The notes below the pieces were generated by a model. That model was given only the letters and a program-made list of their open reading frames with translations, searched no databases and had not been told where the DNA came from. Source: Bdellovibrionales bacterium (GTDB lineage Bacteria; Bdellovibrionota; Bdellovibrionia; Bdellovibrionales; Bdellovibrionaceae). Taken from it: a stretch of DNA of 64,000 nucleotides. The DNA lies in assembly GCA_038323665.1 (NCBI GenBank), contig JBBQHD010000003.1:6575-70574 (forward strand). Reading direction: 5' to 3'. The position numbers and the translations under genes were made by a program. This document shows, one piece after another, positions 1-64,000 of the stretch. Numbering within the stretch: the first letter of the stretch is position 1; every line of letters starts with the position of its first letter.

Positions 1-666
1 CATTTAAAATATTTCAAAGGCGAAAAATTTGACGAACTGTTAAAAGATTTCGGTCTGCATTCGATCGACGAATTATACATTCGTTTGGGTTACGGCCGCA
101 TCGAACCGAAAACAATTTCCGAACGTTTGTATTCTGGGCAAACAGCCACCGAGCAAACGCGGGCCGAACCGACCTTTATGGAAAAGGTGGTAAAATCCGC
201 ATCGGCGAAAAGCAAAAAAATGCATTCGCTGATCAGTGTCGATGGCATGGACGATATTTTGGTGCACTTTGCAAAATGCTGTCATCCAATCCCGGGCGAT
301 CCCGTCGTGGGATTTATCAGTCGCGGTCGCGGAGTCACCGTGCACAGAAGCGATTGTCACAAAGCTTTCGAAATGGATCAGATGCGCACAGTAGATGTTG
401 CGTGGACGGTGAAACAAGCCGCCGTTGGACAAGAGCGAGCCGTGCGATTGCGAGTCATTTCACAAGACGTTCCGGGATTGCTGAAATCCATGTCAGAAGC
501 CTTTGCCGTGCAAGGAATCAATATCGACAGCGCCCAAGTGCGCACGACGAAAGAAAATCGCGCGGTCTGCACATTTGAGATTTCCGTGCGAGATCACAAT
601 CAGTTGCAGCAAGCAATTTTGGAATTGCAAAAAATCCGCGGCGTTATTGGGGTTAATCGGATTTAG
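1..666 (+). CDS. RelA/SpoT-family (p)ppGpp synthetase/hydrolase, C-terminal part (5' end lies outside the window)
   Basis: Frame 1 is open from base 1. Conserved RSH C-terminal motif HFAKCCHPIPGDPVVGFISRGRGVTVHRSDC is followed by an ACT-like segment (VRLRVISQDVPGLLKSMSE...). Confidence 0.85.
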   Translation, partial: HLKYFKGEKFDELLKDFGLHSIDELYIRLGYGRIEPKTISERLYSGQTATEQTRAEPTFMEKVVKSASAKSKKMHSLISVDGMDDILVHFAKCCHPIPGDPVVGFISRGRGVTVHRSDCHKAFEMDQMRTVDVAWTVKQAAVGQERAVRLRVISQDVPGLLKSMSEAFAVQGINIDSAQVRTTKENRAVCTFEISVRDHNQLQQAILELQKIRGVIGVNRI

Positions 667-751
667 GTTTGTTTACTGACTGACGGATTTCGCTTGCAAT
701 GACTGGCCGATTTCGCATTTAGTAGCTGGACGGCGGAGTTCCCAAAAAATT

Positions 752-1192
752 ATGGAGGTGTTCTTGAAAATTCTTTTTATGGCAGTGTTTGCGTGTTTTT
801 TTGTTTCTGATCCGTCGGTTGCTGCTGACGCTTTTAAGATGAATTGCGCGATCACAAAAACGGATCCAAATTGCAAGCCACCAATAGATCATTTTGAAAT
901 TCATGGAGATTTGAAAGGTGAGTTAATTTTGGAAGTGTTTGAGCGAGATAAAAAAACAGATCGTTTGACGAAGCAATCAGTGAATAACGGCATTTATTCG
1001 GGTTATTACAAAGTAAAAGCTTATCCAAAGAAAATTCATAGGTTTACTTGGGGTGATGACGGGGACGAAGAACTGATTGCTTCACCGGCTGACGAAAGCA
1101 ACGAGAATTTAACGGCGGGCACGATTATTACAGGAGTCCTTGGTTTCAATGAGGATTTTGGGTTTGAAGTTAAATGCAGCGTTCTTCCGTAA
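752..1192 (+). CDS. hypothetical secreted protein (146 aa)
   Basis: ORF with an N-terminal signal-like hydrophobic segment (FMAVFACFFVSDPSVAADA). No family recognised. Confidence 0.45.
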   Translation: MEVFLKILFMAVFACFFVSDPSVAADAFKMNCAITKTDPNCKPPIDHFEIHGDLKGELILEVFERDKKTDRLTKQSVNNGIYSGYYKVKAYPKKIHRFTWGDDGDEELIASPADESNENLTAGTIITGVLGFNEDFGFEVKCSVLP

Positions 1193-1303
1193 ATATTTTG
1201 TGAATTTTTCATGGCTGCAGATTTGAAAATCGTCATTGGTGGATATTTCCCGTGGAAAACCCTATAGTCCCGCTAAGTTTTAATTTTTATAAGCAGGGTG
1301 AAT

Positions 1304-1771
1304 ATGAAAAAAATAATTTGTTTATTAATCGCTGGATTCGGTTTATCGACCCAGGCGGAATTCTTACCGATCAATATTACTGTTTGCACACCGGTTAAGA
1401 ATTCTGTTGGAACCAAAATCGTATTCAAGGTGGAAGGCAATCGGATTAGTTACGGCACATCAAGTTATTTGAATCCTAATAATACCAGCACACAAAAAAG
1501 TCCTATGGCCTACCAAAGCTTGGTTACAAATGACGAATTGGCGGCCATTAAAAATGATATTCCATTACTGGAAAAAATTCAGTCTGGCCAAAAAATTGTG
1601 GTTTTTGAAAATCCCAGATTTATTTATTATGTGCTAAAATCAACCAGCGGTATCGATTATCTGGTTGAAATCGCGAAAATTTCTATTCATTCATTGATTG
1701 GCGATAGCCTTTCCTGCGCAGATTATAAGAAGTCAGGAAGTTTTGCTGATTCGACAGTCGGCCAATTCTGA
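1304..1771 (+). CDS. hypothetical secreted protein
   Basis: ATG at 1304 gives MKKIICLLIAGFGLSTQA, a signal peptide. No family recognised. Confidence 0.45.
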   Translation: MKKIICLLIAGFGLSTQAEFLPINITVCTPVKNSVGTKIVFKVEGNRISYGTSSYLNPNNTSTQKSPMAYQSLVTNDELAAIKNDIPLLEKIQSGQKIVVFENPRFIYYVLKSTSGIDYLVEIAKISIHSLIGDSLSCADYKKSGSFADSTVGQF

Positions 1772-2397
1772 TTAAGATCCACGCTATTGTTATTCCAACG
1801 CTGGTGAAGAAAGCATGCATCGGGTTTGTTTTCAAAACACAGCTTGTTTAATTTTAACCTCTCATCGTGGGGGGAGCGACTTTCCTGCAAACTGGCGGGG
1901 TCGACAACTACGCGACATAAAATTGCAGGGTAAGGAGTTTTGTAACCCAGTTCCTTCATCATTATTCCCCATTTTTTTTGAAAATAGTCATAAGCATAAT
2001 TTCTAGATAAGGCATTGCCAAGATCATCGACACTATTGTCTTTTCCCTGCAGCCACATCGTATAAGGATAGGCAGAGTCTTCTGAACTCAAATTAAATAC
2101 CAGGGCAACCGTAGAAGTAGAAACTGGAAAATCAGATTTATATTCCGAGCTTAATCGCCAATCGCTGCCAGCTTTCGATTTATCCCATTTTGTATTTTGG
2201 CGAGTTTCAAAAACATTATAGGCCAATCCTGCATCTGTAAAAACTAAAGCAAAATTTTTGGGTGCAGTTTCTACAACTTGCAGAGTTTGCGCCGTTTTTG
2301 TTTTACATTCAGCGATGATTTTTACATTCGTAATTTGCGCCAAAAGGCTTTGCGATAAAAGCATTGATAAAGTGACGGCCAAAATATTTGTTTTCAT
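1723..2397 (-). CDS. hypothetical secreted protein (224 aa)
   Basis: ORF with signal peptide MKTNILAVTLSMLLSQSLLAQ. Its 3' end overlaps the convergent ORF 1304..1771 by 49 nt. Confidence 0.5.
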   Translation of the reverse strand: MKTNILAVTLSMLLSQSLLAQITNVKIIAECKTKTAQTLQVVETAPKNFALVFTDAGLAYNVFETRQNTKWDKSKAGSDWRLSSEYKSDFPVSTSTVALVFNLSSEDSAYPYTMWLQGKDNSVDDLGNALSRNYAYDYFQKKWGIMMKELGYKTPYPAILCRVVVDPASLQESRSPHDERLKLNKLCFENKPDACFLHQRWNNNSVDLNQNWPTVESAKLPDFL

Positions 2398-2472
2398 AAG
2401 ATCTCCTGCTGTCTGTTGCTATGTTGAATGCAAAGCAGAGTCAAGTTTGGCTTGAATGGGTTTTCGGGATAG

Positions 2473-3207
2473 CTAAAAATTACTTCTTTGGGCAGAGATT
2501 TGAAACAATTTCTGATCCTCTACTCGAGGCAAAACTCGACTAATGCGAAAGATGGCATTTTCCATTTTTCTAAAAAAACCGATTTGATTCAACAGCGGAT
2601 TCAGCCAGCCCGTGGTCATACAGTATTGGCGATCAAAACTGCCCTGGTGGTGGCCCGCATGATGTTGTTTGGAAAGAATAATATTTTTACTTTGCAGAAC
2701 TTGAATTAGCTTGGGAACCCTCACCGAATGCGACCATTTGTGAAATTGCCCGGTTAAAATACTCATGCAGCAAAACTGAATAAAAACACAGACACCAGAA
2801 ATTGCATAAATGGATGTTAAATCCAAAAAAACGCAGACAAATAAAAATGGCAGCGACAACAGAGCGGTTGCCCCATTCAGCTCGATAAAATCATGACGGG
2901 TGATCGCCGACGGATCCACATGATGTTCGCGAAAACTGCGAATCAGCGAATTCCCAATCACCGGCCAGTGCAAAGAACCATAAGTATCAGCAAACCAATG
3001 CACAAGACCAGATACAAAATCAGAAATTAAAATAGCCAAAATCCCACATAGGAAAAACACCCAAAGTTGATGCTGCAGCAAAGAAATAATTTTATAAAAT
3101 AAATAGGCAAGGTTTAAGCCCATCAGGCTTAAGGATAAGATTTCAGTTCCCCGCATCCAGGGGGAGTATCTAGACAGTTCGGTTTTCAGATTACAAGTTT
3201 TGTTCAC
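2473..3207 (-). CDS. carF: CarF/PEDS1 (TMEM189) family membrane lipid desaturase, putative plasmanylethanolamine desaturase
   Basis: Family-specific His motifs and surrounding residues are present: DFVSGLVHWFADTYGS, FREHHVDPSAITRHDFIELNG, QFHKWSH, ILSKQHHAGHH, YCMTTGWLNPL. The protein is polytopic and hydrophobic. Confidence 0.8.
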   Translation of the reverse strand: MNKTCNLKTELSRYSPWMRGTEILSLSLMGLNLAYLFYKIISLLQHQLWVFFLCGILAILISDFVSGLVHWFADTYGSLHWPVIGNSLIRSFREHHVDPSAITRHDFIELNGATALLSLPFLFVCVFLDLTSIYAISGVCVFIQFCCMSILTGQFHKWSHSVRVPKLIQVLQSKNIILSKQHHAGHHQGSFDRQYCMTTGWLNPLLNQIGFFRKMENAIFRISRVLPRVEDQKLFQISAQRSNF

Positions 3208-3264
3208 TTTATTATTGTAGGTAAATGCAAATCAAAAATAAAGTGTTTCGTTTGGTTTAAGAGA

Positions 3265-4521
3265 TTAATTAAATCCTAAATGATGAAAAGCTTGCGTGAA
3301 ATATTCCGGATAAAAATAATAAAGTATGGCTGTTATTCCGGCCTTGCGTAATTCTTTGGGCATAAATAAAGAATGTAGAGTTATGGAAGTAGTAAGTGAA
3401 ATGGGACCATAATTTGAAGCATGTGCAATTTTAGCTACAAATAGAGGTTTGATTAAATCAGCCGACTGAAGGGAGTTGATAAGAACTGAGATTGTTCGGG
3501 TATCATTGTTATTCGATATGTTCTGAAGTCTTTGTTTTAATTCGCTGATAAGTTGTGATCTTTGGTAAGGACTCATTCTTGACATCAATTCCCAAGTTGC
3601 GCCGATTGCGGCTCGCTCTGCAAAATAGCGATAGGGGATGATGATGATCTCTCCGGCAGGAACCCATCTTCTTGTCATCGCAATAATATACTGTTTAATC
3701 CAAGAAAGTGGTCCAGCGCCGCCAACCAAATGCCGCGACTCATGCACCAGTGCCAGCATACCTATGATATTCATAAACCTATTCGGCATTAGAATTTTTC
3801 TAAATACGGGTGCAGCAGCAGGCCCATTTTCAGAGGGTAACCAGTTTTTCATCGATATTTGATCTAAAATCCTATCTGTTGAAGCAGAGGAACGCGGCGC
3901 CATTCTTACCTCAATCAATCTCTTAGTTGCTCCTTCGATAGATCCTTGATTAAGAAGTGTTTTAATTTCTTGATCAAACTGTGCAGGCATTAGCCATGGA
4001 ATACCAACTAGTTCTTGAACTTTAAACAAAGCTTCATAGGCTGCTTTCGCAGCAGAGATTAAAGGGAATAGAAGTATTTTCAATCGATTTTGTTGGGATT
4101 TTTTTACTCCGACAACTTCGTTTTTTATCAATAAGCGGATTTCGGCAGCAGTTAAAGTAGGCACGCCTTTTAAGATCAATCCTTTGCGAAGATTCTGCTT
4201 AAAAGTATAATTGCCTACGTGAGCAAAATTGATTCCATCCGCACCAATTTCATCAAATCCATAAAGATGCGCAGCAGAAATCGCAATCATTTCATCTTCG
4301 GATAATTCGCGCTTCAAAACATCTCGCGCTTTTGCAAGTGTCAGTTCTTGATTCGTTAAAAGTTCTTGAATATTTTCAATCTTGGCAACCTCTGCAGCAA
4401 GATACTGCCCATTCTTGGCCTTATCGTGCGAATAAAGTTCAGCACAAACTTCCGAAACTGCAGCCAAAGAATTACAGCAATAAGCAGAAAAAAATATAAA
4501 CAAAACAAAAAACTTATCCAT
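3265..4521 (-). CDS. hypothetical secreted protein (~418 aa)
   Basis: Long ORF. The internal ATG at 4521 gives signal peptide MDKFFVLFIFFSAYCCNSLAA. The 30 codons upstream in the track ORF look like non-coding read-through. Confidence 0.5.
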   Translation of the reverse strand: MDKFFVLFIFFSAYCCNSLAAVSEVCAELYSHDKAKNGQYLAAEVAKIENIQELLTNQELTLAKARDVLKRELSEDEMIAISAAHLYGFDEIGADGINFAHVGNYTFKQNLRKGLILKGVPTLTAAEIRLLIKNEVVGVKKSQQNRLKILLFPLISAAKAAYEALFKVQELVGIPWLMPAQFDQEIKTLLNQGSIEGATKRLIEVRMAPRSSASTDRILDQISMKNWLPSENGPAAAPVFRKILMPNRFMNIIGMLALVHESRHLVGGAGPLSWIKQYIIAMTRRWVPAGEIIIIPYRYFAERAAIGATWELMSRMSPYQRSQLISELKQRLQNISNNNDTRTISVLINSLQSADLIKPLFVAKIAHASNYGPISLTTSITLHSLFMPKELRKAGITAILYYFYPEYFTQAFHHLGFN

Positions 4522-4729
4522 AAAAAAACCTCTATCTAAAAATAAAACTTCAAAAAATATATTACTATCAATAGAAAATCCCAGCAAATTTAAGAAGAAA
4601 AAATAACCCATAATGAAAAAAGACTCAAATCCGTCAAAAAGTTAGACAGAAAAAAATTTCATTCACAGAAAAACAAAATGCCGCTGCCATCGAATCCAAA
4701 TAAAAAGATCAGCAATGTAAATTTATAAT

Positions 4730-4956
4730 TTTCGGGTTTTAAGTTAGAGTTTACTAATTAGTATTTTTAATTCTTAAGTCTGCACCGCTAGGGCTGGGCG
4801 TTTTCCGCAAATACCTCAAAAAAGCGGGACGCGTCCGCCGTAACCGGCGGTTTTTGGAGGGCAGGAGCCCGCGTTTTGCGGAAAGCGCCCAGCCCTAGCG
4901 GTGCAGACTTAAGAATTAAAAATACTAATTAGTAAACTCTAACTTAAAACCCGAAA
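4730..4956. repeat. long-hairpin element, copy 1 (90-nt conserved core at 4799-4888, inverted relative to copies 2 and 3; ~70-bp perfect inverted arms)
   Basis: Left arm tttcgggttttaagttagag...gctagggctgggcg is the exact reverse complement of the right arm. The core matches the cores at 27384-27473 and 44726-44815. Confidence 0.9.
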
Positions 4957-4980
4957 CTCCAAATTATATTGCAGATCTTT

Positions 4981-5388
4981 TTACTTGGGTTCGATGATCA
5001 GGCGGATGCCTTCGACTTTGCGGATGCGAAACAACTGCCCCTTACGAATCGGCAGTTTGCTGAAGACTTTCCAGCGAGCACCTTTGTAAATCATATGCGA
5101 TTCAATTTCTGCTTCCATGTCTTTATCGCTGACGATGCCTTCGGGAAATTCTTCGGCCGAAGTTTTGCCGTCGGGTAAAATAAATCGGTTTAAAAAGAAA
5201 ACTCCCAAAATGGAAAACAAACTGAATAAGGTGATTTGGCCGGTCAGGGAAACAAAACCCATTGAGCTAGAAATGGCGGTCAGCAATGCGGCCAGGCCCA
5301 AAAACAGCAAATGCAAATTGCCGCCGAATGCTTCTGCGGAAATCATTGAAATGCCGATGGTAAGCCAAAGCCAAATACTCCAGTCCAT
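4981..5388 (-). CDS. NfeD-family membrane protein
   Basis: Hydrophobic N-terminal half plus a C-terminal OB-like tail (YKGARWKVFSKLPIRKGQLFRIRKVEGIRLIIEP), as is typical of NfeD. Confidence 0.65.
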   Translation of the reverse strand: MDWSIWLWLTIGISMISAEAFGGNLHLLFLGLAALLTAISSSMGFVSLTGQITLFSLFSILGVFFLNRFILPDGKTSAEEFPEGIVSDKDMEAEIESHMIYKGARWKVFSKLPIRKGQLFRIRKVEGIRLIIEPK

Positions 5389-5430
5389 TTCCTATTATTC
5401 CTACCATTTCTGTGTGTGAGTCAAAGAAGA

Positions 5431-6318
5431 TCAAAAACTTTTGGCCCAGCCCGCGCGAATTGTAAGAATGCTAGCCTTAACCGTGCTGGACGAGGGAAAA
5501 GCACCATACTCGATGCTGACAGGGAATTGAGTTTTAGGACTCAGTGCAAAATTTGCACCGATAGCGCCGCCATAAACTTGGTTTGTTGAAATTTGCGCGG
5601 TGTCTAGCACGGTGCTGGATTTGCTCATCGCGGTCAGAAATCCAAAGACTGGTCCAGCCCAATATTGATTGTTTCTGGGTTGAAAATAAAATCGGCCCAC
5701 AGCGTATAAAGACAAGTAGGTAACGGCAAAAGTGCAATCAGTGGTGTTGGAACAATAGGGGGTTTCTGCAGGTAAATGTCCTGTTCCATTGATTTGATCA
5801 AAACCACCTAAAAGTCGGATGGCGAAAAACGAGCTCCATTCGCGGTCATAGAATCCAGAAATGCCAAAAGAACTTCCGGTTAAATTGGCCGTCACATTCC
5901 CAGCAGCATTGGCAATTAAGACCGACATATTCACTTGATTAACAGAACCAAAAAATCCGATATGGCTTTTTTTCCTTTTGGTTTTAAATCCATCATCGTC
6001 ATTGGATGCATCTTCCGGTTCTTCTTTTTTGGGTTTGGCTTTTTCAGCAGCAGGTTTGGCGCGGGCTGTGGTCGTATAGCCGACGTCTGCTTGGCCCTTC
6101 AAAGTGCCGGCAGTGGCCTTCATTCCGCGAACTTGTTCGACTTTGATTACGGCGCGCTTTTTTTGATTGGCATCCAAGGTGATCAATTCATCGCCCGATT
6201 TTAATTCTGATTCGGATTCCATTTCCAACAGGACACGAGGACCTTTCACGGCTTTGACCCGGGCTGCAAAAATGGATTGAGACACTAAGATGATGCTGAT
6301 GCAGATGATGGTTTTCAC
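5431..6318 (-). CDS. putative outer-membrane beta-barrel protein with a charged linker
   Basis: Signal peptide, a Lys/Glu/Asp-rich linker (AEKAKPKKEEPEDASNDDD), a C-terminal half with alternating residues, and a terminal ...GWAKSF ending in Phe. Confidence 0.45.
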   Translation of the reverse strand: MKTIICISIILVSQSIFAARVKAVKGPRVLLEMESESELKSGDELITLDANQKKRAVIKVEQVRGMKATAGTLKGQADVGYTTTARAKPAAEKAKPKKEEPEDASNDDDGFKTKRKKSHIGFFGSVNQVNMSVLIANAAGNVTANLTGSSFGISGFYDREWSSFFAIRLLGGFDQINGTGHLPAETPYCSNTTDCTFAVTYLSLYAVGRFYFQPRNNQYWAGPVFGFLTAMSKSSTVLDTAQISTNQVYGGAIGANFALSPKTQFPVSIEYGAFPSSSTVKASILTIRAGWAKSF

Positions 6319-6402
6319 AATTCAAGATTAAATTAATTTTTATTTAAAAGATAATCTTTCAGGATCAATGTCCTGTATAAGGCTGAGTGATTCTGGACTA
6401 GC

Positions 6403-6789
6403 ATGTGGGGACACATGTTTATAAGCTTAAAACCTGTGAAGAAGCTGATGCCAATTTTTATTTTCGTTGCAAGTTTAATCAGTTGTTCCGTCTACAAAAC
6501 CCAAGCCAGAAAAGATTTTGAAAACCAAGCCCCACAACGAGTCAACACCTCATCCTGCAAAGTCGTCGACCCAGTGCAGGCCTGGTGGTTGTCTGAATTT
6601 CCCGACCGAAAAATTGAACCGATCAGCTTTGAGCAAAATAAAGAAGTGTGGGCAGAACCCACCGCAAAAGGAACCTGGAATCTGCGTTCACTAGAATTCA
6701 CCGAAGTCGGTCACCTGCTGTGCGAACAAGAATTCACGTCCCTGCAGCAAGCGAGAAATTTCTTTCAGAAAGAACAAGGCGTTTTTTAA
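6403..6789 (+). CDS. hypothetical lipoprotein
   Basis: Lipobox-like FVASLISC near the N terminus. The start codon is uncertain. Confidence 0.4.
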   Translation: MWGHMFISLKPVKKLMPIFIFVASLISCSVYKTQARKDFENQAPQRVNTSSCKVVDPVQAWWLSEFPDRKIEPISFEQNKEVWAEPTAKGTWNLRSLEFTEVGHLLCEQEFTSLQQARNFFQKEQGVF

Positions 6790-6823
6790 ACAAGCTTGGT
6801 TGCAAATGCAGCTTAGGCGTAGT

Positions 6824-7972
6824 TTATGGTTTAAACTTAAATCCCAATGGCAATAAAGAAGTTTTTTGACCCAAGGATGCCTGTTTCGTGCCAGGGTAAA
6901 CAATGTAAAGATGATCTAGGTGCAAAATTTTTTGTGCTTTAATCATCGAGCTGGTTACTTTTGGGTGATCAGAATATTTGAATTCAAAACCAATGCGCTT
7001 GGGGCCATTTTTCCAAAAAAGATCCAGCTCTCCGCCCTGATGAAGGGCCCAAAAATAAAGATCCTCAGGCTCGGCCCCGATCATTTTTATGGTTTCTTCT
7101 AGAGCAAAGCCCTCCCACAAACTGCCCAGTCGGGGATTTCGATAAAGTTCACTTTTTGATTTCAATCCCAAAAAATAATTCGTCAATCCAGAATCACGAA
7201 AATATATTTTAGATTGTTTTACTTGTCGCTGAAGGATGGACTCATTCCAAGGTTTAAGCTCTCGGATTAAAAAAGTTCCAACTAAAATATCTAAATATTT
7301 TCTGGCTGTAGTATGGGAAAATCCCAAAGATTTTCCCAGCTCGGAAGAATTAAAAATTTGTGCATGGTATCCTGCCATCATTTCGATCATGCGACGAAGA
7401 CTTTGTGATGGAAGATCAATTCCAAGTCCGCGAAAATCCCTTTCAATGGCACTTTGCACATAAGATTTTCGCCAATCATAGCTGTCCTGATCAGACTTTG
7501 CAGAAAAACTTAATGGCAATGAACCCCGCAGAAATATTTTATCTGCTGGTGTAACCTCGGCCAAAGAGAAACCAGAAACCTCAATATAACGAATTCGACC
7601 AGCCAATGATTCAGAGGACTTTTCGATCAGATCACGAGAAGAACTACCCAAAAGAAGTATTCGCGAAGTTTTTTTCATCTGATCTGATTTCACCCTGAGA
7701 TAAGTGAAAAGCTCGGGCCGCATTTGAACTTCATCAATAACGATAAGACCTTCTAATGGCTCAAGCGTAAGTTTTGCATTTTCAAGCAAATCAAAATCAG
7801 TCGGATCTTCTAAATCAAAAAAATGAACGAGTTGGGTTTTTCGTATTTTGATAAATGCCTTAGCCAAGGACGTTTTACCAACCTGACGAGGCCCGATCAA
7901 AGCCGTAATCCTTGATTTTTTTACACTATTTTCAAGTTGCTTCATCAAAGAGATTCTTTTAATCTTTGCCAT
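6824..7972 (-). CDS. AAA+ ATPase with C-terminal DUF4143-type domain
   Basis: Walker A GPRQVGKTS and Walker B VIDEVQ. The C-terminal region (KIYFRDSGLTNYFLG...) is typical of AAA_14/DUF4143 proteins. Confidence 0.8.
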   Translation of the reverse strand: MAKIKRISLMKQLENSVKKSRITALIGPRQVGKTSLAKAFIKIRKTQLVHFFDLEDPTDFDLLENAKLTLEPLEGLIVIDEVQMRPELFTYLRVKSDQMKKTSRILLLGSSSRDLIEKSSESLAGRIRYIEVSGFSLAEVTPADKIFLRGSLPLSFSAKSDQDSYDWRKSYVQSAIERDFRGLGIDLPSQSLRRMIEMMAGYHAQIFNSSELGKSLGFSHTTARKYLDILVGTFLIRELKPWNESILQRQVKQSKIYFRDSGLTNYFLGLKSKSELYRNPRLGSLWEGFALEETIKMIGAEPEDLYFWALHQGGELDLFWKNGPKRIGFEFKYSDHPKVTSSMIKAQKILHLDHLYIVYPGTKQASLGQKTSLLPLGFKFKP

Positions 7973-8048
7973 AGATGATCTTGTTCAAAATATATGAAAA
8001 TTGCAACTTTAAACTTCAATTTTCATTTTTTACAAGACCACCAGAAGT

Positions 8049-8276
8049 GTGACAGAGCGTGGAGGCTTCGACAACGCCTTTATCGGAGCTACGTGGGTTT
8101 ATACACGCTCGGTTGGAGTGTGGACTCAGCAGGGTGCAAAATTAGTGGGAACTGGGAATGTGGGGGCAGGCGGGCAAGGCCAATCAGTTGCAGTGAGTGC
8201 GGATGGCAATACGGCCATTGTGGGTGGATACACAGATAGCCTCAGTATCGGAGCTTCGTGGATGTTTATTCCGTAA
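8049..8276 (+). pseudogene. orphan C-terminal fragment of a repeat-containing secreted protein (GAxWVYTR..WTQQ..KLVG / SVAxSADGNTAIVGG repeat type)
   Basis: The 75-codon ORF carries one to two copies of a repeat normally found many times in large secreted proteins. It has no credible N terminus or signal peptide. Confidence 0.4.
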
Positions 8277-8315
8277 CCCTGTTCGATAAAATTAATTTTC
8301 TAACTTAAACAAAAA

Positions 8316-8349
8316 TTTATTTAAATTACTTCCGCGTCGGAAGTGATCG
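8316..8349. repeat. 34-bp direct repeat, left copy (tttatttaaattacttccgcgtcggaagtgatcg)
   Basis: Identical to 9486-9519. Similarity continues imperfectly for about 18 bp further. Contains the small hairpin acttccg-cgt-cggaagt. Confidence 0.9.
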
Positions 8350-8605
8350 CATTTAATTCGACTTGAGGATAAAACGCTACCAAGTCCCCTTCTTCGTAAC
8401 GCCGCAGCATGAATAGCTATTTGCCTACGGAAGCATCTCTGCAAAGTTCCAATAGAGCCAACCTCCACTCTGGGAATCATCGGGATTTTGATTGAGCCAA
8501 TTTATTAGGTTTTGTTGATTTCCGATACTTTGGGTTTTCGTTAAAAATGGCGGGGATACTTCCCACTTTTACTAGTTTTTTCTCACAAGATCTGTAAGTT
8601 TAAAG

Positions 8606-9196
8606 ATGATGGAAGCGCATGCAGCACTTTATGAGTTTTTTTTAACAGGACAAACTCAAAAGAATATTAATTATTTTTTTTACTCTTCAAATCGTGGCGA
8701 AGCCGCGGCTCGATTGCCTCGTCTACTTGAGTTTTGTTTGGGGCAAGGTTTTGGTATTGATATTGCGTCTTTGATTGTTTCCTGCTGTGGGGAATTATCC
8801 AATAATAGTTTTGACCACAATATGGGGTATTGGAAGGACCAGCCGGGGTGCTGTATGAGTTGGTCATTCGAGGCTGACTGTCTTACTTTAGGGGTGGCAG
8901 ATCGAGGGCGCGGAATTGTTAAATCCTTGCAAGAAATCGCAGGTGCAAATCATGATGCAAAAGAAGTTCTAAAAATTGCTTGGGAAAAAGTAATATCTGG
9001 TCGTGCTCCGGAAAAGCGAGGAAATGGGCTTAAGTTCACTCGTAAACAAATTTTATCTTCAAATAAAAATTCGCTGATATGTTTTTCTAATCATTGCATT
9101 TATCAAGTGGGAATTCCGAAACATCCAGCTGTGACAAAGCTATCCGAATCACAAGATAATGGAGTATTAACATACTTACAGTGGGCACTAAAATGA
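8606..9196 (+). CDS. GHKL-type (histidine-kinase-like / anti-sigma-kinase-like) ATPase
   Basis: N-box-like ELSNNSFDH, G1-like VADRGRGI and G2-like GNGLKF in the expected order. About 196 aa, the size of SpoIIAB/RsbW. Confidence 0.6.
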   Translation: MMEAHAALYEFFLTGQTQKNINYFFYSSNRGEAAARLPRLLEFCLGQGFGIDIASLIVSCCGELSNNSFDHNMGYWKDQPGCCMSWSFEADCLTLGVADRGRGIVKSLQEIAGANHDAKEVLKIAWEKVISGRAPEKRGNGLKFTRKQILSSNKNSLICFSNHCIYQVGIPKHPAVTKLSESQDNGVLTYLQWALK

Positions 9197-9459
9197 CAAT
9201 TTTAATCAAGCGCTTTGGGGAAATTCTAACATCAAGGCCCGAGGGTCGCGAAGCGGCACTGCTGCTTATGGCCAATGAATTGAGGACTCCGGTTAAGAAA
9301 ATCCAATTGGATTTTGATCGTGTTGCAGTTCTTACACCTTCTTGGCTGGGAGAATTTATAAACACTTTAAATGTTTCGCAGGATATCCAATTCGAATATC
9401 TTCATATTGAAAATGCCAGTGTCAAAGCATCGATCGAAACAATTTCTGCAACCTATTGA
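9193..9459 (+). CDS. STAS-like (DUF4325-type) small protein
   Basis: The ATG overlaps the upstream stop (ATGA). Sequence ...SRPEGREAALLL...IQLDFDRVAVLTPSWLGEFI resembles the DUF4325/STAS fold family that commonly pairs with GHKL ATPases. Confidence 0.55.
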   Translation: MTILIKRFGEILTSRPEGREAALLLMANELRTPVKKIQLDFDRVAVLTPSWLGEFINTLNVSQDIQFEYLHIENASVKASIETISATY

Positions 9460-9485
9460 AATTTTAAATATTGCAAACGGTGCCG

Positions 9486-9519
9486 TTTATTTAAATTACT
9501 TCCGCGTCGGAAGTGATCG
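9486..9519. repeat. 34-bp direct repeat, right copy
   Basis: Identical to 8316-8349. Confidence 0.9.
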
Positions 9520-9661
9520 TGTTTTATTCGATTTGATAGTTGAAGTGAATTCCGAGCGCAAACAGACAGGCGAAAATAAACTTTTCACCTGTCAGAAATG
9601 ACGATTTATTAGATTTAAACTTAATTAGTTTAAATCTAAATAAGCATATTATAATTAAAAA

Positions 9662-10141
9662 TTAGTTCGCAGTTTCATAAGCGCAAGAAGCTTCAGAGCG
9701 TGTTCCTTGAGCTAAGTATGCAGTCACTTTTGCAACAGCCACTCCGTTTTCAGAAATTCTTTGCGCAGTTAAATAAAGCCCTTTCACCGAAATTTCTTGA
9801 ACAATAATAAGATGCCCATTGATAGGATTATCTGTGGTGGTAATGGTCAATTCATATTGCTGTTTTTTAACTATATGAGCTGGCTGCCCAAAAGGAAGTG
9901 TGCCAGAGGGTGAGGTAATATTTAACTTTGACCCCAAAATTTCAACCAAGGACACGACCTGACAAGGTGCTGCGCCAATCACCGAAGTTCCCATCGGAGA
10001 CTTCCCGTTTACAAGTCCCAAAACCGAAGTCAAATAAGTTTCCAGTTCAGATCCATAGATATATTTTTTAACGGTATCCCCGCGAGCAAAAGCCAAAGAA
10101 CTAGAAACCATCATCGCCGCAATTAAAATTAATTTTTTCAT
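9662..10141 (-). CDS. hypothetical secreted protein (159 aa)
   Basis: Signal peptide MKKLILIAAMMVSSSLAFA. No family recognised. Confidence 0.5.
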   Translation of the reverse strand: MKKLILIAAMMVSSSLAFARGDTVKKYIYGSELETYLTSVLGLVNGKSPMGTSVIGAAPCQVVSLVEILGSKLNITSPSGTLPFGQPAHIVKKQQYELTITTTDNPINGHLIIVQEISVKGLYLTAQRISENGVAVAKVTAYLAQGTRSEASCAYETAN

Positions 10142-10474
10142 AAATTCTCCTTTATAAGGGCCTACCTATTTTCCAATGTAGTTTTTGTCAAAGACAAACT
10201 TCATTCTTGCTTTAATGCTGTTTATTTATTTTTTCCTGATTTATAAAACGCAAAAAATATCTGTGCCCATTCCTCAATTGAATCTGTGGACCTGCCCACC
10301 CAACGGATCAATTTCGAAACGCGTTTCTTTGAAAAATTTAGCTCGATTGTGAAATTATTTCCAATTAAATCGATTCTACAAATAATTCCTTCAACCCAAT
10401 GCATTTTAGTGGCTTTCTTGTTGGCTCGAATTTGGCAGAGGCTTCTGCCAAAGAATATAACCAAGGGAATAAAG

Positions 10475-10981
10475 ATGAATCATTTAAAAAAAATTGCTGT
10501 CGCCAGTGTAGCCATACTTGGAAGCTTAATTGTTTCTGCAACGTCATTTGCGGATGCACAACTATGCAATGCTTTGTTCGGATTGAATATCAGTGAAACA
10601 ACAATCGCAGGATATATTACTGCAAACAATGTCATTGGCGTAAAGACGGCCTTGTCTGAAGCTCTTAAAAGTAAAGTAAGTGTCCGAGCTCCTGAAGAAT
10701 TACTTCCATTAGCTAATATTCCCTTTGATGTTTTTCAATCTGCTGATGCTGAAATTAAAGCGCTAATGGTGCTTTACGGTGCCTATTTGAAAATTCCACC
10801 CCATCAGCAACGAATGGTGGTTTGGTTTATCAATGATTTTGAAATGCACCCCGATGAGTTGCCAACCCCCGATTCATATTATGATTATAACTATGATTAT
10901 ACCGATGTGCCGTTACAGTGGTTTGTTCTTGCCCATGCTCTTGCCAAACAAAATTTAGATAAGAAAACTTTAAAACCATAA
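10475..10981 (+). CDS. hypothetical secreted protein (168 aa)
   Basis: The internal ATG at 10475 gives signal peptide MNHLKKIAVASVAILGSLIVSATSFA. The upstream part of the track ORF has no coding character. Confidence 0.5.
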   Translation: MNHLKKIAVASVAILGSLIVSATSFADAQLCNALFGLNISETTIAGYITANNVIGVKTALSEALKSKVSVRAPEELLPLANIPFDVFQSADAEIKALMVLYGAYLKIPPHQQRMVVWFINDFEMHPDELPTPDSYYDYNYDYTDVPLQWFVLAHALAKQNLDKKTLKP

Positions 10982-10990
10982 AATATCTGC

Positions 10991-11011
10991 GTTCGCCGGA
11001 TGAAGGCGAAC
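10991..11011. terminator. possible bidirectional terminator hairpin between convergent genes
   Basis: gttcgcc-ggatgaa-ggcgaac (7-bp stem) lies between the stops of 10475..10981 (+) and ssb (-). The flanking T/A tracts are weak. Confidence 0.35.
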
Positions 11012-11023
11012 ACAGATTCAGCT

Positions 11024-11458
11024 CTAGAAAGGTAATTCTTCGGCAGCATCAAACTGCGGCTCGGGGCCGAAATCTTGAAACGCGCTCGAAGTATTATCTT
11101 GTTGTTGAGTCGGGCGATTTTCATTGTTCGATCCCAAAAACTCGACGCTGGTTGCGATGATTTCGGTTGAATATTTTTTCTGACCGCTGGTTGCATCATC
11201 CCAGCTGCGGGTTTGCAAACGTCCTTCGATATAAACCTGACGTCCTTTGGCCAAATATTTTCCGCAAATTTCTGCCAGTTTGCCCCAGGCGACGACTCTG
11301 TGCCATTCGGTGCGTTCTTGTTTCTGCCCATTCTTGTCGGTCCAATTTTCACTGGTGGCAAGACTTAGACGGGTCACTGTCGAGTTAGGTCCTACGGTTT
11401 TCATTTCTGGATCCGCACCTAAACGACCCACGATTATTACTTTGTTGATTCCGGCCAT
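11024..11458 (-). CDS. ssb: single-stranded DNA-binding protein
   Basis: [20 protein letters not shown]... OB fold, a Gly/Gln-rich linker and an acidic tail ending EELPF. Start placed at the ATG at 11458. Confidence 0.9.
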
Positions 11459-11602
11459 ATTTTTCCTCCATCGTTTAAATTCCGCCAATCATTTCACTTT
11501 CCGTTCACCGAATGCAAGTCTTTGAGCAGACCGACGTAAGATCTGTTGGGATTTCAGAAAAAAAATGGACGAGATTTGAAACTTCGGATCGGACTATTCA
11601 GA

Positions 11603-12577
11603 TTATCGGATGGGGCTAATCGTTGGGGGCGCGTCAAAACTTGTTCCAGCTACGCGAAAGCGGTAACGAGCGCCTGTTCCCGTCGGCGACTTAACATTGT
11701 CGATAAAACTTAGGAACAATCCCGCACGATCGATGAAAGATTTTTGAGCATTTAAATCTATATCAAAACTGTAAGTTCCCAGTTGCGGAAATATTCCTTG
11801 CGCCGATTTAATCAGATTCAAAACAATTTGACCCTTGATGGTCGCGCTGACTTCTTCGGCACCGCGGCCCAGACGAATTTCTTCGATCAACAATCGGCCA
11901 GCTGATAAGCGTCCTTTGATATCGGCTGAAGAAAATTTAAGTTCGGGCAACTGCAAAGGGCCTAACATCGTTTGCACTAAGGAAGACGCAATGGCCAGAT
12001 TTTGGATTTCAAATCTTAAATCCCCTTCGGGTTGTTCTTTAAAATCAATATCGACCTGGGCCGTTAGACTTGCTTTCAGATTTCCTGACGGACTAATGGG
12101 CAAAGAAAAAATGTTTTTCAATTGTCCCAGCTCGACGTTGGAAATTTCGGCAGCGATTCTTTGGCGTTCAATTCCTGTTTCGGTATTGGAACCCGAACTA
12201 AGGCTGACTTCGACATCGCCCTTTAAAAAACCCTGAGCAGTGGCTTTGCCGAAGGGCTTCTGGCTCCACAGCGAAGACAGGGCGGGGGCAATCGTCAGGG
12301 TTGCCATTCGCAAGGGCCGCATTCCTGTGGTTTCAACAGCGACATTGTCGAAGGAAATCCCCAGGGGACTGAGGCCGAATTTCACATGTTCAAACTGCAA
12401 ATTCGTAGCGCCGCCACTGGCTTGGGATATTTTTTGCTGGATCAAATCATTCAGATCATCCAGTGGGAAAAATAAAATGTAAAAAACGCCAGCTAATAAA
12501 ATGCTTAAAAAAATTCTTTTTTTATTTTGTAATAAAAAATTTAAAATTATTTTTAGAACGTCTTGCAGCTTACTCAT
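11603..12577 (-). CDS. gspN: type II secretion system protein GspN (assigned by position)
   Basis: Last gene of the gsp operon. Single N-terminal TM segment and size consistent with GspN. Confidence 0.55.
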   Translation of the reverse strand: MSKLQDVLKIILNFLLQNKKRIFLSILLAGVFYILFFPLDDLNDLIQQKISQASGGATNLQFEHVKFGLSPLGISFDNVAVETTGMRPLRMATLTIAPALSSLWSQKPFGKATAQGFLKGDVEVSLSSGSNTETGIERQRIAAEISNVELGQLKNIFSLPISPSGNLKASLTAQVDIDFKEQPEGDLRFEIQNLAIASSLVQTMLGPLQLPELKFSSADIKGRLSAGRLLIEEIRLGRGAEEVSATIKGQIVLNLIKSAQGIFPQLGTYSFDIDLNAQKSFIDRAGLFLSFIDNVKSPTGTGARYRFRVAGTSFDAPPTISPIR

Positions 12578-13250
12578 CGGTTGCTTTCACTTTGCTTTTC
12601 TTGGGGGCCTTTTCTTCCGGTTGGGCAATAGGGGCGGTAAATTGGGGAACTTGAATGACAATCAAACCGTAAGTTGCGTCCAGATATTTGGGTTCTTCGC
12701 GATTGGCTTTCCAATTCATGCTCATCAGTTTTACGGCTGGGTGCACTTGCGACATTTGCAAGGCGAAATCAGAAGCTTGACGCAAATTTAATTTGGATAA
12801 AACCACGGTCAATGCGGTTGCAACCCGTGGTCCAGGAATCAATCCGCTGGGGGCTGCCCCGACATCCACACGAATTAGTTGTTCGGGGATGGCGTTGATC
12901 TGCTGAATTTTTCCGTCAATGATACCGCGCAAATCCTGTTCCGACAGCGCGGGTGGGGTTTGCGGAATATCTGCAATGTCACGTTGCACTTGAATCAGGT
13001 CTCGAATCAAAAATCTTTTGTCACGAAAACCCGCCATAAAATTTTGCGATGAATCCACCCAAGCATAGGGAATTAAAAACAACATCAGAATAAAAATAAT
13101 GCTGCCGGTGTAAACAATCATTTTTTGTTGGCCCAAGGGCAAAACAGAAAAACGATCACGCAGTAAAATATAGCGATCATTTTCTTGGATTTTTTCCAAC
13201 AACATCTGCAACTGAGAAATAATTTGATCTTTTATTTCATCAAACATCAC
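12570..13250 (-). CDS. gspM: type II secretion system protein GspM (assigned by position)
   Basis: Bitopic protein between gspL and gspN. Start and stop overlap the neighbouring genes. Confidence 0.55.
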   Translation of the reverse strand: MMFDEIKDQIISQLQMLLEKIQENDRYILLRDRFSVLPLGQQKMIVYTGSIIFILMLFLIPYAWVDSSQNFMAGFRDKRFLIRDLIQVQRDIADIPQTPPALSEQDLRGIIDGKIQQINAIPEQLIRVDVGAAPSGLIPGPRVATALTVVLSKLNLRQASDFALQMSQVHPAVKLMSMNWKANREEPKYLDATYGLIVIQVPQFTAPIAQPEEKAPKKSKVKATDE

Positions 13251-14950
13251 TCGTTTCCTTTGTTATTGTTTGTGCGCTCAAAAACATAACTGACGCGAAA
13301 TGAAGTTCGAGGGCCAACTTTGGTCGAGGCTGTTTTTCCAACCTGGATCTGCAATGCTTTGGGGTTCTTAACAAATTTCATCGCATTTTTTAAAACTTGG
13401 CTTAGATCCTTGTCTTGGTAAGTGGAAAATCCTTCGATCTGAACTTTGCGATCTTGAATATTGTAAAGCGTAATTTGCACAGGGAAATTTTGTCGATCGG
13501 GGACACTGACACTAAGCTGACTGACCGATTCCAAAGCCGAATTGATTTCCAATAAACTTTGCACTGATTTAAGTTCCAGAATTTTTTTACGGTTTTCCTG
13601 AATGAATTTTTTGACGGCAGATTCGCTGGCACTTTTTCCCGGAACTTGCGCCACTTTTGCTTGGGCCTTCAATGCTTCTTTGGCGGTGTCTTCCAGTTGC
13701 TGCGAAAAATCCGACCGCAAATAAGCCCACACAAACATAATCGCCCAAAATCCTGCAAGGGCTTGCAGGTAGATTTTGTTGTCTGCATAAAGATCATGCC
13801 AGAACGAAGATTGAACCGCGTATTCATTTTTTAAAAAATTAATCGGAGGATTTTGTGTGGATCTTAGCCCATCAATAGCCAGTCCAATGGCAACGGCCAA
13901 TCGACTTTGGGTGATTTCATTTTTTTCAAATCCCACATTGTTAAAAAGTTCTAAAGCTTCCACGCGGTTCACGGGAACTTCTAAATGCTGAGTTAAAAAC
14001 GGCCCCAGGCCTTTTAAACGCGACAGACCGCCCGACATTTGCACTTGTTCAATTTCAGCTTGGTGTTCGGATTTAATTTCTAAAATCGACAGTTGCAAAT
14101 CACGCACAAAATCGCGCACGGTTCTGGCGATTAGATCAGAAAACATTTTGGCTTCGAAGCTGAGGTTTTGCTGTTGGGAATTTAAGATAAAACCTTTTTG
14201 TTCAAATTCCCGGCGGGCTTCTAGAATTGGAATATTATATTTTTTAGCAATGGCTTGAATGATATTGTGTCCGCCCCACATCAAAGTGCGCACAGAAACT
14301 AAACTGGAATCACGAAATCCACATACCAAAGTTTTCTTACTGCCCATTTGTAAAACAATGCGCAAACTTTCCGAAGGACCTATATCAATATTGGTGACAC
14401 TGCCGTCTTGTGAAGTTGTGATCGGTCGTTCTGGAATTTCGGGGACGGGCAAATACCAACCTTCGAAAATATTGGCAAAAGCCGTGGATTCGCAAGACAA
14501 ACAAAAGGGCGCAATGCCGCCGTCTTTCAGCAGCGCTAATTTTTTTTCTATATGCTGTTTGGGGGTCGCAGCAGCAAGGACTTCGGTTGATTTTCCGATT
14601 CTTCGGATTAATTTTGCATCAAAGACGCTGTTTTCGGTGACGAAAGGCAATTCATCTTCTAATTCAAAAGCCAAAGTTTTTAAAATTTTATATCGATCGG
14701 TAAACGGAAAAATTTTATTACGCAAGGCAACTTGTTCTTGAGCAAGGGCGACGCAAATGCGAGCAGAATCCCAATCGCCTTTGGATTTTAATTCGCGCAA
14801 ATTTTCGATGATTTCCAAATCACGGTCGGTTCCGGTGCTGTCGCCGAGATTGCGAATTTCAAATCGCTCTAGTTTAATATTTTTTTTGGAAGAAGACACT
14901 TCCACTAAACGAATTTGGCTGTGACCAATATCAATGCCGATAGATCTCAA
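13247..14950 (-). CDS. gspL: type II secretion system protein GspL (PilM-like actin-fold N-domain plus TM plus periplasmic domain)
   Basis: N terminus MRSIGIDIGHSQIRLVEV is typical of PilM/GspL. There is a central TM segment. Position follows gspK. Confidence 0.7.
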   Translation of the reverse strand: MRSIGIDIGHSQIRLVEVSSSKKNIKLERFEIRNLGDSTGTDRDLEIIENLRELKSKGDWDSARICVALAQEQVALRNKIFPFTDRYKILKTLAFELEDELPFVTENSVFDAKLIRRIGKSTEVLAAATPKQHIEKKLALLKDGGIAPFCLSCESTAFANIFEGWYLPVPEIPERPITTSQDGSVTNIDIGPSESLRIVLQMGSKKTLVCGFRDSSLVSVRTLMWGGHNIIQAIAKKYNIPILEARREFEQKGFILNSQQQNLSFEAKMFSDLIARTVRDFVRDLQLSILEIKSEHQAEIEQVQMSGGLSRLKGLGPFLTQHLEVPVNRVEALELFNNVGFEKNEITQSRLAVAIGLAIDGLRSTQNPPINFLKNEYAVQSSFWHDLYADNKIYLQALAGFWAIMFVWAYLRSDFSQQLEDTAKEALKAQAKVAQVPGKSASESAVKKFIQENRKKILELKSVQSLLEINSALESVSQLSVSVPDRQNFPVQITLYNIQDRKVQIEGFSTYQDKDLSQVLKNAMKFVKNPKALQIQVGKTASTKVGPRTSFRVSYVFERTNNNKGNE

Positions 14951-14974
14951 TGTTGCCCCAATGAAAAAGGTCGA

Positions 14975-16237
14975 TTATCTCTCAGACCAATATACTATTC
15001 GCGGTGGTCCCTTGGGAAGCTGGGCCGGTGTTGTGGCCGGTGTCTGCGGGGCTTTGGTCGGGTCATTCGGGTTTGGTGGAGTCGCAGGAGGCTGTCCAGC
15101 GGGGGGTTGTTTCGCTGCTGTTATGATGTCGGACACAATTCCTGCAGTGCTGTCCAAATCCACAACGATCACGCTGATTTCTCGCAACGCTCCGCCGGAT
15201 TCTCCGGTGGATTTTACTGTGAAGGTAATCGGAGCTTTAAAATAAAGCTTTGTCAGTTTTGGATCGTTTTTTAACTGCGCGCCTTTTTGCTGAACAAAAC
15301 CCCAGAAATCAGCATCGTCTTTGAAGGGGCCGCCTTCGTTGGTGTCGGCTCGACGTTTGGTGATCGCTTTGGCAATCTCGTCAGTAATTCCGGGATCCAA
15401 AGATTTCAAGACAGCGGGTTCTGCTAAGTTGGGATTGACCCCGCGTTGCCCATGTATAGTAACAAAAGTTTTCAACAGCTCGAAAATTTCATCATTCATT
15501 CCGCGCACCAATTTCATTTCCCCCATCGTGCGGAACATTCGATTGGGTGGATAATATTCTTGGTTTTTATTTAATTCTTCGTAACCTTGGCGTTTGTCGC
15601 CGCCGCCAACAGAAGCTTGATTGGGGCTGATCCAATCGGTGATGGCGTTGACCAAATCTTCGAAACGAAAAGTTTGGTATTTTTTTTTGAATTCTTCATC
15701 GCCGTCAACTTTACTTTCAAAAAATTGTAAAATTCTTTTTCTTGCGGATTCTTGCGATGCTTTTACCGGCGAAATTAAATCGGCTAAGTCTAATTTAGAG
15801 CCTTCTTCCTGAATTTGCAGGGAATAACTGCCTTGCATCAAAGATTCCTGGGTGAATTTTTTTATCGCGTCTTTGTCGATACCAGAAATATCTGGCAAAT
15901 CGGGAATGGGCCAGACAAAGGGAAATTTCCAAATCATATCCAAATCGATGCCGGTTCCTTTTAATTGTGCTCCGAAACGATTTTGCGCAGATTGGAAAAT
16001 TTTAATTCTTAATAAACCAATTTCTAGTCCAGCACGGGCTGCATAATAAGCCCTTAATCGGTTTAATCCTTGCGAATGCACGGTGTATTCAACCGTCGAA
16101 TCATACATAACTTCGGTCGCCAAATATAAAATAATCGTCAAGGCAGAAACGGCGACCAGTAAGGCAACGCCTTTTTGTTTAGGCCGTCTTTTAAAAAACT
16201 TTGATTTAAACTTTTCTTGTTTAATTTCCACTGGCAT
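14975..16237 (-). CDS. gspK: type II secretion minor pseudopilin GspK
   Basis: KQKGVALLVAVSALTIILYLA N terminus with no Glu at +5, as in GspK. Start set at the ATG at 16237, which is preceded by AAGGCGG. The track ORF extends to 16264. Confidence 0.75.
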   Translation of the reverse strand: MPVEIKQEKFKSKFFKRRPKQKGVALLVAVSALTIILYLATEVMYDSTVEYTVHSQGLNRLRAYYAARAGLEIGLLRIKIFQSAQNRFGAQLKGTGIDLDMIWKFPFVWPIPDLPDISGIDKDAIKKFTQESLMQGSYSLQIQEEGSKLDLADLISPVKASQESARKRILQFFESKVDGDEEFKKKYQTFRFEDLVNAITDWISPNQASVGGGDKRQGYEELNKNQEYYPPNRMFRTMGEMKLVRGMNDEIFELLKTFVTIHGQRGVNPNLAEPAVLKSLDPGITDEIAKAITKRRADTNEGGPFKDDADFWGFVQQKGAQLKNDPKLTKLYFKAPITFTVKSTGESGGALREISVIVVDLDSTAGIVSDIITAAKQPPAGQPPATPPNPNDPTKAPQTPATTPAQLPKGPPRIVYWSER

Positions 16238-17024
16238 CCGCCTTGTTGTTGGGGAAATGAACATTGGCGACGATCTGGGTCGAATATTTTTTGGCTTGAT
16301 CGCCGCTGCCTTTTTCCACTTTCAAAGAAATTCTCACTGCCAGGGGGAAATTATCTTTGGTGGCTCCGTCGCCGCCGGAATCGCTGCGCCATTCGCCGAC
16401 CCAATCGGTTTTTCCTTTGCCGATGTATTGCAATTCGAATTCGGTAACATTTTCTAACATCACAACTGCTTCTCCGCCGCGAGTGACATCCAAATCAACG
16501 CTGGTGGACGAACGTCGCCACAAGCATTTGGATTTTTGTTTGCTGTCTTGGCTGCTGCATTCTTTCCATTCATATCCAACTTCAATAAAATCAGCTTGGC
16601 GGGCACCGCTGATCCATTGGGAATTATTGGTGGTTACAAAAGACATCTTATCATTTCCACCAATAAATTGCGTGACCGGATCGCGACGCGGGGCTTGTGG
16701 CTGAGTGGGTGGTGGCGGTTGCTGTTGAGGCGGCGGTTGGGCGCCACCGAAACCTGGTTGCGGCTGCTGTTGATTGGGATTTTGTTTTTTCTTAATCAGT
16801 TCGTTCAATTCCACTTCTAAATCGCGATAGTGAAAAGCCAAATTAACATCTCGTTCGATCAGTTTTAAACTGTCGCGAATTTGCGAAATATCATCGATCT
16901 GCACTTGCAATTTTTCTTTGGTTTTTACACCTTGCTGAATACTTTTAGCAGCCAGCAGCGACAAGGCCGACAAAATAGTCAGCGAGATCATGACTTCGAT
17001 TAAAGTAAATCCTTTGTTTTTCAT
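16221..17024 (-). CDS. gspJ: type II secretion minor pseudopilin GspJ
   Basis: Prepilin-type N terminus MKNKGFTLIEVMISLTILS. Position fits gspJ. Confidence 0.8.
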   Translation of the reverse strand: MKNKGFTLIEVMISLTILSALSLLAAKSIQQGVKTKEKLQVQIDDISQIRDSLKLIERDVNLAFHYRDLEVELNELIKKKQNPNQQQPQPGFGGAQPPPQQQPPPPTQPQAPRRDPVTQFIGGNDKMSFVTTNNSQWISGARQADFIEVGYEWKECSSQDSKQKSKCLWRRSSTSVDLDVTRGGEAVVMLENVTEFELQYIGKGKTDWVGEWRSDSGGDGATKDNFPLAVRISLKVEKGSGDQAKKYSTQIVANVHFPNNKADASGN

Positions 17025-17545
17025 GGGCCGATCCCTGGCACTGCAATTTCGCGGTTATAATCGACCATATACAAAGTCACTGAATATTCTAATTCTTTGT
17101 TTTGTTCCGGGGCTTTGTAAAACACACTGACTTTCATTTCTTTGACGGTGCGACGAATGTGCTCGGTCAGCGCGGTAAACACTGCGGTGACTATGGGATT
17201 GACGGCTTCACCATCTTTGGATTTTTGCATGGCGGCCAGGTTGGGAAGTTCCAGCAATCGCGATTTCATTTTCCATCGGTATTGTTTGTATTTGTCACCG
17301 AAATCGTCGACTTCTTCTTCGGGGATGGCTTCGATGGGTTTGCCTTTGTATTTCATATCCAGTTCGGCCACTTTTCGTTCCAGTAAGGATTCCACTTCGA
17401 ATGCCAACTGAGTTTTTCGCACCCGCATATGACTGCTGCCCCAAGATTTGGTCAGCAAAATAATTCCGCTGGACAAAATAATCAGCGCCAGCAAAGTTTC
17501 CAGTAAAGTAAACCCTTTTTTGTTTATTCTTACTTCGATTTTCAC
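17021..17545 (-). CDS. gspI: type II secretion minor pseudopilin GspI
   Basis: KKGFTLLETLLALIILSSG prepilin motif. The GTG start at 17545 overlaps the gspH stop (GTGA). The track ORF start at 17623 lies inside gspH. Confidence 0.7.
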   Translation of the reverse strand: MKIEVRINKKGFTLLETLLALIILSSGIILLTKSWGSSHMRVRKTQLAFEVESLLERKVAELDMKYKGKPIEAIPEEEVDDFGDKYKQYRWKMKSRLLELPNLAAMQKSKDGEAVNPIVTAVFTALTEHIRRTVKEMKVSVFYKAPEQNKELEYSVTLYMVDYNREIAVPGIGP

Positions 17546-18138
17546 TGCGCCACGTCCTTTAAACTGCGCGCTTCTTCCACCAAGACAATATAGCCTGTGA
17601 CAGGATTGAAAATAAAAGTCCAAACTTTTGGCGGCGAAGATTTATCGGCAATTTGTAAGGCCGAGGCTTCGACAAATCCTTCCGGAGAAAAATAAATATA
17701 ACCCAAATTTTCTTTGATCGGGGCTTCGCGGTGGATGCTTTCCAGTTGCAAGAAACGTAAATTGGCGGGCAACATTTTTTTCTTTTTATTTAGCAAGGTA
17801 TCTAGTTCAAAAGGGGATTTTTTTTCTTTGTCTTCGTCTTTTATATTATTCGGGTCGATGGTGGGATCGACTTTGGTAATTCCGGAAGCTTTTTCGACCC
17901 AATAAGCGCCTTTTTCTGGATCAAAATCGATCACCAGTCGCATCACCGAATTGGTCATGCGCGCTCGGTGACGAATTTCCCGGCCCAACACAAGCAAATG
18001 GCGGGCAATGGGTTTTAGTTTGGTTTCAGATTTAAAAAGCCTGGGCGCCGCAACCGCAATCATGGCGCCAATGATTGCCAACACAACCATAATTTCAACA
18101 AGAGTAAATCCGGCTTTGGATCTTGCAGCGTTCAGCAT
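17542..18138 (-). CDS. gspH: type II secretion minor pseudopilin GspH
   Basis: SKAGFTLVEIMVVLAIIGAM prepilin motif. Size and position fit GspH. Confidence 0.75.
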   Translation of the reverse strand: MLNAARSKAGFTLVEIMVVLAIIGAMIAVAAPRLFKSETKLKPIARHLLVLGREIRHRARMTNSVMRLVIDFDPEKGAYWVEKASGITKVDPTIDPNNIKDEDKEKKSPFELDTLLNKKKKMLPANLRFLQLESIHREAPIKENLGYIYFSPEGFVEASALQIADKSSPPKVWTFIFNPVTGYIVLVEEARSLKDVAQ

Positions 18139-18249
18139 GGTTTAAGTATGACAAAGAAAAATGGCCGGTGCACGAGCTTTGATGGGTTTATGTGGGGATG
18201 GCGTTTCGGGGAATTTAAAGCTAAATTTTTGGGATGAAATGAGGCGCTA

Positions 18250-19164
18250 ATGAGAGATTTCTTTTTTGTGAGCTTAATGTTTTGTTCGGTTCAAGTTCGA
18301 GCAGAAGATCCTAGATCCTGTCAGATTAATGCGCCGAACTGCCTTGTCCCGGAAAAACCGACGGACCGCATTCGATCTTTAGCGATTCAGTTTTCCATGG
18401 GAAAGATCTTGCCCGTGGCGGTGCAGGAACATTTAACAGAGAAAAAGATAATTTTTGTCGGAGAAATGCATGGGTCGCAGGAAATTCCACAATTTTTTGC
18501 ACAACTGGCAGAGTCTTTGTCGAGCAAGAAAAATAGAATATTGGTTGTCTTGGAAATTCCCAATTCATCGCAAAAGAATATCGATGCATTTTTAAAAACA
18601 GGGAACAAAGATTTATTGCGCAAAGATTTATTTTTTTCCCGAGGTAAAAATTCAGACGGTCGCAGCAGTCAAGCAATGGTCCGCTTGCTGCAAAAACTAT
18701 CCAAAATTAAAAATGTGGAAGTCTTTTGTATGGATGAGGATATGGGATATTCGGGAAATGGCCAAGATAGAGATACTTTCATGGCAAAAAGTATTTATAA
18801 AAAAATGCGAGGCTTTGACCAAACATTGGTATTGTCTGGAAACATTCACAGTCGGTTAGAAATGGGATATCCAGGTAATGAAAGTTATCGTCCCATGGCC
18901 TATGAACTAAAAAATCTGGCATCGGAATTAAAGGCAGATCAGATTTTCAATATTTTCATGCGTTTTAAAAATCTTAATATCTGGGCTGCAATGAACAATC
19001 GGGCCGGAGTGCACAGATTTTCCGTTAGCACCGAATATTCTCAAGCAGTGCCATGGGAAAGTTATTTTTTAGTCGAGGAAGGTTTTTCGGATAAAACTTT
19101 GCACGATGGACATAAGGGCACAGTATTTATTCGCACAACCAAGCCGTCGTTTCCATTTAAGTGA
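18250..19164 (+). CDS. secreted protein, possibly ChaN/Tiki-superfamily (GEMHG motif)
   Basis: Signal peptide, then KKIIFVGEMHGSQEIPQFF, which resembles the GExH motif of ChaN/erythromycin-esterase-like proteins. The family call is tentative. Confidence 0.35.
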   Translation: MRDFFFVSLMFCSVQVRAEDPRSCQINAPNCLVPEKPTDRIRSLAIQFSMGKILPVAVQEHLTEKKIIFVGEMHGSQEIPQFFAQLAESLSSKKNRILVVLEIPNSSQKNIDAFLKTGNKDLLRKDLFFSRGKNSDGRSSQAMVRLLQKLSKIKNVEVFCMDEDMGYSGNGQDRDTFMAKSIYKKMRGFDQTLVLSGNIHSRLEMGYPGNESYRPMAYELKNLASELKADQIFNIFMRFKNLNIWAAMNNRAGVHRFSVSTEYSQAVPWESYFLVEEGFSDKTLHDGHKGTVFIRTTKPSFPFK

Positions 19165-19574
19165 AATTGTTGTGGGCTTTAGCCAGTTCTTCGTGGGCAT
19201 GCCTAGATGCAAATCAAAATTAAACCAAATAGGTTTTAGTCGAACTGCAAACACACTTTCGGATATTTGATTAATTCTAAATTATTAATTTATCGTTGCG
19301 TCATAAAAATTTTTTAAATAAAAATTGTTTGACGCTCTTTTCTATCCCTTCTTCGTTTGCAATTTGGCTTTCAAAATTCTGGGGAAATGTAGGCCTTGCC
19401 TGCAGTAGAGGGCTATTATTCAATCAAAATCGCGAATCGGCTCGCGCAGAAGTTTTTCAGAAGATCGTTTGATAAAACGAATTTATGAACGAAAAATTGT
19501 CGCTGTAAAACCTGTGATATAAAAAATTCTACCGTTTCACCTCCGCAGCGGAGGCAATGTGAAAGGATTTTTAA

Positions 19575-20581
19575 ATGGAATTATTGCGAGAGTCTAAAGT
19601 GAAGTCATCGATAGATAGAATAATCTTAGGAATTCAGGCTGAAGCTGTTTCTGAGAATAATTATAACAAAGAAATTTTAAAGACAGCTAACGTCGATAGC
19701 AATCCAGATTCCCTTATCTCTGAAATCAGAAAAATTGCCAAAGCAGAACAAGGATTTACTTTGCGAGTGATCGAACTGATTTCCCAAGTTGATCAGCGCA
19801 AACTGTTTTATCGTCTTGGATTTCCTAGTTTGTATGATTTCGTAACTCAAGATTTGGGTTACGAGCCTGCGTCGGCAATGCGCCGGATTCAAGCTGCCAG
19901 ACTGTTGCAGGATTTGCCGGAAGTGAAAGAAAAAATCGAAGCCAAGGTTTTGAATCTGACGGTGATTTCGAAGGCGCAAAGTTATTTTCGTAAGAAAGAT
20001 CTGACCATCGAAAACAAACGCGAAATTTTAAAATCTTTGGAACATCAATCTGCTCGCGAAGCTGAGTTGACCTTGGTGAAACTAGACCCCTTGTGCAAAT
20101 TCCCGCGCAGGAAAAGCAAAGACCGCTTTCTGAAGAATTTGTGGAACATAAGTTTGTCATGAATGCTGAAACTCAGAAAAAATTGGATCAAATCAAGCTT
20201 TGGATGTCGCACCAAAACCCAGATTTATCGACCGCAAAGTTATTTGAAATTTTGGTGGATCAGGAATTTAAAAAACTTTCGAAACAGCGGGAATCTAAAA
20301 CTACTTCAGCGCCAGAGCCGGCCATTCCTTCGGCCGAAACAAATCTTACCTCCGCTGCGGAGGTAAAAACCGCAAGTCGGTTTATTTCTGCAGAAACCAA
20401 GCGCGCGGTTTATCAGCGGGACCAAGGCTGTTGCCAATACAGGAATTCACAGACTGGCGAACAATGCCGATCCAAATACCAAATTCAGTTTGATCATATC
20501 ATTCGATTTCGTGACGGTGGATCTTGTGACAAAGAAAATATCCGATTGATGTGTGCTCGGCACAATCGATTGCGGGGCTAG
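19575..20581 (+). pseudogene. HNH endonuclease (DUF222-like N-domain), divergent copy C, frameshifted near 20090-20110
   Basis: Two overlapping ORFs (19575..20162 and 20093..20581) together align end to end with the intact paralogue at 32200..33411. The C terminus carries the HNH motif CCQYRNSQTGEQCRSKYQIQFDHIIRFRDGG...NIRLMCARHN. Confidence 0.7.
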
Positions 20582-20602
20582 CAATGCCAACCCAAACCAA
20601 AA

Positions 20603-21037
20603 TCAATCGTCGTTGGTCAGATCCGCATCGTAACCGGTGCCGCCTTCGGCGCCGTCTTTGCCTAAGCTTTTCAGGGTGAATTCTCCGGCAGTTAATGTGT
20701 AAACGAAATCGTGGTTCCAGGAATCTTTCAGTGAGGATTCGCCTTTTTTAAATTTGTAATAGGGTTCTGGGCCCCAGTTTTGACAGGCAGGATCGGCTTT
20801 GGATAAACCTTCCAAGGTTTGAGGGTATTTTCCGCAATCGGTATAATACATTTGAATCGCCGTTACAATTTGGCTCATTTGAATTCTGGTTTCACGCACT
20901 TTGGCTTTTTCTTGTTGGCCGCCGATTCGATTGGCTAAAATGGCAATCAAACTTCCGATGATCGCAAGCACGATCATGATTTCGATCAGGGTCATACCGC
21001 GTCTGTTTTTAAGAATTTTTTTTGCCAGTAGTTGCAT
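20603..21037 (-). CDS. gspG: type II secretion major pseudopilin GspG
   Basis: RRGMTLIEIMIVLAIIGSL prepilin motif. The GspG-specific core is present (QMSQIVTAIQMYYTDCGKYP...LKDSWNHDFVY). Confidence 0.9.
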   Translation of the reverse strand: MQLLAKKILKNRRGMTLIEIMIVLAIIGSLIAILANRIGGQQEKAKVRETRIQMSQIVTAIQMYYTDCGKYPQTLEGLSKADPACQNWGPEPYYKFKKGESSLKDSWNHDFVYTLTAGEFTLKSLGKDGAEGGTGYDADLTNDD

Positions 21038-21074
21038 GTGAATCCTTCTGAAGTTGTGTTCTTGCTAGATTAAG

Positions 21075-22292
21075 TTAACCGGCAATATTTGTCATCTCAA
21101 ACATCGGAATCATGACCGCAAAGACGATAATTCCAATCACAATTCCCATAATTACGGTAACAACAGGACCCATAATGCTGGTCATGCCTTCTAATTTTGA
21201 TTTCACTTGAAAATCATAGGCATCGGAAACTTGCGTCAGCATATTTTCCAACTCGCCTGTTTTTTCGCCAATATTCACCATATGGATCACGATCGGAGGA
21301 AACTGCCCGGATTTTTTCAAAGGTCCAGCAATCGATTCCCCCTCGGAAATATTGCTGCGGGCTTCATCAATGGCATCAGCGACCAAGCGGTTTTCCACCA
21401 CATTGCGAACAATATCCATTGCTTGCAACATCGGAACTCCGCCGGTCAGCAGCGTCGACAAAGTTCTGGTAAATCGCGAAACTGCCACCATTCTTGATAT
21501 TGGACCAAAAATAGGAAGTTTTAACGAAATTGCATCCCACTGCTTGGCGCCGGTTTCAGATTTTTTCCAGTTTTTAAAAACAAAATACAATAAAATGATC
21601 GAGCCAAATAATAAATACCAACTGTTCACCAAAAAATCGGAAAATTTAATAATCACTTTGGTATACCAAGGCAAAATCATCTGCGGATTGGATTCGAACA
21701 CCACGACAATTTTTGGAATCACAAAAACAAACAAACCCACTAATACTCCAGTGGTCACGACCATCATAACGATGGGATAAGTCAGCGCACTGGAAACTTT
21801 TTGCCGCATATCTGCAGCGGCTTCGGTGAATTCTGCAAGGCGAATTAGAATGACGTCCAAGGATCCAGATGTTTCCCCGGCTTCGACCATGGAAATATAA
21901 ATTCCGGAAAAAATATTGGGGTATTTCTGCAGCGCTTTGCAAAGTGTTGCGCCTTCGTTGACCATGTTTTTGCAATCGGCCAAGGCTTGTCCCAAAGTTG
22001 GGTTTTCGACTTGTTCTGAAACTGCGGTCAGCGAATCCACCAAAGGAATATTTGCTTTAACCAAAGTGGCCAGCTGTCTGGTCATCAGTGAGAGATCTTT
22101 TACTGGAACACTTTTACCGGAAAATATTCCTCGGGACTTTTTGTTTTCGCTGACTTTTTTTCCCTCTAGTTGGGTGACAAAAAGTCCCTCTTTTTTAAGT
22201 CGTGCGCGGGCCACACGAATATTTTCGGCGTCGATAAATCCCTTGGTGTTTTTTCCGGCGCGGGTCATCCCGCGGTATTCAAACATGGGCAA
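21075..22292 (-). CDS. gspF: type II secretion inner-membrane platform protein GspF
   Basis: 405 aa with the two-repeat polytopic architecture typical of GspF/PilC. Lies next to gspE. Confidence 0.9.
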   Translation of the reverse strand: MPMFEYRGMTRAGKNTKGFIDAENIRVARARLKKEGLFVTQLEGKKVSENKKSRGIFSGKSVPVKDLSLMTRQLATLVKANIPLVDSLTAVSEQVENPTLGQALADCKNMVNEGATLCKALQKYPNIFSGIYISMVEAGETSGSLDVILIRLAEFTEAAADMRQKVSSALTYPIVMMVVTTGVLVGLFVFVIPKIVVVFESNPQMILPWYTKVIIKFSDFLVNSWYLLFGSIILLYFVFKNWKKSETGAKQWDAISLKLPIFGPISRMVAVSRFTRTLSTLLTGGVPMLQAMDIVRNVVENRLVADAIDEARSNISEGESIAGPLKKSGQFPPIVIHMVNIGEKTGELENMLTQVSDAYDFQVKSKLEGMTSIMGPVVTVIMGIVIGIIVFAVMIPMFEMTNIAG

Positions 22293-22303
22293 GTGTCATC
22301 TCC

Positions 22304-23995
22304 TTAAATATCCAGCTGTGTATTGCTGAGCAATTCTTCGATCGTGGTTATGCCGCTCATCACTTTTTGAATTCCATGATCGCGGAAAGTTTTCATGCCA
22401 TTGGCGACAGCCTGTCGTTTGATCTGACCGCCATCGCGTTTTTGCATAATCAAAGACCGAATGTCATCGGTGACGGGCAGTAATTCCATAATTAAAGTTC
22501 GTCCCAAATAGCCCTTGCTGCCGCAATGTTCGCAGCCAACGGCCTTGCAAATATTGGAATTGGCAATATCTGCGCGCGCAATTCCCAGCATCGACAATTC
22601 AAAATCAGAAGGCGTATAAGGCGCTTTGCAATGCGGACACAAAATCCGCACCAGTCGTTGAGAAATAATTCCTAAGATCGAAGACGCAATCAAAAATGGC
22701 TCTGCACCAATATCGATCAAGCGCGGAAAAGCACCCGCAGCATCGTTAGCATGAATGGTGGACAGCACTAAGTGACCTGTTAACGAAGCATTAACAGCCA
22801 GTTCGCAAGTTTCTAAATCTCGAATTTCCCCCACCATAATCACATCGGGATCTTGTCGCAAAAAGGATCGCATCGAGTTTGCAAATGTTAAACCAATTTT
22901 AGCATTCACTTGCACTTGGCCGACGCCGTGAATCCGTTGCTCTACAGGATCTTCGACGGTTAAAATATTTATATCTGGATGGTTTAATTTGGAAAGCATC
23001 GCATATAAGGTCGTGGATTTCCCAGACCCCGTAGGGCCCGTGACCAAAATAATTCCGTAAGTGCGCTTGATCAGATCGCCAATTTTTACCATGCTGTCGG
23101 TGGAAAATCCCAATTGTTCAAGTTCCAAAACAACGTTGCTGCGATCCTGAATCCGCATAACCAGACGTTCCCCGAATGAAGTCGGCACGGTGCTTAGACG
23201 AATATCAATGTCTTTGCCGCCGACTTTCAAAGGAATGCGACCATCTTGAGGCAATCTTTTTTCCGCGATATTTAAATTTCCCATAACCTTAATTCTGGAC
23301 GCGATCGAGTTCTGAAGTTTTTTTGGCGGGCGAAAAATATCCGACAATTCTCCGTCCACACGGAAACGAACGACCATATCTTTTTCGTATGGCTCGATGT
23401 GAATATCCGTGGCTTTTTCTTTGACCGCGCGGAACAGCAGCGAATTGACTAATTTAATAACCGGCGCATCGTCTTCGCCGGCGTCCAGCAAATCGATAAT
23501 GGGATCGTCTAAATCGTAATCTTCTTCTTCGATGCCTTCTAGTCCTGAAAGATTCGCGGTGCTTTTTTCATAAACGCGGTTGATGGCATCGGTTAATTTT
23601 CCAACCGTGGTGATCAGGGGTCGCACTTTTTTTCCAAATAAAACCTGCAGATCATCCAGAATTTGGTGGTGCAAAGGATTCGAGGTCAGCGCAATCAACT
23701 GTTCGGGTTCATCTTTAAAGGGCAAAACATGATTTTGTTTAGCGTAATTGATGGGAATATCGCGAACGAGTTCCACCGGGATTTCGCTGACAGGAATATC
23801 TTTGATGAAATCCAAACCCAGTTCGCGGCACAGTTCCGCCACTAGATCTTCGGCGCTGGTGTATTCTTTTTTTGCCAGAGCATCGCCAATAGTCGACGGA
23901 CGCATTACGGAAGAACTTGCCAATACGCTGCGAATTTGATCGCTGGTTAAGGAAGTGCTTTTCGATAAAATAACTGGAATATCAATATGTGCCAT
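22304..23995 (-). CDS. gspE: type II secretion ATPase GspE
   Basis: Walker A GPTGSGKST, Asp box and Walker B (ILTVEDPVE...IMVGEIRD), a His box, and the tetracysteine motif CPHC...CEHC. Confidence 0.92.
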   Translation of the reverse strand: MAHIDIPVILSKSTSLTSDQIRSVLASSSVMRPSTIGDALAKKEYTSAEDLVAELCRELGLDFIKDIPVSEIPVELVRDIPINYAKQNHVLPFKDEPEQLIALTSNPLHHQILDDLQVLFGKKVRPLITTVGKLTDAINRVYEKSTANLSGLEGIEEEDYDLDDPIIDLLDAGEDDAPVIKLVNSLLFRAVKEKATDIHIEPYEKDMVVRFRVDGELSDIFRPPKKLQNSIASRIKVMGNLNIAEKRLPQDGRIPLKVGGKDIDIRLSTVPTSFGERLVMRIQDRSNVVLELEQLGFSTDSMVKIGDLIKRTYGIILVTGPTGSGKSTTLYAMLSKLNHPDINILTVEDPVEQRIHGVGQVQVNAKIGLTFANSMRSFLRQDPDVIMVGEIRDLETCELAVNASLTGHLVLSTIHANDAAGAFPRLIDIGAEPFLIASSILGIISQRLVRILCPHCKAPYTPSDFELSMLGIARADIANSNICKAVGCEHCGSKGYLGRTLIMELLPVTDDIRSLIMQKRDGGQIKRQAVANGMKTFRDHGIQKVMSGITTIEELLSNTQLDI

Positions 23996-24014
23996 TAGTC
24001 CCTTACCGACATTA

Positions 24015-26300
24015 TCAGTTTAATTCCAGATCGTTGTTAGTATTTTTTTCGGCTTTGCGATAGTATTTTTCCAGTTTCTTGCCGTTGGCATCTTTGCCAC
24101 CTTGGTCTTTGATAAAGTCCACGCGATCTTGCAGCCGCTCGGCCAGCACTGATTTTTGATCTTCAGTATTACGAATAATTTTCGGTGTCAGGAATACGAC
24201 CAAATTCTTTTTTTCTTTGCTAGACTGTTTAGATTTGAATAACCAACCAATCAATGGAATGTCCCCAAGCAGTGGAACTTTGGTAATGGTTTCTGTTTCT
24301 GAATCTTGCATCAAGCCCCCCAGAACTGCGGTGTCGCCACTGCGAACCAAAATATTAGTTTTGATTCGGCGTTGGCCCAACTGTTGCGAGTTATCATTGA
24401 TGTTTTTCGAAGCGCCGGAATTGTTTTCCACTTGCTTAACAACCTGAGTTACGTCCATGCGCACAGATTCTGATTTAGGTGAAATAAATGGTTTGATGGT
24501 CAACTTGATAGTCGCATCATCAAAGGTTGGAGTAAAAGTGCTATTGCCTTGTGCGTCCTTACTAGTTGCAACAGAGGTTGCGACTTTACTGCCCACTTCA
24601 ATTTCTGCTTCTTGATTGTCCATTGCTACAAGTGAAGGCGTCGACAAAATATTTGTTTTAGCAACTTGTTTTAAAAGTTGTAAAAATCCCAATAAACTGG
24701 GGACTGCAACCGGAGGTTTACCGGCTTCCAAAGCCACATTGACCGTATTGCTTGAAGCAAATCCCAAGACCGCCCCGTTGGTGGTTCCCGTCGGAGAAAT
24801 TAAATCTTTGATGTCTAATCCCCCATTGAACCCTGTTTTTCCAAAACCAGTTGGACCGAATTGATAATAGCCGATCCCGAAATTATTCGTGTCTTTGGCG
24901 GTTAATTCTAAAATCACAGCCTCGACATAAACTTGATCGCGGGGAATATCGATTTTGCTTAAGATCGTCATGACTTGTTCGTAATCTGGTTTGCTGGCGA
25001 CAATCACCAGCGAATTTGTCGCTTTGTCGGCAGTGATTTTTATATCATTGCCGAAAATATCCGATGTGCTGGAGGCAATTCCTGCGGCAGTTGGATTGAT
25101 AAATGGACTGCCCGGAGCATTCGTGGGCGGGGCTGCTCCACCAGGTTTTCCTGCAGCGTCTTTGGTCACACTTTGTAAAACTGCAGCGATTTTGTCGGCT
25201 TCACCATAGCGAACATAGTAAACAAAAACTCCGCCATTGTCTTCGGCGCGGACTTTAAAATCCAATTGGCCAATTAATTTTTTGACACGTTCAATGCCGG
25301 CCTTGTTTCCCACCACAATAATGGAATTGGTGCGGTCATCAGGAAGTGCGGTGAAATATGCCCCGCCGCCAGAAGATCCCGACCGACTGTTGTTGCTGCT
25401 GCCGAATCGGGGAACGCCTGCAGTAAATCCACCTTGCGGAGAATTCGAGGATTTTTGTCCCTTATTCACAATTTTATCAATTAAATCTGCCAAATCTTTC
25501 GATTTTGCAAAACGCACATGAATCACTTCCATTTGGTCTTCAAATCCCGGCACATCCAACTGCGCAATGATTTTCATCATGCGATCCACGCTGGAACCCA
25601 AATCGGAAATGATCAGCGAATTCGTGGGCCCGTAAATGGTCAAATCCCCATCGCGAGTTAAAACATTGCGCAAATCTTTTTGCACCACTTCGGCAGAAAT
25701 ATGTTTCAAATGCAAAATGCGGGTGATGGCTTGGTCATCGTTGGGATAATAATTGCCGGAATAAATTTCGATATTATCCTTTAACGCAATCTTAGTAGAT
25801 TTAATTTTTAAAAATCCACCACTGGGCACAACTGTAAAACCATTGATAGCCAATGCTGACAAGAAGGCCTTGTAAGCTTCGGCAACGGTGATGCGGCTGG
25901 GGGCGATGATGGTGATATGACCTTTGACGTTTTGATCCAGAATAAAATTTTTGCCAGTCAATTCACTGATGGTTTTAACAATGTCGTTGATATCTGCATT
26001 GGGAAAATCAAAAGATTCAATGGTTTCAGGGAAATTCTTGCTGTTGATTTCTTCGATGCTGGCTTGGCTGAATTTTTCTCGCTGAGTTTTCGACAAACCT
26101 TTGCCGGCAGATTTATCCGCGCCTCTACCGTTGCGCACAGATGTTTCGCCAAAACTATTTCCCCCGCCGATCCCTGGCGGCGCATTTTGCGGTGGTGGTG
26201 GCGGGACATCAAAGTCATCATCTTGTGCGAAAACTTGCGAACTGCACAGACAAAACAAAACTATGTTTAATTTTTTAAACAGATTCTTTCCGTTAATCAT
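24015..26300 (-). CDS. gspD: type II secretion secretin GspD
   Basis: N0-N3 domains plus a C-terminal secretin domain (...VPLLGDIPLIGWLFKS...). Start set at the ATG at 26300, which is preceded by AAGGAAGG. Confidence 0.9.
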   Translation of the reverse strand: MINGKNLFKKLNIVLFCLCSSQVFAQDDDFDVPPPPPQNAPPGIGGGNSFGETSVRNGRGADKSAGKGLSKTQREKFSQASIEEINSKNFPETIESFDFPNADINDIVKTISELTGKNFILDQNVKGHITIIAPSRITVAEAYKAFLSALAINGFTVVPSGGFLKIKSTKIALKDNIEIYSGNYYPNDDQAITRILHLKHISAEVVQKDLRNVLTRDGDLTIYGPTNSLIISDLGSSVDRMMKIIAQLDVPGFEDQMEVIHVRFAKSKDLADLIDKIVNKGQKSSNSPQGGFTAGVPRFGSSNNSRSGSSGGGAYFTALPDDRTNSIIVVGNKAGIERVKKLIGQLDFKVRAEDNGGVFVYYVRYGEADKIAAVLQSVTKDAAGKPGGAAPPTNAPGSPFINPTAAGIASSTSDIFGNDIKITADKATNSLVIVASKPDYEQVMTILSKIDIPRDQVYVEAVILELTAKDTNNFGIGYYQFGPTGFGKTGFNGGLDIKDLISPTGTTNGAVLGFASSNTVNVALEAGKPPVAVPSLLGFLQLLKQVAKTNILSTPSLVAMDNQEAEIEVGSKVATSVATSKDAQGNSTFTPTFDDATIKLTIKPFISPKSESVRMDVTQVVKQVENNSGASKNINDNSQQLGQRRIKTNILVRSGDTAVLGGLMQDSETETITKVPLLGDIPLIGWLFKSKQSSKEKKNLVVFLTPKIIRNTEDQKSVLAERLQDRVDFIKDQGGKDANGKKLEKYYRKAEKNTNNDLELN

Positions 26301-26324
26301 TTGAACCTTCCTTGGTTGCAATGG

Positions 26325-27215
26325 CTATCTGACGTTATAATTTTTCGTTGCAGTCTGGCCGTCTCGGTTAATACTTAAACTAATTTTATCAGCACTTTTT
26401 AAGGCGTTGAATAATTCCATCGCCTGTTGCGGACTGGTGACGGGTGTGCCGTTGACCCCACGAATGGAATCGCCGACTTTTAATCCCAATTTTTCATAGA
26501 TACTTCCGGGTTGAATGTCGGCCATTCGGTAACCGATCACATTGCCGCCGGGATCTCGTTCGGGGATGACTCGGGCCTGCATGATGACGTCGGAAATATT
26601 GGCGGTGTATTTTAATAAATCATCGCGTTTGATTTCAAAATCATTTTCAGAAATTTGTTTTACTTCTGATTTCGGGCTGGATCCACCCACGGTTTTTAAA
26701 GTCAGTTTCGAATCGTTTTTCATTTCAATAAATTCCAAGGCGCCGGAACTTAAATTGCGAATGAAAACTTTGAATCGTTCAATTTTTTCCACTTGCGCTA
26801 GTCCATCAATTTCTTGACCCACATGATAAGCCAAAGATTTATTTTTTCCTTTTAAATCAATCGAAGCGATGGATTTTTCAGTGGAGCTGTGAACCAAAGT
26901 TCCCAGCAAGGCCAAAGGCAATTGCGTCGGAACCGGAGGAGTTTCTTTGCGTTTTTTTCGCAGTTCAGGTCGATTGGCCAAGGGCTCGGGAATTTTTCCA
27001 TCCAGAGCAAAAAGATTTCGCGAAACAATTTTTTGTGTCATGGCGGTGTCGACATTGACGCCGTTGATATTGGGTTTATTTTTTGTAACGGGTGCTGCGG
27101 CCGGCAACATGGATCCGCGGGTTTGGATGATCAGCAGATCTGCCAAAAAATATCCGCCTGCGACGACGAAAATTGTGGCGATGATGCGGGTGGGTTTTGT
27201 GCTGGTGATGGCCAT
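26325..27215 (-). CDS. gspC: type II secretion protein GspC (TM plus HR plus PDZ domain)
   Basis: N-terminal TM segment and a C-terminal PDZ-like region (GYRMADIQPGSIYEKLGLKVGDSIRGVNG). First gene of the cluster. Confidence 0.75.
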   Translation of the reverse strand: MAITSTKPTRIIATIFVVAGGYFLADLLIIQTRGSMLPAAAPVTKNKPNINGVNVDTAMTQKIVSRNLFALDGKIPEPLANRPELRKKRKETPPVPTQLPLALLGTLVHSSTEKSIASIDLKGKNKSLAYHVGQEIDGLAQVEKIERFKVFIRNLSSGALEFIEMKNDSKLTLKTVGGSSPKSEVKQISENDFEIKRDDLLKYTANISDVIMQARVIPERDPGGNVIGYRMADIQPGSIYEKLGLKVGDSIRGVNGTPVTSPQQAMELFNALKSADKISLSINRDGQTATKNYNVR

Positions 27216-27293
27216 ACTTTAAACTACCAGAGGTCAGTGGGGGTTGAGAAACTTGTTCGCGGATTGACTAGGACTTCGGTCGAGCCCTTCCGT

Positions 27294-27564
27294 TTTCCCC
27301 CAAGTTTTGGCAGTTTTTTCGGATTTTGAAAAATTCCGATTCTAAATAAGCAGTTCAATTTTAGTTTACTCAAATGCGGTAGAGCGCTTTCCGCAAAACG
27401 CGGGCTCCTGCCCTCCAACGACCGCCCCGTAGGGCGGACGCCTCCGGCTTCGTTGAGGTATTTGCGGAAAACGTTCTACCGCATTTGAGTAAACTAAAAT
27501 TGAACTGCTTATTTAGAATCGGAATTTTTCAAAAGTCAGAAATACTGCCAAGACTTGGGGGAAA
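27294..27564. repeat. long-hairpin element, copy 2 (core 27384-27473; perfect inner arms 27324-27382 / 27476-27534; degenerate outer arms)
   Basis: The inner 59-bp arms are exact reverse complements. The outer ~30 bp still pair, with a few mismatches (cccccaagtTttggcagtT... versus ...). The core aligns without gaps to the other two copies. Confidence 0.9.
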
Positions 27565-27655
27565 TTTGCTTTGCTTGCCAAGTTTGGGTTTGCTCGGCAA
27601 CATAAGATTTCTTGGTTTTGGCTTTTTGGTCGTTTTACTTTTTTAGGAGTCGCAT

Positions 27656-28084
27656 ATGGGAAAAAATTTTTTGGCTTTGGTTTTTTTGGTTGGAGTTTCT
27701 TCTTCGGTTGTTTTTGCTAAGCGGGCGGATTCTGCTCGGGGGATTGCTCCGGTGGTTGATTTTGTTAATTTGAAAGATGGGGATTCGGTTAAGTCTCCTT
27801 TCAAAGTTAAGATGGCTGTGAATGGGATGAAGGTTCGTCCTGCTGGTGAAGACGCCGAGGATAAAACTTCGGGGCATCATCATTTGATTATCGATGGAAC
27901 TTCGGTTCCTTCGGGGCAAGTAATTCCTGCCGATGATACGCATTTGCATTATGGTAAGGCGCAGACTGAAACTAAAATTAATTTAAGCCCTGGTAAGCAT
28001 ACGCTGACTTTGCAATTTGCGGACGGCGCGCATCGTTCTTACGGCGGGCAATTTAGCAAAACTATTACTGTAAATGTAAAATAA
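27656..28084 (+). CDS. DUF4399-domain secreted protein
   Basis: Signal peptide plus the motifs GHHHLIIDG, HLHYGKAQTE and GKHTLTLQFADGAHRSY. AGGAG RBS upstream. Confidence 0.7.
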   Translation: MGKNFLALVFLVGVSSSVVFAKRADSARGIAPVVDFVNLKDGDSVKSPFKVKMAVNGMKVRPAGEDAEDKTSGHHHLIIDGTSVPSGQVIPADDTHLHYGKAQTETKINLSPGKHTLTLQFADGAHRSYGGQFSKTITVNVK

Positions 28085-28091
28085 TTTTCAG

Positions 28092-29225
28092 CTAAACAAA
28101 GAAAAAAGGTTCAATTTCAATTGGGTCTTCGTTGGCGGGATGCAGAAATTTGGGAACATCTTCGCCAGGGGGAACCATGCAGTAAATGCCAAAGGGGATT
28201 TCATTGCCGACCCAGCCTGGTGGTTTGCGTAAATGTAAATCAGATCTTGTTTGAGCATAAACTAAGAAAGCACTTTTGCGGGTTTTTTCGTAAGCTTTGA
28301 AAAGTAAGGCTGCAAAAATATCCGCATTGTCCGCATACAAATGGGTCAGATAATCAAAATCCAAAATTCCAGGCGAACTTAATCTGTGAATGGGTTTGGT
28401 TAATTTCCTGGTCCAGCCCAACAAACTTCCGAATTTTAAAAATTGTCGAAAATTGTGACTGACCAAATTATAAGAAACCGGAATTAATTCTTCAACCCCA
28501 GCAGAAGTCCATGGGGCACAACATCCGACCACTTTGCCTTCGCCATCAAGAGCTACCAAAAATCGCATCGGATCTAAACCCGGCCAGCGTTTCATATTTT
28601 CTGCGAAAACTTTGGGATTCCAATTACGGCCTAACTCTCGGTGAATGGATTTTTCGGTTAGATAAGTAATCCACTTGTCGTGAGCAATTTCGTGGCCACG
28701 CACAATGCGAATGGTTTTCAAAGCAGGATTGCACCAGGGAAATTGTCCATGCAAAGTCACCAAATACATGCGGCGATACAAATGATAACTGGGCATCGGT
28801 CGCCTGCGCGCGCGCGGTCGCACAAAAGCATTCAGCGCCTGCAGTTCATAACGATTGATAATGGAAAAAACATGATGGGCCCGCAGTTCACGGCGAATTT
28901 CTTCGAACACCGGCAGAAAAAATTTGGTCCAGCCAATAATGGCTTCGCGCACAGGGCTGATGCGCAAATCGCGAGCGAAAATCACGCGGGTGGGAATGCC
29001 CTCCAGCCAAATTTCCTGGGCCACAAAAGTGGCGACGCCGAAAAGTTCGCGGGTGGTTTCGTCTCTTAAGCAATAAGTGATATAATCAGGACTTTGAATT
29101 TCATAAGGGGTAAAAAACAATCCCTGTCGATCGACGCGGATTTCCACCGGGGAGGCCAGGGGGAATTTTTTGAAAAAATCAGAAAGTTCTTGCGCGTCGG
29201 TGTAATGGGCTTTTTCTAAAATCAT
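28092..29225 (-). CDS. hypothetical protein (~377 aa), family not recognised (possibly acyltransferase-like)
   Basis: Long ORF whose ATG at 29225 overlaps the stop of the upstream adenosyltransferase gene (ATGA). Confidence 0.5.
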   Translation of the reverse strand: MILEKAHYTDAQELSDFFKKFPLASPVEIRVDRQGLFFTPYEIQSPDYITYCLRDETTRELFGVATFVAQEIWLEGIPTRVIFARDLRISPVREAIIGWTKFFLPVFEEIRRELRAHHVFSIINRYELQALNAFVRPRARRRPMPSYHLYRRMYLVTLHGQFPWCNPALKTIRIVRGHEIAHDKWITYLTEKSIHRELGRNWNPKVFAENMKRWPGLDPMRFLVALDGEGKVVGCCAPWTSAGVEELIPVSYNLVSHNFRQFLKFGSLLGWTRKLTKPIHRLSSPGILDFDYLTHLYADNADIFAALLFKAYEKTRKSAFLVYAQTRSDLHLRKPPGWVGNEIPFGIYCMVPPGEDVPKFLHPANEDPIEIEPFFFV

Positions 29226-29782
29226 TTTGATTTCCAAATAACTTCGGTGGCGCCTAATTTGAAATCAACAAAACGCGCCAGGGTAAATAAATAATCACTC
29301 AGGCGATTGATATAGGGCAAATAATTTTGTTTTTCTTCGCCGGAAAAATCTTGCGCCGTCATTTGTCTTTCCGCGCGGCGACAGATCGATCGCGACAGGT
29401 GGGCAAAACTAGATACCTTGTGCGCCCCTGGTAAAATAAAGTTTTTTAAAACCGGCATCTGCGTGGTCATTTCATCAATATGACTTTCCATTTGCGAAAC
29501 TCGTGCGGGCGACAAAGGACTTAATTTTTTTCGCATATCTAAGTCTTCGCAGGCCAGCAAACTTCCCAAAGCGAAAAGATCATTTTGAATTTCTTGAATC
29601 TGTGCAGTTTGGGCGCCCAGTTGTTGGGGAAAATCCAAAAGATGTGCATGCACGATCCCAATGCTGCTGGAAACTTCATCGATGGTTCCATAAGTGTCGA
29701 CGCGAACAGCATTTTTGTTGACAACACTGCCGCCAAGAAGTTTGGTTTCGCCTAAATCGCCGAAGCGCGTATAAATTTTCAT
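29222..29782 (-). CDS. PduO-type ATP:cob(I)alamin adenosyltransferase
   Basis: N terminus MKIYTRFGDLGETKLLGG...RVDTYGTIDE and 186 aa length, both typical of the PduO/MMAB family. Confidence 0.85.
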   Translation of the reverse strand: MKIYTRFGDLGETKLLGGSVVNKNAVRVDTYGTIDEVSSSIGIVHAHLLDFPQQLGAQTAQIQEIQNDLFALGSLLACEDLDMRKKLSPLSPARVSQMESHIDEMTTQMPVLKNFILPGAHKVSSFAHLSRSICRRAERQMTAQDFSGEEKQNYLPYINRLSDYLFTLARFVDFKLGATEVIWKSK

Positions 29783-29842
29783 GTCTTGATAATTCTGAAT
29801 CAGATTGACCGCGCGGGCAAGCTCTCACAAAATGCCTGACAT

Positions 29843-30640
29843 ATGGCTGCGTTTTTAATCACAATTCCCCATGCGGGTGAAATCATTCCACTGCAAGCGA
29901 CTTGGCTGAAAGATTTGCCCGAGCAGGTTTTGATGTGCGATGCCGATCGTTATGTCGACCAACTTTACCTTCCGGTGATTGCAGAATTAAAAATTTCTTC
30001 AGTGGTTGCAGAATTTCATCGTTATTGCGGAGATTTAAACCGACTGCCCGAAGACATTGACGCATCGACGGTCGAGGGCAGCGCCCATCCAGCGGGAAAA
30101 TTTCCTCGGGGTTTTATTTGGGGAATCACGACCACCAAATTGTCTTTGCTGACTAAACCAATTTCGCAGCAAGTTTATGCCGAACTGGTGGATTTAATTC
30201 ACAAACCCTTTCATCAAAAAATTTCTCGTTACAGCAAAAATTTAAAAGAAAAATATGCCAGCCAAGTTTTGTATCACTTAGATCTGCACAGCATGCCGTC
30301 CAAAGGAACTTCTGAACACCGCGATCCCGGCGAAATGCGCGCCGACATCGTGATCAGCGATCAGCAGGGAAAAAGTGCATCGAAGAAATTTTTGGATTTG
30401 GTGGTGCAAAGTTATCAATCCGTCGGTTTCAAAGTCGCGCTGAACTGGCCCTACTACGGCGGCCGCATCACGGAACAATATGGCAAACCAGCGCAAGGTC
30501 ATGAAACCATTCAGGTGGAATTAAACCGGGCATTGTATATGGATGAAGTGTCGAAACAGAAATCAGGGCAATTTATGGCGACGCAGGGGCAGTTGTCGCA
30601 AGCGATTCGCTGTGTTTCAGAAAAATTGTCATTGTTTTGA
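29843..30640 (+). CDS. N-formylglutamate amidohydrolase-family protein
   Basis: ITIPHAGEIIP near the N terminus and HLDLHSMPS in the centre resemble the FGase family metal-binding motifs. Confidence 0.6.
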   Translation: MAAFLITIPHAGEIIPLQATWLKDLPEQVLMCDADRYVDQLYLPVIAELKISSVVAEFHRYCGDLNRLPEDIDASTVEGSAHPAGKFPRGFIWGITTTKLSLLTKPISQQVYAELVDLIHKPFHQKISRYSKNLKEKYASQVLYHLDLHSMPSKGTSEHRDPGEMRADIVISDQQGKSASKKFLDLVVQSYQSVGFKVALNWPYYGGRITEQYGKPAQGHETIQVELNRALYMDEVSKQKSGQFMATQGQLSQAIRCVSEKLSLF

Positions 30641-30800
30641 TTCATGGGACGCGCGTTATCGGATTTTTTGCGATCTTTAAAAAAGAAAAAACTTCGCCTC
30701 AGATCGAACACAGCGCGAGCATTACCGGCGCCGGCAGTAAAATTCGCTGCGCTTTTCCAAGCTTGCGGGAACCAGACGATCTAGCTATCTTATCTGCGAA

Positions 30801-32180
30801 GTGAAAAAAATCTTTCGAAAAATTTTAAAATCTATGTCTTCGGTAAAAATGGCCGTGGTGATTATCCTATCCATTTGTGCTGTCATTGCTGCCGGAACTT
30901 TTGTTGAATCCAAATACGATGCCTTTGCTGCGCGGAAAATGGTTTATGAAACTGCGTGGATGTTTGTGCCGATGATTTTTTTGGCGCTTTGTCTGATTGC
31001 CGTCATGGTGGATCGGCTGCCTTGGAAAAAACGGCATATTCCCTTTATTTTTGCGCACATTGGAATTTTGGTGTTAATGGCGGGATCCTTGATCACCATG
31101 TTTTATGGAATCGATGGAACGATGGCCATCGATATTGGCAAAAAATCTCAGTATGTTTCGCTGCAATTTCAAAACGAAATTTGGATTTCAGCCAGTTACG
31201 ATGGCGAGAAATTTTCGCAGATCCATCAACAAGAAATCGATTTTTTTAATCATCCCCCCAGCCGCGAGCGTCCACTGAAATTCGCCACCGATGGTGGATC
31301 GATCGATATTATCGGTTACAAAAAATATGTTATTCCGCAAAAGAAAATTTCAGAAAGCCAAGAAATTCACGCTGGATCCGCTGTTCGAGTGCAGCTGAAA
31401 AATAAAAATGTCAGCACGGTCGAGTGGTTGTTGCAGAAAAAACAAAATCAAACTGCCAGTCAAAAAATCGGCTTGTTGGAAGTTTTTCTGGGACCAGCTC
31501 CGAAACAGGGCCGCATGCAAAATGAAATTTATTTGCAAGCACTTGAAAATCAGAAAACTCCGACTTTGCTAATGACGCAGTTTTCGAAAGAAAGTCACAA
31601 GCCTAAATTAATTAAAACTTTGCACGAAGGCGATTCCGTTGCCTTGGGCTGGATGGGTTTGGAACTGACGGTGTTGCAATACTTTCCCAAGGCTGTCGAA
31701 ACTTGGGATTTAATCGACCGCGAAGTTCCCACGCCGCTGACGACATCGGCGATTTTGGTTCGTTCGTGGGCGGGTGAGCAGTGGGCGGTTCTGGACGATT
31801 CATTTAAAATTTTCACCAAAGATGCAGTTTATTTTTTCAGTTATATCAGCAAAAAAATTAATTTAGGCTTCCCTGTTTATTTGGACCGATTCGATATGAC
31901 TTCTTACGAGGGCATCGGCAAGGCCAAGGAATACGAAAGCCAAGTTCGCTTTGATGCGCAGCCAGCGCAAAAAATTTCCATGAACGAACCAGGAAAATTT
32001 GCAGGACTGACTTTTTATCAATCCAGTTTTCAAAACGATGAAAGTGGCAAACCCACAGCCTCGATTTTTACCGTCAATTTCGATCCGGGCCGCGAATTAA
32101 AATATTTGGGTTCACTGATTTTAAGTTTGGGAATTGTCCTGCTGTTTTGGCAAAGACGCAGCCGGAAAAAGATTTCTTAA
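30801..32180 (+). CDS. ccsB: cytochrome c biogenesis protein ResB/Ccs1 (System II)
   Basis: N-terminal TM segments, a large soluble domain and a C-terminal TM segment (LGSLILSLGIVLLFW). A ccsA gene lies nearby. Confidence 0.75.
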   Translation: MKKIFRKILKSMSSVKMAVVIILSICAVIAAGTFVESKYDAFAARKMVYETAWMFVPMIFLALCLIAVMVDRLPWKKRHIPFIFAHIGILVLMAGSLITMFYGIDGTMAIDIGKKSQYVSLQFQNEIWISASYDGEKFSQIHQQEIDFFNHPPSRERPLKFATDGGSIDIIGYKKYVIPQKKISESQEIHAGSAVRVQLKNKNVSTVEWLLQKKQNQTASQKIGLLEVFLGPAPKQGRMQNEIYLQALENQKTPTLLMTQFSKESHKPKLIKTLHEGDSVALGWMGLELTVLQYFPKAVETWDLIDREVPTPLTTSAILVRSWAGEQWAVLDDSFKIFTKDAVYFFSYISKKINLGFPVYLDRFDMTSYEGIGKAKEYESQVRFDAQPAQKISMNEPGKFAGLTFYQSSFQNDESGKPTASIFTVNFDPGRELKYLGSLILSLGIVLLFWQRRSRKKIS

Positions 32181-32199
32181 ACTTAAGCAAACAGACCAT

Positions 32200-33411
32200 C
32201 TAACCACGATCGCGATTGTGCTTCCCGCAAAGCAGCCGCAAATTTTCCACCGAGTTTTCACCCAAATGGCGAAATGGATGAACATGATCAAATTGAATTT
32301 GATAACGAGATTCGCATTTTTTCTGAGTGCCAGGATCAACAAACTGGCAACAGCCTTGGTCGCGCTGCCAAACAAGTTTTTTTACCGATGCCGATATATA
32401 ACGAGATCGTTTTTGGCTGGGTTTATTGTGGGCGTGTCTTTGTAAGGTGATGGGACTAAGTTTTTCTTTTGAATCTTCGCTGAGAGGTTCGGCGCCGGTA
32501 ATGCTCGCATCCTGTTCGATTTGAGAAGGATCAGCCGATTTATTTTGAAGGGACTTATTTTGCGGAGATTGATCTTTAATGGATTTATCTTGGCCGGGTT
32601 TATCTTGAACCGATTTCTTTTTAGCTAACTGTCCATGCAGTTTTTCAACCATAACTTTGAAAAACTGCGCCTGGGTCATATCAGGATTCTGGTGCGACAT
32701 CCAAAGTTTCAGTTCATCCATTTTTTCTTTTGTCTCGTTATCTATTACAAAGCGAAGTTCAATTAAGTTTTCAGATAGGATTTTTTCTTGTTCTTTGGAT
32801 TTCAAACAAAGTTCAGGTGCAAGTTTAAATAATTCTTTCTCGGCTTCGCGGGTTGACTTATTTTCCAGTTTTTTAAAAAGCTCGGTTTTTTCTGCAATCG
32901 AGATCTTCTTACCAGAATCGCTAGCTTTCTTATTTAAGAAATTCTGACCCTGACTGACCACCGATAAACTTAAAGAACGATCCGCAATTTTCTTCCTTAA
33001 TTCAGGAATTTCAGAAATCGCACGAGCTGCTTGAATTCTGCGCATGGCCGAAGACGGCTCATAGCCTAAATCTTTGGTTACAAAATCGAACAGCGAACTA
33101 AATCCTAATTTCAGAAAAATCTTTCTTCGGTTGATTTCAGCAATCAGCTCGATCACTTGCAAAGTTAGATCTTGTTCGTTTTTGGCAGCTTTCCTGATTT
33201 CCGCGATCAGCGCCCCGTTATCCAGGGATTTGATAGTTTCATCTTTCGACAAAGATTTGGTTTCAATTGAGATGCCTTTGTTTGAGGGGTTTTTAACTTC
33301 AGGAGATTTTTTTTCGAGTGAAATACTTTCGCGCGAAGTATTTCGAACTTCAGATAGTTCAGAACAAAATTCCAATTGAACTTCTTTCGAGTAATCATAT
33401 TCTTCCAGCAC
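32200..33411 (-). CDS. HNH endonuclease with DUF222-like N-domain, intact copy A (403 aa)
   Basis: DUF222-like core (LGFSSLFDFVTKDLGYEPSSAMRRIQAARAI) and a C-terminal HNH motif (CCQFVDPGTQKKCESRYQIQFDHVHPFRHLGENSVENLRLLCGKHN). GTG start. Confidence 0.8.
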   Translation of the reverse strand: MLEEYDYSKEVQLEFCSELSEVRNTSRESISLEKKSPEVKNPSNKGISIETKSLSKDETIKSLDNGALIAEIRKAAKNEQDLTLQVIELIAEINRRKIFLKLGFSSLFDFVTKDLGYEPSSAMRRIQAARAISEIPELRKKIADRSLSLSVVSQGQNFLNKKASDSGKKISIAEKTELFKKLENKSTREAEKELFKLAPELCLKSKEQEKILSENLIELRFVIDNETKEKMDELKLWMSHQNPDMTQAQFFKVMVEKLHGQLAKKKSVQDKPGQDKSIKDQSPQNKSLQNKSADPSQIEQDASITGAEPLSEDSKEKLSPITLQRHAHNKPSQKRSRYISASVKKLVWQRDQGCCQFVDPGTQKKCESRYQIQFDHVHPFRHLGENSVENLRLLCGKHNRDRG

Positions 33412-33655
33412 ACATCCTCATTTCCACTTCAAGATCGAAGTAGAAAAAACTTATCATAGGTTTTTAAAATGCAAATTTCGCGTTATTCAAGAATAACAAA
33501 TGCGCAAAGCAAAGCCTGGCCTAAACGCACGAATCGGGCCATTGGCGTAGGCTTATAAAAAATTAGAAAAAACAGCTTTCCTGAAAAAAATAATTTAAAT
33601 TAGGCGTATTTAATCGATAAGAAAACTCGTCAATATTTTTTATTTTTTAACGCCA
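33412..33655 (-). repeat. conserved ~240-bp leader of the HNH gene family (copy A)
   Basis: Block-wise similarity to 46265-46505, and more distantly to 19300-19574. Confidence 0.8.
33607..33633 (-). promoter_or_regulatory. candidate sigma70-type promoter of HNH copy A
   Basis: On the minus strand: TTGACG, 15 nt, TAAATA. Both hexamers and the spacing are conserved in copy B. Confidence 0.3.
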
Positions 33656-33828
33656 GACGCGAAACCAAAGGGAACGGCGTAATTTAAAGCTAAACCCATA
33701 CCCGCAAACTATATCGCGCTGGGTATCTCGACAAAGACAAATCCAAAAGTTTGATATGGAACCATTGCGATCGGCAGAAGTGCCTCTATTGCTTGATGAA
33801 AATAATGGGCACGAAGGCCCACAACACA

Positions 33829-35658
33829 TTAGCTTTTGACTGGAGTTTGTTTGCCAAGCCGTTCAGAAAGTTCAATCCAACGATTTTCAATTTTATCTAA
33901 TTTAGCCACATTCGCGGTTAAATTTCCCAGCAGTTCAGACAAAACTTCGGGCGCAGAATTGCCACTAGCGATTTCCGCGTTGATCTCGGTATTCAGCTGT
34001 TCGATTTCATCAATTTGTTTTTCGCACAAGGCAATGTCGCGTTCCAGTTGGCGAATTTGTTTTTCCTGATCGCGCGGGCTTTTACCAACCACAGTTTTCT
34101 CAGGCGATTTAACAGTCACAGATTTTTGTAAGGACAGCGAAATAGGTTTTTCACCGCCATCCAAAATTAAACTGCGTTGCAAGCTCCAAACATATTCGTC
34201 GTAAGTTCCGGGATACAGATGCACATCGCCGCCGGAAACTTCTAAAATTTTTGTTCCCACTCGGCGCACGAAACTGCGATCGTGACTGACCACAATCAAA
34301 GTGCCTTCATAGGCCACCAATGCTTGCGTCAATGCCTCGACAGTTTGAAAATCCAAATGGTTGGTGGGTTCGTCCAGCAGCAGGCAGGGAACTTTTTGTA
34401 ATAAAATTCTGCCCAAGGCGACGCGGGATTTTTCACCGCCAGACAAAACTTTGATTTTCTTATCAATGGCGGCCGATGAAAATAATAAAGATCCCGCCAT
34501 ATTGCGAATTTCTTGAGTGCTGACATCCAAAGACGAAAGTTCCTGCAAAGAATCGAAAACCGAGTGCTGCGGATTTAAATTCTCTGCAACATGTTGGTTG
34601 AAGATGGCGACTTCTACTTGGTATCCCAAAGTGCGCTGGCCTTTCATCGGCGGCAAGGTTCCTGCAAGTCCTTTCAGCAAAGTCGATTTGCCGGCTCCGT
34701 TCAAACCAACAACGGCAACATGGTCGCCGCGTTTAATTTCCAGCGAAACGTTTTTAATCACCGAGCGATCACCGTAACCAAAAAAACTTTCTTCCAATTT
34801 TAAAATCGATTTACCGACGGGATTTGGTTTGGGAATTTTAATCGTGGCCTGAACGGGCACTGCCTTAAATTCAATGACTTCCATTTTTTCCAAAGTTTTT
34901 AATTTACTTTGCGCCTGCTTGGCTTTGGTTGCCTTTGCGCCAAAGCGCGTAACAAAATCCATCACGGTTTTTCGTTTGGCGGCTTGGTTTTGCGCTTGTG
35001 CTTCTAGTTGGGATCTTAACAGTTCTTTTTGTTCAAAATAATCATCAATATTTCCGCTGAATTTAACAATTTCGCCGGATTCAACTTCCAAAGTATGATC
35101 GGTGGTTCTGCGCAGAACTTCGCGGTCGTGGGAAATCAGCAAAAAAGCGCCTTCGTAACTTTGTAAAAATTGTTCCAGCAGCAAAGTGGTTTCTAAATCC
35201 AAATAATTCGTTGGCTCATCCAGCATCATTAAATTGGGATCGCGTCCCAGCAGACCAATTAATTTTATTCGCATGCGGTAACCGCCGCTTAAATCCATAA
35301 TGCGTTTGGCAAAAAGTTCTTCGCTGACTTTCAATTCCCGGCCGCGCAGTTTGGCTTCCCAGACGGGCAGAGTGCAAACTTTTTCTAAATAAGTATTTCC
35401 AGTTTCATCCGGTTCCCATTCATCATGCTGCGACAAATAACCCAGACGCAGGGCCCGCGACTGCACGATCTGCCCCTGATCCAATTCTTCTTGCCCCAAT
35501 AAAATTTTAAACAAAGTCGTTTTGCCCGCACCATTAGGGCCAATCACGCCCACATGTTCGCCTTCATTGATGGAAAAAGTCGCTTCATCAAAAAGCACTT
35601 GCGCGCCATAAGCCTTGTGGCCATTTTTCAGCTGTAAAAGATTTTGGGAATTTGACAT
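33829..35658 (-). CDS. ABC-F family ATPase (two ABC domains, no TM domain)
   Basis: Walker A GPNGAGKTT and GLNGAGKST. Signature motifs LSGGYRMR and LSGGEKSR. Coiled-coil C-terminal tail. Confidence 0.9.
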   Translation of the reverse strand: MSNSQNLLQLKNGHKAYGAQVLFDEATFSINEGEHVGVIGPNGAGKTTLFKILLGQEELDQGQIVQSRALRLGYLSQHDEWEPDETGNTYLEKVCTLPVWEAKLRGRELKVSEELFAKRIMDLSGGYRMRIKLIGLLGRDPNLMMLDEPTNYLDLETTLLLEQFLQSYEGAFLLISHDREVLRRTTDHTLEVESGEIVKFSGNIDDYFEQKELLRSQLEAQAQNQAAKRKTVMDFVTRFGAKATKAKQAQSKLKTLEKMEVIEFKAVPVQATIKIPKPNPVGKSILKLEESFFGYGDRSVIKNVSLEIKRGDHVAVVGLNGAGKSTLLKGLAGTLPPMKGQRTLGYQVEVAIFNQHVAENLNPQHSVFDSLQELSSLDVSTQEIRNMAGSLLFSSAAIDKKIKVLSGGEKSRVALGRILLQKVPCLLLDEPTNHLDFQTVEALTQALVAYEGTLIVVSHDRSFVRRVGTKILEVSGGDVHLYPGTYDEYVWSLQRSLILDGGEKPISLSLQKSVTVKSPEKTVVGKSPRDQEKQIRQLERDIALCEKQIDEIEQLNTEINAEIASGNSAPEVLSELLGNLTANVAKLDKIENRWIELSERLGKQTPVKS

Positions 35659-35746
35659 AGAGATTCTATCTGTAGCCGAAGTTTGCGGATTCGTCAGTTA
35701 AGAAAAACAATTTGGACTGTAAGGACAGATCAAGGTAGAAACTCGT

Positions 35747-37333
35747 ATGAAGTTTTTCATCCTAAGTTTTCTTTTCGCCTTACAATCCTTTGCAAGCCTA
35801 AATGACCTGGCCGTTCAAGACGGCGGCCGCATCAAACCCTACGATTCTTTTGCCAAGGAAACCCTGCAGTTGATCTATGGCAAAAAAACTTACAACCAAA
35901 AACCCGCAACCGAAATTGTGCTGACCTGGCTATTGGTGCCGACAGTTTGGTTGGATCAAAAGATCTTTGAACTTAGAAATCCTCAGATTCTAGAAAAATT
36001 AAATCTGGCGGCGGCAGATCGCTATTATTCCAGCCAACAACTGTTTGAAAACCGTCAATTTCGCGAATTAATGGAAGAACTTAAGCAACAGCGCGCAAGC
36101 AAAGAAAAACTGACGCCTTATTTCCAGGCCCTGCAAAGATTGGAAAGCCAATTTTTTGTTTTTCGCGAAATGATTTCGGGTAATTTGCTGAAGCTGATTC
36201 CCGTTTCCGGCAAAGACTCTTGGCAGGCGGTTTCAGAATTTCCAAGACCTGCACAAGATTTATTTGCAAAACTGGCGCAAAGTTTTGTGCAAAGTTTGGA
36301 TAAACCCGAAGGGCAAAAACAAACGGCGCAGCTGGCGCAAGAATTTAAAACCTACGCCCGCGCCCAAGCGCCGGAAAAATATCCCAGCGATTTCCGTCTG
36401 CAGGCAGAAGTTCACTACAATCAATTTCATCCATTTTTGTGGGCTTCGATTTGCTATGGTCTGGCCGCGATTTTTCTAATGCTGACCTGGGTTTTTGGAA
36501 AATCTTGGGGAGTCAAATTCGGCTGGTTTTTTGCGCTGACTGCTTTTGCGCTGCACACCTATGGATTTGTTTTAAGAATTTTTCTGGCTGGCCGTCCACC
36601 CGTGTCTAATATGTATGAAAGCATTGTCTGGGTTGCCTGGGGCACATTTGTATTTTCGATGATCTTAGAAATTATTTACCGCCGCAGATTTATTTTGTGG
36701 GCGGGCAGTCTGGCCAGTTGCATCGCACTGATTATTGCCGATCAAGCACCGACAATTTTGGATTCTTCGATTCAACCGTTGGAAGCTGTCTTGCGCAGCA
36801 ATCTTTGGCTGACGATTCATGTGCTGACCATCACGCTTAGTTACGCAGCATTCCTGCTGGCATTTATTTTAGGAAATGCCGGGCTGTTTATGTATGCCGG
36901 CAAGCAAGAACCCAATCCGCAAAAAGTTAAACCATTAGTTGAAGCCATCTATCGCAGCATGCAAATCGGAGTTGGATTTCTGGCGCCGGGAATTATTCTG
37001 GGCGGCATTTGGGCAGATTATTCTTGGGGCCGATTTTGGGGTTGGGACCCCAAAGAAACTTGGGCCCTGATCGTGTTGCTTGGTTATATCGCAGTTTTGC
37101 ACGCGCGCATCTCAAAATGGATTCAAGATTTCGGAACTATTGCAGCAGCAGTAGTCAGTTTTTCACTGGTAATTATGGCTTGGTATGGAGTGAACTATGT
37201 CTTGGGTGCGGGTTTGCATTCCTACGGATTCGGCGCGGGTGGATTTCAGTATGTGGGAAGTTTTGTTATGCTGGAAATCTTCGCAGTTATTTATATTTTG
37301 CTGTTAAGAAAATTTCGTCTGCACAAAAATTAA
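35747..37333 (+). CDS. ccsA: cytochrome c biogenesis protein CcsA/ResC (System II haem handling)
   Basis: Trp-rich WWD motif WGRFWGWDPKETWALI and a polytopic C-terminal half. Has an N-terminal periplasmic extension. Confidence 0.85.
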   Translation: MKFFILSFLFALQSFASLNDLAVQDGGRIKPYDSFAKETLQLIYGKKTYNQKPATEIVLTWLLVPTVWLDQKIFELRNPQILEKLNLAAADRYYSSQQLFENRQFRELMEELKQQRASKEKLTPYFQALQRLESQFFVFREMISGNLLKLIPVSGKDSWQAVSEFPRPAQDLFAKLAQSFVQSLDKPEGQKQTAQLAQEFKTYARAQAPEKYPSDFRLQAEVHYNQFHPFLWASICYGLAAIFLMLTWVFGKSWGVKFGWFFALTAFALHTYGFVLRIFLAGRPPVSNMYESIVWVAWGTFVFSMILEIIYRRRFILWAGSLASCIALIIADQAPTILDSSIQPLEAVLRSNLWLTIHVLTITLSYAAFLLAFILGNAGLFMYAGKQEPNPQKVKPLVEAIYRSMQIGVGFLAPGIILGGIWADYSWGRFWGWDPKETWALIVLLGYIAVLHARISKWIQDFGTIAAAVVSFSLVIMAWYGVNYVLGAGLHSYGFGAGGFQYVGSFVMLEIFAVIYILLLRKFRLHKN

Positions 37334-37423
37334 AAAATCCCATTTTCATTTAGCTTGCAAAAAGAGATTGCATCGCAAATGATTCACCACTTAAATATGA
37401 ACATCATACAAAGGTGACACAAC

Positions 37424-37930
37424 ATGCGTTTTGTTTTCGGTGTTATATGCTTGTCGGCTTTACTTCTTAGCGGATGTAAATTTCCAAGCTTAGGTTACAA
37501 TAAAGGTTATGCTCCCGAGCAGCCGATCGCTTTCGATCACAGCTTGCACGTGGCAAAAAATAATATTCAATGTCAGTATTGCCACAATCAGGTCGAGCGT
37601 TCGAAGCACTCGAACATTCCTGCCTTGTCGACATGTATGAATTGCCATTTGCAAGTGGCCACCGGCAAACCCGGAATCATCAAATTGCGCGAAGCCTACG
37701 ACAAGGGTGAATCCATTCAATGGGTAAAAGTCCATATGTTGCCAGATCATGTTCATTTCAATCACTCGGCGCATTTAACTCGCGGAGTAAATTGCCAAGA
37801 ATGTCATGGTCCCATCGAAAAAATGTCCAGGGTTCAACAATACTCAGATCTAAGCATGGGCTGGTGTATTAATTGTCATCGCAAACCAGAAAACAATGCT
37901 CCACTGAACTGCACAACATGCCACCACTAG
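37424..37930 (+). CDS. actA: alternative complex III subunit ActA (multihaem cytochrome c)
   Basis: Five CxxCH motifs (CQYCH, CMNCH, CQECH, CINCH, CTTCH) and an N-terminal lipobox/TM segment. First gene of the act operon. Confidence 0.85.
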   Translation: MRFVFGVICLSALLLSGCKFPSLGYNKGYAPEQPIAFDHSLHVAKNNIQCQYCHNQVERSKHSNIPALSTCMNCHLQVATGKPGIIKLREAYDKGESIQWVKVHMLPDHVHFNHSAHLTRGVNCQECHGPIEKMSRVQQYSDLSMGWCINCHRKPENNAPLNCTTCHH

Positions 37931-37938
37931 AGGAAAAC

Positions 37939-40900
37939 ATGCAGGAACAAAGCACCGAATCAGCTCCAGAAAATCGCCCTGAAAAAATCGAACGCGACAC
38001 CAATTATTGGTTAAGCTTAGAACACTATGCTCAAGATCCTGAATTTCTAAAATTGGGTTCGCAAGAATTTGCTTCGTCGCCCTTAAAAGAAGGCGAAGAA
38101 AATGCCATTGAACGTCGTGATTTTCTAAAATTAATGGGCGCATCGATTGCCTTAGCATCCACCGGTTGCCTGCGCAGACCTGTGCAAAAAGTTGTTCCTT
38201 ATAATAAGCAACCCGAAGAAGTCACCTTGGGTGTCCCGAATTACTACACATCTTCTTACAGCGATGGCGTTGAATCCTTGGGTTTGCTGATTAAAACTCG
38301 CGAGGGTCGTCCCATCAAGGTCGAGGGAAATCCCGAACATCCCAATAATAAAGGCGCCGTATCGATCAGTGCTCAGGCTTCGATTTTAAATTTGTATGAT
38401 CCCGATCGTTTAAATGGTCCTAGAAAAAATTTGTGGAATGAAAAACGTACGAACAAAGACACCGTAACCCCGAAATGGGATGCGATGGATGATGAAATTT
38501 CAGCGCAACTTAAAAAAGGTTCTGTCGTAATTTTATCCAGCAGTATTTCCAGTCCGTCTTTGCGTTCGATTGTTTCGGAATTTTCGCAAGGCTTTGCGGC
38601 CAAGCATTTGGTATGGGACGCGCACAGCAATGATCAGTTAATTCGTGCCAGAAAAATGTGTTTTGGTGCAGAGACTTTGCCGGTTTATCAAATCGACAAA
38701 GCAAAATTAATTCTTTCGATCGATGCCGATTTTTTGGCAACTTTTTTAACTCCGATGGCATTCAGTAAACAGTTTTCCAAAGGCCGTCGCGAAATTGAAA
38801 AAATGTCGCGATTGGTTTCTTTCGATTCCACTTTTTCTTTGACCGGCGCCAACGCAGATTTGCGTTACCGCATCAAACCCAGCCAGCAGCTGGATGTGGT
38901 GATGGCAATTTTCAGCGAGCTTGAAAAACAGCACAAAGTCGTTGTGCCCGCGGCTTTGAAAAACACTTTGGATGAATACAGAAATCGCATCAGTCAGCTG
39001 AATATGGACGGCAAAATTTTCGCAGAAATCGCCAAAGACCTTTGGGAAAACCGCGGACAATCTATTGTAATGGCTGGTGGAATTGCAACTCAGACGGAAT
39101 TTTCTGAAGGATTGTTCTGCGCTGTGAATTGCTTGAACAGTATTTTGGGCAACGAAGGAAAAACAATTTTAGAACGACCGGCAGTGGCTTCTAGTTCATT
39201 TGCGGATATCAAAGCACTGATTACTTCGATGACTGCAGGAAAAGTTAAAACTTTGATTCTGCACAAAGTAAATCCGATTTATCATTTGCCTGAATCTTTC
39301 GGTTTCGCCGAAGCTTTGAAAAAAGTGGATATGGTTGTATCGACTGCGGACCGCATCGACGAGACTTCTCAATATGCTAATTATATTATTCCTGACAACC
39401 ACCCACTAGAAGCTTGGGGTGATTCCGAATCATTAGAAGGCGTAATCAGTTTGCAACAGCCATCGATTCGTCCTTTGTATGATTCCAGGGCTTTTGCTTT
39501 GTCCTTAATGAACTGGGGATTTATCGCAAAAATGGGCCCAAAAAGATTATTGGCCTATGAAACTTATTACGACTATTTGCGCAATTATTGGAAAGAAGAT
39601 GTTTTACCAAAAGTCGCAAAGGGACAAAACTTTGATGATTTCTGGGCGCAGGCTTTGCAAAAAGGTTTTGTCGGAAGTTCCCGCGCTACCGCTGGAAAAA
39701 ATTCGGCTAAATTGGAAATGCTTTCGCATTACAAGGCTTCCGAATCGGTTGGACCAGAATTGGTTTTATATCCAACGGTGATGATGGGCGACGGATCGCA
39801 AACCAATATTTCTTGGCTGCATGAATTGCCAGATCCTGTAACAAAAATTACTTGGGATAATTACGCCAGTGTGTCGATTGCATTTGCTAAGAAAAATTCT
39901 TTAAGTGAAGGCGATGTGATCGAGCTGGATGTAAATGGTAAAAAATTAGAATTACCGACGCACATTCAGCCAGGATTGCACGACGAAGTCATAGCTGTTG
40001 CGGTTGGTTACGGGCGCACAAAAGTAGGTCGAGTTGCAAACAATGTCGGAAGAAATTCTTATTCCTTAGTTTCCGATCAAGGAATTTTCTCGGGCCAAAA
40101 AGTCACGATCAAAAAAACTTCGCGCAAAGAAAAATTAGCTAATCCCCAGGGCAACCAATCAATGGAAGGCCGACAAATTGTGGTCGAAGCCACCGTTGCC
40201 GAATACCAAAAGAAAAAAAGTGCCAACATCCATCGTCACCACACTTGGTCCATTTGGCCAGGCCAAGAATACAATGGAAATAAATGGGGAATGAGCGTCG
40301 ATTTAAATTCCTGCACCGGTTGCAATGCCTGTGTGGTTTCTTGTCAGTCGGAAAATAATATTCCCGTGGTCGGAAAAAAATATGTTTTAGAAGGCCGCGA
40401 AATGGCTTGGATTCGCATCGATCGTTACTACACGGGAACTCCAGATAATCCTGAAGTCGTTTTCCAACCAGTGATGTGTCAGCAATGTTCAAACGCACCT
40501 TGTGAAACAGTTTGCCCAGTTTTGGCCACGGTTCACACCGATGATGGTTTGAATGCGATGGTTTACAACCGCTGCGTTGGAACCAGATATTGTTCGAACA
40601 ACTGTCCTTACAAAGTGCGCAGATTTAATTGGTTTGCTTGGAATAAAAAAATTGAAGCTCCATTAAATATGGCTTTGAATCCCGAAGTTACTGTTCGTAT
40701 TCGTGGGGTGATGGAAAAATGCACTTTCTGCGTGCAAAGAATTAAAACCGTGAAAAACACAGCACGTCTTGAAAATCGAAAAATCAAAGACGGCGAAATC
40801 AAAACCGCCTGCCAAGTGGTCTGTCCAACGGACGCAATTGTGTTCGGGGACATGAACGATCCCAACAGTGCAGTATCGGCTTTGTTCAAAGACGAACGCG

Positions 40901-41010
40901 CCTACGCACTTTTAGAAGAATGGCATGCAGCGCCCAGCGTTCGATATTTATCCAAAATCAGAAATAACGGCGAAGAAAAACGCCATTCCAATAGCGAGGA
41001 GCACGTATGA
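37939..41010 (+). CDS. actB: alternative complex III subunit ActB (molybdopterin-oxidoreductase-like plus Fe-S domains)
   Basis: Tat motif RRDFLKLMG. The C-terminal ferredoxin-type clusters are [45 protein letters not shown] and CTFC. Start set at the ATG at 37939, after the actA stop. Confidence 0.9.
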
Positions 41011-42362
41011 TTAAACGTAAGCAGCTCGTCCTTGGAAATAAAACTTTGGTCGATATTACCAATGATATTTGCGAACCGGTAGAATCAATTCCCAAAAAAG
41101 GTTGGATCACCTTATTTTTGGGTGCAAAAACTTTGATGATTTTTTATTTCGGCATCATCGGATACATCTTGGCCAATGGTATCGGACTTTTAGGGGTCAA
41201 TCATCCCATCGCTTGGGGAACCATGATCGTGACCTTCGTATTCTGGATCGGGATTGGTCACGCAGGAACTTTGATTTCGGCAATTTTATTTTTATTCCGA
41301 CAAAAATGGAGAACTTCGGTGGCAAGAACTGCCGAAGCCATGACAGTTTTTGCGGTGATGACGGCGGGATTATTTCCGCTGTTGCACACCGGGCGTCCTT
41401 GGTTGGATTTCTGGTTATTTCCTTATCCCAATCAACGCGGACCTTTGTGGGTGAACTTTAGATCGCCCTTACTTTGGGACGTATTTGCAGTTTCGACTTA
41501 CGCAACGGTTTCGATTGTTTTCTGGTATATCGGAATGGTTCCTGATTTTGCGACTTTGAAAGACCGCGCAAAAAATAAAATTCGTAAAATTGTTTACGGG
41601 GCATTGTCTTTGGGTTGGCGCGGAACGGCTCGTAACTGGAGCCACTATGAAATGGTTTATCTATTGCTTGCGGGACTTTCGACTCCGCTGGTTTTATCCG
41701 TTCACACCATTGTATCTTTCGATTTCGCGGTTTCGAATTTACCTGGTTGGCATACCACGATTTTCCCCCCGTATTTCGTTGCGGGCGCAATTTTTTCGGG
41801 TTTTGCCATGGTGATCACGCTGATGACTTGTGTGCGCATTGGATTTCCAAAATTCAAAGACTATATCACCATCGATCATATGGAAGTGATGAACAAAATC
41901 ATTATGACCACAGGTCTTATGGTTGGTTACGCATATACCAGTGAATTTTTCATCGCTTGGTATTCCGGCAACGTTTACGAACGCTATGTTTTCGTCAACC
42001 GTGCATTGGGAACTTATGGTTGGTGCTATTGGGCCATGGTTTCTTGTAACGTTTTACTTCCACAAATTTTCTGGTTTAAAAAAGCACGCAGATCTTTGAC
42101 CACTATGTTCATCATTTCCATTTTCGTAAATATCGGAATGTGGTTTGAACGATTTGTGATCACAGTGACGTCTTTGCATCATGATTTCTTGCCCTCTAGT
42201 TGGGGAAATTACGCGTGGAGCTTTTTCGATGGTTGCATCTTATTCGGATCTTTTGGCATGTTCCTGACCTTATTCTTGGGTTACTTGCGAGTGTTCCCAG
42301 CCATTTCAATCGCAGAAATTAAAACCGTCATGCACGTTGGAAAAGACGGAGGTCATTCATGA
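41007..42362 (+). CDS. actC: alternative complex III subunit ActC (NrfD/PsrC-like quinol-interacting membrane subunit)
   Basis: Polytopic NrfD-like protein. Start and stop overlap the neighbouring genes. Confidence 0.88.
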
Positions 42363-42871
42363 ACTCGGGCATCGCAGGAATTTTTACTGATGAGCACAAA
42401 GTGGTCGAAGCAGCTCGCACCGTTCGACAAACATTTAATTCTGTCGAAGCAATTTCTCCTTATCCATTGCACGGAATGGAAGATGCTTTGCAGATCCCAC
42501 GTTCGTGCATTCCCTACGTTACTTTTGTTGGCGGTTTAGTCGGAATGTTCACAGGGCTTTTTATCACCATTTGGACTTCGGCTTATGATTGGCCCATAAA
42601 TGTCGGAGGTAAACCCTATGTCAGTTTGCCTGCATTTATTCCCATCGTCTTTGAATTGACGATTTTATTCGGAGCCTTAAGTTCCGTTGTGGCCTTGGCT
42701 TGGTTCTGTCGAATTCCAAAACTCAATCCTCCGATTATTGATCCCGATTTGTCGTCGCATAAATTTGCTTTGTTTATTCCTACCAGCGACAAATCTTTCA
42801 ATGCAGAACAAGCAGAAAATCTTCTTCGGCAGGTAGGTGCCTTGGAAGTTAAGAAAGTTTCGGAGTATTGA
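42359..42871 (+). CDS. actD: alternative complex III subunit ActD (DUF3341-type)
   Basis: 170 aa with two central TM helices. Position follows actC. Confidence 0.78.
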
Positions 42872-42872
42872 A

Positions 42873-43439
42873 ATGAAAAATATTTTTCTTTTCACTGCAG
42901 CGTTGGGATTGTCGGCAGGTTTGATCGGTTGCACCGATGGCACACATGATCAACCCAATATCGAATTGATCCAAGATTTTATGATAACACCTGCGATTAA
43001 ACCGCAAACTTTGGATGAACATGCTCCGAATAAAATCGGCATGCGGGTTCCACCAGATAATACGGTTCCAGTCGGTTTCAAACCCTATGCTTACGGCACC
43101 AATGCCGAAAAAGCGGCTAAGGAAAATAAAAATCCTTTGTCAGGAAATGAAAGCGAAGCCGTTTTAAAAGTAGGAGAAAAGTATTTTGAAACCAACTGCG
43201 CCGTTTGCCACGGATTCAAAGGCGAAGGCGGCGAACACACCAGTGTGGGCGAAAAAATGAATTTAAAACCACCTAGTTTGTTGTCAGAAAAAATCCGCAA
43301 AATGAGTGACGGTGGAATTTATCACATCGTGACCATGGGCCAGGGTGTGATGGGACCCTATGCTTCGCATGTTCCGCAGGAATACCGCTGGCAGGTGATT
43401 AACTATGTTCGCAATCTGCAAAAAAATTCAGAAAAGTAG
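42873..43439 (+). CDS. actE: alternative complex III subunit ActE (monohaem cytochrome c lipoprotein)
   Basis: Lipobox LSAGLIGC and a single CAVCH haem motif. ATG at 42873. Confidence 0.8.
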   Translation: MKNIFLFTAALGLSAGLIGCTDGTHDQPNIELIQDFMITPAIKPQTLDEHAPNKIGMRVPPDNTVPVGFKPYAYGTNAEKAAKENKNPLSGNESEAVLKVGEKYFETNCAVCHGFKGEGGEHTSVGEKMNLKPPSLLSEKIRKMSDGGIYHIVTMGQGVMGPYASHVPQEYRWQVINYVRNLQKNSEK

Positions 43440-43448
43440 AGGACAATT

Positions 43449-44639
43449 ATGAGCCAACAATCGAAACAGCTGCATCTTGGAAAATTTGAAATGACGCAAA
43501 AGTGGCGCACGCTTGCATTCGGATTGATGGCCATCGGTTTGCTGACTTTTGTGATCGGTTTAATGCGCAATCAAGAACGTATGTGGCCAGCTTATTTAAA
43601 TGCATTTTTCTTTTTTAGTTGTTTGGGTTTGGGCGGGTTATTTTTTACCGCGCTTCAACATGTGACGAACGCTGGTTGGTCGGTCACTATACGCAGACTT
43701 TCGGAAGGAATGGCCGCATTTATTCCATTAATTTTTATTGGTGGGTTGGTTTTATTATTCGGTTTTAGTCGATTGTATCCTTGGGCCGACCCCAATGTAA
43801 CTGACCCCGTAGTTGTGGCAAAACACGCCTATTTAAATCCAACAGCCTTTGTCATCCGCTTAATTATTTTTTGCGGCGGCTGGTTTTTATTTAAAAAACT
43901 CATCGTCGGTCATTCCGTCAAACAAGATGTGGATGGCAACGAAGAACACACAACGAAAAATGTGCCAGTTTCGATTGGTTTTATTTTATTTTTCGGGCTG
44001 TCGTTTTCGCTTTTCAGCGTCGATCTTTTAATGAGCTTACAGCCCTCATGGTACAGCACCATTTTTGGAATTTATTGTTTTTCAGGTTTGTTTCAAGCAT
44101 CGCTGGCTGTAATTGCTTTGATCCTAGTTTACTTCAAGCGCTCGGGTTTAGTGGCAGGTTATATCACCGACGAACATATGCACGATGTGGCGAAATTTAT
44201 GAAAGCCTTTACAGTTTTCTGGGCCTATATCGCCTTTTCACAATTTATGTTGATCTGGTATGCAAACATTCCCGAAGAAACCGAATATTATATTATGCGT
44301 TCGCAAGGCGGCTGGATGGCCGTGTCTTTAGGACTGTTGATCTTCCGATTTATTGTGCCCTTTGTGGCGCTGTTACCGCGCGGATTAAAACGAAACGAAA
44401 ATCACGTCATCTTGGTTTCATGTTTAATCTTAGTGATGCAATACGTAGATATTTGGTGGATGGTTTACCCAAATTTCTTCGAAGGCCAAATGACTTTCGG
44501 CCTTTGGGAAGTGGGAATCTGGGCACTGTTCGCCGGAATTTTCCTATGGACCTTGGGAACTTTCTTAAGCAAGCACTCGCTGATTCCAATTAAGGATCCG
44601 CGGATACAAGAAGCTTTGAATCATCACGTTACGTATTAA
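43449..44639 (+). CDS. actF: alternative complex III subunit ActF (ActC-related membrane subunit)
   Basis: Polytopic 396-aa protein. Last gene of the operon. Confidence 0.78.
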   Translation: MSQQSKQLHLGKFEMTQKWRTLAFGLMAIGLLTFVIGLMRNQERMWPAYLNAFFFFSCLGLGGLFFTALQHVTNAGWSVTIRRLSEGMAAFIPLIFIGGLVLLFGFSRLYPWADPNVTDPVVVAKHAYLNPTAFVIRLIIFCGGWFLFKKLIVGHSVKQDVDGNEEHTTKNVPVSIGFILFFGLSFSLFSVDLLMSLQPSWYSTIFGIYCFSGLFQASLAVIALILVYFKRSGLVAGYITDEHMHDVAKFMKAFTVFWAYIAFSQFMLIWYANIPEETEYYIMRSQGGWMAVSLGLLIFRFIVPFVALLPRGLKRNENHVILVSCLILVMQYVDIWWMVYPNFFEGQMTFGLWEVGIWALFAGIFLWTLGTFLSKHSLIPIKDPRIQEALNHHVTY

Positions 44640-44640
44640 T

Positions 44641-44901
44641 AATTCCGTTCAGTTAAGGGATTTAAATTACAAGTCAGAATTAAATTAATTTTAAATTTAC
44701 AAGTAAAGGGCCCAAATCCGACAGGGCGCTTTACACAAAACGCGGGCTCCTGCCCTCCAACGACCGCCGAATACGGCGGACGCGTCCCGCTTCGTTGAGG
44801 TATTTGCGGAAAACGCCCTATCGGATTTGGGCCCTTTACTTGTAAATTTAAAATTAATTTAATTCTGACTTGTAAGTTAAATCCCTTAACTGAACGGAAT
44901 T
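44641..44901. repeat. long-hairpin element, copy 3 (core 44726-44815; ~85-bp arms with 2 mismatches)
   Basis: aattccgttcagttaagggattt...cccaaatccgacaggg is the reverse complement of ccctatcggatttggg...cttaactgaacggaatt. The core matches copies 1 and 2. The element begins 2 nt after the actF stop. Confidence 0.9.
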
Positions 44902-44980
44902 AAACGTATTGAATCACGGAGCAACGTATCTACGATCTGTTAAATATTCAGCGGTAAATTATTTATTATGGTGTAGCCAC

Positions 44981-46264
44981 TTAATCACGATCTCGGTTGT
45001 GCTTCCCGCAAAGCAAGCGCAAATTTTCCACCGAGTTTTCACCCAGATGTCGAAACGCTTGGACGTGGTCGAATTGAATTTGGTAACGAGATTCACATTT
45101 TTTCTGAGTGTCGGGATCGATAAACTGACAGCAACCTTGGTCGCGTTACCAAACCAGCTTTTTTACCGAAGCCGAGACATAGCGAGATCGCTTTTGGCCG
45201 GGTTTATTTTGGGCGTGTCTTTGCGCGGCGATGGGACTTGGGTTTTCTTTTGGATTTTTGGAAAGAGGTTCGGCGCAGGTAATGCTCGCATCCTGTTCGA
45301 CTTGAGAAGCATCATTCGATTTAACTTGGTTGGATTTCTTTTGCGGAGATTTATCTTTAATGGATTTATCTTGGGCGCAACTATCTTGAACCGATTTCTT
45401 TTTAGCTAACTGCGCATGTAGTTTTTCAACCATTACTTTAAAAAACTGACCCTGGGTCATATCGGGGTTTTGGTGCGACATCCAAAGTTTCAGTTCATCC
45501 ATTTTTTCTTTGGTCTCGGAATCTATTACAAAACGAAGTTCCGTTAAATTTTCAGATAGGACTTTTTCTTGTTCCTTGAATTTTAAACAAAGCTCGGGTG
45601 CAAGTTTAAATAATTCTTTCTCGGCTTCGCGGGTGGATTTATTTTCCAGTTTTTTAAAAAGCTCGGTTTTTTCCGCAATCGAGATCTTCTTGCCAGAATC
45701 ACTGGCTTTTTTATTTAAGAAATTCTGACCTTGCGAGACAACCGATAAGCTTAAAGACTTATCCGCAATTTTTTCCCTTAACTCAGGAATTTCAGAAATC
45801 GCACGAGCTGCCTGGATTCTGCGCATGGCCGAAGACGGTTCATATCCCAAATCTTTGGTTACAAAATCAAATAATGAACTAAAGCCAAGTTTTAGAAAAA
45901 TCTTTCTTAGGTTGATTTCAGCAATCAGCTCGATCACTTGCAAGGTTAGATCCTGTTCGTTTTTTGCAGCGTTCCTGATTTCAGCGACAAGTGCGCTGTT
46001 ATCCAGGAATTTGATAGCTTCGTCTTTCGACAAAGGTTTCGCTTCAGCAAAGGATTTATTTTCAACAAAAAATTCTGTTTCCGCGAAGGGCATCATTTCC
46101 GCAAAGAATTTCTTTTCGCGCGAGCTGCTTTTGCTTGAAGAATTTCCTACTTCAAGCAGCTTCTCCTCTGTCGAAATACTTGCACGCCCAGTATTCCCAA
46201 CTTCACGATCGACAGGCCAAAACTCTAACTGAACTTCCTTCGAGTAATCATACTCATCCAGCAC
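44981..46264 (-). pseudogene. HNH endonuclease (DUF222-like), copy B, with an in-frame TAA at 45146-45148 that cuts off the HNH domain
   Basis: The 372-codon ORF ends ...SASVKKLVW(stop). The same frame continues RDQGCCQFIDPDTQKKCESRYQIQFDHV...LLCGKHNRDRD to a stop at 44981-44983. The intact paralogue has CAG where this copy has TAA. Confidence 0.75.
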
Positions 46265-46505
46265 ACATCCTCATTTCTACTTCGATTTAAGAAGTAGAAA
46301 AAACTTATCACAGGTTTTAAAAATGCAATTTTCAGGTTTCCTCAGATCGCGAATGCGCAAATTAAACTTCAGTCTAAACGCACGAATTGGACCACCAACG
46401 AAAGCTTATGAAAAATTAGAAAAAACATCTTCCCAGTCAGAAATAATTTAAATTAGGCGTATTTAATCACTCAGAAAACTCGTCAATAATTTTAATTTAT
46501 TAACG
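46265..46505 (-). repeat. conserved ~240-bp leader of the HNH gene family (copy B)
   Basis: Block-wise similarity to 33412-33655. Confidence 0.8.
46460..46486 (-). promoter_or_regulatory. candidate sigma70-type promoter of HNH copy B
   Basis: Same TTGACG, 15 nt, TAAATA arrangement as copy A. Confidence 0.3.
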
Positions 46506-46870
46506 CAAGATGCGATCCCAAAACGAACGACGCAGTTTTATATTCACGTCAGCTTCCCACACAAAGCAGCCGCAAATTTTCCACCGAGTGATCGCCCAAC
46601 TGCCGAAACGGGTAAACATGATCAAATTGAATTTGGTAACAAGGCCCGTATTTTTTCCGCGTGCCGGGATCCACGAACCGGCAGCAGCCCCGGTCCCGCG
46701 GCCAAACAAGTTTTCCATAAGCGAAACCGATATATAGCGAGATCGCTTTGGGTTTGTTGCCGGCCTGCCTTTGTAAGTTGTTGGGGCTTGGATTTTCTTT
46801 GTGAATCTTCGAAAAGAGGTTCGGCGCAGACAGTGCTCGCATTGTGTTTGAATTGGGAATCAAGCCGCAA
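46500..46870 (-). pseudogene. 3'-terminal fragment of a further HNH endonuclease copy (frameshifted)
   Basis: Two short ORFs in different frames (46622..46903 and 46549..46863) align to the last ~120 residues of the family: ...CAEPLFEDS... then GKLVWPRDRGCCRFVDPGTRKKYGPCYQIQFDHVYPFRQLGDHSVENLRLLC. Confidence 0.7.
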
Positions 46871-46981
46871 TAACCGGCTTACCCCATAAATGTCTGCGCC
46901 CATCAGTTAGGATTAGAATTGGGTTTGGCAAACTAAGCCCACATCAGCTATAAAGAAGCTAATGTTATACGGAATCTGCTT

Positions 46982-48922
46982 GTGATTAAAATTGTTCTGC
47001 CTGATCAATCGGTCAAAGAGTTTGACCACAATCCCTCTGCGCTTGAAGTGGCCGCCAGTATTGGCTCACGTTTAGCCCAAGACACTCTTGGTGTGCGCCG
47101 AAATGGCAACCAAGAAATCCTGGATCTTCGGCAAAAATTAAATGATGGCGACAAAATTGAATTGATCACCACAAAAAGTCCTGATGCTGACGAAGTCATC
47201 CGACATTCCACTGCTCACGTTTTAGCACAGGCCGTGCAAAGTATTTGGCCCGAAGTCAAAGTCACCATCGGCCCCGTGATCGACAATGGATTTTATTACG
47301 ATTTCGATTCTCCATTTACTTTTACCGAAGAACATTTCGCCCAAATCGAAAAAAAGATGAGCGAAATCATCCACAAAGATTTACCGATTCGCAAAGAAGA
47401 CTGGAAAAAATCCGAAGCCATCAGCAAATTCAAAGCCATGGGCGAACGCTTCAAAGTCGAATTGATTGAAAATTTAAAAGACGACACTGTCGGCATTTAT
47501 CACAACGGCGACGAGTGGTTCGATCTGTGCAAAGGTCCGCATATTCAGCGCACAGGGCAAATCAAAGCATTCAAATTGCTCAGTGTTGCCGGTGCTTACT
47601 GGCGCGGAGACGAAAAAAACCCAATGTTGCAACGAGTGTATGCCACCGCATTTTCTTCGAAGGCCGCACTGGAAGAACATTTAAAAAATTTAGAAGAAGC
47701 ACAAAAACGCGATCACCGAAAACTGGGCAAAGAATTGGGTTTGTTTGTTTTCAACGAATTATCTCCGGGTGCTCCATTTTTTACCGGCAAAGGTTCAGTG
47801 ATTTACAATCAACTGCAAAATTTTATGCGCGAACTTTATATGGAATACGATTATCAGGAAGTGATCACCCCGCAGATTTTTGATACGGAATTATTTGTCA
47901 CTTCGGGACACATCGCCAATTACAAAGAAAATATGTATTTTTCCGAAATTGATAAGCGCGAATTTGCAACCAAACCGATGAACTGTCCTTCGCATTGTTT
48001 GATTTATAATTCAGATCACCATTCTTACCGAGATTTACCCATTCGCATGGCCGATTTCGGGCGTTTGCACCGTTATGAAAAATCGGGCGCCATGCATGGC
48101 CTGACTCGGGTGCGAACTTTTTGCCAAGATGACGGCCATATTTTCTGCACCGTTGATCAACTGCAAAAAGAAATTGAATCTTTTATGAGCTTGCTGACCC
48201 GAGTTTATAAAACTTTGGGCATGGATGAATACATTATTTATATCTCGACTCGGCCTGAAAAACGCATGGGCAGCGATGAAACCTGGGATAAATCCGAAGC
48301 CGCCTTATTCGAAGGCTTAAAAAAAATGAATTTGCCCTATAAAATCAATCCTGGTGACGGAGCTTTCTATGGCCCCAAAGCCGACATTATGTTTGTCGAT
48401 GCCTTGAAACGCCCCTGGCAATTGGGAACTTTGCAGGTGGATTATATTCAGCCCGATAATTTCGCCTTAAAATACGTGGGCGAAGACAATAAGGAGCACC
48501 GGCCCGTGATGCTTCATCGAGCAATCCTGGGATCGATCGAAAGATTTATCGGAGTTTACCTCGAGCATACAGCAGGCCATTTGCCTTTGTGGTTATCGCC
48601 AGTGCAGGTCAGAATTTTGAATATCACCGACAGGGTCAATGCTGCTTGCGAAAGTTTGCAAGCAGATTTGAAAAAGGCGGGAATTCGCACGGAATTCGAT
48701 GCGCGTTCAGAAAAATTGGGAGCAAAAATCCGCACCGCTCAGCTGGCCAAGATCCCCCTGATGGTGGTCATGGGCGATCAAGAAGCCGAAAAAGGCACGG
48801 TCACTGTGCGCTTACAAGACGGCAGTCAGAAAAACTTCACCAATGGTGAAGAATTTAAACATTGGATTTTAAATGAAGTTCGTTTAAAGAATTTAAAGAT
48901 ACCTAAGGAGGTTTCTCATTAA
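46982..48922 (+). CDS. thrS: threonine--tRNA ligase
   Basis: 646 aa with a TGS N-domain (MIKIVLPDQSVKEF...), an editing domain, class II core motifs and an anticodon-binding domain. GTG start. Confidence 0.95.
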   Translation: MIKIVLPDQSVKEFDHNPSALEVAASIGSRLAQDTLGVRRNGNQEILDLRQKLNDGDKIELITTKSPDADEVIRHSTAHVLAQAVQSIWPEVKVTIGPVIDNGFYYDFDSPFTFTEEHFAQIEKKMSEIIHKDLPIRKEDWKKSEAISKFKAMGERFKVELIENLKDDTVGIYHNGDEWFDLCKGPHIQRTGQIKAFKLLSVAGAYWRGDEKNPMLQRVYATAFSSKAALEEHLKNLEEAQKRDHRKLGKELGLFVFNELSPGAPFFTGKGSVIYNQLQNFMRELYMEYDYQEVITPQIFDTELFVTSGHIANYKENMYFSEIDKREFATKPMNCPSHCLIYNSDHHSYRDLPIRMADFGRLHRYEKSGAMHGLTRVRTFCQDDGHIFCTVDQLQKEIESFMSLLTRVYKTLGMDEYIIYISTRPEKRMGSDETWDKSEAALFEGLKKMNLPYKINPGDGAFYGPKADIMFVDALKRPWQLGTLQVDYIQPDNFALKYVGEDNKEHRPVMLHRAILGSIERFIGVYLEHTAGHLPLWLSPVQVRILNITDRVNAACESLQADLKKAGIRTEFDARSEKLGAKIRTAQLAKIPLMVVMGDQEAEKGTVTVRLQDGSQKNFTNGEEFKHWILNEVRLKNLKIPKEVSH

Positions 48923-49553
48923 TCTAGATCGAAAAGATTTTAGAGGCGGTTTCAAGAAAAAAGATGGCGGCAAAGATGGCTTACGCGTAAACCGCGAAAT
49001 CCGGGCAGCCCAAATCCGAGTCATTGACGAAGAAGGCACTATGCTTGGGGTCATGACTGTTCCCGAAGCCCTTCGCATGGCCGAAGACCGCGGTTTAGAT
49101 CTATTGGAAATTGCTCCGACTGCGACTCCGCCGACTTGTCGAATTATGGATTACGGCAAGTGGAAATATGAAAATAAGAAAAAAGCCGGCGCCACTCGTA
49201 AAAAACAAGTGATCGTCACGGTGAAAGAAATCCAGATCCGACCCCGCACTGATGTGCATGATTTTGAAACCAAAATGCGCCATGCAAAGCGCTTTTTGGA
49301 AGAAGGCGACAAGGTCAAACTCAACATGCGCTTTATGGGCCGGGAAATGGCTCACCAAGAAATTGGGATGGCTATGATGAAAAAGGCCGTCGAATATGTG
49401 AAAGAAATCGGCATGATCGAAACACCTGCTAAGATGGAGGGTAAAAATATGTTTTTGATTATTGCCCCCGATCCAGCAAAAGTGCGTGAAAAAGCTGCTG
49501 CTCAACCTGCGGCTAAAGAAGAAGCGATCAATAAACCAAGAATAACTGAATAA
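48918..49553 (+). CDS. infC: translation initiation factor IF-3, with AUU start
   Basis: The conserved N terminus (RVNREIRAAQIRVIDEEG) lies upstream of the first ATG. The in-frame ATT at 48918 is preceded by AAGGAGG (48905-48911) and overlaps the thrS stop. Confidence 0.88.
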   Translation: MNLDRKDFRGGFKKKDGGKDGLRVNREIRAAQIRVIDEEGTMLGVMTVPEALRMAEDRGLDLLEIAPTATPPTCRIMDYGKWKYENKKKAGATRKKQVIVTVKEIQIRPRTDVHDFETKMRHAKRFLEEGDKVKLNMRFMGREMAHQEIGMAMMKKAVEYVKEIGMIETPAKMEGKNMFLIIAPDPAKVREKAAAQPAAKEEAINKPRITE

Positions 49554-49622
49554 GAAAAACTAATTCCTTGCCTTTCGGCCTTAGATTTTCTACATTTTGA
49601 CTCTTTTGATAGGGGAACTTTG

Positions 49623-49814
49623 ATGAAACTGAAAACACACTCGGGCGCAAAAAAACGCATGAGAGTTACCAAAAGTGGAAAAGTAAAACGCAAACAGTGC
49701 GGCGTGCGACATTTGAACGGACACATGAGTTCAAAACGCAAACGTCATTTGGGCGCGGTTATTTTTGTCGACGACGCGAATATGTATCAGACCAGCAGAA
49801 CATTGTTATTATAA
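49623..49814 (+). CDS. rpmI: 50S ribosomal protein L35
   Basis: MKLKTHSGAKKRMRVTKSGKVKRK... Confidence 0.9.
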   Translation: MKLKTHSGAKKRMRVTKSGKVKRKQCGVRHLNGHMSSKRKRHLGAVIFVDDANMYQTSRTLLL

Positions 49815-49838
49815 AGATTATTTAAAGGAAAATAGAAC

Positions 49839-50186
49839 ATGCCACGAGTAAAATCCGGGAAAACAAACAGAGCGCGCCATAAAAAAGTCTTAAAAAGAAC
49901 CAAAGGTTTTTACAGCGCGGGATCCAGAGCTTTCACCCATGCAACGGAAAAAAATGACCGTGCAATGGCCTATATGTACCGCGATCGCAAAGTTAAAAAA
50001 CGCGAATTCCGCGCCCTGTGGAACCAACGCATTAATGCGGCAGCAAGATTGAATGGAACCACCTACAGTCGTTTGATTGGTGGCTTGATCAAAGCTGGTG
50101 TGGAATTAAACCGCAAGAATTTGGCAGAAATTGCTGTCAAAGACGCTGCAGGCTTTTCTTCTTTGTGCCAATTTGCTATGCAGTAG
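49839..50186 (+). CDS. rplT: 50S ribosomal protein L20
   Basis: [27 protein letters not shown]... Confidence 0.95.
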
Positions 50187-50189
50187 TAA

Positions 50190-51245
50190 GTGGATGAGTT
50201 TCAAAAACGTAAACAAGATCATATTCAATGGGCTTTGGATTCTAAATCACAAAGCTCGGTCAACGCAGGTTTTGACCAAATCCTTCTGCATCACGAAGCA
50301 CTTCCAGATTTAAATTTCTCAGACATTCATTTAAAAACCGACGTTCGTTTGGGCCAGCAAAAATTTTCTTTTGCAGCTCCATTTTTTATTTCTTCGATGA
50401 CCGCTGGGCATAACGAAGCTTTTGCTATTAATAGAAATTTGGCGGTATTTGCTCAGGAAAAAAATATTTTAATGGGTATCGGTTCGCAGCGCAAAGAACT
50501 TACGGATTCGGCGGCGCATTCTGAATGGAAAAAATTGCGGGCCGAAGCACCACGCGCAGTGCTGTTCGGAAATTTGGGAATCAGCGAAATCATCACTCAT
50601 AAGCCTGCAGAAATTTATAAATTGATGGATTCATTGCAGGCTGCGGGATTTTTTGTGCACACCAATCCGCTGCAGGAAGTTTTTCAAAAAGAAAGTTCAG
50701 CACAGTTTAAAAATTCTTGGGCATCGCTTGAAAAATTTGTGAAAGATTCTCCGGTGCCGGTGGTGATCAAAGAAGTCGGGCAGGGTTTTTCGGTTAAAAC
50801 TTTACAACGGCTTAATGAAATCGGCGTGGCGGCTGTTGATGTCAGCGGTTTGGGCGGGACTCATTGGGGCCGTATCGAAGGTTTACGATTGGACATTGCG
50901 GATTCTCGTACAGCAATTTGGGAAAATTTTTCGGATTGGGGTTTTACCACGGTCGAATCCTTGTTGAATGCAAAAAAAGCTGGGTTGAAATCAGCCGTTT
51001 GGGCCTCGGGTGGAATTCGCAATAGCATCGACATTGCAAAATGTCTGGTTTTGGGCGCGCAGATGGTGGGAATGGCTCGACCCTGGCTGCAGGCTGTCAC
51101 TCAATCACCTGATAAATCACAGGATAATTTGCAACAAATGTATTTACAGTGGGAAAACGAATTGAAAACAGTTCTTTTTTGCATGGGACACAGCAATTGT
51201 GATGAACTTAAGGACCAAGGGGAATTTTCGTGGCGAAAAAAATAG
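50190..51245 (+). CDS. fni: type 2 isopentenyl-diphosphate delta-isomerase (FMN-dependent)
   Basis: 351-aa TIM-barrel protein with an idi-2-type N terminus (RKQDHI...) and a Gly-rich FMN-binding C-terminal part (ASGGIRN). First gene of the mevalonate operon. Confidence 0.8.
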   Translation: MDEFQKRKQDHIQWALDSKSQSSVNAGFDQILLHHEALPDLNFSDIHLKTDVRLGQQKFSFAAPFFISSMTAGHNEAFAINRNLAVFAQEKNILMGIGSQRKELTDSAAHSEWKKLRAEAPRAVLFGNLGISEIITHKPAEIYKLMDSLQAAGFFVHTNPLQEVFQKESSAQFKNSWASLEKFVKDSPVPVVIKEVGQGFSVKTLQRLNEIGVAAVDVSGLGGTHWGRIEGLRLDIADSRTAIWENFSDWGFTTVESLLNAKKAGLKSAVWASGGIRNSIDIAKCLVLGAQMVGMARPWLQAVTQSPDKSQDNLQQMYLQWENELKTVLFCMGHSNCDELKDQGEFSWRKK

Positions 51246-52519
51246 AATCGGTTTTTAAAGGATTTTCCAAACTCAGCCAAGACGAACGATGGGCCGCCTT
51301 AAAAAGTGTCGGCGCTTTAACTTTGCAAGAAATCGAATATTTAAAAAATGGCGGCGTTCAAAATTTAAATTTGGCAGAAAAATTTATTGAAAATGTGATT
51401 GGTTGGTTTCAATTGCCTTTGGGCATTGCCACCAATTTTAAAATTGACGGCGTGGAACATTTAATTCCCATGGCGGTCGAAGAAACTTCGATCATTGCAG
51501 CGGCCAGTAAAACCGCAAAATGGATTCGCGAAAATGGCGAAATCACCACATCGACCAAGGGCAATTTGATCATTGGACAAATTCAATTTCCAAAAATCCG
51601 CGATTTCAAATCTTTTTGCGCACTGATTGAATTAAATAAAAAAAGTTTAATTGAAAAAGTAAACTTTGAAGTTGCCTCGGGCCTAGTCCGCCGCGGTGGG
51701 GGACTGCATGACATTCAAGTTCGCAAAGTTTCCCGTGGTTTTGAACACCAATCTATGGCTGTGGTCCATTTGCTGATGGATCCCTGTGATGCCATGGGAG
51801 CTAATATTATCAACCAAGCCTGTGAATATTTAAAAGCTCCGCTGCAAGAATTAACCGGTGAAAAAGTCGGCATCTGCATTCTGTCCAATCTAGTGGATAC
51901 AAAATTAACTTGTTCCGAAGTGCGACTGAAAATCGATGCCGATTTGGGCGAACGCATCGAAGAAGCCTCGCTGTTTGCATGGCAAGATCCTTACCGAGCC
52001 GCCACCAATAACAAAGGAATCTTAAACGGCATTGATCCTATTTTGATTGCCACTGGAAATGATTGGCGCGCCGTCGAAGCAGGTTTGCATGCCTATGCAT
52101 GCAAAGATGGTCAGTATCGTTCGCTGTCGGTATGGAAATATAAAAATGGCGAATTGATTGGAAAATTTGAAGGTCCCTTGGTGGTTGGAACCGTGGGCGG
52201 GGTAACAACCCTGCATCCAACCGCAAAAATTGCTTTGCAGATGTTGGAAATCGATTCGGCATCTAAGCTGTCCCGAATTTGCTCGGCAGTAGGTTTGGTG
52301 CAAAATTTAGGTGCCTTGCGAGCTTTAACCACAGTCGGCATTATCGAAGGTCATATGAAATTACATTTAAAAAATCTGGCCATGGGCGCTGGTGCTGCCG
52401 AAGCGGAAATTCTTTCCGTCACAAGAAAATTAGAAGAAATTTTGGTTTTAAAAAAACGAGTGTCCATGGCACAGGCCGTGGAAGCACTGGCCGAACTTCG
52501 CAGCAATGCTCTTAATTGA
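51230..52519 (+). CDS. mvaA: class II HMG-CoA reductase
   Basis: 429 aa, with the ENVIG motif (FIENVIGWFQLPLGIA), DAMGANIIN and GTVGG. Confidence 0.85.
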   Translation: MAKKIESVFKGFSKLSQDERWAALKSVGALTLQEIEYLKNGGVQNLNLAEKFIENVIGWFQLPLGIATNFKIDGVEHLIPMAVEETSIIAAASKTAKWIRENGEITTSTKGNLIIGQIQFPKIRDFKSFCALIELNKKSLIEKVNFEVASGLVRRGGGLHDIQVRKVSRGFEHQSMAVVHLLMDPCDAMGANIINQACEYLKAPLQELTGEKVGICILSNLVDTKLTCSEVRLKIDADLGERIEEASLFAWQDPYRAATNNKGILNGIDPILIATGNDWRAVEAGLHAYACKDGQYRSLSVWKYKNGELIGKFEGPLVVGTVGGVTTLHPTAKIALQMLEIDSASKLSRICSAVGLVQNLGALRALTTVGIIEGHMKLHLKNLAMGAGAAEAEILSVTRKLEEILVLKKRVSMAQAVEALAELRSNALN

Positions 52520-53354
52520 AATTCCCAGCAAAAGTTTTTTAGTTGGCGAATACGCTGTGCTCGGTGGATCGCCGTGTTTGCTTTATTTAGGCAGTCCCTG
52601 TTTTAAAATGGATTCGAAAAAAATTTTTGGCGAAGGAAAACTGGTGGGAATTCCTAAGGGAAGCCCTGCTGAAAAATATTTTAGCACGCACAAACAGAAA
52701 TTTTATGGACAAGAAATTAGTTTTATCGATCCCTATAAAGGGGCCGGTGGCTTGGGCGCATCGACGGCACAGTTTCTGGGATTGTATAAAAAAATAAATC
52801 CGACCCTTTCTTTGTCGGCATTGCTGGCAGATTATCGTGCCGCAGCCTGGGATGGCATCGGCACTGCGCCCAGTGGGGCGGATCTTTGTGCGCAGACCAT
52901 TCCCTTGCAAGAAAAAAAGCGCAATTTTGTTTGGTATTATCCCGAACGCCAGCAAATTGAATTGGCCGATTGGCCTTTTCTGCAAGGGGATTTTATTTTA
53001 ATTCGCACTGGGTTTAAAGTCCCAACCCATACTCATTTACAAAGTTTAAATGTGCGCTCGAACAAAGATTTATTTGCGCGACTTTCTTTGACTCAGTTGC
53101 AGCAATCATGGAAGCAAGCCAATTTTGCAATGTGGAATTTAGAAATTGCAAACTTCCAAGCCGAACTTGAAAACTTGGGTTTTTTATTGCCCGAAAGTGC
53201 TGACTTGATTCTTGAGTTAAAAAAAGTCGGCGGGGTTTTATCCGCCAAGGGCTGTGGGGCGATGGGGGCCGATTTTGTCTGTGCCTTCGTAGAAAAATCG
53301 CAGATTTCGGTTTTGCAATCCTATTTACGGCAGCGAAAACTGGAATTTTATTAG
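52506..53354 (+). CDS. GHMP kinase, probable phosphomevalonate kinase
   Basis: LVGEYAVLGG N-terminal motif and GHMP motif GAGGLGASTAQF. Its operon position lies between HMGR and the decarboxylase. At 282 aa it is short for the family. Confidence 0.6.
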   Translation: MLLIEIPSKSFLVGEYAVLGGSPCLLYLGSPCFKMDSKKIFGEGKLVGIPKGSPAEKYFSTHKQKFYGQEISFIDPYKGAGGLGASTAQFLGLYKKINPTLSLSALLADYRAAAWDGIGTAPSGADLCAQTIPLQEKKRNFVWYYPERQQIELADWPFLQGDFILIRTGFKVPTHTHLQSLNVRSNKDLFARLSLTQLQQSWKQANFAMWNLEIANFQAELENLGFLLPESADLILELKKVGGVLSAKGCGAMGADFVCAFVEKSQISVLQSYLRQRKLEFY

Positions 53355-53388
53355 TGTCTTTGCGGATTATTTCTGTCAAAAATAGGGG

Positions 53389-54342
53389 ATGGATCAGTTT
53401 TCAGCCGAGGCATGCGCAAATATTGCTTTGATCAAGTATATGGGAAAATCCTCGCAGGTCGATAATCTTCCTGCGAATCCCTCGATTTCTATGCGTCTGG
53501 ATTATTTAAAAACCAAAGTGGTTCTGCAAAAAAATAGCAATTCCAATATCAATAATTGGAAGCCTTTGAAGGAAAACGAATGGCAGCTGTTAAATTTAGA
53601 TGAAAGTGCACAACGAAAATTTTTAAGTTTTTTCGAAGTTTTACAAAAAAAATTTGGTGATGAAAATAAATGGGATATCTATTCAGCCAATAATTTTCCT
53701 TCGGACTGTGGTTTGGCCAGTTCCGCTTCAAGTTTTGCGGCACTGACCCAGGCCGCGTTGCAGGCTTTTCAAAAAACTTTGTCTTTGGAAGAAATGTCGA
53801 AACTAAGTCGCTTGGGCTCGGGCTCGTCCTGTCGATCTTTTTTTAAATGGGCACTGTGGAATGATGATGGGGCTGAAGAAATAATATCTCCGTGGCCGGA
53901 CCTGATGCATTTTGCAGTCGTGGTTTCCAAGGCTAAGAAAAAAATTTCATCTTCGCAAGCTCACAAAATGGTGACTTCCAGCCCGCAGTATGAAAATCGG
54001 CCGGATCGTGCGATCGAACGCGCCAGGTATTTAACTAAAATTATTACCGCCCCGCTGTCAGAACAAGATTGGGCGCGTGCTTATCAGATTATTTACAGCG
54101 AATTTGAAGACATGCACACGCTGTTTGAAACTTGCAAAGAAGCTTTTAGTTATAAAACCAAAGAAACCTTGGAAGTTCTGCAATATTTAAAAAAACAATG
54201 GATGAATTTAAAAGACGGTCCCTTGGTCACCATGGATGCGGGACCGAATATCCATCTGATTTACCGAAAAAACCAAAGCATGATGGTCAGTGATTTTCAA
54301 GAAAAATTCGGAAAAAAATATCAGATCATTCGCTCGGGTTAA
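53389..54342 (+). CDS. mvaD: diphosphomevalonate decarboxylase
   Basis: ANIALIKYMGK and SDCGLASSASSFAAL motifs. 317 aa. Confidence 0.85.
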   Translation: MDQFSAEACANIALIKYMGKSSQVDNLPANPSISMRLDYLKTKVVLQKNSNSNINNWKPLKENEWQLLNLDESAQRKFLSFFEVLQKKFGDENKWDIYSANNFPSDCGLASSASSFAALTQAALQAFQKTLSLEEMSKLSRLGSGSSCRSFFKWALWNDDGAEEIISPWPDLMHFAVVVSKAKKKISSSQAHKMVTSSPQYENRPDRAIERARYLTKIITAPLSEQDWARAYQIIYSEFEDMHTLFETCKEAFSYKTKETLEVLQYLKKQWMNLKDGPLVTMDAGPNIHLIYRKNQSMMVSDFQEKFGKKYQIIRSG

Positions 54343-54344
54343 AC

Positions 54345-55238
54345 TTGATAAGTTTAAAAAAGTTTTCACAAAGTTGTGGCGGAAAATGGATCTTAGCGGG
54401 CGAACACGCTGTTCTGCGCGGCAGTTCTGCGCTTGTGTTCCCCTTAAATTCCCTGCAAATGAAATTAGAAGTTTTTGAAAATGAAAAGTCCTTGTCTTTG
54501 CAGCTAGATGGCAAATTTGGCCGAGAATTAGAGTTACTTTTCTGGGGTGTTTTAGATAAAATTTGCGATCAATTAAAAATCAATCGCAATGAATTGGTGG
54601 GCACAGTTCTTATCACCAATGATATTCCGTTGGGCGCAGGACTTGGTGCATCGGCTTCGTTTTGTGTTTTGATGGCCAAAGTTTGTGAAAACCAAAATTG
54701 GATTAGTGCGGAACAACTGTCCGATTTCGCGCGCAATTTGGAAAATCTATTTCACGGCGAAAGCAGTGGGGTGGATATTTCAGTTATGCTTGCGGGTCGC
54801 CCGTTGATTTTTACTCGCAGTGGACGCAGGGATTTTCTGCAGATGAAATGGCAACCAAAACTTGCGATTTCCTATTCAGGGCAAAAAGGATTGACTGCGG
54901 ATTGTATCAAACAAGTTAAAAAGATTTTCGATGTGGATGCGCACTTGGCTAATAATTTAGATCAGAAAATGCAAAATGCCGCAAACCTTGCCGAGGAAAG
55001 TTTATCTGAAACTTTTTCTGAAGCATCATTACAAAAACTTATTCAATCCATAAATTCAGCCTGTATTTGTTTTGATCAATGGGGATTAAGTCAGGGCGCC
55101 GTTGCAGAACATATTCAGTTGTTAAAAAATCATGGAGCATTGGCCGTCAAACCCACGGGAAGTGGGGGCGGTGGATTTATTTTAAGTTTGTGGAATGAAA
55201 AGATTCCTAAGGATCTTGGTTTGATTTCTTGTTTTTAA
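54345..55238 (+). CDS. mvk: mevalonate kinase
   Basis: ILAGEHAVLRGS and IPLGAGLGASASF GHMP motifs, plus C-terminal KPTGSGGGG. TTG start. Confidence 0.75.
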   Translation: MISLKKFSQSCGGKWILAGEHAVLRGSSALVFPLNSLQMKLEVFENEKSLSLQLDGKFGRELELLFWGVLDKICDQLKINRNELVGTVLITNDIPLGAGLGASASFCVLMAKVCENQNWISAEQLSDFARNLENLFHGESSGVDISVMLAGRPLIFTRSGRRDFLQMKWQPKLAISYSGQKGLTADCIKQVKKIFDVDAHLANNLDQKMQNAANLAEESLSETFSEASLQKLIQSINSACICFDQWGLSQGAVAEHIQLLKNHGALAVKPTGSGGGGFILSLWNEKIPKDLGLISCF

Positions 55239-55317
55239 AACTTAAGAAATAGTTTCATTTTTCATTGCCATTTACGAACAAGTTTTGATAAATCTTCCCC
55301 ATCCGGGGGGGTAGTAA

Positions 55318-55896
55318 ATGAAATTATTTTTTACATTAATGCTTTTGGTATTTCCAAAAAGTTATGCTGCTGCAGCTGATAACAAAACGTTTGTCAGCGA
55401 AAAACATAGCTATCAACAGGCTTTTGAATCTTCTGCGATTTTAAAAAAGCCAATTCCTGGATTGTATACGGGTGATTGTATGTATCTGGTGGTGAACAAT
55501 GAAACTAAAACCGCGGAAGAAAAATATTCTGCAAGTGCCTTGTATGTTTTTGAAGACACGGCCGATATTCCTTTTGTCATTGAATCGTTGCCCTTGTCCT
55601 ATCCTGCGGATTACTTGTTGGATATAAATCGAGAGGAAGCCCAGCAGGCTATTAAGAAGATGAAGAAAAAACTTTTTTTCGAAGGAGATACTTTTTCAGC
55701 GCAAGGACAAGATCTGGAAACCGCTGATACGATAGTTAAACAAGTATTGGAACGCGATGCCACGGGTAAGATGATAAATTTAAGTATTTTCCGACTGCGT
55801 TCGACTGCCAAACAAGAATTGGTTTTGCAACGAACGAATTTTGATTTGGGGGAATACAATAAAGTCTATTGCCTTTTTGCGAAGAAGAATTACTAA
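55318..55896 (+). CDS. hypothetical secreted protein (192 aa)
   Basis: Signal peptide MKLFFTLMLLVFPKSYAAA. No family recognised. Confidence 0.45.
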   Translation: MKLFFTLMLLVFPKSYAAAADNKTFVSEKHSYQQAFESSAILKKPIPGLYTGDCMYLVVNNETKTAEEKYSASALYVFEDTADIPFVIESLPLSYPADYLLDINREEAQQAIKKMKKKLFFEGDTFSAQGQDLETADTIVKQVLERDATGKMINLSIFRLRSTAKQELVLQRTNFDLGEYNKVYCLFAKKNY

Positions 55897-56414
55897 GCGT
55901 ATTGTCATAATTTTTCTAGCACCATAAATACAAACATTCCGCCGTAAGCAGATGTGGAAGATAATAACCGAAAGCCTGGGGCGCGAGCTATCTGTGAAAT
56001 AAGTTTGGCGGTAAGTGCAGCATCATATCACGCGTTACGTCTGCTATAAACTTTGCGAGAACAGCAGGATTTTTAACATTTCGTCTAACAGTGGATACGT
56101 ACATCCTGCCACCTCGTTATAGCGTTTTATTTTTCTGCCCACTTTTTTAATAAGCAGCGCATTTAAATAATAAATAATTTTAATTATCATTGACAGCTTT
56201 TTGATGCGTTTAAATGCCCGTAGTTTAATTAATTATCTATTTGCCATTGTTCTTTCAAAAAACTTTAGATCTCATCGGGGCAAAGCTATCTAGAGCGTTT
56301 AAATGTAAGTTTTCTGACGGCAATTTTAATTCCTAAAATTGCAAAAAATTGATTTAAAGAAGTGGTGGTATATCTAATTTGTTATTTTTTAAATTTTATT
56401 CAGGAAGGAAAAGC

Positions 56415-56900
56415 ATGAAACGCAAATCACAGCAAGAACTGATTCCCAGAAAATGGCATGAAGGAGTTTCCTTTGGTGGAGATTTAAACCCAGTTGGTAA
56501 ACGCAAAGAAAAAAGACCCTTGTCTATGTCAAAACCAATGCATTTAGTTTTAAAAGCTAATTTTAAAGTATTTTTATCTAAAAAATCTGGAATTCACTTG
56601 GCTATAGCTCGAATGGGGCAAAGGCACGGAATCGAGCTGAAAGATTTTGTTATTCACTCGAATCATCTGCATTTACTTATTAAGGTATCTTCAAGAGAAA
56701 ATTATCATAAATTTATTAGGGGATTAAGCTCTGCCATTTCAGCTTTATTTAAATTATCAGATAAATTATGGCTTAAACTGCCTTGGACAAGAATATTGAC
56801 TTCGAAAAGAGAGTTTTTAAATATCCGAAACTACTTTGCAAAGAATCTCTTAGAAGTAGAAATCATTGAATGGATGAATAGGGATTGGAATACAGGATAA
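56415..56900 (+). CDS. Y1 HUH transposase, IS200/RAYT-like (solitary)
   Basis: HUH motif in VIHSNHLHLLIKV and a C-terminal Tyr motif NIRNYFAKN. ATG at 56415 is preceded by AGGAAGGAAAAG. Confidence 0.65.
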   Translation: MKRKSQQELIPRKWHEGVSFGGDLNPVGKRKEKRPLSMSKPMHLVLKANFKVFLSKKSGIHLAIARMGQRHGIELKDFVIHSNHLHLLIKVSSRENYHKFIRGLSSAISALFKLSDKLWLKLPWTRILTSKREFLNIRNYFAKNLLEVEIIEWMNRDWNTG

Positions 56901-57054
56901 GATTGGAAGAAAAACCCAAAACAGAATCGGATCGGTCCGGAAGGCCGACCGAACAGGGAGTATGAGGGCGTGCAGCCCTCATCAGGCAGGAGGCCTCGCC
57001 CAGTTCTGTAAAAGTTTTCAAGCTTAGACTTGAACTGCATTATGAAACCAGTGT

Positions 57055-57792
57055 TTATTTCCGACTCATCTCATAAAGTGCAATCGATGCAGCAATGCTG
57101 GCATTCAATGATTCGACTTTTTGCGTGGGAATTCGAAGGGCTTGCGCTGATTCCAAAATACTTTCGGAAATGCCTGGGCCTTCTTCGCCGACCAACAGAA
57201 ACAAATCTTTGGGAAATTTTGCTTTTGATAATTCAACGCCCGAAGAATCCAGACAATGCAGGTTTTTTAAATTTTTCGACGCCAAGTTTTTCAAGGAAGC
57301 AGTTTTGAAAAACTGCATATTGAAAACTTCGCCGCTGCTGGCTTTAATACTTTGCGGTAAAAAGGGATTGCAGGCTTCTTCGGTTAACCAGATTTTTTTG
57401 ACTCCAAAGGCGACAGCCGATCTCACGATGGCGCCTAAGTTTTTTGGATCGCCTACGGGCAGGATTAATTCGACTCCGACGGGGGTTAGGATTTCGTGTT
57501 TTTCGATTTCAGAAACTTTTACGACGGCAAGGCTGGATCGCACACCTAGAACATTTAATTCTTCGAACAGTTCTGCGGCCAATTCATCGGTTTCAAATTG
57601 CAAAGTGCTAAGGCTGGCATCGTCTAATTTTCGCGTCAGTTGATATTGAATGGCGCTAGGGTTTTTTTCTGAAATTTCTTTTAAGATTTTTACACCGCTG
57701 ACTAGACATGCGCCGTGTTCACGGATGCCGCGGGAACTTAATAGATCTTTCCATTTTTTAAAATTAGGGTTTTGTTTCGATGTAATGATCAT
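57055..57792 (-). CDS. SpoU/TrmH-family RNA 2'-O-methyltransferase
   Basis: SpoU motifs (LLVGEEGPGIS ... IPTQKVESLNASIAASIALYE). The start overlaps the rsmG stop (ATGA). Confidence 0.8.
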   Translation of the reverse strand: MIITSKQNPNFKKWKDLLSSRGIREHGACLVSGVKILKEISEKNPSAIQYQLTRKLDDASLSTLQFETDELAAELFEELNVLGVRSSLAVVKVSEIEKHEILTPVGVELILPVGDPKNLGAIVRSAVAFGVKKIWLTEEACNPFLPQSIKASSGEVFNMQFFKTASLKNLASKNLKNLHCLDSSGVELSKAKFPKDLFLLVGEEGPGISESILESAQALRIPTQKVESLNASIAASIALYEMSRK

Positions 57793-58571
57793 GCGTCCTC
57801 CAGCAGTTTGAAATCTTTGTCTTCTTCGTTCGCCAGCGGAGGATGTTTGATTTTTTCAAACACCACAAGACGTCGTTTGTGGGAAGTTTTGGGAATTTCG
57901 TAAGCAATGTCTTTTTTTAATTTAAAATATTTGTTTTCTTTTGCCGACTTTAATTCGGGATCAACCCCGGGGCCTTTCATGAAAATCACCAGACCGCCCA
58001 GTTCTAAACAGGAAGTCACATTGTTCAAGGTATTGGAAATATCTTCGACCGCTCGGGTGATCACGCTGCGAACGGGATAGTAAAAATAAGGCGAAATGTT
58101 TTTTCCGAAAATCGGGATATTGGGCAGCGACAGTTCTTCGCGGGCCTGTTTTAAAAATGCCACGCGTTTTTGCACGCCTTCTGCCAAAAATATTTGCAAT
58201 TCTGGATTGTCGATCGCCAGTGGAATCCCGGGAAAGCCGGGGCCGGTTCCGACATCCAAAAGTGGCGAAGGAATATCGATTAAGTTTCGCACCATCAGCG
58301 AATCAATAAAATGTTTCAAAACCACATCGGTTAAATTCAAAAGACGGGTCAGGTTCACGTTATTTTGTTCTCGCATCAGCAGTTCGTAAAATTGTGCAAA
58401 CTTTTTTAGCTTTTCATTGGGGTATTTTTGAAATCCATGAAAATAAAAAAGTGAATCAATGCGCTCGTAAAGTTCACCACCGGTGAAGACTTTGACGGGT
58501 TTTTGATGATAGCGTCCCTGTCTGCGACCGGACGTGCTTGCTGACCAATTGGTTTCATTCTTATGTGCCAC
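57789..58571 (-). CDS. rsmG: 16S rRNA (guanine527-N7)-methyltransferase RsmG, with an N-terminal extension of about 50 aa
   Basis: SAM-binding motif LLDVGTGPGFPGIPLAI and the overall GidB pattern. Confidence 0.85.
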   Translation of the reverse strand: MAHKNETNWSASTSGRRQGRYHQKPVKVFTGGELYERIDSLFYFHGFQKYPNEKLKKFAQFYELLMREQNNVNLTRLLNLTDVVLKHFIDSLMVRNLIDIPSPLLDVGTGPGFPGIPLAIDNPELQIFLAEGVQKRVAFLKQAREELSLPNIPIFGKNISPYFYYPVRSVITRAVEDISNTLNNVTSCLELGGLVIFMKGPGVDPELKSAKENKYFKLKKDIAYEIPKTSHKRRLVVFEKIKHPPLANEEDKDFKLLEDA

Positions 58572-58649
58572 GCATGAGTAATATGCGTCAAAGTAACAGA
58601 AGTCATTGAAATCATTGATCGAAAGCCCTGAACATGAAAGTCTTAGTTT

Positions 58650-59693
58650 ATGTCTTTACAAGCCATGGAAAAAACTCTCGATCTATTGCAAATCGAGGCC
58701 GAAACCGCCTTTGCTCAGGCAAAAAATTCACAGGACCTGTATCAGCAAAAGGTGAACTACCTTGGCAAACAGGGAAAACTGACCGAAGAAATGAAAAAAA
58801 TGGCGGGCTTGGGACCTCAGGAAAAACCGCTGTTTGGTAAGAAAATCAACGAAGTAAAACAAAAACTTGAACTTGTTTATGCTGGGGTTGAATCCAGTTT
58901 AGCTGAAAATGAACTGTCCAAAAAATTAGAAACCGACAAAATCGATCTGACTTTGCCGGCTGCAGGTTCCGATATCGGCGCGCCCCATCCCGTGCAAAAA
59001 ACCATTCGCGATATGTTCGAAATCATGAGCCGCCTTGGCTACAGTTTAGAACTCGGCCCCTTGATTGAAAAAGAACAATACAATTTCGAAGCCTTAAATA
59101 TTCCTGCTGATCATCCAGCCCGCGATATGCAGGATACTTTTTTTGTCGAAGGCGCAGTCCTGCGCACCCACACCAGCCCCATTTGGGCGCGAGCCATTGA
59201 AAGAAAAGTTTTTCCCTTAAAAATTATCAGCACTGGTCCAGTCTTTCGCGTCGACAGCGATGTTTCGCATTTGCCGCATTTTCATCAATTCGAATGTGTT
59301 TATATCGGGAAAAAAGCTTCGATGGGCGATCTAAAAGGCACGATCAGTTTTTTTATGCGCGAATTTTTTGGTGCGCAGACTCAGACCCGATTTCGTCCCA
59401 GTTTTTTTCCTTTCACCGAACCCAGTGCCGAAGTCGATTGCACTTGTCCGATGTGCAAGGGCAAGGGCTGTCCAGTTTGCAAAAATTCTGGATGGATCGA
59501 AGTCGGCGGCAGTGGTTTGGTGCATCCGAATGTGTTTACCCAAGCAGGTGTTGATCCCGAAGAATGGCAGGGTTTTGCCTTTGGATTTGGGATGGAGCGA
59601 ATGGCGATGATTCGCTATGGAATTCCCGATATTCGTTTGCTGCCTGAAAATGATTTGCAGTTTTTAAAACAATTTGCGGGCGTGGGCTTATGA
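58650..59693 (+). CDS. pheS: phenylalanine--tRNA ligase alpha subunit
   Basis: Class II motifs (...[16 protein letters not shown]..., [13 protein letters not shown]). Confidence 0.95.
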
Positions 59694-62101
59694 AAATAAG
59701 TTTTCAGTGGCTGGAAGATTTTGTCGATCTGTCGCAGTTTAAAAATAAAATCGAAGATTTATCGGCGCTGTTAACTCGTGCGGGACTAGAGGTCGAAGGC
59801 ATCGAAGATCCTGCCAAAGATTTTAACCATGTTGTCGTCGGAAAAATTATCGTAAAAGGCCAGCATCCCAATTCCGATCGTTTGTCTTTGTGCCAAGTCG
59901 AGGTCGGGGACGGAGTTATTCGCTCGATTATCTGTGGAGCAACCAATCATAAATCTGGTGATAACGTAGTCGTTGCATTGCCGGGTGCTGTATTGCCAGG
60001 AAACTTTGTTATTCAGAAAGCCAAAGTGCGCGGCACTGAAAGCGAAGGCATGTTGTGTTCGGAAAAAGAATTGGGTTTCAAAGAAACTTCCGAAGGAATT
60101 TTAATTCTGCCAACCGATGCACCCATTGGAAAAGCTTTTGCACAGTATATGAAATTGGATGACTCGATTATTGAAATCAAAGTCACCCCCAATCGCGCGG
60201 ATTGTTTAAGTCATTTGGGTGTTGCGCGCGAAATTGCGGGTTTAACTGAAAAATCGATTAAAAATATTCCGCTTAAAAAAGTCAGCACAGAAAATAAACT
60301 GATTGCCGTTGAAAATACTACGGCCTGTCCCATCTACAGTGGACAAGTGATTGAAAATGTTTCGGTCAAACCATCGCCCGAATGGCTGCAGCAGCGTTTG
60401 CAAAAAGTGGGCTTGCGTTCGATCAACAATATTGTGGATGTGACCAATTATGTGATGATGGAATTGGGTCAACCCATGCATGCCTTTGATTTTGCCAAAA
60501 TTCACGACGGCAAAATCATTGTTCGTGATGCAAAACCTGGTGAAAAAATTAAATTACTGGATGATTCGACGATTGAATTAAAAGGCTCGGAACTTTTAAT
60601 CACCGATAGCAAAGGCCCACTTTGTGTGGCGGGTGTTATGGGTGGAAAAGAATCGGGTGTCAGTGATTCTACCAAAAAAATCTTTTTAGAGGCAGCCTTG
60701 TTTAGTGCGGCGTCGGTCAGAAAAACTTCGCGCATGCACGGGATTCAATCGGATTCGGCTTACCGATTCAGTCGCGGGGTTGATCCCGCAACTGTAGGGC
60801 TGGCGTTGCAACGAGCGACGCAGTTAATTTGCGAAGTATCGGGCGGCAATGCTGTGGGTAATCCGCAGTTGCTGTCCAACTGGAAATTTTCACCGAAAGA
60901 AATTGAACTTCGCTTGCCGTTGTTGCAACAAAGATCGGGCATTGAATTTACAACAGCTGAAGTAGAAAAATTTTTAAAACAGGTTCATTGCGAAGTAACT
61001 GCGAATAAGAAAGCAGAAAGTTTCAAAGTCTTTGCCCCCAGTTTCCGTCAGGATTTGGAAATGGAAATGGATTTGGTCGAAGAATGCACCCGATTAAAAG
61101 GCTACGAGCACATTCCGGAAACCGTAGCGCCCACAGAAAACTGGCCCATTGCCCACAGCGATTTATTTTTGGCAGAAAAAAAATGTTCGGCAGTTTTGCA
61201 GGGCGAAGGATTTTTCGAAGCCTTCAACTTAATTTTCACCAGTGACCAATTGCAAAAACAGCATTCAAAAATTTCTGCAGATAAATTTGTTTACTTAAAA
61301 AATCCTTTAAACAGCGAAATGAATATTTTGCGCAGTTCTTTGTTTTTTGGATTACAGCAAAATCTTTTGTCTAATTTCAGAAAGCAAAATGAACAAGGAC
61401 AGTTGTTTGAAATCGGAACGGTTTTTGAAAAACAAACAGCCAGCGATAAACAATCTGGATACAAAGAAAAACAAAACTTAGGTTTGATCAGTTGGGGTTT
61501 ATCGCAGGATTTATGGGAAAATAAAAATACTCCGCAAGTGTTTAAACTTAAAAAAGCTGTAGAAAATATTTTGCAAGCCTTTCAAATCAGTCGATTTTCC
61601 TGGGAAAAATTAGATTTTTCGGCGGATTTATCCAAGGTCTTGCATCCTCAGCAATCGGCGATGTTGAAAGTTGAAGGCCAAGTGATTGGCTTTTTGGGGT
61701 CGATGCATCCTCAGATTTTAGACAAAGAAAAAATTCGCGTGCCGGTGGCTTTTGCGGAAATGGACATTCAGGTTTTAAAAACTGCCATGGCCAGAAAACG
61801 AAAATTTGCAGTTATTTCGGCTTTTCCAAAAGTGCAAAGGGATTTCGCCTTTTTAATGCCGGTGGAAATGCCGGTCAGTGATGTCAGTCGGTTGATCGAA
61901 CAAAGTGGCAAAGATGTGATTCAAAAAGTTTCGGTGGTGGATTTATTTACCGGCGAAAGCATTGGCAAAGAATTTAAGTCCGTGGCGTTCCGAGTGATTT
62001 ATCAATCCGCAAGTAAGACCTTGGCGGATCAAGAAATTACGGAACTTCAAGGGAAGATCATTGCGCAAGTGGAACAGAAACTTAAAATTAAACTTCGTTA
62101 A
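59690..62101 (+). CDS. pheT: phenylalanine--tRNA ligase beta subunit
   Basis: 803 aa with a tRNA-binding N-domain ([25 protein letters not shown]), B3/4, B5 and FDX-ACB domains. Overlaps the pheS stop. Confidence 0.95.
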
Positions 62102-62141
62102 GGGGGCAAAGGTGCCGGGACAAAATCAAAGTTTAGAAACC

Positions 62142-62456
62142 ATGACCAAGGCGGACATCGTGACCAAGGTTTACGAACGCATTGGTTTTTCAAAAAAGGA
62201 AGCTTCCGATTTGGTGGATTTAGTTTTTAATTTATTGAAAGAAAAAATTCACAAAGGTGAAAAAGTGAAAATTTCTGGATTCGGAAATTTTTCGGTCAAA
62301 GAAAAAAAACCGCGCATCGGCCGCAATCCGCAAACGGGTGGGCAGATTACGATTGCGGCAAGACGAGTTTTAACTTTTAGACCTTCGCAAGTTTTAAAGG
62401 CATTGGTAAACGGGGAAGACATAAAAAACATCCAAGAAGGAGACGACGATGAATGA
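62142..62456 (+). CDS. ihfA: integration host factor / HU family DNA-binding protein (IHF-alpha-like)
   Basis: MTKADIVTKVYE...GFGNFSVKEKKPRIGRNPQTGGQITIAARRVLTFRPS. An alternative GTG start at 62111 is possible. Confidence 0.8.
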   Translation: MTKADIVTKVYERIGFSKKEASDLVDLVFNLLKEKIHKGEKVKISGFGNFSVKEKKPRIGRNPQTGGQITIAARRVLTFRPSQVLKALVNGEDIKNIQEGDDDE

Positions 62457-62913
62457 GCCAATTGAAATCAATTTAGAATTAAAAAAATCACAGCCTGAAA
62501 ACGAGTGGAATTTACCAGCAGCACTTTGCGACGAAGAATTAATTGCAGAAATCCAAGCGATTCCAAATCAAATGGGTTTTAAAATCGGCGATGTCGCTGA
62601 CATTCTGGGTTTGAAAACCTATGTGTTAAGATTTTGGGAAACCGAATTTGATATTCTAAAGCCTAAGAAAGCTTCTAATAATCAGCGGTTGTATACGAAA
62701 AAAGACGTCGAAAATGCCCTGATCATTCGCAAGCTTTTATACCGCGATCGATTTTCCATCGAAGGCGCCAGAAACGCCATGAAAGACCTAAGAATGCGAG
62801 TCAAAAAGGAAAAACAATTCAGCCAGATTTTCGAACGAATGGGCAATACCCATGAACAGGTTGAAAATATTCTGGAAGACGTGCGGGCCTTAAGAAAAGA
62901 GTTTGCTCCGTAA
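62449..62913 (+). CDS. MerR-family transcriptional regulator
   Basis: HTH segment FKIGDVADILGLKTYVLRFWETEF...LYTKKDV. Overlaps the ihf stop. Confidence 0.8.
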   Translation: MNEPIEINLELKKSQPENEWNLPAALCDEELIAEIQAIPNQMGFKIGDVADILGLKTYVLRFWETEFDILKPKKASNNQRLYTKKDVENALIIRKLLYRDRFSIEGARNAMKDLRMRVKKEKQFSQIFERMGNTHEQVENILEDVRALRKEFAP

Positions 62914-62965
62914 TTAAGAGTTTGATTTTTACCCCTTAAAAACCTAACTTAGTTTTTTCTAAATT

Positions 62966-63042
62966 CGGCGTGTAGCGCAGCCTGGTAGCGCACTTGCTTG
63001 GGGTGCAAGGGGTCGTGGGTTCAAATCCCGCCACGCCGACCA
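62966..63042 (+). tRNA. tRNA-Pro (anticodon GGG), CCA encoded
   Basis: Manual cloverleaf: acceptor CGGCGTG/CACGCCG, D arm GCGC-AGCCTGGTA-GCGC, anticodon arm CTTGC-TTGGGGT-GCAAG, T arm GTGGG-TTCAAAT-CCCGC, then A-CCA. Confidence 0.9.
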
Positions 63043-63281
63043 AAAATTTTCTGAAGAATTTTAAAAAATTAACATTACGTAATGATTCTAAGTGATTGAA
63101 ATTACGTAACCGGATTTCGCAATCAAGGCTTGAAACGCAAAGAAATGTTACGGCATTTCGAAAGTTTGCTCCATTTTTGCTACTTCGATGCTACTTCTGC
63201 AACGGGCATTTTATACTGCCGCGACACACCTTTGTTGAATTCCACAAAGGTGTGTCCCAATCACATTTTCACTAATACCAA

Positions 63282-63980
63282 TTAATGGCCTTCGTCTCCT
63301 ACTAAGCGCGAAGTGCCATCGAGACTAAGCAATAAATCGGTTTCATTGGCAGCATCTGCAGCCCTAAAGCTAGACATAGTGTTGAAAGTTAAACCGTATC
63401 TAATAGTGTTGGAGTCGTCTCCACGGGTTCCAACAATACGCATTGCATTTACAACATTTGGAAGAAATCGGACTGTTTTGAAATCCTTCATGCTAAATAT
63501 AAGTAATCCATCTGTCTTAGGAATCATAAGGAATTGATCACAATGTTTATTACCAGATCCGAACATTCCCTCACAGGAGTAAAGGAGATGATTCCGGTTG
63601 TCCTGATAAGGTTCGCCACGCTCATCATAAAGCGCAGTTACATTTTCTATATCTGCATGGAGATTCGGTCTGCTTACATCACGCAATTTCAGAGTTCCAG
63701 TCGCTCTTAGTAAATTAAACTGCCTATCAGGATAAAAATGCGGACTGTCACTCGTTATTAATTTTTTTTCAATTTTATCCGCTTCAAAGGAATAAAAGAA
63801 AGTGCTGGGTAATTCACTTGGAGGGTAAGATTTATAATCGGATACATCATAGTAAAAGAGTTCGCTTAGGTTACCTCGAAATTGACCTTTGGGAGGATTG
63901 GCTAAGCCAACATGCCCCCAACTGCCCTTGATCACATATTCAGTTTCAGGGTTGTCGAAGTTGTCGCTATCAAAAGTCAT
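63282..63980 (-). CDS. hypothetical protein (232 aa)
   Basis: Long ORF downstream of the tRNA gene. No family recognised. Confidence 0.4.
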   Translation of the reverse strand: MTFDSDNFDNPETEYVIKGSWGHVGLANPPKGQFRGNLSELFYYDVSDYKSYPPSELPSTFFYSFEADKIEKKLITSDSPHFYPDRQFNLLRATGTLKLRDVSRPNLHADIENVTALYDERGEPYQDNRNHLLYSCEGMFGSGNKHCDQFLMIPKTDGLLIFSMKDFKTVRFLPNVVNAMRIVGTRGDDSNTIRYGLTFNTMSSFRAADAANETDLLLSLDGTSRLVGDEGH

Positions 63981-64000
63981 TTGCGACTTTATTTTGCCCG

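Follow-up and report, generated by a model that had tools for sequence, protein, structure and literature searches.

Three intergenic sites in a 64-kb window (the whole stretch of Bdellovibrionales DNA that we analyzed, 64,000 nucleotides) carry the same structured, GC-rich 90-nt core atop a long, near-perfect inverted repeat, giving palindromes of 260–310 bp at positions 4688–4996 (copy 1, core on the minus strand), 27294–27564 (copy 2, core on the plus strand), and 44640–44902 (copy 3, core on the plus strand). The explanation that we favor, at a probability of roughly 45%, is that these sites are copies of a small, dispersed module that forms a hairpin, and that its terminal stem seeds DNA synthesis by fold-back (template switching), palindromizing and re-homogenizing the flank. 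The element family is real, unusual, and apparently undescribed, and is known from two Bdellovibrionales lineages.

The window is ordinary, Bdellovibrio-like chromosome that includes a type II secretion operon, ThrRS, SSB, and cytochrome c biogenesis genes; the closest named GspC homologues come from Bdellovibrio or Pseudobdellovibrionaceae, at no more than 51% identity. A repeat search returned paired arms at 4730–4811/4875–4956 for copy 1 (82 nt, 99% identity), 27294–27397/27461–27564 for copy 2 (104 nt, 92%), and 44640–44739/44803–44902 for copy 3 (100 nt, 95%), the arms of every copy being exactly 63 nt apart. Elsewhere in the window, no closely spaced inverted repeat exceeded 25 nt, and the repeat search combined with a covariance model of the core found neither core-less long inverted repeats nor extra or arm-less cores there. 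A 22-mer from the core occurs three times in the window, compared with zero expected from 100 shuffles. GC content is 60–66% in the cores, 30–35% (~32%) in the arms, and 42% in the window as a whole. Copy 1 separates two minus-strand genes, following the stop of an NfeD-like gene and preceding the start of its neighbor; gspC and a DUF4399 gene start divergently on either side of copy 2; and copy 3 lies directly 3′ of the stop of a 396-aa open reading frame (ORF) (43449–44639, ending right before the left arm), with an HNH pseudogene whose 3′ end is 79 nt from its right arm.

The original prediction, made from the sequence of the window, described three loci with a common 90-nt core that aligns without gaps, and placed the copy 1 core at 4799–4888 on the minus strand. 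This was confirmed: the cores of copy 1 (116 bits against the covariance model), copy 2 (27384–27473, plus strand, 116 bits), and copy 3 (44726–44815, plus strand, 112 bits) align gaplessly at 89–95% identity, with a mean column identity of 95%. Whether folded as DNA or as RNA, all copies share one branched hairpin, consisting of an outer stem with a C·A mismatch conserved among the copies, mini-hairpin A (GGGC-TCCT-GCCC), a middle stem (AACGA/TCGTT), an apical stem closed by an NNTA loop (CCGCCG-NNTA-CGGCGG), and mini-hairpin B (GCG-TCC-CGC). Shuffled sequence folds less well than the core (z = −3 to −8 for the core), and the core structure pairs in 97.6% of alignment cells, compared with 42–50% when the partners are slid. 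Within helices 3–5, each of the four variable pairs has substitutions in both partners and no pair is broken, indicating that the core strand is constrained to fold, as single-stranded DNA (ssDNA) or as RNA. The copy 3 core carries two uncompensated changes in the outer stem, and in copy 1 the middle stem is replaced by AAAAA/TTTTT, a compensated change. This copy 1 variant (4823–4850) also gives rise to terminator-like sites, each a hairpin followed by a T-run, on both strands of a copy that sits between two tandem genes. Homology among the copies continues for ~8–15 nt beside the core, with changes mirrored in both arms; the conserved module comprises the 90-nt core plus this stem on each side (~108 nt), and it has its own imperfect terminal inverted repeat of ~24 nt.

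The arms are 86–110 nt long across the three copies. In pairwise alignments, in either orientation, arms of different copies score no better than shuffles, indicating that the arms are locus-specific. The expectation that arms would differ at every site was therefore upheld in the three copies, as was the description of the element as a conserved tip on unique arms, the reverse of a MITE. The further claim that the arms are unrelated beyond ~10 nt next to the core stands as far as the shuffle-level scores go, but the homologous stretch is 8–15 nt and its changes are mirrored between the arms.

Within a copy, the arms of copies 1 and 2 have two layers. For copy 1, the inner left arm (4730–4798) is the perfect complement of the inner right arm (4889–4956), 68–69 nt without a mismatch, in line with the ~70-bp perfect arms first described; the repeat is longer than had been thought, however, and in a gapped alignment extends over 4688–4996 through outer blocks of ~40 nt (left, 4688–4729; right, 4957–4996) that have diverged to ~80–86% identity, with mismatches and two indels. 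For copy 2, the inner left arm (27324–27383) and inner right arm (27474–27534) match perfectly over 60 nt, position 27474 pairing as G-T with the core's first base, and the outer blocks of ~30 nt (27294–27323 and 27535–27564) are diverged, with mismatches and indels. The similarity between the paired outer blocks of copies 1 and 2 was reached by 0 of 500 shuffles, and extension of the arms beyond 4688/4996 and 27294/27564 was not significant. The arms of copy 3 (44640–44725, 86 nt, and 44816–44902) differ by two mismatches only, too few to show a gradient with distance.

All nine arm-to-arm differences of copy 1 fall in the outer third (P ~1e-4 under a uniform model), as do all six of copy 2 (P ~1e-3, same model). 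The inner arms contain no mismatch and no G·U-type wobble, and mismatches inside the core persist in every copy. This clustering of differences at the outer ends points away from selection for RNA pairing and towards a copying process that acts on DNA and is anchored at the core. Both arms of copy 2 also contain a weak sigma-70-like match (TTGGCA, 16 nt, AAAAAT), at 27307–27334 on the plus strand and 27551–27524 on the minus strand; the two face inwards to the core and, if functional, would drive convergent transcription across it.

The direction of copying can be read at copy 1, where the outer right arm covers the last 13 nt and the stop (4981–4996, I-E-P-K-stop) of the NfeD-like coding sequence (4981–5388, minus strand). 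The C terminus of this protein, EGIRLIIEPK, matches the consensus EGIxLxxEPx of its homologue family, drawn from 1.8 billion representative proteins, and is therefore native, which makes the gene-side arm of copy 1 the ancestral one. The outer left arm holds CATCGAATCCAAATAA, an inverted and mutated pseudo-copy of the last NfeD-like codons and stop. Since one arm has the native codons and its partner a pseudo-copy, the partner was templated on the local flank, bearing out the proposal that one arm is made from the other. For copy 3, a weak, decayed extension of the arm into the upstream coding sequence is possible (P ~0.02). The ancestral arm lies 5′ of the core strand that reads CGCGGGCTCCTGCCC, firmly for copy 1 and at P ~0.02 for copy 3. 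Across the three copies and one distant metagenomic relative (contig L002, below), the sequences establish the direction of copying firmly for copy 1 alone.

The source is a metagenome-assembled genome (MAG), and palindromes are a known class of artifact, a combination that would fit a chimeric fold-back read or an untrimmed hairpin adapter. We give an assembly or library artifact of this kind very little credence. In an independent Logan assembly (run SRR19962015, k = 31), contig L005 contains gspC together with the left flank and arm of copy 2 and stops at 27353, exactly k − 1 = 30 nt past the start of the perfect block at 27324, the point at which a graph with all 31-mers distinct has to branch. 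An adapter would be identical everywhere, but the cores differ by 5–10% and carry compensatory changes, and on these grounds we rejected a PacBio-type hairpin adapter. The outer arms have also diverged, intact genes continue on either side, and a related element is present in an unrelated metagenome. The break in L005, the diverged and covarying cores, and the intact flanking genes exclude an artifact for practical purposes.

The assessment of the family as unrecognised held throughout our searches. No Rfam family matched the element at gathering cutoffs or at relaxed E-values, the only threshold match in the window being a tRNA elsewhere; the relaxed scans returned only generic hairpin (microRNA-precursor) matches, far below threshold. 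Plasmids and phages (BLAST) and IMG/VR (two scans) gave no real match. Scanning the GTDB representative genomes, a collection that excludes the source genome, with a core 20-mer returned a single match, which we rejected as a chance match in a coding sequence of an Acidobacteriota MAG.

A metagenome scan found one real relative, on contig L002, and two more copies of the Acidobacteriota chance match. The L002 element has perfect AT-rich arms of 36–37 nt around a 46-nt core that shares ACGCGGGCTCCTGCCCTCC...GAGGT, displays the same junction layout, and scores 34 bits against the core covariance model (E = 9e-6); extension into outer arms was not significant at this locus. Its contig has a GC content of 41%, and the gene next to the element has Bdellovibrionales homologues. 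A further contig, P0121, carries a 95%-identical orthologue of this neighboring gene, beside an intergenic region of 282 nt compared with ~286 nt on L002 (1220–1505); judged by this length, the related hairpin is probably conserved there. Among relatives, the gspC loci (L007–L014) contained no element, long inverted repeat, or core motif, and two further loci (L015 and L016) lacked the element, amounting to no elements in ~115 kb of relatives' loci.

The window also contains a repeated unit of ~1.5 kb, comprising a gene for a 403-aa protein, with an HNH nuclease motif at its C terminus, and ~270 nt of conserved upstream sequence. One unit is intact (32201–33685, minus strand), one has an in-frame TGA (44982–46538), one is a 3′ fragment (46552–46859), one is degraded (19713–20436), and one is a 36-nt fragment (30698–30733). 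More than 20 paralogues of the HNH protein, at 52–87% identity, lie on other NCBI contigs, presumably of the same MAG, and HNH copies interrupt gene orders that are conserved in relatives, one between gspG and gspH and one after resB; from these sequences the units look like an expanding selfish HNH gene family. The ~3 kb between gspG and the next pseudopilin gene (17624–20602) holds a ChaN-like ORF in addition to the degraded HNH copy, whereas gspG and the pseudopilin gene are contiguous in three relatives (L007, L011, and L013). A link between the hairpins and the HNH units is unsupported in the window, where only copy 3 adjoins a unit, at 79 nt from its right arm (44981–44902), and the other copies are at least 3 kb away.

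Several known classes of small element and hairpin share part of this anatomy. Like MITEs and the small dispersed Correia, ERIC, RPE, and BOX repeats, the element is short, non-coding, intergenic, multi-copy, and hairpin-forming. A MITE, however, has conserved termini and a short direct duplication, whereas here a conserved center lies between inverted duplications of unique sequence, 86–110 nt long; the outer 70–100 nt of the arms are unrelated between copies, a flanking direct repeat occurs at one of the three copies (copy 3, 7 nt), and the window ORFs that we scanned included no transposase. REP and REPIN sequences, mobilized by RAYT, are likewise dispersed extragenic GC-rich hairpins, the REPINs of ~100 nt, but a REPIN has conserved REP sequences as arms and a variable loop, the opposite layout; REP palindromes of 20–40 nt bear a GTAG or CGTC tag, and we found no such conserved tag in the element and no RAYT gene in the window. 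PATEs, derived from IS200/IS605, carry an imperfect hairpin near either end, lack terminal inverted repeats and target-site duplications, insert 3′ of a fixed tetra- or pentanucleotide, and occur in genomes with a Y1 transposase. The core has two mini-hairpins with TCC(T) loops; the copies have no fixed flanking oligonucleotide, and the window has no Y1 transposase. Integron attC sites are recognized as a folded single strand with imperfect pairing and extrahelical bases, as in the core of the element; their layout is the opposite, with conserved outer R/L boxes around a variable center in 57–141 nt, in a cassette array served by an integrase. The element has no R′′/L′′-L′/R′ boxes, array, or integrase, and its neighbors are housekeeping genes. 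Intrinsic terminators have a short GC-rich stem and a U run at the 3′ end of a gene; of the three copies, copy 1 alone has such sites, owing to its AAAAA/TTTTT variant, and the genes on either side of copy 2 start divergently. A replicated hairpin telomere (protelomerase site), a perfect palindrome with a symmetric center, is also a poor match, given the asymmetric 63-nt center in all copies and a window with no resolvase gene.

Other parallels concern the way in which long palindromes form. The terminal hairpins and junctions of parvoviruses and poxviruses are branched and incompletely paired, carry extrahelical mini-hairpins, lie centrally in a long inverted repeat, and self-prime. The element resembles them in having a branched hairpin with mini-hairpins amid a long inverted repeat; the viral hairpins, however, are genome ends served by nickases, and we found neither such genes nor viral matches here. 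In Tetrahymena rDNA, a short inverted repeat adjacent to a break gives rise to a palindrome. Palindromes are established to arise at short inverted repeats (PMC3834830, PMC7999016): in fold-back inversion and eukaryotic end-capping, a short inverted repeat with a non-palindromic spacer makes a palindrome from adjacent sequence and leaves an asymmetric center, as in the element (63 nt). Those events take place in eukaryotes, have no limit in extent, and mostly belong to pathology or development, whereas the arms here stop at ~100 bp in a circular bacterial chromosome. Quasipalindrome template switching at inverted repeats is likewise established in E. coli and yeast, where a nascent strand folds back and copies an arm, perfecting imperfect palindromes and homogenizing their arms (PMC7202029, PMC8604942). 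Arm copying of this type accounts for inner arms that are perfect and change in concert, but the known process is a sporadic point-mutation route spanning a few to tens of nucleotides and is not known to build 100-bp arms in a dispersed element.

From the observed anatomy, structural covariation, locus-specific arms, local origin of the copy 1 arm, and identity gradient, we infer both a fold-back mechanism and the core alone as the unit that spreads. In replication or repair, a nascent strand would snap back on the core's own terminal stem just after copying the core, template itself so as to copy the freshly made flank in inverted form, and then rejoin the original template. The locus-specific arm would date from the first such event; the core would then anchor further, shorter rounds that rewrite the inner 60–70 bp, so that the inner arms stay perfect as the outer ends decay. 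The end product would be a 260–310-bp intergenic palindrome able to form a cruciform, its center remaining asymmetric because the core acts as the primer and not as the stretch copied. The confinement of arm differences to the outer third in copies 1 and 2, where identity falls with distance from the center, fits repeated copying from the core outwards; perfect inner arms without wobble, next to mismatches that persist in the core, fit the core as primer; and the fully compensated substitutions in helices 3–5 indicate that single-strand folding matters. An arm that is a copy of native flank is seen at copy 1 only, copy 3 being suggestive, and the three loci bear no sequence signature of a nascent strand's return to the template at a naive site. 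Neither a bare core, an empty site, nor an intermediate was observed in the sequences covered, which counts against this model. A bolder version, possible but doubtful, is that the element represents a new class of bacterial mobile DNA, in which a self-priming ssDNA hairpin, or a hairpin capping a broken or nascent end, copies host flank on arrival into a palindrome that is then rewritten. Such hairpin mobility might be driven by the expanded HNH-endonuclease gene family (>20 copies, apparently in the same genome).

Rather unlikely, in our view, is transposition of the whole hairpin, arms and core together, in MITE-like fashion with a short target-site duplication; its arms would either drift neutrally and stay self-complementary through within-element conversion, with only the core selected, or be donor flank picked up at each transposition. 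Copy 3 speaks for this model, and against fold-back synthesis, in that it looks like a hairpin inserted ready-made. A 7-nt direct repeat, ACGTATT, abuts the element on both sides (44631–44637 and 44904–44910, plus strand), has a chance of ~0.005 per locus, and is a possible target-site duplication; its right copy is followed by GA, and a hypothetical empty site would regain an in-frame TGA (frame read from sequence). Direct repeats of 6 nt or more are lacking at copies 1 and 2. The homologous 8–15 nt beside the core, with mirrored changes, also fit a mobile hairpin, as does the spacing at copy 2, where the spacer at the gspC locus is 440 nt, 271 of them element, and the remaining 169 nt match the 159–248 nt of the spacers in relatives; these lengths are compatible both with whole-element insertion into a 169-nt spacer and with an ancestral spacer of 259 nt in which one arm was already present. 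At copy 1, however, the repeat includes native coding sequence of the neighboring gene, which indicates that at least the outer layer was made in place, and the arms retain no residual similarity despite cores that are 89–95% identical. The scan that returned no transposase among the window ORFs also weighs against this model.

A less likely alternative again is a transcribed structured RNA, UTR-borne or stand-alone, with a tip that binds a protein and a duplex that is processed by RNase III or that stabilizes or terminates transcripts. Compensatory changes in three core helices and folding superior to shuffles would be expected of such an RNA, the forward core strand is co-directional with an adjacent gene in four of four cases, and the copy 1 variant yields terminator-like hairpins with T-runs. 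Copies 2 and 3 have no terminator-like features, however, and Rfam has no matching family; the 60–69-bp Watson-Crick arms, free of wobble and decaying only at their outer ends, point to copying at the DNA level, and an RNA accounts for the core but not for the origin of the arms. An RNA function of the core could be compatible with fold-back synthesis and with movement of the whole hairpin alike. We regard it as highly improbable that the core is a small insertion element targeting the tips of pre-existing long palindromes, as some IS do in REP/BIME loops. In each of the three copies the core does occupy the exact center of symmetry, the arms being 63 nt apart, but neither the 64-kb window nor the relatives' loci contain a core-less long palindrome, and a 110-bp palindrome that holds a gene's last codons, as at copy 1, itself needs an inverted duplication.

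If fold-back synthesis seeded by the core is correct, elements of this build will be missed by repeat finders keyed to conserved termini, and would cause recurring breaks in short-read assemblies. They would likewise supply new terminators, insulators, or double-stranded RNA, and would offer a natural system for studying fold-back priming and the concerted evolution of inverted repeats. Bacteria are usually thought to be intolerant of palindromes of this kind. Here, a tiny dispersed repeat would turn arbitrary intergenic DNA into cruciform-capable palindromes of 260–310 bp and maintain them.

Follow-up and report, generated by a model that had tools for sequence, protein, structure and literature searches.

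What is the long hairpin at positions 27294–27564, and do the paired substitutions between its copies mean that its fold is functional? An inverted-repeat search of the window (the whole 64-kb stretch of DNA analysed here) places the repeat where an earlier note on this DNA had put it and recovers two further copies, at 4730–4956, with the core reversed, and at 44640–44902. The arms of copy 1 (4730–4811/4875–4956; core on the minus strand) are 82 nt long and 99% complementary, those of copy 2 (27294–27397/27461–27564; strand unassigned) are 104 nt long and 92% complementary, and those of copy 3 (44640–44739/44803–44902; plus strand) are 100 nt long and 95% complementary, with a spacer between the arms of exactly 63 nt in each of the three. 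All three copies in the 64 kb are intergenic, and their gene contexts are co-directional, divergent and convergent. Copy 2 folds as one long hairpin both as RNA (−184 kcal/mol) and as single-stranded DNA (ssDNA; −124 kcal/mol), in each case far beyond chance (z = −24). Together, the three copies define a palindromic repeat that is non-coding, belongs to an uncultured Bdellovibrio-like bacterium and has not been described before.

The source of the sequence is a metagenome-assembled genome and palindromes are a known class of artefact, which is the case for regarding the element as a fold-back chimera of assembly or amplification. We find this explanation barely credible, as the three loci share one non-palindromic core and carry different arms, and their flanks run into genes that are syntenic with those of relatives. 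Furthermore, an independent short-read assembly of the same sample (Logan, SRR19962015) contains a contig that is identical to window positions 25734–27353 and branches where the perfect repeat begins, stopping exactly k−1 (30 nt) into the perfect left arm of copy 2. A k-mer graph is expected to break at a genuine inverted repeat, and the match together with the break in the perfect arm indicates that the palindrome is not the artefact of one assembler. Contig breaks that lie k−1 into a perfect arm could also serve to count palindromic elements in fragmented assemblies.

The neighbours of copy 2 are as previously described: it lies between two divergent genes, gspC (26325–27215, minus strand; NCBIfam GspC_delta, 188 bits) and a DUF4399 gene (27656–28084, plus strand; Pfam, 116 bits). 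The host belongs to an uncultured Bdellovibrionota lineage, and its GspC, a member of the delta-type family, has a closest match that is ~50% identical among 5.8 billion proteins. In eight contigs from relatives, which carry six related GspC homologues, gspC is preceded by 159–248 nt and then by a divergent gene of ~158 aa, and none of the eight contigs has a long inverted repeat or a covariance-model match at this locus. The window has 440 nt upstream of gspC, which is the sum of 169 nt and the 271-nt element, and the genes around copies 2 and 3 otherwise stand in the same order as in relatives. Given its absence in relatives and this arithmetic, the element looks like a lineage-specific insertion, arms included. 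Copy 2 sits in the gspC promoter region and the other two copies lie at the 3′ ends of genes, the left arm of copy 3 starting at the base directly after the stop codon of the open reading frame (ORF) at 43449–44639. A 7-nt direct repeat, ACGTATT, is found at 44631–44637 and 44904–44910 on either side of copy 3 and is either a target-site duplication or chance; nothing comparable is found at copies 1 and 2.

The arms of copy 2 show two layers. The inner left arm (27324–27383) pairs with 27475–27534 through 60 consecutive Watson–Crick pairs, one more than the 59 first reported, with no G·U among them, while the outer left arm (27294–27323, pairing with 27535–27564) has decayed and contains 6 ungapped mismatches in 30 nt or, aligned with gaps, 3 mismatches and 2 indels. 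Two further mismatches, absent from the earlier note, adjoin the core at 27384 and 27387, and beyond 27294 and 27564 no further inverted repeat is detectable. Mismatches and indels concentrate in the outer arm. The perfect runs of the three copies measure 71, 60 and 26+55 bp (~212 bp in total) with zero G·U pairs, and the arms of copy 1 are made up of 71+10 perfect pairs. The age layering proposed for copy 2 is therefore present, and the data are consistent with the accompanying suggestion that renewal of the duplex starts at the centre and moves outwards. A weak sigma-70-like match, TTGGCA-16-AAAAAT (9/12), also occurs on each arm of copy 2, at 27307–27334 on the plus strand and 27551–27524 on the minus strand. 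Because the arms are palindromic, each match points inward through the core; copies 1 and 3 have no such match.

At the tip of the arms lies a core of 90 nt (27384–27473, plus strand) that is 89–91% identical between copies and GC-rich, with a GC content of ~0.6 compared to 0.21–0.34 in the arms. It consists of inverted 16-mers, GCGCTTTCCGCAAAAC and TTTGCGGAAAACG, which are ~75 nt apart, continue the arm helix and close three small hairpins. The first of these, P2 (27402–27413, plus strand; GGGC-TCCT-GCCC), is invariant. Helix P3 (27416–27455, plus strand), in which 27416–27421 pairs with 27450–27455, encloses the other two, the apical hairpin P3a (27422–27437, plus strand; CCGCCC-CGTA-GGGCGG) and the mini-hairpin P3b (27440–27448, plus strand), which reads GCC-TCC-GGC here and GCG-TCC-CGC in copies 1 and 3. 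Within the inner stem, the C at 27387 stands opposite A27471, a mismatch that is conserved in all three copies and corresponds, on the opposite strand, to G·U or G·T.

Aligning the copies bears out most of the paired changes that had been reported in this core. Two adjacent pairs of P3 covary, with CG on both sides in copies 2 and 3 and a change of CG to AA on one side of copy 1 matched by CG to TT on the other (alignment columns 48–49 and 80–81), and in copy 2 the closing pair of P3a is reversed compared with the other two copies (columns 56 and 61), with a loop that varies. The claim that the arm helix extends into the core holds for copies 1 and 2 and fails for copy 3 (TTTACACAAA), where two changes are uncompensated. 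A fourth compensatory pair, which had been missed, converts GCG/CGC to GCC/GGC in the 3-bp stem of P3b (columns 71 and 75). All eight substituted columns in the internal helices of the core are thus compensated, as four pairs, with no one-sided change and no break; two more changes fall in a loop, and the two in the inner stem of copy 3 are uncompensated. In the 114-column alignment, which holds three sequences only, 12 of 45 pairs change on both sides (0/500 shuffles as good); for pairs in the arms, palindrome homogenisation is a confounder. Controls with slid partners lower the pairing from 98% to 42–48%. Both strands fold comparably, with consensus energies of −68.8 kcal/mol for the plus strand and −73.6 kcal/mol for the slightly better minus strand, and the core folded by itself has z scores of −3.1 to −4.1 (copies 1 and 2) and −1.5 to −1.7 (copy 3).

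It had been argued that such covariation is expected of a functional RNA or ssDNA fold and not of neutral sequence. As an argument this does not carry, since one arm of a DNA palindrome can be recopied from the other and paired changes alone do not show a functional RNA. A template switch between the arms of an imperfect inverted repeat makes the two alike and can lengthen them (PMC7202029, PMC8604942, PMC13100816), so that compensatory changes arise without selection on the fold. Compensatory changes have also already been described in REPIN hairpins (PMC3116915).

The arms of the element carry several marks of this kind. They are nearly identical within each copy yet copy-specific: outside the core, similarity between copies is not significant in local alignment, and collinear similarity is weak (copies 1/3, p ~0.001–0.003; copies 1/2, p ~0.014–0.05; copies 2/3, none). 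An extra CTGGG in copy 1 is mirrored on both of its arms, and the few transition mismatches are wobbles on one strand or the other with no consistent strand preference. Selection at the RNA level tolerates G·U pairs and bulges, and it would not keep a stem so clean amid near-complete sequence turnover. The perfect runs free of G·U, the copy-specific arms and the mirrored indels instead point to recopying at the DNA level, and the covariation in the element can be explained, mostly or wholly, by such recopying without selection on the fold.

Recopying can also extend a palindrome, and copy 1 appears to be an example. Outside its arms is a degenerate outer repeat in which a left block (4688–4723) pairs with a right block (4961–4996) over 36 nt at 86% identity, with a score of 47 against a null of 14 ± 2.7; a short unmatched junction separates it from the arms. 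The right block holds the stop and last codons of nfeD (ORF 4981–5388, minus strand). Because the NfeD Pfam match of this ORF extends through the whole end of the profile (57/57, residue 134 of 135), the right block is native gene DNA and the left block its decaying inverted duplicate. The copy 1 palindrome has thus grown into its flank, where the 3′ end of nfeD is now duplicated. In the other two copies the palindrome does not extend past the ends given above. The idea that the arms are wholly derived from the flanks was rejected in its strong form, as copies 1 and 3 are weakly collinear and the 271 nt of copy 2 look like a net insertion; a flank origin is retained for the outer extension of copy 1 alone.

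This pattern also bears on the possibility that the element is a classical cut-and-paste MITE, with the long arms serving as terminal inverted repeats for a DDE transposase. There are several intergenic copies, the orthologous site in relatives is empty, the ACGTATT repeat flanks copy 3, and the arms have weak collinear similarity, including a TTTCGGRTTTT near the ends that is common to copies 1 and 2. However, the termini are the least conserved part of the element, copies 1 and 2 are without a target-site duplication, and the outer arm of copy 1 originates in the flanking gene. Neither a DDE transposase nor an occurrence of the inner 17-mer outside the three copies is present in the window, which also has no terminal inverted repeats that are conserved and shared with an autonomous IS. 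Taken together, these points make a MITE of the classical kind very unlikely.

The explanation that we favour, and hold at even confidence, is that copy 2 is a lineage-specific, non-coding interspersed palindromic repeat that is REPIN- or MITE-like in kind and unusual in architecture, with the 90-nt core at the tip of an AT-rich inverted repeat of 80–105 bp. During replication or repair a strand would fold back at the central hairpin and one arm would be recopied from the other, by quasipalindrome template switching or palindrome gene conversion, keeping the arms identical and occasionally lengthening them. Tracts that begin at the centre would renew the inner arm more often than the outer, which would leave perfect inner and decayed outer arms as the observed age layers. 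Every substitution or indel would be mirrored onto both arms by the same process, which would also account, in large part or entirely, for the compensatory changes of the core. The constrained part would be the core itself, including the C·A mismatch (G·T on the other strand), as a structure read on one folded strand, as ssDNA or RNA, by a factor that spreads or uses the element.

The contrast in rates between core and arms is in line with this division of roles. By rough counts from the alignments, the core has undergone ~5–6 events per 90 nt between copies, a mirrored pair being counted as one event, while the arms of copies 1 and 3 differ at ~40% of positions in addition to indels, so that the core has evolved several-fold more slowly than the arms. 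A slower core, together with a mismatch kept in all copies, suggests that the core is probably under constraint as a recognition module, one strand of it being read in folded form as ssDNA or RNA. Additionally, the 3-bp stem of P3b is too short for easy template switching, and its covarying pair argues for constraint. Conserved stem irregularities are strand-specific determinants for readers of folded ssDNA, such as TnpAREP, IS200/IS605 TnpA, IntI and relaxases (PMC8266576).

Several points weigh against our explanation. Its evolutionary statements draw on three sequences, which makes the rate comparisons and the covariation anecdotal, and the template switching is inferred from sequence alone. 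No enzyme that could mobilise the element is linked to it, the copies have neither conserved terminal repeats nor a consistent target-site duplication, and it is the centre that is conserved where in REPINs and MITEs it is the ends. The paired change in the 3-bp stem and the surviving mismatch are also more readily explained by selection on a fold than by template switching alone.

Selection on a fold is what would be expected of a structured non-coding RNA, either a gene or a cis-regulatory element, in which the apical multi-hairpin is functional and the stem simply pairs; the stem might then be a substrate of RNase III, or a hairpin that serves protection or processing where genes end. We take this alternative seriously but consider it unlikely. 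A core conserved far more than the arms agrees with it, as does the compensation of four out of four substituted pairs in the internal helices, one of them in the 3-bp stem. The minus strand, which folds slightly better, has a U·G in place of the mismatch and an additional conserved U·G in P3, and the core alone folds well in copies 1 and 2. In copy 3, however, the closing stem has its two uncompensated changes and the core alone is unremarkable, and at copy 1 the better-folding strand is antisense to both neighbours. The ~212 bp of perfect runs without G·U are difficult to reconcile with an RNA, no promoter or terminator within the element is conserved across copies, and no homologue is present in the relatives sampled. 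Nor does the element match an Rfam family: at the gathering score the whole window has a single hit, a tRNA at 62966–63039, and a permissive scan of 27200–27660 returns sub-threshold matches, the best being mir-147 (35/57 bits) and Pedo-repair (19/150 bits), both on the hairpin stem. These scans gave the element no known ribozyme, riboswitch or tRNA-like identity.

No further copy was found in any collection searched or in sequenced relatives. An exact 19-mer of the core gives four chance hits in GTDB genomes with no second motif; a core 21-mer has no hits in JGI metagenomes, and an 18-mer has 48, all of them chance matches in coding sequences. Two k-mers searched in IMG/VR return chance matches alone, blastn against phages and plasmids returns no match, and neither do the five core open reading frames when concatenated as a protein query, a search aimed at spurious ORFs annotated across other copies. 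The covariance model recovers the three copies alone, with no remnants, and as model R1 finds no match in 15 loci from relatives and the same sample. Spacer-like phage matches in the arms were considered and rejected, as no hit falls below E = 0.3.

If the core is read as folded ssDNA, a REPIN-type element mobilised by a Y1/HUH enzyme (RAYT or IS200/IS605-like) comes into view, in which the core is the replicative unit, the 16-mers are its ends and the long arms are secondary. The window does contain a Y1/HUH transposase-like ORF (56415–56900, plus strand; Pfam Y1_Tnp, 26.5 bits), which is divergent and whose HUH motif aligns to the ISDra2 TnpA structure. The dimensions of the core are like those of a REPIN, with its inverted 16-mers 71 bp apart and compensatory changes in the spacer (PMC3116915), and the stem mismatch recalls the bulge needed by TnpAREP (PMC8266576). 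REP hairpins have a GTAG or CGTC tetranucleotide at their foot. CGTC precedes P3a on the minus strand in 3/3 copies and may be compared to CGTC-tagged REPs (PMC3733652), although so short a motif, shared by three related sequences, says little. These likenesses do not extend to the enzyme or to the arrangement of the conserved parts, and we judge this mode of mobilisation to be quite improbable. The best NCBIfam match of the ORF, REP-associated tyrosine transposase, scores 23.5 bits against a cut-off of 80, and the flanks of the ORF contain neither the core nor anything similar to it (upstream p = 0.28, downstream p = 0.06; covariance model E > 1). Within the element, the core halves are not inverted copies of one REP, and the spacer is as conserved as the 16-mers.

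The comparison with REPINs holds for the general type, as REPs and REPINs with their RAYTs are likewise short, non-coding, extragenic and multi-copy, form hairpins in ssDNA or RNA, and commonly carry compensatory changes (PMC3116915). The two differ in which part is conserved: in REPINs the REP arms are conserved and the tip is variable, whereas this element has a conserved tip and copy-specific arms of about 100 bp, absent from REPINs and three to four times longer than the REP arms. REPINs also number in the tens to hundreds of extragenic copies per genome; the 64 kb analysed here contain three copies of the element. The inner 16-mers are the sole REPIN-like feature that we found in place of conserved inverted REP arms around a less conserved tip, and the window holds no cognate RAYT flanked by the same REPs. 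PATEs derived from IS200/IS605 are also similar, being small, with two GC-rich hairpins of the subterminal type, no terminal repeats and mobilisation as ssDNA by Y1 enzymes, but they lack a long perfect flanking palindrome, and no element with matching ends was found. More generally, no transposase carrying the ends of the element was found in the window. Beside the Y1 ORF there is no TnpB and no adjoining element core, and the ORF is followed by a unique GC-rich multi-hairpin of 90 nt at 56920–57010 (ssDNA fold z = −4.6).

The presence of inverted repeats around a short segment, with copy 1 in the opposite orientation and copies 1 and 3 at gene 3′ ends, might alternatively indicate a regulatory DNA device, such as an inverton, a bidirectional terminator or an attC-like recombination site. 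Sites of the attC type conserve structure over sequence, are recognised as a folded single strand and have unpaired bases that set the choice of strand, and P3 recalls their R″/R′ in CCTC(C)AAC...GTTGAGG. In attC sites, however, the outer R″/R′ are conserved and the centre is variable, and they occur in cassette arrays and not scattered between housekeeping genes. Of the R″ RYYYAAC and R′ GTTRRRY motifs, copy 1 has TTTTGAGG for CGTTGAGG, with TTT in place of the GTT needed at the crossover point, and no IntI or other integrase is found in the window. An inverton does not fit either, as a 63-bp spacer with 100-bp arms is not a known inverton geometry and the spacer is without a promoter match. 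For a terminator, the hairpin would be expected to lead into a U-tract, and in none of the copies are the arms followed by a T-run; copy 2, moreover, lies between divergent genes. Pfam and NCBIfam scans of the window ORFs detect no DDE transposase, integrase or tyrosine or serine recombinase. A device of any of these types seems to us highly improbable.

Other families of bacterial repeats share the overall form of the element. ERIC/IRU, the Correia elements of Neisseria and the RPE of Rickettsia are 100–300 bp in length, have dyad symmetry, and are scattered between genes in any orientation. These families are conserved along their whole length and especially in their terminal repeats. Here, in contrast, the termini are the least conserved part and no target-site duplication is consistent between copies. 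Quasipalindrome template switching matches the arms in their mirrored changes, indels included, in the lack of wobble pairs and in the extension of the repeat into a flank (PMC7202029, PMC8604942, PMC13100816); it is, however, a mutational process and not an element family, its documented repeats are shorter, and it is silent on the conservation of the core and the spread of copies. On this balance of features we would classify the element as a variant of the bacterial interspersed palindromic repeats, set apart by a structured tip and long, apparently self-homogenising arms.

If our favoured reading of a recopied palindrome is true, genome scans should be read with caution: compensatory substitutions within a palindrome do not count as evidence that an RNA is functional, since whatever changes on one arm is transferred to the other by template switching. 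The element would then be a natural bacterial palindrome, nucleated by a conserved structured core, that is kept perfect and extended into neighbouring genes; it has duplicated the nfeD stop region and sits in the gspC promoter region. The pattern of a conserved centre with free ends differs from that of REP/REPIN, ERIC and Correia elements, and hints at a different recognition logic.

A more active version of this process, which we regard as a long shot, is that the element builds its own palindrome. A nuclease or transposase of this genome, acting in trans, would recognise one folded strand of the core, and nicking or stalling there would start fold-back synthesis in which the neighbouring DNA is duplicated in inverted orientation. 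The reader may be the Y1/HUH protein or a member of an HNH family with at least 23 paralogs; both links to the element are leads only. If true, long hairpins would be made and kept over gene ends and promoters, with possible regulation through dsRNA or cruciforms, and the element would represent a mode of inverted duplication driven by mobile elements that has not been described in bacteria.

The HNH-endonuclease family comprises proteins of ~400 aa with a C-terminal HNH. The window contains two full copies of its 1.5-kb repeat unit (32196–33740 and 44977–46600), a partial copy (46562–46862) and one more HNH ORF (20093–20581), the units being 84–88% identical, and at least 22 paralogs with identities of 52–87% are found on other contigs of the same assembly. 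Each unit begins its ORF only after ~330 nt of non-coding DNA that is also conserved, and one unit lies between ResB and a cytochrome c assembly gene, where it is an insertion relative to relatives. Copy 3 ends 74 nt from a gene of this family, and copies 1 and 2 adjoin none. A comparison of the core to the ends of the HNH repeat units and to the Y1 ORF flanks gave no significant similarity. Separately, a 51-nt repeat that is 92% identical between 8316–8366 and 9486–9536, with a hairpin ACTTCCG-CGT-CGGAAGT, resembles a segment inside the HNH genes, and a 36-nt inverted fragment of the same HNH-like segment lies at 30698–30733, downstream of an FGase gene.
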